Below are positions 1 to 32,339 of a DNA stretch of 32,339 nucleotides, one piece after another. The translations under genes and the position numbers were made by a program. The stretch spans positions 1 through 32,339 of IMG/VR virus record IMGVR_UViG_3300030098_002189. One strand, 5' to 3'. The notes under the pieces were generated by a model that was not told the DNA's origin, made no database searches, and saw nothing but the letters and a program-made list of their open reading frames with translations. Origin of the DNA: a virus (taxonomy: Duplodnaviria; Caudoviricetes). The stretch's first letter is position 1, and every line of letters begins with the position of its first letter.

Positions 1-15
1 TTAAAAAAATAAATT

Positions 16-183
16 ATGAAAACAAATAAAAAATTTTATTCTTGGTATATAAATTTCTACAATCAAAATGAAATTATAATATATAAGCAAGAAGAAGAAG
101 ATCAAAACAGTTATGAATGTATTTCTCATATAATACAACAATTACTAGAAGAAAATAATCAATATACATTTCACTTAAATTAA
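16..183 (+). CDS. small hypothetical early protein (55 aa, MKTNKKFYSWY...)
   Basis: Read manually because it is below the ORF-track cutoff. ATG follows A-rich aaataaattATG; first of three tightly packed ORFs. Confidence 0.6.
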   Translation: MKTNKKFYSWYINFYNQNEIIIYKQEEEDQNSYECISHIIQQLLEENNQYTFHLN

Positions 184-200
184 CTAAAAAATAAATAATT

Positions 201-374
201 ATGACAATAAACATTAATAAAGAAATGTTAGAATATTTAATCCAACTTGTTGAGATAGACAAAGAAAAATTAAAAGAAAATATGCAATTAGATATATTAG
301 AAAATGATGAAAAGGAACTTAAAATGTTAGAAGATTTATATAAAATACTAATACTAAAAAATAAACAAAATTAA
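201..374 (+). CDS. small hypothetical early protein (57 aa, MTININKEMLEYL...)
   Basis: Read manually. A-rich start context ttaactaaaaaataaataattATG; helical, charged composition. Confidence 0.6.
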   Translation: MTININKEMLEYLIQLVEIDKEKLKENMQLDILENDEKELKMLEDLYKILILKNKQN

Positions 375-377
375 ATT

Positions 378-539
378 ATGAAACTAACAAAAAAAGATTT
401 ACTGCTTATATTAAATATATATCAAAATTATATTAATGATTTTACAAATATATCAAACAAAGATTTAAATAATATAATTAGGAGTTTTCATTATTTTAAA
501 ATAACAAAACAAGATATAAAAAATATATTTAATAAATAA
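378..539 (+). CDS. small hypothetical early protein (53 aa, MKLTKKDLLLIL...)
   Basis: Read manually. Starts 3 nt after the previous stop and is followed by a terminator. Confidence 0.55.
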   Translation: MKLTKKDLLLILNIYQNYINDFTNISNKDLNNIIRSFHYFKITKQDIKNIFNK

Positions 540-561
540 AACAAAAAAACATATTAATATT

Positions 562-590
562 AAAAGCATCTTCTTAAAGGTGCTTTTTTT
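562..590 (+). terminator. intrinsic terminator closing the small-ORF cluster
   Basis: Stem aaaagcatc/ggtgctttt with an 8-nt loop, followed by a T-run. Confidence 0.8.
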
Positions 591-1099
591 ATTGTCTAAT
601 GTATTATAATTATCTTTTAAATACTATACACTTCACACACATTTAAACACTTTTAAACTCATTATATTAATTAGCTAACTTTTATTAGAAAGTAAAAAAT
701 AATTGTTGTATAATTTGCAAAATTTTTCTTTATATGCAACAAAAAAGTAAATTTTTTTTAAAAAAATATTTTTTATTGTTAATATATTTAAAAATTGTTA
801 ACATTTTTTTGTTTTTTTTGTTAGATAGTTAAAAATAATTTTGTATTTTTGCGATTCCGTAAAAAAATATATCTCCTGTTCTTAACCCCACAAACGGACA
901 CACACAGAACTAAAGTTCAATTTTATAAATACTATGTTTTAGGGTAAAAAATGTATTGTGTTTACTTTTGTTGTATAAAGGTCACGAAGGTACTGTTTTA
1001 AAATTATAGTTTTGCATAATTTATCTACAATTGGAACATATTGTTAAAAATTAGATGTTCAATTTTATATATTTATTGTGAATATAGTTAGAATGTTTA

Positions 1100-1543
1100 T
1101 TGTATATTGGCAACATGAATGATGATAGTAAAAAATATGTTGGTAAAGAAGCTATGAAAAAAAGAGTCAAGTATGATTCTATTGGCAAGATAGACCAAAA
1201 CTACAACAAGACTCCAAAAGCACTTGAACCAAAAAATACTGAAATGAGACAAGTGGCCAGAATGACTAGAAAGTCTTTGGCATATGCTTTGGAAGGACAA
1301 CCAGTAAAAATTAAAATGGCACTTGATATATTATTTGATGAAGATCCACGTGCTTACATAGATGCTATAGCTAAACTTATGAACTATGCTATACCAAAAC
1401 TTTCTGCAACAGAAATAAAAAAAGATACTGACACCAAAATAGAAATAAATTTAAATGAAGGTGCAACTCTTGATGATATTAAAAAACAGATTAGAGGGTT
1501 GGAAGATGCAGAAGATATTGACTACACAGAATTAGATGAATAA
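1100..1543 (+). CDS. terS: probable terminase small subunit (likely ATG start at 1115)
   Basis: ~145 aa, directly upstream of and overlapping terL. Basic N-terminus and helical core. Positional call. Confidence 0.6.
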   Translation: MYIGNMNDDSKKYVGKEAMKKRVKYDSIGKIDQNYNKTPKALEPKNTEMRQVARMTRKSLAYALEGQPVKIKMALDILFDEDPRAYIDAIAKLMNYAIPKLSATEIKKDTDTKIEINLNEGATLDDIKKQIRGLEDAEDIDYTELDE

Positions 1544-2981
1544 AAAACAAGCACTAAAGTTTGCCCTAAACAAGAAACTTTGTGAGATGAGTTTCTATGA
1601 GTTTTTTAAACAAGCATGGCATGTGGTAGAACCATCTATACCACTATCTACAAATTGGCATCATAAGTATATTTGTGATTTGTTGCAAAAAGAATGTGAG
1701 AGAATAATTGCACAAAAACCAAAAACAAAAGACATAATTATTAATGTACCCTTTCGTAGCACCAAATCTCTAATAGTAACTGTAATGTTTCCAGTATGGG
1801 CGTGGATTAAATCACCAAAACTAAGATTTATAACCTCATCCTACTCTGCAACACTATCTATTGAACTTGCAACAAAATCCAGAGATATAATTTTTAGCGA
1901 TTGGTTCAAAAGAAGATGGGGAGATGTTTTTCATATTAAGAAAGATCAAAACTTAAAAGAGAGATACGAAAATAATCATATTGGAATGAGAAGGGCAACA
2001 TCTGTAGGTGGTACAGTAACTGGGCAGGGGGGTGACTTTCTTATAGTAGATGACCCTCTATCACCACAAATGGCAAACTCTGCAACAGAAAGAGATAATG
2101 CAAATGAGTGGTATAGAACAACATTTTACTCAAGATTAAATCAAGCAGATATTGGAGTGAGAATAATTATAATGCAAAGAGTACATGAAGAAGATTTAAC
2201 TGGATTCTTAATAGACAGAGAGACAAGAATAAACTACAATCATGTTTGCATACCTGCAACTAACGAATCAGAAAAAAATATCAAACCTCCACTACTAAAA
2301 AAATATTATGATAAAGAAACAGGTTTATTTTGGACAGATAGATTTAACAAAAAAGTATTAGATGATTACAAAAGTGCTTTAGGTAGTTATGGTTATGCAG
2401 GACAGTTAATGCAAACACCAACACCACTAGATTCTGGTATGATACATAAAGATTGGTTTAAGATAGATAGATTTAGAGTAGATGAAGCAACAGTAAACTT
2501 TGTTATTGATCCTGCATATACTGCAAATCAAAAAAATGACCCCTCTGCTTTACTTGCTTACACCTACAAACACAATAGGTGGCAAATAATTGATTGTATA
2601 AATGTACATAAAGAGTTTCCAGAACTTGTAAAATTTATACCACAATGGGTACAAAAAAATGGTTATACCAACAAAAGCAGAATATTTGTAGAGCCAAAAG
2701 CATCTGGTAAGTCAATAGTACAAACACTAATTAGAGAGACTGGACTAAATGTCAAAGAAGATAAGCCACCAACAAAAGATAAAGTGGCTAGAGTAGCAGA
2801 TATTAGTGCATCACTTGAAAGTGGTAGGGTAAGTTTGTTAAATGGTGATTGGAATAGAGAGTTTTTAGATCAATTGACTAAATTTCCATCTGCAAAGCAT
2901 GATGATATGGTAGATTGCTTGGTTATGGCTATAAATAAAGAAATTTGGAGTAATAATGGTAAAATTGTTTTTTTTAGTTAA
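1536..2981 (+). CDS. terL: terminase large subunit
   Basis: Walker A-like INVPFRSTKS, Walker B LIVDDP, coupling motif IIIMQR, RNase H-like nuclease residues VIDPA, VEPKASG and HDDMVD. Confidence 0.95.
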   Translation: MNKKQALKFALNKKLCEMSFYEFFKQAWHVVEPSIPLSTNWHHKYICDLLQKECERIIAQKPKTKDIIINVPFRSTKSLIVTVMFPVWAWIKSPKLRFITSSYSATLSIELATKSRDIIFSDWFKRRWGDVFHIKKDQNLKERYENNHIGMRRATSVGGTVTGQGGDFLIVDDPLSPQMANSATERDNANEWYRTTFYSRLNQADIGVRIIIMQRVHEEDLTGFLIDRETRINYNHVCIPATNESEKNIKPPLLKKYYDKETGLFWTDRFNKKVLDDYKSALGSYGYAGQLMQTPTPLDSGMIHKDWFKIDRFRVDEATVNFVIDPAYTANQKNDPSALLAYTYKHNRWQIIDCINVHKEFPELVKFIPQWVQKNGYTNKSRIFVEPKASGKSIVQTLIRETGLNVKEDKPPTKDKVARVADISASLESGRVSLLNGDWNREFLDQLTKFPSAKHDDMVDCLVMAINKEIWSNNGKIVFFS

Positions 2982-2999
2982 TTTTTTGCAGTTTATCTA

Positions 3000-3039
3000 T
3001 AAATTAGGAAAAAAATTCATACTTTGTTTACTAATTTTG
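3000..3039 (+). promoter_or_regulatory. candidate late promoter for the tail operon
   Basis: TAAATTAGG (3000-3008), 23-nt spacer, TAATTTTG (3032-3039, Bacteroidota -7 consensus TAnnTTTG). Same architecture at 15605-15644. Confidence 0.6.
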
Positions 3040-3046
3040 CTAAGTT

Positions 3047-3496
3047 TTGAAAAATTATAACAAAATAGTGAAAATGAGTGAGGTAAAATACTTAAATGAC
3101 AGGCATAAGGATGTTATCGAACATTATCTACTTAGACTTAAAAAAATTATGTATTTTGCTACAGAAAATGCAGAAAGTGGTAAATATAAAGATTTTTTAG
3201 ATATTTTAAGTGCAGTTTATGCATATTCTAACAATTTTCACTCTACAATGTTAAAAAACAAAGATGTAACTCAAGAATTTCTTTTTTTAATACCAAATAT
3301 GAGTTTTTACTCTTGTATTGGCTACTTGACTGCTTTAAAAAACAAAATTAATGCAGATGATGTAAAAAATGATTTAGAAAAAGTTACAGTAATAACAGAA
3401 GATGTTACTGGTAGTTTAGCAGATATTCTAATAGATGATTTAGAGGAAGAAGAATTAATAAAACAAATACAACAAGAACATCTAACTAAAAATTAA
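3047..3496 (+). CDS. hypothetical protein (alternative ATG start at 3074)
   Basis: Open frame filling the gap between terL and the chaperone gene. No recognised motif. Confidence 0.75.
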   Translation: MKNYNKIVKMSEVKYLNDRHKDVIEHYLLRLKKIMYFATENAESGKYKDFLDILSAVYAYSNNFHSTMLKNKDVTQEFLFLIPNMSFYSCIGYLTALKNKINADDVKNDLEKVTVITEDVTGSLADILIDDLEEEELIKQIQQEHLTKN

Positions 3497-3498
3497 TT

Positions 3499-4155
3499 AT
3501 GGTAGAAATAAAAATTCAAGACACAACTTATGAAATACCAACAGAGTGGAAGGATATAACTCTAAAATGGTGGTATGGTTTATATGCTATTATTAGCAAG
3601 TATAACGAAAAAGATGAAGAAGGTAATCCTATAGAAGTAGAACATAGTGAGGTGGAGGTTCTAAGAATGAATAGAGATATATTTTTATATCTAACTGGTA
3701 TAAACGTAAATATGTTTCAAAAATTAGACATAGAAAGCGTAACTCAAGCAGTTTCTACAGTTGGAAAGCTATTAGAAGAATATAAACCAAAAGGTATAGA
3801 TAGATTTGAGTTTGATGGTGATACTTATTTCTTTCCAAAAGAGTTTCTTAAAAAAAGCACATTTGGAGATTATATAGAATCAACACACCTTGAAAGCACA
3901 ATACAAATTATGAAGCATGGTAGATTTGATGTTTTGCCAGAACAAATGGCGATATTGTGTAGAAAGATAGATGAGGAGTATGATGATGATGCAATACCCT
4001 CCAAAACAGAGAAGTTTAAAGAACTCACAATGGATATAGTTTGGGAGTTCAGTTTTTTTTTGACTTTGCAAAGCGTAAAATTAACAAAGACTTTCCAAAC
4101 GTATTTGGTGGGGGTAACAGAGGAGGTGGAGGAAAAAACAGAGTCTCAACAGTAG
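3499..4155 (+). CDS. tail assembly chaperone (lambda gpG-like)
   Basis: Acidic ~220-aa protein (IPTEWKDITL... TFGDYIE... MAILCR) with a T9 slippery run near its 3' end overlapping a -1 frame ORF. Confidence 0.65.
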   Translation: MVEIKIQDTTYEIPTEWKDITLKWWYGLYAIISKYNEKDEEGNPIEVEHSEVEVLRMNRDIFLYLTGINVNMFQKLDIESVTQAVSTVGKLLEEYKPKGIDRFEFDGDTYFFPKEFLKKSTFGDYIESTHLESTIQIMKHGRFDVLPEQMAILCRKIDEEYDDDAIPSKTEKFKELTMDIVWEFSFFLTLQSVKLTKTFQTYLVGVTEEVEEKTESQQ

Positions 4156-4382
4156 GATTGTACAATAAATTTATAAAACCTTATGGTTGGTTAAATAGTT
4201 TGTATATGGTAGCAGAAAAAGGAGTATTTAAAAAAGATGGACATAATAATGTGGATAGCGTCAAGAAAACAGATTTGTACAAGGTATTAACTTATTTAAG
4301 TTGGATAAGTGCAAAAAATGATTATGAAATAGCTGTTCAAGAAAAAATACATAATAAAAATAACATACAACTAGGACAATAA
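4053..4382 (+). CDS. -1 frame extension of the tail chaperone (gpGT-like C-terminal part)
   Basis: ORF 4041-4382 has no good start and is in the -1 frame relative to 3499-4155. It opens just before the T TTT TTT heptamer at 4053-4059. Confidence 0.65.
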   Translation, partial: FFFDFAKRKINKDFPNVFGGGNRGGGGKNRVSTVGLYNKFIKPYGWLNSLYMVAEKGVFKKDGHNNVDSVKKTDLYKVLTYLSWISAKNDYEIAVQEKIHNKNNIQLGQ

Positions 4383-5506
4383 TGGCAATAACAAGATTAT
4401 CAGATTTAATAACAGTTTTTGAAAGCAAATGGACTTATGGTGATGTCAAGTTTGGCTATGAGTCAGATGTTAATGAGGATCATGATACTAAGTACCCATT
4501 AATGCTTATACAACCTCCTGCATCTATAATACCAGAAATATATGATGGTAGAGAGGAGTACGAGTTTGAAATAAATTTTTACAACTTATACCCACAAGCA
4601 GCACAATCAGTAGTTACCTTACAAAAAAGATGGGATAACTTGCAAGATTTAGCGATGGAGTGGTTTGATATGGTTTTAAAATTTTATCAAGATGTAACAG
4701 TAGAAGCATACTTAAATGATGAAAGTTTAGAAATAGAAAGAGTAAAAGAAGTAGCAAATGATAGGTTAGTACAAATAAAATTTGTATTTACAATGAGTGC
4801 CTTTACAAAATGTTTTAGACCAGTATCAGCTTACCCATCAGACTTTAGTGATTTAGCTTTATGGTATAAAGCTGATAGTGGTGTAGATTATGATATACCA
4901 ACAAAAAAAGTTAGTTCTTGGACAGATCAGTCTAGTAATAGTATTATTCTTACTCAAAATTTAGAAGCAAAAAAACCATTGAGGTATGGTTATGATGGTG
5001 CAAATGATAAATCATATTTACATTTTGATGGTGTAGATGATGAGTTTCGTTCTACATCTAATTTACCAATATCATCAACAGAATTTACTGCTTTTATTGT
5101 AGCTAAACAACATACAACACAAGAAGGAGCAAGAAGGGTTTTTAACTATAGCGAAACTGGTGCAGTACAAGTAACTTTTGGTTTTCTTGATGACAAACAT
5201 TATGTGGCTGTAAGTGATTTACAAGGCAATATAGTTTTTAATGCTATTGGAGTTTCTTCAAATTATGCAATAATTAGAATGGAGTTTAGAAACACAGGTC
5301 GTTTGAATGTAGGAATAAATGGAAGTACAGGAAGTGCAAGTACCTTAGCAGGGTGGAATCCAATAGCTTTTAACGAAAGTACATTTGATATATGTAGACT
5401 TGCAAAAGCAAACCTTGCAGAACTTATAATGTATAATAGAGTTTTATTTGATTCTGAATGGTCACAAGTTAATGATTATTTAAACACAAAATATAAAATA
5501 TATTAA
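4382..5506 (+). CDS. putative tail completion/terminator protein fused to a C-terminal LamG/concanavalin-A-like domain
   Basis: N-terminal ~145 aa resemble tail terminators (KYPLMLIQP... EFEINF). C-terminal LALWYKADSG, VSSWTDQS, FDGVDD and ELIMYNRVL are LamG-like motifs. Confidence 0.55.
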   Translation: MAITRLSDLITVFESKWTYGDVKFGYESDVNEDHDTKYPLMLIQPPASIIPEIYDGREEYEFEINFYNLYPQAAQSVVTLQKRWDNLQDLAMEWFDMVLKFYQDVTVEAYLNDESLEIERVKEVANDRLVQIKFVFTMSAFTKCFRPVSAYPSDFSDLALWYKADSGVDYDIPTKKVSSWTDQSSNSIILTQNLEAKKPLRYGYDGANDKSYLHFDGVDDEFRSTSNLPISSTEFTAFIVAKQHTTQEGARRVFNYSETGAVQVTFGFLDDKHYVAVSDLQGNIVFNAIGVSSNYAIIRMEFRNTGRLNVGINGSTGSASTLAGWNPIAFNESTFDICRLAKANLAELIMYNRVLFDSEWSQVNDYLNTKYKIY

Positions 5507-5509
5507 GAT

Positions 5510-7426
5510 ATGGGATATTTAAACACAGGACAGTTCAAAAAATTACAAGATATGTATATTTCTTGGTCACATTATCCAAAATTTGCTTTTAGAAATTTTA
5601 CAGGTTCTGCAGTATATAGTGCAAACTTACCTGCATTATTTGGTGTAGTTTGGTTTAAGAATGATGGTAGTGTTACAGAGGGTATTGAAGCTAGTGCAAG
5701 TAATAGTTTTATTTCTTCAGGAACTACATATGGAGATGTTGTTAATATAAATTTTTATGTTTTTGCCTCAAGATTACCTCGTTATCTAGGTAATTTAGGT
5801 TTTAATGCTAGTACAAGCAGTTTTAATTTTCCAAATTATGAGAATTGGAAACTTATTGGTAAAATAAAAAAATCAAGAGATATTTCAAATAGACATTATC
5901 AAACAGGTGAAGCACCTCAAGGTCATAGGTTTACTATAGATTATAGTGAATTAGTACAAGATCAACTTTCTTATTCTTTATGTCCAATAAATATGGGAAC
6001 ATGGAAAAGCTATAGGTATGGTGGTATGAATGGTGGTTTACAGGTTCAAGATAATGTAGCTGCAGGTAATAGTGGTAATCCTACTGCAGGTGCTTATCCA
6101 ATAAGTAACTATAACGTAACCGAAAACGGTTCTTACGTTTTTATTAGAATATCTTGTTCAGCCGACATTTTAGATGCAAATGGTTTTATACATGAAACAA
6201 CAAAGTGGAGAGTTTTTAGTAATTACAATCATTTTATAAATTCTGCACCAACAATTGGTGAAGATGGATGGTTTTATAGAGGAGGATCAAGTAACTCTTG
6301 GTTTGCAGTAGGTAGAAATCTTGTTGCTAGTAATAATGCTATTAGATTTTTGACAAACTGTCCAAATCATAGTTTTAGCTTAACAACTATACATCAAGAT
6401 AATCATGTTTTTAAAAAACCTGTAAGAACAGGTGAACTAGCAGAGTTTGTACAGTTTCACTTAGCTTATCCATATAGACATTTAAATGGAGTTAACATAG
6501 GTTATAAAACACTTAGAGTAAAAATTCAAACTTTTACAGCAGGTAATGTTTCTCAAAACGTAGTTTATTTAGATGATTTTACAGACACACTAACAGATTT
6601 TTATAGTGGTGGTACACACAACTATGGTGGTTCTTATAGAACAGATGGATTGTTTATAAATCAAATACAAAATATATCTCCTAATTATATCAATAATAAT
6701 GGTAAAAATGATAGTGGTGGTGCTTTAACAAATCAAATAAATTTTTCAACAGTATTTTATAGTTGTCACTTAGAAGGTAAAAGACCAGATGGAACTTTAG
6801 ATCAGCTTACTGATAGATACTACTATGAGATAGACAGAGAAGAAACTAATCAAGCGTATTATCTTTCAAAACCTGTAGCAAATAGAGATTATACTCCTGT
6901 AAATTATGTTAGGTTTCATTGGTTAAATAGACAAGGTGGTATAGACTCATATACAGCTAAAAGAGATGTAGTTGAGAGTTTAAGTGTTTCAAAAGATACA
7001 ATAGAAAGAAAAAAACCAAGAATGACAATGACACAAGCAAATGCTTTTCATCCATCAGGTTCTATTATACCTTATGATGACTTTATAAATAATACAATGA
7101 GAGGTGGTGATTTCTATAAAGGTGGAAGAGAAGTAATGACTGTAAATGCAGAAAGAGCAGTTAGTGTATATACAGACCCTTTACAAAAGCGTGTTGCAAA
7201 ATGGTTGGAAGAAATAATAACATCACCAAATGTTTGGGTAGAAAAAGAAACAGAAGCAGCAAGGATTAATAATAACTCATCAGATCAACAAAGACCTTCT
7301 CCTAGAGAATATATTCCAATAATAATAACAAATAGTGATATAACAACAGTAGATCAAAGTCAAGGTTTAGTAAAGTTTAATATAGAATTTGTATATTCAT
7401 TTGAACAAAATACACAAAGAAATTAA
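5510..7426 (+). CDS. tail/baseplate structural protein (638 aa)
   Basis: G/N/S/aromatic-rich. C-terminal HWLNRQGGIDSY and WLEEIITSPNVW motifs are typical of Bacteroidota phage tail proteins. Tail-module position. Confidence 0.65.
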   Translation: MGYLNTGQFKKLQDMYISWSHYPKFAFRNFTGSAVYSANLPALFGVVWFKNDGSVTEGIEASASNSFISSGTTYGDVVNINFYVFASRLPRYLGNLGFNASTSSFNFPNYENWKLIGKIKKSRDISNRHYQTGEAPQGHRFTIDYSELVQDQLSYSLCPINMGTWKSYRYGGMNGGLQVQDNVAAGNSGNPTAGAYPISNYNVTENGSYVFIRISCSADILDANGFIHETTKWRVFSNYNHFINSAPTIGEDGWFYRGGSSNSWFAVGRNLVASNNAIRFLTNCPNHSFSLTTIHQDNHVFKKPVRTGELAEFVQFHLAYPYRHLNGVNIGYKTLRVKIQTFTAGNVSQNVVYLDDFTDTLTDFYSGGTHNYGGSYRTDGLFINQIQNISPNYINNNGKNDSGGALTNQINFSTVFYSCHLEGKRPDGTLDQLTDRYYYEIDREETNQAYYLSKPVANRDYTPVNYVRFHWLNRQGGIDSYTAKRDVVESLSVSKDTIERKKPRMTMTQANAFHPSGSIIPYDDFINNTMRGGDFYKGGREVMTVNAERAVSVYTDPLQKRVAKWLEEIITSPNVWVEKETEAARINNNSSDQQRPSPREYIPIIITNSDITTVDQSQGLVKFNIEFVYSFEQNTQRN

Positions 7427-7432
7427 TTCAAT

Positions 7433-10400
7433 ATGTCAATAAAATTAGAAGTATTAGATTATAATTTAAGTGCTGCAGCAGGAACACAAATGCTTACAAA
7501 TGAGGAGTTTGCTTTTACTGGTGGAGGTTGGAATGTTGGTTACACTTCTTGTCCACCAAGTGGAGGGTGGTTTATAACTGCAAATCAAGCACACTTTTGT
7601 CCAACTTTACCATTTAATCAAAGAATATTAAGAAACACAAAAGCGAGTGGTAAATATTTCGAAGTTGGTAGAAGGTATAAACTTGAATATAAAGTTGGAT
7701 ATAACTCTGCTCCAACTTCTGGTACATCAAATTTTTTAAGATTATATCAACACTCAAACACACCTACAGCTTCAGGTGGTTTTGAAGATATAGTCTTAAA
7801 TACTGCAGCAGGAACACATACAATAGAATGGACTCAAGGTGGTAGTCATGCTTCACAGGTCGCAATTAGAATATTATGTGGTAATGGATTCAATGGTTAT
7901 TTGTCATTTGTAAAAGCGTTTCCACTTACAGAAGTTTCTTGGGATCAAAGTGTTGTAGGCGAGTTAGAGGTGGGCAACCATGTAGACTTTCCTTTATCTT
8001 TAACTTTTCAAATTTCAGATATAAAACAAATTACCTCAACAAGTGGTACTTTTAGCAAAACATTTAAAATACCTGCTACTAAGCACAATAATAAAATTTT
8101 AAAAAACTTTTATGACAGTAAATCTAATTTTGATGCTAACTTATCTACCTTAAAAAAGTGTAGAATATTAGTAAATAATTTGTACTCATTAGAAGGTCTT
8201 TTAAAAGTTACAGGTGCAGGAGGTTATGGAAGTAAAGCAGCTTTTTATGATTGTGTTTTTTTTGGTAACAATATGAGTTGGGCATCTCTCATAGAAGAAA
8301 AAAGTTTAGCAGAATTAGATTGGGGTACAGATATTGATTCTGGCACACCATTAAATTGCAAAGTATATGAAATTATAGGTAATAAAGGTTGGCTGCAAAC
8401 AGATTGTGAATCAAACGCATCACACATAACATGGCCAATAACAAGTTATGGTGATTTTAATCCAGATGGAAATACAGCTACTGTACAATTTTTGTTTACA
8501 AAAACTGAAAGATTAGCAAACACAGGTAACACATCTGCTACAGGTTTTAATGGATATTATGGTTATGATCAGTTTCAAAATCCATATGGTACACCTCTAC
8601 CTACATCAGATTGGCGACCTGCAATATGGGTGAAAAATACTATTGATAAAATATTTAACAATATTGGTTATACAATAAATTCTAATTTTATGAACACAGA
8701 TATGTTCAAGAAATTAGTATGGTTACTTCCAAATGCAAAATACAATAATCCATCAGAGAGAACAGATAGATATTCTTTTAAAGCAAGATTAGGTTCTGCA
8801 AATATTCCTTTACAAGCATCTGGCATAGCAAAAGGAACAGTACAACAAGTAAGATACCCTGCTTCTGGTACTTTTTCTGGTCAGTCTCCAACAGGTAATT
8901 TTTCAAAACTACATTGGTTTGAAATTGAAGATTCATCTACAGTAACAATAGATAATTATGGTTGTGGTGAGATAGGTAATTGTGACCCCACACATCCTAC
9001 ATTAAGCGACTGGGGTAACACAGTATATGGATATAGAAACAGTAATGGTAACTTTTATGTACCAGAATATGGTTATTACACTATCAAGTTTAAAGACATG
9101 AAGATTATAGTAAATAATTTACTATATTCTGGGGGTGGTTGCACTTTTCACTTACATGACACAAAAGTACAAATAGGTGTAATAGTGAAAACAGTAGGCG
9201 AAAGTGTTTGGTCATATCAAAGTCCACCTGCATATCAAGAACATGAATTTAGTCCTCATGAATTTGATAGAACTGCATGTACTTCAAATATACAACGTAC
9301 TACTAAAGAATTAAAAGTAGATTTTTCTGAAACAATATGGCTTAATAAAGGTGATAGAGTTTTACCTTACATAAGATTTTATCATAACAGACAACATCCT
9401 GCAGCAGCAGGTACTTTTTATGCTTATAATATGCAGTTAGATGGTAACAATGGTTCTATACAATATTTATTTAATCCAGATTATTTAGAGTGGGGTCAAA
9501 AATTTGATTTATCAAAATTAATAAATTCTGAATATAGACAAATAGATTTTATTAAAGGTATAGCACATGCTTTTAATTTAAAGATTACAACAGATGAAAC
9601 AAGTAGACAAGTTACTATGGAACCTTTTGATGACTTTTATCAATCTTTTTCAAATGCAATTGACTGGACATATAAATTAGATAGAAGTAAAACATCAGAA
9701 TATAAAGAACTAAAAACAGGTTTGAAAAGAAAGATACAATTTAATTATAAAGAAGATAATAAAGATGGTAAAGTTGCTGCTATGGGAGAACAATATTTTA
9801 ATGCTATACCAGATGTTTTTCCTTATGAAGAAAGTTTAGATACATCATTCGAGAAAGGTCTTTCAGTTTACGAAAACCCTTTCTTTTCTGGTACTGTATG
9901 TGGTTCAGATAGAGATATGGAAGGCGTAAGTAGAGGTGATGGTAGAATTATAAATTCAGCAAAAAATGCAATACTTTGGGAGTGTAACAATGATGTAAAT
10001 TTAAAAGGAAGATGTAATAAAGGTCGTGATTATAAACCACGATTGTTGTTTTGGAACAAGTATAGTCCAAATGCAACTTATGGTCAAAATCACACCAAAG
10101 GATTTATGGTTCATATGTGGGTAGGTCATGATAAACAAGTTTCTGCAAATTCATCTGGTAGCATACCAAATCCAATATTTCCTGTTTACCCTCAAGCAAC
10201 ATCTTACAATAGACTTGATCCAGATTCTCCAAACTTATGTTATGGTAACATAACTGCACAAACATATAACGATAGTAATGGTGTTGTTGGTAATCCAGTA
10301 ACTGTAAAAGGTTTATTTGAAACTTATTACAAGTATATGATTGAACAATTTAAGGTAAAACCTAGAATACAAACATCTTACTTTGATTTAAAAATATCTG

Positions 10401-10615
10401 ACATTTTAGATTTAGATTTTACTAAATTAATATATGTGGATGGATGTTATTGGAGATTAAATAAAATTATTGATTATCAACCACACAAAAATCAATCTAC
10501 AAAAGTTGAACTAATTGAATGGATAGATGTAGGTGTTTTTGGTGCTACACCTCCACCAACAGTAGAAGATCCATTGAATTTTGGTGATAATCCTAACCCT
10601 TTATCAATACAATAA
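7433..10615 (+). CDS. large tail tip/hub protein (1060 aa) with an N-terminal beta-sandwich domain
   Basis: Motifs SLTFQISDIK...FSKTFKIPATKHNNKI, QIDFIKGIAHAFNL, IDWTYKLD and YWRLNKIIDY...TKVELI recur in Bacteroidota phage tail-tip proteins. Confidence 0.7.
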   Translation: MSIKLEVLDYNLSAAAGTQMLTNEEFAFTGGGWNVGYTSCPPSGGWFITANQAHFCPTLPFNQRILRNTKASGKYFEVGRRYKLEYKVGYNSAPTSGTSNFLRLYQHSNTPTASGGFEDIVLNTAAGTHTIEWTQGGSHASQVAIRILCGNGFNGYLSFVKAFPLTEVSWDQSVVGELEVGNHVDFPLSLTFQISDIKQITSTSGTFSKTFKIPATKHNNKILKNFYDSKSNFDANLSTLKKCRILVNNLYSLEGLLKVTGAGGYGSKAAFYDCVFFGNNMSWASLIEEKSLAELDWGTDIDSGTPLNCKVYEIIGNKGWLQTDCESNASHITWPITSYGDFNPDGNTATVQFLFTKTERLANTGNTSATGFNGYYGYDQFQNPYGTPLPTSDWRPAIWVKNTIDKIFNNIGYTINSNFMNTDMFKKLVWLLPNAKYNNPSERTDRYSFKARLGSANIPLQASGIAKGTVQQVRYPASGTFSGQSPTGNFSKLHWFEIEDSSTVTIDNYGCGEIGNCDPTHPTLSDWGNTVYGYRNSNGNFYVPEYGYYTIKFKDMKIIVNNLLYSGGGCTFHLHDTKVQIGVIVKTVGESVWSYQSPPAYQEHEFSPHEFDRTACTSNIQRTTKELKVDFSETIWLNKGDRVLPYIRFYHNRQHPAAAGTFYAYNMQLDGNNGSIQYLFNPDYLEWGQKFDLSKLINSEYRQIDFIKGIAHAFNLKITTDETSRQVTMEPFDDFYQSFSNAIDWTYKLDRSKTSEYKELKTGLKRKIQFNYKEDNKDGKVAAMGEQYFNAIPDVFPYEESLDTSFEKGLSVYENPFFSGTVCGSDRDMEGVSRGDGRIINSAKNAILWECNNDVNLKGRCNKGRDYKPRLLFWNKYSPNATYGQNHTKGFMVHMWVGHDKQVSANSSGSIPNPIFPVYPQATSYNRLDPDSPNLCYGNITAQTYNDSNGVVGNPVTVKGLFETYYKYMIEQFKVKPRIQTSYFDLKISDILDLDFTKLIYVDGCYWRLNKIIDYQPHKNQSTKVELIEWIDVGVFGATPPPTVEDPLNFGDNPNPLSIQ

Positions 10616-10616
10616 T

Positions 10617-11390
10617 ATGGCTGTCAAAATAGAACAACAAATAGATAGTTTAACTGGACTTCCAAACAAAGAGGGATTAACTACCAATTGTTCTTTATTT
10701 GTTTTGGGTGATGAGCATGTAGCTGAAGGTACAAATTTTCTACCAAATACCTTACATTATACAACAGAAAGATCAACTACTGCAACAGATTGGTCACTTG
10801 ATGTTGTTAGCAACACTACATATAAAGTAAATTTTTGGTTTAAATATTATACAGATGGAGGTCCTTGGGGGTCTGTAACTGCACCACTTTCTGGAAATAA
10901 TGTTATAGGTTTTAATTCAGGTAGCACCACATCACATTCTGGTATATATCAGAAATTAACAGGACTAATTGTAGGTTTTAAATATAAAGTTTTTGTTAGG
11001 TTAAGTAAATATTATCCAGTAAGTGGTTCATTATCAAGTAGTAGTGGTACTTGTTCTATAATTACTTATTATGAAAATGCAGATATATATTTAAAAAATA
11101 CTGAAGAAACTTTTACAATATTAGGTGATCCTCCAACTACATTACCTGCTAATACTCTAACATCAGAATTTACTGCACAAACATCAGAAGATATAATATT
11201 GATTGATTTTTCATCTAATGACACAGGTTCTTTTTTATTAGTTCATGAAATATCTGTTAGAAGGATTGATGAATATTTAATACCTGCACAATCATCAGAT
11301 GTAAATGATAATTTTTCTACTGTGTATAAATCTAATATACAAAATGTTTCACTAGAACAGGTTGATGATCCTGAAATACCTGAAGAATAA
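10617..11390 (+). CDS. putative tail-associated protein with a carbohydrate-binding-like fold
   Basis: ATG at 10617 lies 1 nt after the upstream stop (the track start 10581 is a GTG overlap). S/T-rich; GIYQKLTGLIVGFKYKV resembles CBM-type beta-sandwich strands. Confidence 0.5.
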   Translation: MAVKIEQQIDSLTGLPNKEGLTTNCSLFVLGDEHVAEGTNFLPNTLHYTTERSTTATDWSLDVVSNTTYKVNFWFKYYTDGGPWGSVTAPLSGNNVIGFNSGSTTSHSGIYQKLTGLIVGFKYKVFVRLSKYYPVSGSLSSSSGTCSIITYYENADIYLKNTEETFTILGDPPTTLPANTLTSEFTAQTSEDIILIDFSSNDTGSFLLVHEISVRRIDEYLIPAQSSDVNDNFSTVYKSNIQNVSLEQVDDPEIPEE

Positions 11391-11887
11391 TGAAATTTAA
11401 ACACACAAATAGAACATTACATGAAGTAGGTAAGATGCTTAGAAAAGGTCTTAAGCAAGAACTTATTGACCAAAAGCATGTTGCTAGTCGTAAATTAATA
11501 GATGGTATAAGATACCATGTAGGTGGAGATAATGTTTTAAATGTGCGTTCTTCTGTAAGTTATTGGAAAGCTGTAAATAATCCTAAATTTGCACAAACAC
11601 CAAATCTACCTGCAATAAAAAAATGGGCAAGGCATAAAGGATTACCTTTAAGAGCAGCAGCACCTATATTTAAAAAACTAAAAGAAAGAGGTTATGGTAA
11701 ACCATACGTTTACTGGTCAGAAGGTAATAGGTTGAGAAGAACAGATTTTGCAGGTCATACTGTAAGAAAACACAAAGATAATATTGTAAACAAATTAGCA
11801 CCATCAATTGGTGTAGATGTAGCAAACATGATGAGTGAAATAATTAGAAAAAATAATCCAAAAACAACAGTTGTAGAACAATTTTAA
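11390..11887 (+). CDS. putative neck/tail completion protein (HK97 gp10-like)
   Basis: Basic 165-aa protein with ASRKL..I and P...IKKW...KG motifs, directly upstream of the tape measure gene. Confidence 0.55.
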   Translation: MKFKHTNRTLHEVGKMLRKGLKQELIDQKHVASRKLIDGIRYHVGGDNVLNVRSSVSYWKAVNNPKFAQTPNLPAIKKWARHKGLPLRAAAPIFKKLKERGYGKPYVYWSEGNRLRRTDFAGHTVRKHKDNIVNKLAPSIGVDVANMMSEIIRKNNPKTTVVEQF

Positions 11888-11899
11888 TATATAATATAT

Positions 11900-14557
11900 A
11901 TGTCAAATACAGAAAAAATAATAGTTCAGGTTCAGGTCAAAGGACAAAGAGATTTAGATAATCTTAGCAAAACAACTAAAAAAGCAAGTAGGAGTGCAGG
12001 TGATTTGACAAAAGGTTTTGGCAGGATGGCTGCAGGGATAACATCTGCCGTAGTTGCTTTTAGAACAATAAATCAAGTCATAGGTGGTTCTATAAGATCT
12101 TTTAGAGATTTTGAATTTCAAATGGCTAAGGTTAGAGCAGTTACAAGTGCATCAGATAAAGATTTTAAATTACTTAGTGATACTGCAAAAGATTTAGGTC
12201 GTTCTACATTCTTTACTGCTCAACAGGTTTCTGAACTACAAACTAACTTTGGTAAATTAGGTTTTTCTACACAAGAAATATTAGATGCTCAAGAAGCAAC
12301 TCTTTTATTAGCAACAGCTACTGATACAGACTTAGCAAGAGCAGCGATAGTAGCAGGTGCAAGTGTTAGAGGTTTTGGGTTAGATGCAGAAGAAACAGGA
12401 AGAATAGTTGATGTGATGGCAGTAGCTTTTAGATCATCTGCTTTAGATATAGAAAAGTTCCAAACATCTATGACAAAGGTTGCTCCTATTGCAGCAGGAG
12501 CAGGTATATCTATGGAGTCAACTACTGCAGTAATGGCTTCTTTAACAGATGCAGGTATTGAAGCATCTATTGCAGGTACATCTTTGAGAAATATTTTCTT
12601 AAAAATGCAAGACTCATCATCTGATTTGTCAAAACATTTAGGTTTTACAGTAAACAGTTCAGATGATTTACAAAGAGCATTAACATTATTAAACTCTCAA
12701 GCACTAGACAATGAGGAGATTATGGGTCTGGTAGATATAAGACAAGTTGCTGCTTTTAGAACAATGATAGAGGGTTCTGATAGAATTAAAAATCTTACAA
12801 CAGATTTTAATGCTGCATCTGGAGAAGCAAGAAGAATGGCTAATATTGTTGGAGATACTTTAGAGGGTTCATTCAAAAGATTAAGGTCTGCAACTGAAGG
12901 TTTAGCCATAGAGTTAACACAAAAATTAGGAGGGGGATTACAAGATCTTGTAGATAAACTAGCTGACTTTTTTAATAGATTAACAGACAATTCTGATGGT
13001 TTAGTAAGATTGATTAGAAATATAGTACAGGTAACTAAATTTTTAGGTATATATGCTGCAGGATTAGCTACTGTTAGGGTGGCTACATTAGCATACAATG
13101 CTGTAACTTTTTTAGCAACAAATGCAACAAAATTATTTACAAAAGCATTAGCAAGAACAGGTATTGGTCTTGCAGTAATAGCACTAGGAAGTTTAATTGC
13201 AAAATTCACAGGTTTAGGAAAAGAAACAGATGAAGCAACAAAAAAACTTAAAGAGTTTGAAGAAGCACAAGCAAAAATATTAAAGAGAAATGAAAGATTT
13301 GATAGATTAATAAATCAACAAGTTGGAAATTCTATAGCGCAATCTAAAAAAATAATTGAAAATTTAAAGTTTGAAAAAGCAAAAAGAGAAGCTGTCTTAA
13401 TAGCAGCAAAAAAAGGTGCTACAGAATTAAATGATGAACAAAAAAAATTATTTGAAGATGAAATAAGAAGATTAAAAGAAAGGATAAGATTAGAAAAAAT
13501 AAATGGTCAAGAATTAGTTAAAAATAAAAAACAAGAAACAACTGCTGCTAGGTCTTTAATAGTTGAGCAAGAAAAATTATTAGATTTAGCAAACAGGATG
13601 CCAGAAACTACAGAAGCTGAAATTGCTGTAAAAAATAAAAAAATACAAAGTATAGAAGCAGAAATTGATAGATTAAAAAATCTAGGGATAGAACAAGAAA
13701 AGGTTAACAAGGCAAAAAGAGCAGAATTAGATGTTGATTTAGAACTTTTAGATTTTAAATCAGGTCAAATGAGAGAGGGAAATCTATCAGAACAACAAGC
13801 AGCAGAAGTCAGGCGAGAACTTATACAACAAGAAATTGATGACTCAAAAAGGTTGTTAGAACAATTAGTTATATCTGGAGAGCAAAGAGAGTTTTTAATG
13901 GCTAAAATAGTTCAGTTAGAAAAAGAATTAGGACAACAATCTTCAGAAGATAAAAAAGCAAGATTAGAAGAAGATATTGTAACTGCAGCACTATCTGGTA
14001 AAAATGCAGAAGAATCTGTAAAATCAGTTATAAGAGCATATATAATGGAATCTATAGCAGGACATATTAGAAGTATTATGACAAACCCTTTAATACCATT
14101 TCCAATAAATTTAGCATTAGCAGCAGGTGCAGGTATAGCTGTTGGTCAATTAGTAGACAAAGGTCTTTCATCAGTAAAATTTGCAAAAGGTGGTACAGTA
14201 GAAGAATTTGCAAATGGAGGTATGGTTCATGGTAAGTCACATGCTTTTGGTGGTGAGAAGTTTGCAGTAGGTGGTAGAGTGGTAGAACTAGAAGGAGGGG
14301 AAGCAGTAATAAACAAAAGAAGTACAGCAATGTTTAAAGGTCAATTATCAGCAATGAACGCAGCAGGAGGAGGTGTTAAGTTTGCAGATGGTGGTCTTTT
14401 AAATATGCCATCATTTACACAACAACAATTTAATGCTGTAGGTCAAAATCAAATGATGGGTGCTGTAAGTCAAGGTAGTAAAGTTGTTGTGGTTGAATCA
14501 GATATAACTCAAGCACAACAATCAGTAAGTGTGATAGAATCACAAGTAACATTTTAA
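11900..14557 (+). CDS. tail tape measure protein (TP901-family core)
   Basis: FEFQMAKVRAV, AKDLGRST.FTAQQV, G..ASIAGTSLRN and DTLEGS motifs; hydrophobic segments, coiled coil and C-terminal FAxGG motifs. Confidence 0.93.
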   Translation: MSNTEKIIVQVQVKGQRDLDNLSKTTKKASRSAGDLTKGFGRMAAGITSAVVAFRTINQVIGGSIRSFRDFEFQMAKVRAVTSASDKDFKLLSDTAKDLGRSTFFTAQQVSELQTNFGKLGFSTQEILDAQEATLLLATATDTDLARAAIVAGASVRGFGLDAEETGRIVDVMAVAFRSSALDIEKFQTSMTKVAPIAAGAGISMESTTAVMASLTDAGIEASIAGTSLRNIFLKMQDSSSDLSKHLGFTVNSSDDLQRALTLLNSQALDNEEIMGLVDIRQVAAFRTMIEGSDRIKNLTTDFNAASGEARRMANIVGDTLEGSFKRLRSATEGLAIELTQKLGGGLQDLVDKLADFFNRLTDNSDGLVRLIRNIVQVTKFLGIYAAGLATVRVATLAYNAVTFLATNATKLFTKALARTGIGLAVIALGSLIAKFTGLGKETDEATKKLKEFEEAQAKILKRNERFDRLINQQVGNSIAQSKKIIENLKFEKAKREAVLIAAKKGATELNDEQKKLFEDEIRRLKERIRLEKINGQELVKNKKQETTAARSLIVEQEKLLDLANRMPETTEAEIAVKNKKIQSIEAEIDRLKNLGIEQEKVNKAKRAELDVDLELLDFKSGQMREGNLSEQQAAEVRRELIQQEIDDSKRLLEQLVISGEQREFLMAKIVQLEKELGQQSSEDKKARLEEDIVTAALSGKNAEESVKSVIRAYIMESIAGHIRSIMTNPLIPFPINLALAAGAGIAVGQLVDKGLSSVKFAKGGTVEEFANGGMVHGKSHAFGGEKFAVGGRVVELEGGEAVINKRSTAMFKGQLSAMNAAGGGVKFADGGLLNMPSFTQQQFNAVGQNQMMGAVSQGSKVVVVESDITQAQQSVSVIESQVTF

Positions 14558-14570
14558 AACTAAAACAAAT

Positions 14571-14786
14571 ATGGAAGAAATATTTAAAATTATTGAAAGT
14601 TATGGGTTAACATTAGTTTTACTTATAGGTGCATTGTATGCATTATATAAATTTTTCTTTTTTAGTATTCATGAGGTTAAAAATACATTTTCAAAACATC
14701 ATGAGAAAAATGCAGAAAACATGCAACAACTAAAAGAAAAAATTAACATCATACTAGAGTTTATTAAAAATTATAAAAAAAATTAA
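14571..14786 (+). CDS. small membrane protein (one TM helix plus a coiled-coil tail)
   Basis: Hydrophobic YGLTLVLLIGALYALYKFFFF; good A-rich start context. Confidence 0.65.
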   Translation: MEEIFKIIESYGLTLVLLIGALYALYKFFFFSIHEVKNTFSKHHEKNAENMQQLKEKINIILEFIKNYKKN

Positions 14787-14789
14787 CAA

Positions 14790-14984
14790 ATGTTTGTGGA
14801 TAAAAAAACAAAATTAGAGAGATTAGCTATTTGTAAAAGTTGTAATATGTACAGAAACTTTTTATTATTAAAAAGACCAATAATTCACAGAGGTGCAAGA
14901 TGTGCAGAATGTATGTGTTTTTTAGATGCAAAAACATCTTTAACCAAAGAATTTTTTGGAAAGTGTCCTTTACATAAATGGTAA
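14790..14984 (+). CDS. small Cys-rich protein (DUF6171-like)
   Basis: RLAICKSC...CAECMCFL.AKT....CP..KW pattern. Confidence 0.6.
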   Translation: MFVDKKTKLERLAICKSCNMYRNFLLLKRPIIHRGARCAECMCFLDAKTSLTKEFFGKCPLHKW

Positions 14985-14994
14985 ACAATTACAT

Positions 14995-15288
14995 ATGGAT
15001 TTTAAACAAATAGCAAAAAATTACAACAAAAACAAAAGAGAAATGATAGAAAATGCTGTTTCTAAAAACAGACATAACATAAATAATTTTTCTAAATATA
15101 ATGCAGTTGCATTAGATATTATGTTTGCAGAATGGCATGTTCTATTTCCTTCTCATAAACAAGATTTAAATTGCAGTTCTTGTAGAAAAGCAGTAGTAAA
15201 ATTTTGGGAAACAATAGCAGAGGAGTGGAAAACAACAAAAAACAAAAAAACTAAAACTGTTGGCTCAAAAAAAACAAAGACAAAATAA
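14995..15288 (+). CDS. hypothetical protein with a CxxC motif
   Basis: ATG at 14995 after the upstream stop is preferred over the track start 14956. Contains LNCSSCRK. Confidence 0.65.
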   Translation: MDFKQIAKNYNKNKREMIENAVSKNRHNINNFSKYNAVALDIMFAEWHVLFPSHKQDLNCSSCRKAVVKFWETIAEEWKTTKNKKTKTVGSKKTKTK

Positions 15289-15592
15289 CGTAGAAGTAGT
15301 TTATGATTACATTGAAACTGTTGGTGTAGAACTAGAAAAAAGATTTGGCGATTCACCTACTTGTAAAGACATGATTAGACATCTAGTTGAAAGGGGTATT
15401 ATAGAACCAAAAAGAGTTAGAAACTACATGATTATTGTCGATTTTGATAGAATGTTAGTCACCAACAAAGGTAACAGAACTTGCACTTTTATGGATCTGT
15501 CTATTAAATATGAAATAAGCGAAAGTCAAGCACAGAATATTGTTTACAAAGAAAGAAAAAAGTCTGTAACTATCAATAATATATCTTACTAA
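15260..15592 (+). CDS. putative DNA-binding protein with a C-terminal Mor-like helix-turn-helix
   Basis: RN..I..DF and DLSIKYEISESQAQNIVYK resemble the Mor/C-family C-terminal HTH. Lies directly before the head-gene promoter. Confidence 0.5.
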   Translation: MAQKKQRQNNVEVVYDYIETVGVELEKRFGDSPTCKDMIRHLVERGIIEPKRVRNYMIIVDFDRMLVTNKGNRTCTFMDLSIKYEISESQAQNIVYKERKKSVTINNISY

Positions 15593-15604
15593 AAGTTTTG
15601 TACA

Positions 15605-15644
15605 TAAATTAGGTAAGTATAAAATAGATTAAAATCTATTTTTG
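15605..15644 (+). promoter_or_regulatory. candidate late promoter for the head operon
   Basis: TAAATTAGG (15605-15613), 23 nt, TATTTTTG (15637-15644). ATG follows after a 5-nt gap. Confidence 0.65.
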
Positions 15645-15649
15645 TATTT

Positions 15650-16684
15650 ATGAAAAACAACTGGTATAACATTCAAAATAAAGCAAATAAAGTTGCCGAA
15701 GTTTACATATTTGATGAGATAGGTTCGCATGGTGTAACTGCTCAAAAATTTATAGAAGAAATCAAAGGTTTAGGAGATAGACCAATCAATATACGAATAA
15801 ACAGTTTAGGTGGTGATGTTTTTAATGGCATGGCTATTCATAACGTACTAAAGAAAAGAACTTACAACACAACTGTATATATTGAAGGTATAGCTGCTAG
15901 TATAGCAACAATTATTGCACTTGGTGCAGATGAGGTTATAATGGCAGAAAATTCTTTATTTATGATACACAATGCGTGGGGAGGTGTTATGGGTGATGCA
16001 AAAGAAATGCGTAAATCTGCTGCTACACTTGAGAAAATATCTAACGAACTAACAGAAATATATGTAAAAAAGACAGGACTGTCATATGAAGCTATTTCAG
16101 AAATGATGGATAATGAAACTTGGTTGAGTGCAGATGAAGCGTATGAACTTGGCTTTGTAGATAGTATTTCAGATGCTATGAAGATTGCTGCTAAGTATGA
16201 TGTATCTAAATTTAAGAACATCACAAACGAGGAAATTCAAAACAAATTTAATAATAACATAAAAAACAAAAAAATGACTAACGAGTTAAAAGAATGGTTC
16301 AATAGTAAAGTCGAAGAAATTGTTGCAGCAGTAAAGTCTGATGTAAAGGTTTCTGAAGAAGTTGCTAATGACACAGAGATAACTGTTAATCTTGGAGATA
16401 ATGATGAAATTAAAAATAAAATTTCTGATTTTGAAGCTAAGAACATAGAGTTATCAGAAAAAATTACTTCATTAGAAAATGAATTAGTTAATGCTAAGGG
16501 CAGTAACGAAACTCTAACTAACGAAGTAGAAGCGTTAAACGCAAAAATCAACAAAGCAGATGCTAAAGGTACTGAAATAGAAACTGATGGTGACCCTGCA
16601 GTAGTTGAAAACAAAAAAGAAGATGCTAATGCAGGTTTTTATAATGCAATGGCTGAAAGAATAAGATTAAAATTTAATAACTAA
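15650..16684 (+). CDS. ClpP-like prohead protease with a C-terminal scaffold coiled coil
   Basis: INSLGGDV, AASIAT (catalytic Ser), MIHNAW (His) and ETWLSADEA..GFVD. C-terminal ~135 aa are acidic coiled coil. Confidence 0.92.
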   Translation: MKNNWYNIQNKANKVAEVYIFDEIGSHGVTAQKFIEEIKGLGDRPINIRINSLGGDVFNGMAIHNVLKKRTYNTTVYIEGIAASIATIIALGADEVIMAENSLFMIHNAWGGVMGDAKEMRKSAATLEKISNELTEIYVKKTGLSYEAISEMMDNETWLSADEAYELGFVDSISDAMKIAAKYDVSKFKNITNEEIQNKFNNNIKNKKMTNELKEWFNSKVEEIVAAVKSDVKVSEEVANDTEITVNLGDNDEIKNKISDFEAKNIELSEKITSLENELVNAKGSNETLTNEVEALNAKINKADAKGTEIETDGDPAVVENKKEDANAGFYNAMAERIRLKFNN

Positions 16685-16697
16685 AAAATAATAAAAA

Positions 16698-17708
16698 ATG
16701 GCAAACGTAGCAAATAAAGGAACATTCGCTTCTTATTCAGGTGCGAATTTAAACGAAATATTTTATGAGCCAGTATTTAGAAGTGATGATATTATGAGTA
16801 ACTATAGGGTTATTCCTAATGTAAAACATAAAATGAATGTTTACACTTCTGATGCTCTTACTAAAATAACACAAAAGTACACAGCTTGTTCTTCTTCTAG
16901 TGGTTCAACACAATTTGATATAGATCAAAAAACTATTGAAGCAGGTAGAATGAGAGTGGCTTTAGAGCAATGTACTGATGAGTTCTTTGGAACTTACATT
17001 GAAGAAATGTACAAGAATGGTGCAGATGTAATGAATCTTGAGGGTACTCAATTAGCAGATGCGATTGTAAATCGTGCTGTAAAAGGTATTGCACAAGATG
17101 TTGTTAGATTAGCTTGGGGTGGAGACAACTCTACTGCAAACTATCAAGGAGTAACAGGATGGATGAAATTAATGGGTGATGATGCAACTGTAGAAGGTGC
17201 AAAAAGAGCAGTTACTGCTGTTTCATCTGCAGCACCAACTGCAGCAGAAGCACTTACTGCAATAAGGAGAGCATATGATGAAGCACCTGCAGCTTTACAA
17301 CAAGTACCTGCAAATGAGAAGAAGATTTTTATAACTCCAATCTTATATAACGCATACTTACAAAACTTAGAAGGAACTTCTGCTGATTTAGCAATAACTA
17401 ACCAAGCTGATGGTGTATTAGTAGTTAAGTTTAGAGGAGTTGAGTTAGTACCTATGTATGAGTGGGATACTATTTTAGCTGATTTAAACCCAACTATGTT
17501 TGATATTTCAGGTACTGATTATACACAAGGGTTGTGTTACTGTGCAGTAGATAACCTAGTAATAGGTTCTGATGTTACTGATCCAGAAGGTGCATTTAAA
17601 GTATTCTATGATGATTTAGAAGAAAAAATGTTCTTTAGAGGTTACTTTAAGTTAGGTGTACAATTTATGTACCCTTCACTTGTACAATGGGTAATAATTA
17701 AGCAGTAA
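16698..17708 (+). CDS. major capsid protein
   Basis: 336 aa directly after protease/scaffold, with a strong A-rich start and a downstream terminator. IPNVK.K and F.GV.L motifs are typical of HK97-fold Bacteroidota phage capsid proteins. Confidence 0.85.
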   Translation: MANVANKGTFASYSGANLNEIFYEPVFRSDDIMSNYRVIPNVKHKMNVYTSDALTKITQKYTACSSSSGSTQFDIDQKTIEAGRMRVALEQCTDEFFGTYIEEMYKNGADVMNLEGTQLADAIVNRAVKGIAQDVVRLAWGGDNSTANYQGVTGWMKLMGDDATVEGAKRAVTAVSSAAPTAAEALTAIRRAYDEAPAALQQVPANEKKIFITPILYNAYLQNLEGTSADLAITNQADGVLVVKFRGVELVPMYEWDTILADLNPTMFDISGTDYTQGLCYCAVDNLVIGSDVTDPEGAFKVFYDDLEEKMFFRGYFKLGVQFMYPSLVQWVIIKQ

Positions 17709-17721
17709 TTAGAATAATAAC

Positions 17722-17750
17722 AGAGGGGGTGTTAAATCCCCCTCTTATTT
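17722..17750 (+). terminator. intrinsic terminator after the capsid gene
   Basis: Perfect 8-bp stem agaggggg/ccccctct with an 8-nt loop and a weak tattt tail, so probably partial read-through. Confidence 0.75.
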
Positions 17751-17774
17751 AATAATCAATAAAAAAACAATAAT

Positions 17775-18353
17775 ATGGCAATAGATACAGGTTTAGCAAT
17801 ACAATGTGCAGATTTACAATCTACTGGTGGGATTACTCAAATATGCTTGAGAAGTTTTGCTGCAGGAGATACTGCTACAGTAGATGCAACTGCCGATACA
17901 CATGGTTATTCTAGTATAGGAAATGGAGGTGGTACAGCTAGTTGGTTTGTATATGAGTTTAAAAATGAAACTCCTACTTTAAATATAACTGCAACAAAAG
18001 AAAATGGTTCTACTGCTTTCGAATGTGCGTTATCTTTTAGTTTACCAAGAATGAACGATCCTAAGTTTCATGAATTACAAAAGATGCTTAATGAGTGTAT
18101 GATGGCAATTGTAACTGACACAAATGGTACAAATTTTGTTGTAGGTTTAAGTGAGAGATTTAGAAATGAAGATGTTTTACTAAAAAATCAAACTTTCTTA
18201 AATCTTGCAGGTATGGAGGGAACTACTGGTGCAGCGTATAGTGATGAGAATATGATAACTATTAATTTAGTAGCAAGACAATTTGAGTTACCAAGATTAT
18301 ACTCTGGTACTTTGACTGTCGACACTTCAGCTTTAACAGCAACTACTACTTAA
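17775..18353 (+). CDS. probable major tail (tube) protein
   Basis: 192 aa, T/A/G-rich. C....GGI, FVYE, ENGS..F and IV.D.NG..FVVG motifs are seen in Bacteroidota siphovirus tail tube genes. Confidence 0.65.
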   Translation: MAIDTGLAIQCADLQSTGGITQICLRSFAAGDTATVDATADTHGYSSIGNGGGTASWFVYEFKNETPTLNITATKENGSTAFECALSFSLPRMNDPKFHELQKMLNECMMAIVTDTNGTNFVVGLSERFRNEDVLLKNQTFLNLAGMEGTTGAAYSDENMITINLVARQFELPRLYSGTLTVDTSALTATTT

Positions 18354-18362
18354 TATAAAATT

Positions 18363-18432
18363 AAGATATAATAATAGGTTGAACTTTGTTCGTAAAAGTA
18401 TTAACCTTCTCCTATTAATATCTTTTTTTTTG
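18363..18432 (+). terminator. structured terminator/attenuator after the tail tube gene
   Basis: aagatat/atatctt and taatagg/cctatta stems enclose a gaac/gttc hairpin and are followed by a long T-run. Confidence 0.5.
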
Positions 18433-18434
18433 AA

Positions 18435-18704
18435 ATGTGTGATTGTAACAATAATATAGTAAATTCACAACATTTAAAAATATATACAATAATGGCAAAA
18501 TATAAAGCAGTATTATCATCTGGAGTTTCTTATAAAGGTGATTTTAAAATAAAATGGTCAACAGCAAGTCAAGAAGAATTAGCTTATGCTTATGAAGATT
18601 TAGGCATGACTGATTTAGTAGAAAAAATATCAACTACAACTAAAAAAGATGAGCCAAAGAAAAAAAGCAGTAAAAAGTCAAGTAAAAACAAATCAAAAGA
18701 CTAA
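18435..18704 (+). CDS. small hypothetical protein with a Lys-rich tail (alternative ATG at 18492)
   Basis: Open frame between the tail tube and portal genes. ASQEELAYAYE.LG core. Confidence 0.6.
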   Translation: MCDCNNNIVNSQHLKIYTIMAKYKAVLSSGVSYKGDFKIKWSTASQEELAYAYEDLGMTDLVEKISTTTKKDEPKKKSSKKSSKNKSKD

Positions 18705-19974
18705 TACTTTTGAGTTTGGTGTTTTTAACTTAGCTATACCAGAACATATTGAAGAACCTTTAGACTTATCAAGAGTAAGAACTAAGTTTATACCTTTTGG
18801 TACAAATAACTTATTTCCTCAATATTTAGCAGAATTAAAAAGAAAATCTTCTACTCATAGAAGTGTTTTAGCACAAAAAGCTGTATTCACAAGTGGTGCT
18901 AAATTCGTTACAAACAACGAAGAAATAAAAGATTATATTAAAGATGTAAATGCAGATGGTGAATCTTTAAGAGATGTATTTAAAAAATTAGCAGATGATT
19001 ACTACACTTTTGGTAATGCTTATTTAGAAGGTGTGTTATATGATGGTGGTTTAAATTTATATCATTTAGATGCAACTACTGTTAGAATGTCCAAGAATAA
19101 AAAAGAAGTGTATGTGCATCCTGATTGGGCAAAGTACAATACAATGAAAGACAAACTATCTATTATACCTTTATACCCAAGTGTTAGAGGTAATAGATTT
19201 GTTCTACAATTTAAAGATTATGAACCAACCTTTACTTTTTATGGTTTACCAGATTACATAGCTGCACTTGAGCATGTAGCAGTAGATTATGAGATAGGTA
19301 AATGGAATCACACTAAATTTAAAAATGGTTTTCAACCATCAGCAATAGTTGAGATTAGTGGTGACATGGGAGAAAAAGAAGCAAAGAAGTTGGTAAAAGA
19401 AGCACAAAGAAAATTTGTTGGAGATGGCAATAATGGTAAAATAATGTTTATTGTAAAAAATGGTGACACTTCACCTGCTAATGTAAATATTATTAAAGAT
19501 GACCAAGAAGGTAGTTGGATAGATTTACAACGTATTACAGATCAAAATATTGTAACAGCACATAGATGGCAACCATCTTTGAGTGGTTTAGTATCTAGTG
19601 GTAAAATGAATAATACAGGTAGTGAAATAAGAATAGCTTATGATTTAGCAATGACTACTGTAATTAAAGATACATCAGATTTACTGTTAAATGGTATAAG
19701 AAAATTGTTATTTAAAGAACTAGGTTATTTACCAGAAGATTTGGTTATACAGTATGAGCCACCTATTAGTTTTGCTACACAAATAGATCCTGCTAAAGTA
19801 TTGACTATAAATGAGCAGAGAAGAATGTTAGATGAAGATTTACCTATGTTGGAAGAAGGTAATATGTTCTTAACTGATAGAGAGCAAATTATAGTAACAA
19901 GAGATGATGATGATGATAGTCCAGATGAGGATGAGAGTTTACAGGTAACAGAAATTGAAACTAATAACGAATAA
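18649..19974 (+). CDS. portal protein
   Basis: 441 aa. FGTNNLFPQYL, SSTH..VL, DYYTFGNAYLE, YGLPDY, NGFQPS and IVTAHR motifs of HK97-like portals. Confidence 0.88.
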   Translation: MSQRKKAVKSQVKTNQKTNTFEFGVFNLAIPEHIEEPLDLSRVRTKFIPFGTNNLFPQYLAELKRKSSTHRSVLAQKAVFTSGAKFVTNNEEIKDYIKDVNADGESLRDVFKKLADDYYTFGNAYLEGVLYDGGLNLYHLDATTVRMSKNKKEVYVHPDWAKYNTMKDKLSIIPLYPSVRGNRFVLQFKDYEPTFTFYGLPDYIAALEHVAVDYEIGKWNHTKFKNGFQPSAIVEISGDMGEKEAKKLVKEAQRKFVGDGNNGKIMFIVKNGDTSPANVNIIKDDQEGSWIDLQRITDQNIVTAHRWQPSLSGLVSSGKMNNTGSEIRIAYDLAMTTVIKDTSDLLLNGIRKLLFKELGYLPEDLVIQYEPPISFATQIDPAKVLTINEQRRMLDEDLPMLEEGNMFLTDREQIIVTRDDDDDSPDEDESLQVTEIETNNE

Positions 19975-19979
19975 TATAT

Positions 19980-20561
19980 ATGGCAAACGTAAATCAATAT
20001 TCTACTTTAGTAACTGCAGCAGAAGTAATCAGTAATAGTTTTACAAATGCTAACACAGATACTGCATTAATATCTACAAACACAATATTACTTGCAGAGT
20101 TAGCACACATAAAACCTGCTTTAGGTAAAAAGTTTTATGAAGAAATAAAAACACAACATCACAATGGTACTTTAACTACTGCTAATCAAACATTGATGGA
20201 TGATTTTCTTGTTAGAACTTTATGTTGGTTTGTAAGGTTTGAAGTTATAAGTGAAGTACAAAATAATAGTACAAGTGCAGGTATTGTAAATAATATAGAT
20301 GAGTTTGCTACTATTATAGATCCTTCAGAACTAAATGCTTATAAACAAGATACATATAGAAAATCTGAAATATATTTAAAAGATATGATAGATTATATGG
20401 AAGATGAAGATCAAGATGGTCAATATCCTACATATGAATCAGATAGACCAAGAAGGGGTCATACATATAAAAATCATGGTATAATTATGTATGATAGTAT
20501 TTATCAAAGACCAAGAACATATACAAGTTGGAAAGATTTTTGTCCATGTGATGATTGTTAA
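19980..20561 (+). CDS. putative head-tail adaptor (DUF6712-like)
   Basis: Follows the portal. HIKPALGKKFYEEI and L.DDFL...L.WF pattern. Confidence 0.6.
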   Translation: MANVNQYSTLVTAAEVISNSFTNANTDTALISTNTILLAELAHIKPALGKKFYEEIKTQHHNGTLTTANQTLMDDFLVRTLCWFVRFEVISEVQNNSTSAGIVNNIDEFATIIDPSELNAYKQDTYRKSEIYLKDMIDYMEDEDQDGQYPTYESDRPRRGHTYKNHGIIMYDSIYQRPRTYTSWKDFCPCDDC

Positions 20562-20573
20562 ATAAAATAAATT

Positions 20574-21218
20574 ATGGCTGCAAACGAACATAAAAATTTA
20601 CAAGATGCTAATAGGCATAACCCAAAAGGGTTTGAAGCTGCAACAAATGATACAGTTTTGTCTAAAGGTGCAAGTGATGGTAGTGGCACAACAGATGGTA
20701 GTTTAGAGTATATATCTAAATCTTTAGTTGGTGTAACAAACTATAAAATGCAGGGTTATATAGATGAAGGTCTTAATAATTATTCATATGGTGAAGATTT
20801 AATTGATAACAAATCACCATTTCAATGGGATCAAGATTATGGTTCTACTACAGTATCTGGAGGATCAATATTACCAAAAAACTTTTTTAGAGCAGGTGCA
20901 GGTCATGTAGTTCCTTTTGCATCTACAGTACAAAGAATTAAAGGTTGGTTATCAAGTGATGGTACAAATGCGGTTACCATAGCTATTTGTAAAATCACAC
21001 CTGTAGCAGATGATGTGTCTAATGTAGTTCCTGTAGTTGTAGATGAAATTGCAGTAACAGGTTTAGGTAATGATAGTAGGTTAGTAGCTTTTGAAGAAAC
21101 AACAATTACATCAGCATCTTTAGCAGCAGGAGATATTTTATTCCCAATGTTTAAAGAAGGTGGTGGTGCAGGATCAGAGATTTTTGTAAACTTAACAGTA
21201 GAAACATATACATATTAA
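20574..21218 (+). CDS. putative virion structural protein
   Basis: N-terminal EHKNL....HNPKG motif and a beta-rich C-terminus; structural-module position. Confidence 0.5.
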   Translation: MAANEHKNLQDANRHNPKGFEAATNDTVLSKGASDGSGTTDGSLEYISKSLVGVTNYKMQGYIDEGLNNYSYGEDLIDNKSPFQWDQDYGSTTVSGGSILPKNFFRAGAGHVVPFASTVQRIKGWLSSDGTNAVTIAICKITPVADDVSNVVPVVVDEIAVTGLGNDSRLVAFEETTITSASLAAGDILFPMFKEGGGAGSEIFVNLTVETYTY

Positions 21219-21231
21219 AAAAAAATAAAAC

Positions 21232-21708
21232 ATGGCAACAACAGTAGAAACAGCAGATTTAACAGTAACAATAACAGAAAACTATTCATTAATGGGTACA
21301 GATTATGGTAGCACTTGTACAAAAACATATACTACAAATGGTGAAGTAATACAAAGATTAATGAGTATTGCAGGTAAAGGTAGTGGTGAAACAACAACTT
21401 TTACTGATATATTAGCATTAAGCACAGTAGATGGTCGAGGTCAGGTAGTAAAAGCAGATTATAAATATTTTAGAATAAAAAATTTAGATGATACTAATAA
21501 TTTAAATCTTAGATTGTATAATGGTGCAGATTATGTATATTTTAAAGTAGAGCCATATTGTGCAGTAGTTTTAATGTCACCTGATTTAGATGCAACCACA
21601 ACAGATGGTATTGCTAATGTAAGTTTTGCAGACATACAAGCTATAGCAGGGCAATCATCACATGAAACAGATGCAGTAGATGTAGAGTTTATTGTAGTTA
21701 CTACATAA
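21232..21708 (+). CDS. putative virion structural protein
   Basis: T/D/V-rich beta protein containing KYFRIKNLDDTN; structural-module position. Confidence 0.5.
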   Translation: MATTVETADLTVTITENYSLMGTDYGSTCTKTYTTNGEVIQRLMSIAGKGSGETTTFTDILALSTVDGRGQVVKADYKYFRIKNLDDTNNLNLRLYNGADYVYFKVEPYCAVVLMSPDLDATTTDGIANVSFADIQAIAGQSSHETDAVDVEFIVVTT

Positions 21709-21709
21709 G

Positions 21710-21841
21710 ATGACTAAAAAACGTAAACTTAACTCACGCAACCCTAAGTATGGTGGCGTGGAAGTAAAAGAAGATAAGTACAAAAAAGAATTTGTACATG
21801 AAGTTAAAGGAGTAAAAATTTATAAATTACACAGTATATAA
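21710..21841 (+). CDS. small basic protein (43 aa, MTKKRKLNSRNPKY...)
   Basis: Read manually. Fills the gap between flanking genes almost exactly (1-nt and 2-nt spacers). Confidence 0.6.
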   Translation: MTKKRKLNSRNPKYGGVEVKEDKYKKEFVHEVKGVKIYKLHSI

Positions 21842-21843
21842 TT

Positions 21844-22815
21844 ATGCCTTGTTACGAATGTGAAAATGGTAAATGGAAGTTTGGTGAAACTGGTAGATGT
21901 CAGTATTCTACTAAATCAGAGTGTGAAACTGCTAACAAAGACTACTATGCAGAAGAAACTTATGATGATTATCCACAAGCTGCAAGTACAAATGCCAAAA
22001 GAGCAATCAAGTACAAAGAAGAAAATGGAAGTTCTTGTGGAACTATCGTAGGGTGGACAAGAGCCAGACAAATCGCAAACAGAGAAAAGTTGACAAGGAG
22101 AACGATTGCAAGGGTTGCATCATTTAAAAGACATCAACAGCACAAAGACGTACCTTATGATGAGGGTTGTGGAGGTATAATGTGGGATGCTTGGGGAGGA
22201 TCAGAAATGATAGAGTGGGCAATAAAAAAATTAGATAGAATTGACAATCCTAAAAATCAAGAAAAAAGAGAAGTAAGTGACAGAATAAAAGCAACACTTA
22301 AAAATAAAATGGAGAAGCATAATGAAGATGTAAAGGACTTGAAGAAGGATTGGAATCCAAGAGTAACAGTAGCAAAATTAGAAAAAGTTTTTTTAAGAGG
22401 TGTTGGTGCTTATTATACTAATCCAGAAAGCGTAAGAGAGGGTATTACAGGTCCAGATCAATGGGCAATAGCCAGAGTAAACTCTTTTTTATTTGCAATG
22501 AGAAATGGTAGGTATAGAAGTGGTAAACATGATACAGATTTATTACCAGACAAACATCCTATGAAAAACACAAAAAAAGAAAAAAACAATATGAAAAAAG
22601 AAAAAAAATATTATGGTGATGATGAGCATGATTTGCATGTAAACTTCACAGAAAAACAAATGGCTGAATTACATACACTAGGTGAGTTAGAACTCATGGT
22701 CGAAGAAGGAGAAGAAAAAATGTTAATTAAATTTACTTATGGAGATCATGATATGAAAGAAGAAGAAATAAAACAAGAGTTTGAAAATATAGTTGCTAAA
22801 ATTCTAAAAAAGTAA
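21844..22815 (+). CDS. multi-module hypothetical protein (Cys-rich N-terminus, WDAWGG module, DUF5824-like module, acidic tail)
   Basis: MPCYEC...C...EC; GT.VGWTRARQIA...WDAWGG; VFLRGVGAY...QWAIARVNSF. Confidence 0.6.
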   Translation: MPCYECENGKWKFGETGRCQYSTKSECETANKDYYAEETYDDYPQAASTNAKRAIKYKEENGSSCGTIVGWTRARQIANREKLTRRTIARVASFKRHQQHKDVPYDEGCGGIMWDAWGGSEMIEWAIKKLDRIDNPKNQEKREVSDRIKATLKNKMEKHNEDVKDLKKDWNPRVTVAKLEKVFLRGVGAYYTNPESVREGITGPDQWAIARVNSFLFAMRNGRYRSGKHDTDLLPDKHPMKNTKKEKNNMKKEKKYYGDDEHDLHVNFTEKQMAELHTLGELELMVEEGEEKMLIKFTYGDHDMKEEEIKQEFENIVAKILKK

Positions 22816-22817
22816 TT

Positions 22818-23084
22818 ATGGAAATAGGCAAAAACACAAAAATTAGATTATCTTTAGAAAGTTTTGTGTCAATAGGTGCTACAATAGCCATTGTTGTGAC
22901 TATGTATTTGTCTTTAAAAAGTGAAATAGCCATAGCAAAAGAATTGCCAAAACCAGTTATTTCAGCAAAAGAATATGAATTGCACGATCAATTAATAAAA
23001 AATACAATAATTCAAACTCAAGAAGATATTAAAAAAATGCAAAAAACTTTAGATAGGATAGAAGATAAAATATATAATAGATGA
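22818..23084 (+). CDS. membrane-anchored coiled-coil protein of the lysis module
   Basis: One N-terminal TM segment and a C-terminal coiled coil; overlaps the holin start. Confidence 0.55.
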   Translation: MEIGKNTKIRLSLESFVSIGATIAIVVTMYLSLKSEIAIAKELPKPVISAKEYELHDQLIKNTIIQTQEDIKKMQKTLDRIEDKIYNR

Positions 23085-23473
23085 GTATATTATCAAAAAT
23101 ATTTAGTAGTGGTGCAACAGAACTAATAAAAGGTGTTGGTGATGTTGTAGATAACTTAACTACTACAGAAGAAGAAAGACTAGAAGCAAAAAGAAAAATT
23201 GAGCATATGGTAAGTAGCTTTGAAGCAGAAATGCAAAAAGAAGTTACTACAAGATGGACTCAAGATATGAATAGTGATAGTTGGTTGAGTAAAAATATAA
23301 GACCACTTGTGCTAATATTTTTAGTTTTTAGTACAGTTTTACTTATATTTATAGATGCAGGAGTTATAGATTTTGAAGTAAAAGCAAGTTGGGTAGATTT
23401 GTTACAACTTGTTTTAATAACTGTAATAGGTGCTTACTTTGGTGGTAGGTCATTTGAAAAAATAAAAAAATAA
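23081..23473 (+). CDS. holin (3TM / DUF3154-type)
   Basis: RW..DM.SDSWLSKNIRPL, hydrophobic helices and GAYFGGRSFEK; directly upstream of the endolysin. Confidence 0.85.
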   Translation: MSILSKIFSSGATELIKGVGDVVDNLTTTEEERLEAKRKIEHMVSSFEAEMQKEVTTRWTQDMNSDSWLSKNIRPLVLIFLVFSTVLLIFIDAGVIDFEVKASWVDLLQLVLITVIGAYFGGRSFEKIKK

Positions 23474-23474
23474 T

Positions 23475-23828
23475 ATGCCTTATAAATATTTTAAACTCAA
23501 AGAGTTTGCTTGTAAATGTGGTTGTAATCACAACAACATAAACAAAGAATTATTAGACATGCTTGAACAAGCTAGAAAAATGGCAAAATTACCATTTATT
23601 ATATCGAGTGGTTATAGATGTGAAAATCATCCAGAATCTATAAAAAATCCAACCTCATCACATATAAAGGGGTTAGCTGTAGATATAAAATGCAGCGACA
23701 GTAAAAGCAGAGCAATAATATTAGATGCTTTGGGGTTTGTCGGTTTTAGAAGGTTTGGGTTGCATGACTCATTCATACACGCTGACATAGACGAAAGTAA
23801 GTCAAATCCAGTTATTTGGCTTTACTAA
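23475..23828 (+). CDS. endolysin, peptidase M15A family (Zn peptidase)
   Basis: YF...EFACKCGC, ISSGYRC..H, SSH.KG.AVDI and FIHAD motifs. Confidence 0.9.
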   Translation: MPYKYFKLKEFACKCGCNHNNINKELLDMLEQARKMAKLPFIISSGYRCENHPESIKNPTSSHIKGLAVDIKCSDSKSRAIILDALGFVGFRRFGLHDSFIHADIDESKSNPVIWLY

Positions 23829-23862
23829 ATCTTTACTAATTATTAATTTAAAAATATTCAAA

Positions 23863-24087
23863 ATGGAAAATATATTCAATTCAGTAAATAGTTTTATAGG
23901 TAAAATGACAGCTTTATTTGTAGGTTTATTATCTTTTGGGGTAATGGCTGAAATTTTATTTGGCAGTCCTGTATTAGGTATGTCAGTAATAGCAAATGTA
24001 ATGGAAGTAATTAATTTATTAGGTGACAATGGTGTTGTAGGTTTGATAGCACTTGTCATATTGTATAATCTTTTAGAAAAAAAATAG
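23863..24087 (+). CDS. small integral membrane protein (74 aa)
   Basis: Almost wholly hydrophobic, with EILFG, SVIANV and G..GVVGLIAL motifs; A-rich start context. Confidence 0.75.
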   Translation: MENIFNSVNSFIGKMTALFVGLLSFGVMAEILFGSPVLGMSVIANVMEVINLLGDNGVVGLIALVILYNLLEKK

Positions 24088-24095
24088 TTTTTTGC

Positions 24096-24127
24096 TTGGA
24101 TAATTAATGTATATTTAATTATCTTTG
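24096..24127 (+). promoter_or_regulatory. Bacteroidota-type sigma-A promoter driving the candidate sRNA
   Basis: TTG (24096-24098), 21 nt, TATCTTTG (24120-24127). Confidence 0.6.
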
Positions 24128-24131
24128 CTCT

Positions 24132-24210
24132 GTTTTGTGATTCTCACAAAATTCTCAAAGTGTTTAGTTTAGTTTAGTTAAGAAAGGGGGGTTAATAACT
24201 TCCCTTTTTT
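24132..24210 (+). ncRNA. candidate small regulatory RNA (~80 nt)
   Basis: Lies between a promoter and a terminator with no credible ORF. 5' hairpin ttttgtga/tcacaaaa, single-stranded (TTTAG)3 region, 3' terminator. Confidence 0.55.
24183..24210 (+). terminator. intrinsic terminator
   Basis: Stem aaaggggggtt/aacttcccttt (two G-U pairs), 3-nt loop, T-run. Confidence 0.8.
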
Positions 24211-24266
24211 GTGCAATATATGGCTACTTTTTTGTATAGATTTGTTCAAATCAATAACTTGCAAAA

Positions 24267-25361
24267 ATGACAAAACAATATGGAAAGCGTTTAAGGTTGA
24301 GTGAGGAGGAGGTTGAAATGATCTTAGAAAGCAGGGCTGACAGCACAGCCAACATAAATGGAAACACAGCACTAGAAACACACTTATATGAGAGAGGTAT
24401 AGATAAAAAAGATGTAGTATCTGTAAAACATTGGCAATCTGCTAATGGTGAGTACAGATTTAGCATAGTAACAAAAGAAGATGTATCTATAGATAAAAAA
24501 GATATTTTAGATAATGTATGTACTCTAATAGAAAAACATTCACCATACTACAAAAAACCAAAAAGAAATAAAAATAAAGGAGGTCACTTATTAGTTATCA
24601 ATCCTGCAGATATACATATAGGTAAATATGCAAACAAAGTAGAAACTGGTAGTAACTATGATGTTGAAACTGCCTGTATGCGTGTTATAGAGGGCTTAGA
24701 AGGACTTTTAAGCAAGTCAGAAGGGTTTGGTATAGAAAGAATATTATTTTGCGTAGGAAATGATGTTTTGCATGTTGACAATGTTTACAATACAACTACA
24801 AAAGGTACTAATCAAGATGTTGATGGTAAGTGGTGGATGCACTTTGAGTTTGCTTTAGGATTATATGTAAAGTGTGTAGAGATTTTAAGAGAAGTTGCAC
24901 TTGTGGATGTGGTGCATAGTATGAGTAATCATGATTATCAAAGTGGCTTTCATTTAGCACATGCACTCAAAAGTTGGTTCAGAAAAGATAGTGAGGTTTC
25001 ATTTGATATTAGTGTAGCTTATAGAAAATATTATGAGTATGGCACAAATCTTATTGGTATAGAACATGGAGATGGTGCAAAAATGGATAACTTACCTTTA
25101 CTCATGGCACAAGAAAGACCAGAGATGTGGAGTAACACTAAATATAGATACTGGTATTTACATCACTTGCACCACAAAGTAAAACACAAATGGAGAGATG
25201 CAAAAGATTTTATAGGTGTTACAGTAGAATATATGAGATCACCTAGTGGTACTGATAGTTGGCACAGTAGAAAAGGTTTTACTGGCGTACCAAAAGCTGT
25301 TGAAGGTTTTATACACGAAAAAACAAGTGGTCAAGTGGCTCGTTTAGTACATTATTTTTAA
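24267..25361 (+). CDS. calcineurin-like metallophosphoesterase / nuclease
   Basis: Metal-binding motifs DIHIG, GNDVLH, SNHD, EHGD and HHLHH. TAGATTTG -7 element at 24237-24244. Confidence 0.8.
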   Translation: MTKQYGKRLRLSEEEVEMILESRADSTANINGNTALETHLYERGIDKKDVVSVKHWQSANGEYRFSIVTKEDVSIDKKDILDNVCTLIEKHSPYYKKPKRNKNKGGHLLVINPADIHIGKYANKVETGSNYDVETACMRVIEGLEGLLSKSEGFGIERILFCVGNDVLHVDNVYNTTTKGTNQDVDGKWWMHFEFALGLYVKCVEILREVALVDVVHSMSNHDYQSGFHLAHALKSWFRKDSEVSFDISVAYRKYYEYGTNLIGIEHGDGAKMDNLPLLMAQERPEMWSNTKYRYWYLHHLHHKVKHKWRDAKDFIGVTVEYMRSPSGTDSWHSRKGFTGVPKAVEGFIHEKTSGQVARLVHYF

Positions 25362-25430
25362 AATATTACATAATTTTCATACAATTTACTTCTAACACAT
25401 AAACATTTTGTAAAAAAAATGTTAAAAAAG

Positions 25431-25461
25431 TTTGGTAGTTAGTTTCAATTTTATAATTTTG
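25431..25461 (+). promoter_or_regulatory. consensus Bacteroidota promoter for the early/replication operon
   Basis: TTTG (25431-25434), 19 nt, TAATTTTG (25454-25461). Confidence 0.8.
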
Positions 25462-25497
25462 TCACCAACAAACTAAATATAAACAAAACAAAAAAAT

Positions 25498-25563
25498 ATG
25501 TTTGGATGGGCAGTAATAACAGGAATTATCTTATGGATGGTTTCAGAATTAAAAGAAAATTAA
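25498..25563 (+). CDS. 21-aa hydrophobic peptide MFGWAVITGIILWMVSELKEN
   Basis: Read manually. First ATG after the promoter, with a very A-rich leader; single TM-like helix. Confidence 0.5.
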   Translation: MFGWAVITGIILWMVSELKEN

Positions 25564-25582
25564 TAACTAAAGTAAAACAATT

Positions 25583-25885
25583 ATGACAGAAAAAGAAAAA
25601 GATAAATTTTTAGATAATCTTTTTTCTAAAGAAACAGTGAGAGAAAAAATGATTAGAGAATTAAACGACCCTTATCACAATCCCTTTTCAGAAGGTTCTA
25701 TAGCATCAGAGGAATTTGAATTGGCAATGCAAGTAAGATCAGGTCATTATGAGTCAGGAAATCACGAAACAGACTATTACTTAGAACAATATTATGGTAG
25801 TGATTATGAGGACACTTATGGTATAGATTTTGAAGATGACCAATACGATTATGCAGAATATTGTAATTACAATTTAGGAAACTAA
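25583..25885 (+). CDS. acidic, Tyr-rich hypothetical protein
   Basis: ORF with a good start context; D/E/Y-rich C-terminal half. Confidence 0.7.
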   Translation: MTEKEKDKFLDNLFSKETVREKMIRELNDPYHNPFSEGSIASEEFELAMQVRSGHYESGNHETDYYLEQYYGSDYEDTYGIDFEDDQYDYAEYCNYNLGN

Positions 25886-25901
25886 CTAAAAACTAATAAT
25901 T

Positions 25902-26456
25902 ATGGGAAAAATGAAAGAAGAATTTGCAAAAATGCAACAAGAAACTATTAGTGCAATGTATGATGTTGCACAACAAAAGAGTATTAATCAATTAAACAAT
26001 AACAAAATGAGCAGAAAAACAAACAAAACAGAAACAAAAGAAACAGTTACAGAAACAAGAGAAGATGCTTTAAGAAGATTATTTAAAGAAAATGGTCTTG
26101 TTAAAGAAGATGTTTACAAAGACAAAAGAGGGTTTGTAATTATCACTAGGTCAGGTATTGACAAGATTGTAAGCAAAAAAGGTATTACAGTTGCTTATGA
26201 AGTTGTAGTAATGGACTTAGAAAAACCTGAAAAACCTAATGTAGTATTAAAAGCAGTTGCTACAATGAAGATCAACAAAACTGAAGTAAGAAACATGATG
26301 AGTTTTGGTGAAGCATCTGAAGCAAATCTTATGGGAGGAGGTAAAAAGTTTCCTGTAGCTATGGCAGAGAAAAGAGCAATGAGTAGAGTAGTATTAAAAA
26401 TTGCAGGATTCTATGAGCAAGGTGGTGTGTTTGGTCAAGATGAGATTGTTGACTAA
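25902..26456 (+). CDS. putative single-strand annealing protein/recombinase
   Basis: IITRSGIDKI...SFGEAS..N...AMAEKRAMSRVVLK.AG...FGQDE pattern; early-operon position upstream of an SSB-like gene. Possible second start at 26007. Confidence 0.5.
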   Translation: MGKMKEEFAKMQQETISAMYDVAQQKSINQLNNNKMSRKTNKTETKETVTETREDALRRLFKENGLVKEDVYKDKRGFVIITRSGIDKIVSKKGITVAYEVVVMDLEKPEKPNVVLKAVATMKINKTEVRNMMSFGEASEANLMGGGKKFPVAMAEKRAMSRVVLKIAGFYEQGGVFGQDEIVD

Positions 26457-26722
26457 TGTCAGGTGATTGGATTGATGATATTATTGATGGTGAGCCAACT
26501 CCTATAACTTATAGACAGTTGGTCATCATTGATAGTATGATTGATAGAACATCATTATCACAGCAAGAAAAAGATACAATACTTAGCAATATAAATGATT
26601 ATACAGAACTAGAAGCTGAAGAAATAGTAAAAAAAATATTCGAAAATGAAATCAAAACAGACCCACAAGACCAATACAAAAAAATGTGTCAAGACAATGT
26701 ATTTGGAAATAGAGGTTTTTAG
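26456..26722 (+). CDS. hypothetical protein
   Basis: Translationally coupled ORF (taatg overlap). Confidence 0.7.
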   Translation: MSGDWIDDIIDGEPTPITYRQLVIIDSMIDRTSLSQQEKDTILSNINDYTELEAEEIVKKIFENEIKTDPQDQYKKMCQDNVFGNRGF

Positions 26723-26912
26723 AAGCATAGATAATCCAGATTATTGTAATGTTTTTTTAAGTAAAAACTTTATAGGTCAAATAAGTTTGGCAGAATCTGC
26801 AGATTTTTTTACAAAAGATCAACTAATAGATTTTCATTTAAGAGATGTAAGTAAGTTTAAGGTATCTGAAGATGTGATAATTAAGAATATAAAAAAACCA
26901 AATAATGACTAA
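26646..26912 (+). CDS. hypothetical protein (likely later ATG, MYLEIEV..., near 26697)
   Basis: Fills the gap to the next gene; start uncertain. Confidence 0.55.
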   Translation: MKSKQTHKTNTKKCVKTMYLEIEVFRSIDNPDYCNVFLSKNFIGQISLAESADFFTKDQLIDFHLRDVSKFKVSEDVIIKNIKKPNND

Positions 26913-27153
26913 AAAATATTCTTTAGATAAAATAAGATGTGCCAGAAATGAGTTTGAAGCATTGCTAAGAATACAAGGAATATCTAATTTTAAGTTGTGT
27001 AAAATTATGGGTGTAAACTATGCTACAAGTAAAAAGTATATAGAAGAACCAACACTAATAAGATTTATACATGCTTATAGATTGTCAGTATTTATGGGTT
27101 TAGAAGTTCAAGATATAGTTGATACAATAGTGTATGACTTAAAACAAAACTAA
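26905..27153 (+). CDS. XRE/Cro-like helix-turn-helix protein
   Basis: GISNFKLCKIMGVNYATSKKY HTH-like pattern. Confidence 0.6.
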   Translation: MTKKYSLDKIRCARNEFEALLRIQGISNFKLCKIMGVNYATSKKYIEEPTLIRFIHAYRLSVFMGLEVQDIVDTIVYDLKQN

Positions 27154-27157
27154 AAAA

Positions 27158-27607
27158 ATGGAAGAAAAACAATTAAAATTGATGTACAGCGAAAATTATA
27201 AAGATATAATTTTACAAGAGATAGCTGATCTATACGATATAGATAATAAAGATTATATATGCAGTAATAATAGAAAGCAAAACTTAATGTACGCAAAAAG
27301 ACTTTTTGTTTATATTCTTAGGACTAAATTTGATTTAAGTTTAGTTGAGGTAGGTAAGATTGCAAACCTACATCATGCTTCTATAATACATCATGTAAAA
27401 GCATTTGAAATATTTAAAAACCTAAAAGGTTATAAAGAAAAAGAAATGTACAAGATTGTAGAAGAAAGAATAGAACAAACTCAAGTAGATGAAACAATTA
27501 GAATTTTACAACAACAAAGCAAAGAGATAGATAAAAAATTAAAACAATTGTATAACTTAAAAAACAAAGAAAATGTCAGAAACAAAAGAAAAAATTTATG
27601 TAGGTAG
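27158..27607 (+). CDS. protein with a DnaA C-terminal (domain IV)-like DNA-binding domain plus coiled coil
   Basis: S..RK.....AK....YI.R....LSL.EVG......HASIIH matches the DnaA domain IV signature. No AAA+ domain. Confidence 0.7.
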   Translation: MEEKQLKLMYSENYKDIILQEIADLYDIDNKDYICSNNRKQNLMYAKRLFVYILRTKFDLSLVEVGKIANLHHASIIHHVKAFEIFKNLKGYKEKEMYKIVEERIEQTQVDETIRILQQQSKEIDKKLKQLYNLKNKENVRNKRKNLCR

Positions 27608-27839
27608 TGGTATAGAAAAGTTTGATGGTAATTTAATTCAACAAACTATATGCCTGTCAGATTTAAGAGATAATGCAAAAGATCACATATTTAAATATGA
27701 AGGTAAGGAGTATATCAAATTAAAGACTGTCAAAAAAAGAGAAGTGGATCAGTATGGTAAAACCCACTATGTTGAGGTAGATACTTGGAAGCCAGAAAAA
27801 AAGAAGCAACAAACAGAGGATGATGATTTACCATTCTAA
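27573..27839 (+). CDS. putative single-stranded DNA-binding protein
   Basis: Small beta-rich protein (GKEYIKL...DQYGKTH) ending in the SSB-type acidic tail DDDLPF. Confidence 0.6.
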   Translation: MSETKEKIYVGSGIEKFDGNLIQQTICLSDLRDNAKDHIFKYEGKEYIKLKTVKKREVDQYGKTHYVEVDTWKPEKKKQQTEDDDLPF

Positions 27840-27990
27840 TTTATCTATACTGTCTATAATATTATTATGTATTTTACTTGGTAATGTTATGGGTGCAACT
27901 ATAGTTTTTGTAAAACAAAAAAATTATATTGCTGATTTAGAGAATGAGTTAGATAAAAAAGATGAGGTAATAAATAAACATTTAACATAG
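27820..27990 (+). CDS. small membrane protein (56 aa, MMIYHSNLSILSIILLCILLG...)
   Basis: Read manually. TM helix followed by a charged tail; overlaps the end of the SSB-like gene. Confidence 0.45.
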   Translation: MMIYHSNLSILSIILLCILLGNVMGATIVFVKQKNYIADLENELDKKDEVINKHLT

Positions 27991-28002
27991 ATAACATAGG
28001 TT

Positions 28003-28154
28003 AGAAAGGAGGTTGTAATTTATTTAATTTAATAATGGCGGTTATACTTTGAAACAATTACAGGTCACTATTGATAAACAACAAATAATTGAGTATTAAT
28101 AAAATTAATTTACAATTTAAACTTGATGGTGACTCCTTCTTTCTTTCCTTTTTT
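28003..28154 (+). ncRNA. candidate structured RNA (three-way junction) / attenuator
   Basis: P1 aagga/tcctt, P2 tgtaatt/aattaca and P3 gtcactattga/ttgatggtgac (three G-U pairs), followed by a pyrimidine/T tract. Confidence 0.5.
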
Positions 28155-28174
28155 ATAAACTAAAACTTTAAATT

Positions 28175-28384
28175 ATGGATGAACAAAAATTAAGACAAGA
28201 ACATTATTACTACAAAAGAAAAGCTAAATGGTGTGAGTTTTATGAACAATATATGGATAATCAAAGCATTACTCATATTAATGAAAAAGCAAAAGAATTT
28301 GCAGATCGCCAGTTAAAATCTTACGAAAATAATAAAGGTAAGAAAAATATATTATGGTTCTCTAATCAATTGTTTAGTAGATAA
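28175..28384 (+). CDS. hypothetical protein
   Basis: Good start context (taaactaaaactttaaattATG); abuts the initiator gene. Confidence 0.7.
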   Translation: MDEQKLRQEHYYYKRKAKWCEFYEQYMDNQSITHINEKAKEFADRQLKSYENNKGKKNILWFSNQLFSR

Positions 28385-28385
28385 C

Positions 28386-29018
28386 ATGGAACAACCAAAC
28401 TATTACGCAATCATATCTGCAGAAGTTAGATATGACAAAAATCTTACTGCCCATGCAAAACTATTGTATGCAGAAATAACTGCATTACTAAATATGAATG
28501 GTGAGTGCTTTGCTACTAACAGATACTTTTCAAAACTATATGGTAAAAGTATTGTAACTATTTCTAAGTGGATCAAAGAACTTATTGTAAATGGTTATAT
28601 ATTAACCACTTACACATACAAAGAGGGTACTAAAGAAATTGATAGGAGGTATATAAGTATTCTTAAAGGGGGTATTAAAGAAAAAGATAGGGAGGGTATT
28701 AAAGAAAAGTTTAAGGATAATAATACAAGTATTAATAATAATATTACATATAGTAATAGTAAAGGGCGTTTTAAAAAACCAACTATTATTGAAATTGCTA
28801 AGTATTGTAAAGACAGAGGTAATGGTTTAGATGCAGAAACTTTCTTTGATTTTTATGAAAGTAAAGATTGGAAAGTTGGTAAAAACAAAATGAAAAACTG
28901 GAAAGCATGTGTTAGAACTTGGGAGAAAAGAAACTCAACAAAAAGCATAAGCAAAGTACATATGCACTTAAGTTCGCATATGGAAGCAAAAGAATTATTA
29001 AAAAAAGGAAGAAAATGA
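28386..29018 (+). CDS. phage replication initiator (N-terminal winged HTH)
   Basis: YYAII.AEVRYDKNL...AKLLY.EI.AL...G.CFATN.YF, and C-terminal FKKPT..EI..YC...FFDFYES..W.VGKNKMKNWKA.VRTWE. Internal direct repeats. Confidence 0.85.
   Translation: MEQPNYYAIISAEVRYDKNLTAHAKLLYAEITALLNMNGECFATNRYFSKLYGKSIVTISKWIKELIVNGYILTTYTYKEGTKEIDRRYISILKGGIKEKDREGIKEKFKDNNTSINNNITYSNSKGRFKKPTIIEIAKYCKDRGNGLDAETFFDFYESKDWKVGKNKMKNWKACVRTWEKRNSTKSISKVHMHLSSHMEAKELLKKGRK
28625..28760. repeat. candidate replication origin: iterons plus an AT-rich tract inside the initiator gene
   Basis: GGGTATTAAAGAAAA at 28670-28684 and 28694-28708, with the imperfect copy GGGTACTAAAGAAAT at 28625-28639, followed by a very AT-rich stretch. 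Confidence 0.65.
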
Positions 29019-29377
29019 TAAAAACAAAAACAAGAGAAGAATTAGAAGATTTGTGTTTAGATCTATTAAGTAAAACCTATATTGAGTTAGGTCAACATAA
29101 TGTAGATGCAGAAACAAAAGTTATTATGGCACAAAGTTTAGCAGAAGATTTGAGTAAAACATATAAAAACTTTTACTTTCAAGATGCTGTCAATGCTTTT
29201 AGATTAGGAGTTAGAAGTCCACATAACAAAGATTTTATACATCTAAATGTACCAACATATATGAAGTGGTTGAGAAATCATCAGGAGTTGATATGGGATG
29301 CTAGAGCAAAAGTAAATGCAGGTGCTGATCCAAAAACAGTACCACATTTTAGACCAGAACCTAAATTGTTAAGATAA
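29015..29377 (+). CDS. hypothetical replication protein (possible helicase loader)
   Basis: ATG at 29015 overlaps the initiator stop (atga). Positional analogy to lambda P / SPP1 G39P only. Confidence 0.45.
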   Translation: MIKTKTREELEDLCLDLLSKTYIELGQHNVDAETKVIMAQSLAEDLSKTYKNFYFQDAVNAFRLGVRSPHNKDFIHLNVPTYMKWLRNHQELIWDARAKVNAGADPKTVPHFRPEPKLLR

Positions 29378-29414
29378 AATTATTATATATAAATTATTTT
29401 TATAAATTTGAGAA

Positions 29415-29504
29415 ATGTTTACAACAGTATTATTAATGATAGCTTCTTGTTTTTTTGGTTGGATGTATGGCTATAATCAAGCAGCAAAAAAATTTGATAA
29501 ATGA
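29415..29504 (+). CDS. 29-aa membrane peptide MFTTVLLMIASCFFGWMYGYNQAAKKFDK
   Basis: Read manually. ATG lies 4 nt after TAAATTTG (29403-29410); its stop overlaps the next start (atga). Confidence 0.5.
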   Translation: MFTTVLLMIASCFFGWMYGYNQAAKKFDK

Positions 29505-29692
29505 TTTTACTTTGGATTTTATTATGTATAGTTTTTGTTGTGTTTTTTGTAAGTATTTTATTACATTGCATTGCTTCTTTAGATGAAAGTAAGAATAATG
29601 AGAGGTTAGAATCAAATATAAAACAATATAAAAAAACTTTAACAGGTGGTTTGCATCATGATAGAATAAATGAAAAAAGAAAAACACAGTAA
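29501..29692 (+). CDS. small membrane-anchored protein
   Basis: N-terminal hydrophobic helix; coupled to its neighbours. Confidence 0.6.
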   Translation: MILLWILLCIVFVVFFVSILLHCIASLDESKNNERLESNIKQYKKTLTGGLHHDRINEKRKTQ

Positions 29693-29993
29693 ATATTATT
29701 ATGACTTTGATAGAAATAAATCAATAAACCCAAAAATGTTTATGTCAAAAGAAGAATTAGGAATAGATTATAAAGAAAACAAAACACCAAACTATTATAT
29801 AGGTAGTGTTTATGGTTATGAAGCAAGAAAGGTTATAGAAGATTTTGATCTAAGTTATAATTTAGGAACAGCAACAAGTTACATATTGCGTTGTTCAAGG
29901 AAGCATGAAACTGCTGTAGATTGCATACAAAAAGCTATAAATCATTTAGAGTTTGAGTTAGATAAAATTAAAAATGCCAAAGCCAATATTTAG
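29670..29993 (+). CDS. DUF3310-family protein
   Basis: PNYY...E...VIE.F.L.YNLG.A..YILR...K....D..KA..HL pattern. Confidence 0.75.
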   Translation: MKKEKHSKYYYDFDRNKSINPKMFMSKEELGIDYKENKTPNYYIGSVYGYEARKVIEDFDLSYNLGTATSYILRCSRKHETAVDCIQKAINHLEFELDKIKNAKANI

Positions 29994-30216
29994 AATATTT
30001 GCTACTTATAAAATTTATAATAAGGTAGGCGTTACAAGGAGACCAGTAGAAGGAGTGATAGATACTTTTGCAACAACAGATGATATAAACGAGATGAAAA
30101 AGGATGAAACAATAATGAATAGAATATTGTACTTGCATAAAAAAAAACCAGATAAATTTAAAGTAGAAATAATAAAAGTTGATATTGAAGATCAGTATGG
30201 CTTTACAAATTATTAG
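29974..30216 (+). CDS. hypothetical protein
   Basis: Overlapping, tightly packed ORF. Confidence 0.65.
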   Translation: MPKPIFRIFATYKIYNKVGVTRRPVEGVIDTFATTDDINEMKKDETIMNRILYLHKKKPDKFKVEIIKVDIEDQYGFTNY

Positions 30217-30218
30217 AT

Positions 30219-30491
30219 ATGCCAAAGATTAGAAAAATAAAATTAGAAGATAGAAAAGATATGAGAGGTGGAGGTTACTCCAGAAGAAAGTTTACAGAAG
30301 AAGAAGCACAAGCTATAAGAGATGAATATAACAATGCTACAGAAAAGATTACTATATCTTCTTTGGCTAGAAAGTACAATGTATCCCAACCATTGATGTA
30401 TCAATTAATAAAAAAGACAACCTATGCAGGGGGTGATGGGGGGTATAGGGGGGTACGCAGGGTAGGCAAATCTGTTTACAACCATCATTAA
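30219..30491 (+). CDS. helix-turn-helix DNA-binding protein
   Basis: KFTEEEAQAIR...ISSLARKYNVSQ.....LIK HTH, of the kind often appended to phage HNH nucleases. Confidence 0.7.
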   Translation: MPKIRKIKLEDRKDMRGGGYSRRKFTEEEAQAIRDEYNNATEKITISSLARKYNVSQPLMYQLIKKTTYAGGDGGYRGVRRVGKSVYNHH

Positions 30492-30838
30492 TGAAACCTG
30501 AAGCATCAGTACAAGCAGCGTTTTGTACTTACCTTAAATACAATTATCCTCAAATAAGATACTGTGCTTCTTTAGGAGGTATAAGAACCTCTATGAAACA
30601 AGCTGTGTTAGCTAAAAAAACAGGTTATGTCAAAGGATTTCCTGACATGCAAATACTAAAAGTCAATCACAAATATGCAGGATGTTTTTTAGAAATCAAA
30701 GCAGATAAAAAATCATATCCAACTAAAGAACAAAAAGAATGGGTTGCATATTTAAATGAAGCAGGTTACTTTGCAAAGGTTGTTAAAGGTCTTGATGAGT
30801 GCATTGAAACTGCTGACTGGTATTTACAAATTCCATAA
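30491..30838 (+). CDS. VRR-NUC family PD-(D/E)xK nuclease (probable Holliday junction resolvase)
   Basis: E...Q, G.VKGFPD, FLEIKA and EQKEW...L...GY motifs. Confidence 0.88.
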   Translation: MKPEASVQAAFCTYLKYNYPQIRYCASLGGIRTSMKQAVLAKKTGYVKGFPDMQILKVNHKYAGCFLEIKADKKSYPTKEQKEWVAYLNEAGYFAKVVKGLDECIETADWYLQIP

Positions 30839-30884
30839 CAAAAAAAATATTTTTTAAAAAAAATTTTTGTAAAAAAAAAAATAC

Positions 30885-30927
30885 GAAACTGCTGTGAAAC
30901 TGCTGTGAAACTGCTGTGAAACTGCTG
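30885..30927. repeat. 11-bp tandem repeat GAAACTGCTGT x3.9
   Basis: Units start at 30885, 30896, 30907 and 30918, in a non-coding region. Confidence 0.95.
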
Positions 30928-31033
30928 GGTCTGCTGTTATCGTGTGCGTGTATGTGCGTTCTATATAAGGCGTTGATTCTCAAGTTATTAACAAAATAAT
31001 TGTTAATTTATTTTTTAACATTTTTTTGTTTTT

Positions 31034-31065
31034 TTTGTTGAATATTAAAAAAAGTTTTATATTTG
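31034..31065 (+). promoter_or_regulatory. consensus Bacteroidota promoter for the small early genes
   Basis: TTTG (31034-31037), 20 nt, TATATTTG (31058-31065); ATG at 31097. Confidence 0.75.
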
Positions 31066-31096
31066 CATCATATTAATAATTTAAACACTTTAAAAA

Positions 31097-31300
31097 ATGA
31101 CAAAAACAGAATTTAAACAACTGCAAAAAATATCAGATTATATAAATAAATATTATAATTTAAACACATATGTAAATGAATATACACACTCAATTTTTGT
31201 AAGTGTATGGAATAAAAATTCATCTACCAGTATTAATTTAGAAATTTCTAAAAAAGAAATTGAATTTTTCAGAAAAGAATTTAACAACACTAAAAAATAA
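31097..31300 (+). CDS. small hypothetical early protein
   Basis: First ORF after the promoter. Confidence 0.7.
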   Translation: MTKTEFKQLQKISDYINKYYNLNTYVNEYTHSIFVSVWNKNSSTSINLEISKKEIEFFRKEFNNTKK

Positions 31301-31304
31301 AATT

Positions 31305-31481
31305 ATGAACACAAAAAGATTAAAAGAATATTTAAAAGAAATTGACAGATTAAAAAAATTAGATTGGAATACTTCAATAAAAGTAAATCAAGAATTTAAA
31401 GATCGTAAAGAACAGAAAGAAAGAAACAAAAAAACAAATTTTGATAAAAGGTTAATTAATTATATTACTAACTTAAAATAA
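31305..31481 (+). CDS. small basic hypothetical early protein
   Basis: ATG at 31305 with an A-rich leader is preferred over the track TTG at 31260. Confidence 0.6.
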   Translation: MNTKRLKEYLKEIDRLKKLDWNTSIKVNQEFKDRKEQKERNKKTNFDKRLINYITNLK

Positions 31482-31488
31482 ATAAATT

Positions 31489-31701
31489 ATGAAAAATTAC
31501 GATAAATATAAATTAGCAACGCCTGAAGATTACGGTGGCGATTACGTTTCGAATTGTTGCGGTGCAAGGGTTGATTATTCTGATCGTTGTCAGTATTGTT
31601 TCGAATATTGCGAACCAGTAGAAGATTATGAATTTGAAGCAATAAAAAAAGAAAATTATCTTGAATCAAGAGAAGATGCAAGAAGAGAAGAACGTTACTA
31701 A
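31489..31701 (+). CDS. small zinc-finger-like protein
   Basis: SNCCGA......RCQYCFEYC cysteine pattern. Confidence 0.75.
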   Translation: MKNYDKYKLATPEDYGGDYVSNCCGARVDYSDRCQYCFEYCEPVEDYEFEAIKKENYLESREDARREERY

Positions 31702-31725
31702 ATTAATAACACTAAACACAAAAAA

Positions 31726-31911
31726 ATGAAATTTCAAATAAAAATTATATTAGATGTATCAAAACAAAGCGTAAAAGATATGAAACGTAACGCAGTTAAC
31801 TATATTATAGAAGATATAGAAGATAAATGTTTGTATATAGAAGATATTAAAATAATTAAAACTAATAAAAAAAACACTAAAAAATTAACAACACTAAACA
31901 CAAAAAAATGA
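31726..31911 (+). CDS. small hypothetical early protein
   Basis: Begins in a repeated leader and reads through the next copy of that leader. Confidence 0.6.
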   Translation: MKFQIKIILDVSKQSVKDMKRNAVNYIIEDIEDKCLYIEDIKIIKTNKKNTKKLTTLNTKK

Positions 31912-32339
31912 AACTACTAACACAAAACAGAAAATTAAAAAAGACATCTTTATTAAATAACGCTAGAGTATTGAATTTCAGTATTCCAGCTTATAAAGAT
32001 TTGAACGGCAAGTTAACTTGTCCATTTGCTAAAGACTGTATAAAATATTGTTACGCTCAAAGAGGTAACTATAGATTTAGCAACGTAAAAAAGGGCCAGC
32101 AGAAACGCTACGAATTAACAAAAACAAATGATTTTGTTAAAATTATGAACGCCAACATACTACTAGAACGGCCAACGCACGTACGCATCCACGATGCAGG
32201 AGATTTTTATAGTATTGAATATTTGAACAAATGGATTCAAATAGCTAAAGATAACAAAGATGTAATTTTTTATGCTTATACAAAATCAATCAAATTTTTT
32301 AAACTTAACAAAAAAATGTCTTATGAATTTTTATTACCT
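31908..32339 (+). CDS. GP88-family protein, truncated by the window end (at least 144 aa)
   Basis: Absent from the ORF track because it has no stop. Manual translation gives MKLLTQNRKLKK...FSIPA...TCPFAKDCIKYCYAQRG...RIHDAGDFYS...W..IA.....FYAYTKS. Confidence 0.75.
   Translation, partial: MKLLTQNRKLKKTSLLNNARVLNFSIPAYKDLNGKLTCPFAKDCIKYCYAQRGNYRFSNVKKGQQKRYELTKTNDFVKIMNANILLERPTHVRIHDAGDFYSIEYLNKWIQIAKDNKDVIFYAYTKSIKFFKLNKKMSYEFLLP

Follow-up and report, generated by a model that had tools for sequence, protein, structure and literature searches.

The virus contig analysed here (the window, a stretch of 32,339 nucleotides that is the entire contig, with an estimated completeness of 95%) probably carries, at the end of its late block, a conserved element directed against translation start sites; comparison among related genomes points to the phage's own early genes as its targets, and its transcription is predicted. 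The unit (24096-24211; Table 1) probably stands alone and is non-coding. From comparison of sequences, we lean towards the view that it encodes an anti-start-site sRNA resembling FopS and GibS, which would act on the phage's own early and replication genes to achieve their lytic shut-off. The role of this sRNA would probably be that of a shut-off timer. An earlier, sequence-only reading had proposed a trans-acting anti-leader sRNA that dampens early phage genes and/or host or competitor mRNAs. The conserved non-coding unit and the complementarity of its tract to the phage's own early starts bear out this proposal, whereas its host part, the (TTTAG)n repeat and the supposed full novelty of the system are not supported in the form given.

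All genes with family matches (PHROG/Pfam) lie on the + strand. On the 3' side of the exonuclease gene are encoded a DnaA-type HTH protein, a replication initiator, a VRR-NUC protein and many small ORFs; within the early block, HTH proteins are encoded at 27158, 28386 and 30219. No integrase or repressor was found among the window's PHROG/Pfam matches. Throughout, "early" denotes positions 25498-32339 plus 1-600 and "late" the structural block, as assigned from what the genes encode and where they lie, starts being called by a simple procedure. Leaders in the window are rich in A and poor in G, and TAnnTTTG boxes, the Bacteroidota -7 consensus of the sigma-ABfr promoter (accessible text of PMC6847099), precede the early block. 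Because of these leaders and boxes, the window likely belongs to a group of uncultured phages having marine Bacteroidota as hosts. This assignment is drawn from promoter and leader type only, since a search for the exonuclease in 68 genomes of the order of one stand-in host (see below) gave no match at E 1e-20. Four seawater RNA runs, taken as assembled contigs, contained 97-99% pieces of neighbouring genes and left 24040-24260 uncovered, a short RNA being unlikely to assemble.

Table 1. Features of the window that are relevant to the unit and to its candidate targets.
Feature	Position	Strand	Basis or remark
Late block: terminase, tape measure, protease, portal, holin, endolysin	1536-23828	+	family matches
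Late-block end, upstream of unit: holin 23081-23473, endolysin 23475-23828, 74-aa ORF 23863-24087	23081..24087	+	
Possible -33 element TTG	24096..24098	+	21 nt ahead of -7 box
sigma-ABfr -7 box TATCTTTG	24120..24127	+	Bacteroidota consensus (accessible text of PMC6847099)
Predicted ~78-nt non-coding RNA	24132..24210	+	start placed 4-5 nt past -7 box (spacing from accessible text of PMC6847099)
5' hairpin, 8 bp + terminal G-U, sequence varies among relatives	24132..24152	+	folding
Predicted unpaired U-rich tract, candidate seed	24153..24178	+	reverse complement of ACTAAAC/TAAACAC-type early leaders
Intrinsic terminator-like hairpin	24179..24211	+	core 24186-24204; six T at 24205-24210
Second -7 box TAGATTTG	24237..24244	+	sequence
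Downstream neighbour: 364-aa PHROG 704 'DNA repair exonuclease'	24267..25361	+	anchor for finding relatives
Candidate target: leader of 184-aa gene at 25902	25883..25890	+	duplex -17.1 kcal/mol
Candidate target: leader of 69-aa gene at 28175	28156..28164	+	directly upstream of replication initiator 28386-29018
Candidate target: leader of 67-aa gene at 31097	31082..31091	+	10-nt match
Candidate target: leader of 61-aa gene at 31726	31711..31719	+	best duplex, -18.3 kcal/mol
Candidate target: leader of GP88-family gene at 31908	31893..31901	+	duplicate of 31726 leader

The architecture first described, namely TTG-N21-TATCTTTG at 24096-24127 followed by an 8-bp hairpin, a tract and a terminator, has correct coordinates and agrees with the computed fold. 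In the predicted fold, the open tract lies between the hairpin and the terminator; its z is -3.84, and 0/200 shuffles were as stable. The stretch originally taken as unpaired, 24157-24181, had to be shifted: the tract is open, but its last three nucleotides (24179-24181) pair in the extended terminator stem, leaving 24153-24178 free. The unit's terminator is the first one found on the + strand past the lysis genes and, because no other was found from 23700 on, late transcripts would end at it. The TAGATTTG box is likely the promoter of the downstream exonuclease gene. Since this second promoter-like box precedes the exonuclease and since the gene directly upstream of the unit varies between relatives, the unit is separable from both neighbours.

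Relatives were found via the exonuclease, and the best 80 of 385 were kept. Among these, the architecture that the sequence-only reading had proposed to look for in related phages is present in 76/76 loci having at least 200 nt upstream, in the form of 37 variants; 26/26 records contain one strong unit match each. Two-sided changes occur in nine pairs, against 0/500 shuffles, although kinship inflates this control. In the 5' hairpin, 92% of cells are paired and 4/7 pairs show two-sided changes; the corresponding values are 99.5% and 5/15 for the terminator, the best-conserved part of the unit. A perfect TAnnTTTG is found at the place equivalent to 24120 in 32/37 variants (background 5% per 60 nt) and, in the remaining 5/37, a second box located in the hairpin arm is perfect, which brings the perfect -7 boxes to 37/37. 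Hence, the promoter claimed from the window is well kept in its -7 box, but a -33 TTG at 18-22 nt occurs in just 9/44 variants. At the position of the TAGATTTG box, 6/37 variants have a perfect box and 28/37 one that is close to the consensus. A second perfect TATCTTTG is also observed in the 3' arm of the 5' hairpin in 19/37 variants, including all five with a degenerate first box; the loci concerned include L011, L016, L024, L071, L077 and other clade B loci. This hairpin-arm box could yield a shorter, FopS-like RNA.

The tract itself has a mean identity of 0.88 versus 0.67 at synonymous third positions (31 clade-B-type variants). In most relatives, it is the mirror of AAAACTATAAACAATGAAAACA, that is of a leader, the AUG and two codons, reaching codons 2-3. 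The anti-AUG is kept in 26/37 variants and lost in the window's clade. Conservation of the (TTTAG)n tract, which had been anticipated, is not observed: the third TTTAG is specific to the window and two units are present in 8/8 loci of the same type. (TTTAG)n is the form that the leader mirror takes in one clade. The view that the unit contains no credible ORF is upheld, in that, on the opposite strand, no conserved ORF begins at the mirrored AUG (4-137 aa, all three frames; AUG missing in 11/37). Beyond the terminator, no opposite-strand TAnnTTTG was found within 300 nt in 32/37 variants, nor in the window. A type I antitoxin, or an RNA cis-antisense to an overlapping gene, was also considered and fails on both the conserved opposite-strand ORF and the opposite-strand promoter.

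Could the terminator alone matter, the tract being a U-rich tail at the 3' end of the late operon, or else the relic of an inverted gene start, with no role in pairing? The superior conservation of the terminator and the weakness of the -33 box go in this direction, as do the ease with which 8-10-nt matches arise in AT-rich DNA and the finding that, in other contigs, such a tract pattern frequently turns out to be where a genuine gene on the opposite strand begins. We nevertheless regard this explanation as quite improbable, because the promoter box, the covarying hairpin and the tract all persist despite turnover of the upstream gene, because the tract varies less than neutral sites, and because neither the early-over-late bias nor the clade reciprocity presented below is expected of a tail.

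Within the window, 12/12 of the leader matches listed by the sequence-only reading are present (180, 3483, 14557, 16678, 25470, 25564, 25883, 27147, 28156, 31082, 31711 and 31893). Five more matches of at least 8 nt had been omitted (644, 6507, 11675, 13032 and 15248) and lie outside curated ATG leaders. Overall, 12/17 of the + strand matches (at least 8 nt to the tract complement) fall in -25..-1 leaders, which represent 4.1% of the window, as compared with 1/15 in a same-sense control. An 8-mer is present in 11/54 leaders; when the leaders were dinucleotide-shuffled 1000 times, the average was 3.9 and the count never exceeded 10. With dinucleotide-shuffled seeds, 190/1000 reach at least 12 leader sites, none of them being equally selective. 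The expected enrichment of the seed in leaders is therefore seen in the concentration of matches over shuffles, but not in the mean duplex energy, which over all 54 start regions does not differ from background (p 0.38). The perfect pairings are AU-rich and 8-10 nt long.

The matches at 31711 and 31893 share one duplicated leader (repeat D3); the two copies (31688-31744 and 31870-31926) consist of 57 nt of leader and gene start, are 81% alike and precede two small early genes. The leader of the 25902 orthologue has a match of at least 9 nt to its own tract in 13/22 genomes. The 184-aa protein encoded there (25902-26456) has no Pfam/PHROG match and its atlas matches are unnamed, apart from a weak, sub-0.9 atlas lead to Sak-type annealing proteins; its gene has a possible second start at 26008, with an A-rich leader of its own. 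The 69-aa gene (28175-28384) occurs in the window and G003 only. It separates the matched leader from the replication initiator, ends 1 nt before the initiator start and is likely translationally coupled to it.

The comparison was then extended to 23 related records, in which starts were called by a composition-only rule. With the window included, 21 genomes having at least 14 early genes each were counted (G017, G025 and G026 were dropped for having fewer). Matches of at least 9 nt to a genome's own tract were found in 89/441 early versus 5/511 late start regions. Shuffling the leaders or the tracts gave about 30 early matches and at most 47, although several single genomes are not above their own shuffles. 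The bias persists when equally A-rich leaders are compared, with 15/51 early versus 0/49 late in clade A and 75/203 early versus 4/203 late in clade B. The matches span -15..+5 around the starts. In this region, adenines at -3, -6, -12 and -13 tune or promote initiation, as far as the accessible text of PMC6847099 describes.

In the exonuclease tree, the window, G003, G004, G025 and G026 form one clade (support 94/89), with a tract of the ACTAAACAC type, and the tract type of most other genomes is ACTATAAAC. Over 10 nt, tract A matches 9/80 own-clade versus 1/341 other-clade early leaders, and tract B matches 52/341 own-clade versus 1/80 other-clade early leaders. Judged by the tree, this reciprocal preference is one firm independent contrast. 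Two minor tract types lean toward their own leaders too, in small numbers. The most recurrent long match is that of the replication-initiator leader, which matches its own tract over 10-15 nt in 14 of the 20 other genomes in which it was located outside the arrangement of the window and G003; in these two, the match sits in the leader of the 69-aa gene ahead of the initiator. At the genome level, covariation is loose, as illustrated by G008, whose initiator leader matches the tract of other genomes over up to 21 nt and its own over 12.

A motif common to the early leaders might also be the binding site of a protein. T4 RegA is a translational repressor protein that turns down many early mRNAs at AU-rich start regions; in the scheme that we favour, an RNA would do that job. 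In the alternative, the leader motif would be a DNA operator for an early HTH protein, or a RegA-like RNA site, and its inverted copy a further site or a decoy. In favour of such a scheme, a co-evolving DNA site would equally yield clade reciprocity, the motif is clade-specific and shared by early leaders, HTH proteins are encoded in the early block, and the U-rich FopS does bind the protein RbpB (accessible text of PMC11697453). We hold it to be very unlikely, however, because the mirror crosses the AUG into codons 2-3 in most relatives, as an operator need not do, and because the tract lies between a promoter and a terminator, with covariation of the RNA type.

The sRNA to which the unit can best be compared is FopS of Bacteroides (RF04319). 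According to the accessible text of PMC11697453, FopS has a canonical promoter, starts with a single-stranded seed at its 5' end, finishes with a terminator and blocks initiation beside the start codon. True FopS copies examined here are laid out in the same way as the unit, with a -7 box, then an anti-AUG tract, then a terminator. FopS and the unit share a TAnnTTTG promoter (37/37 variants in the case of the unit), a U-rich tract against the leader and AUG that is single-stranded in FopS and predicted to be unpaired in the unit, and an intrinsic terminator. However, the seed of FopS is at the 5' end without an upstream stem, whereas the unit has a covarying hairpin ahead of its tract; FopS has 12-15 paralogues per genome, the unit is single-copy; and the unit, which is phage-borne, has another seed and another terminator. 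FopS targets host SusC transporters while the predicted targets of the unit are the phage's own early genes. The RF04319 covariance model (cut-off 56 bits), with which true FopS copies score 64-80 bits, gave no match in the window (E up to 10), in L024 or in the unit of three relatives. Accordingly, the unit would act as FopS does but is not a FopS member. In GibS of B. thetaiotaomicron, a long AU-rich seed that lacks structure pairs with the region of the start codon (accessible text of PMC7366714). According to the same text, it differs from the unit in being longer, with two seeds, another promoter type and host metabolic targets. As regards Rfam, the window has 0 matches at the gathering score and the unit gets only sub-threshold, unrelated ones. 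In view of FopS and GibS, which work alike, the earlier suggestion of an undescribed kind of regulatory system does not wholly stand.

By the same analogy, the unit might be a real, FopS-like sRNA used mainly against mRNAs of the host or of competing phages, its match to the phage's own leaders reflecting a shared strong-leader sequence. Four Flavobacteriia genomes (40 stretches, 619 start regions) served as stand-ins for the phage's true host. The window's tract matches 15/80 own early leaders versus 4/619 stand-in start regions, and the clade B tract 81/341 versus 25/619 (4%). Per gene, own early leaders are therefore matched far more often, and host mRNAs look like poorer targets than early phage genes in the four stand-in genomes, which does not favour the host part of the sequence-only proposal. 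In addition, true FopS does not favour the early leaders of the phages (7/341 + 4/80, versus 32/619 in the stand-ins). Yet 1-4% of host genes would still be many sites and, genome-wide, the frequency of 25/619 would outnumber the 1-7 sites of a phage. The clade B tract also resembles the FopS seed, FopS itself has been noted in one Bacteroides phage (accessible text of PMC11697453), and look-alikes without self-preference exist in unrelated phages. On balance, we consider a mainly outward role unlikely.

These look-alikes came from a pattern scan that gave 73 viral loci, about ten of which come from unrelated phages and combine a promoter, an anti-start tract and a terminator. Unrelated viral contigs in which a -7 box, an anti-start tract and a terminator were noted are L089, L100, L111, L123, L126, L129, L133, L138, L144, L175, L214 and L227. 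In five unrelated phages with the architecture, three of whose records are incomplete and one of whose tracts was cut wrongly, self-targeting concerned 0-4 out of 54-86 start regions, a yield that does not exceed that of cross comparisons. As far as sequence comparison goes, self-targeting has been seen only in the window's phage group. In a looser viral scan, promoter and terminator were found in 20/120 loci, 17 of which belong to the window's own family, and a pattern scan of genomes found them in 2/120 loci. The R1 model did not detect the look-alikes in unrelated phages, and in five Bacteroidota genomes (150 candidates scored per genome) it found no clear copies (best E 0.018). Other arrangements were noted in passing. 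L200 (~1480-1580, minus strand) and L239 show a tRNA-like 3' end, then an anti-AUG tract, then a terminator, which suggests that tRNA trailers are another source of anti-start RNAs. L280 and L367, from Prolixibacteraceae and Bacteroidales genomes, have a FopS-like -7 box, anti-AUG tract and terminator outside Bacteroidaceae.

Among cultured phages, the holin-amidase-exonuclease order of the window recurs in Flavobacterium phage snusmum6-1. An inverted, unannotated Muminvirus look-alike is located at the amidase-exonuclease junction (L493, NC_048841.1, 1-45 + 39337-39365, minus strand). On the minus strand, the first 45 nt of snusmum6-1 contain a -7 box, 5 nt and an anti-AUG leader mirror, leading to a two-way terminator at the other end of the record, an adjacency deduced from circularity. 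The stretch is 98-100% identical in 46 records. Its preference for early genes is weak in snusmum6-1 (6/49 versus 1/23). In Elizabethkingia phage TCUEAP1, the exonuclease is inside an operon and no such unit was found directly upstream.

In the mechanism that we favour, host polymerase would transcribe the ~78-nt RNA from the host-type promoter, and the 3' end of late transcripts stopping at the unit's terminator would provide a second supply. The open tract would pair with A-rich leaders over the adenines at -3, -6, -12 and -13 and block ribosome loading; in clade B and in most relatives, the pairing would also cover the AUG. The RNA would build up with genome copy number and late transcription. 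As a result, early and replication genes would be shut off with a delay, the initiator leader and the 25902 gene being the recurring targets. It can further be proposed, although we would put this at somewhat less than an even chance, that early and replication genes are marked by a leader tag particular to their clade, that one co-evolving anti-tag RNA silences the whole early regulon, and that this system recurs, inverted, in Muminvirus. Placed at the end of the lysis operon, the anti-tag RNA would be boosted by late transcription.

The same pairing might instead serve a carrier state or the exclusion of related phages, through copy-number control exerted on the replication initiator. The initiator leader is indeed the most recurrent long match, and a host-type promoter would be active without phage proteins. 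However, besides the missing integrase and repressor matches, no conserved long opposite-strand ORF was found in 10 near-complete relatives, and the cultured Flavobacterium phages bearing the look-alike are reported as lytic only in the accessible text of PMC7077304. We therefore give this use of the pairing very little probability.

Several phage-encoded RNAs are known to act by pairing, among them c4 of P1/P7 and CI RNA of P4. Lambda OOP and PreS and VP882 VpdS likewise regulate phage or host genes via pairing (accessible part of bioRxiv 2024.10.31.621285). All these RNAs come from temperate proteobacterial phages and act on one or a few targets, or on host ones, whereas in the present case one tract mirrors a motif of many early genes, no lysogeny genes were found and the phylum is SD-free. 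An immunity RNA of the P1 c4 or P4 CI kind was rejected for the window, given 0 Rfam matches at the gathering score and no integrase or repressor match. A literature search, mostly without subscription papers or preprint supplements, retrieved no paper describing an sRNA that a Bacteroidota phage directs against the leaders of its own early genes.

If the preferred reading is true, the early-to-late switch of lytic Bacteroidota phages would be timed by an RNA repressor. One RNA reading a shared leader tag would constitute a compact, regulon-wide switch for small phages having no recognisable repressor or polymerase of their own. The FopS/GibS principle would then extend from the metabolism of gut Bacteroides to phage development, and the Shine-Dalgarno-free initiation of the phylum would be exploited by a phage RNA. 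The reciprocal tracts of clades A and B offer a ready specificity contrast, and the look-alike in cultured Flavobacterium phages makes expression testable.

Finally, minus-strand ORFs of 120-170 aa are present opposite the tape measure and protease genes (12697-13209, 15862-16224 and 16237-16614); from their position, they are probably shadows, and the 10 near-complete relatives have no conserved counterpart. Two very AT-rich non-coding stretches of the window, 734-842 and 30830-31062 (repeats D7 and D10), are 76-88% alike and precede TAnnTTTG boxes at 836/844 and 31058, respectively; they are likely duplicated promoter regions.
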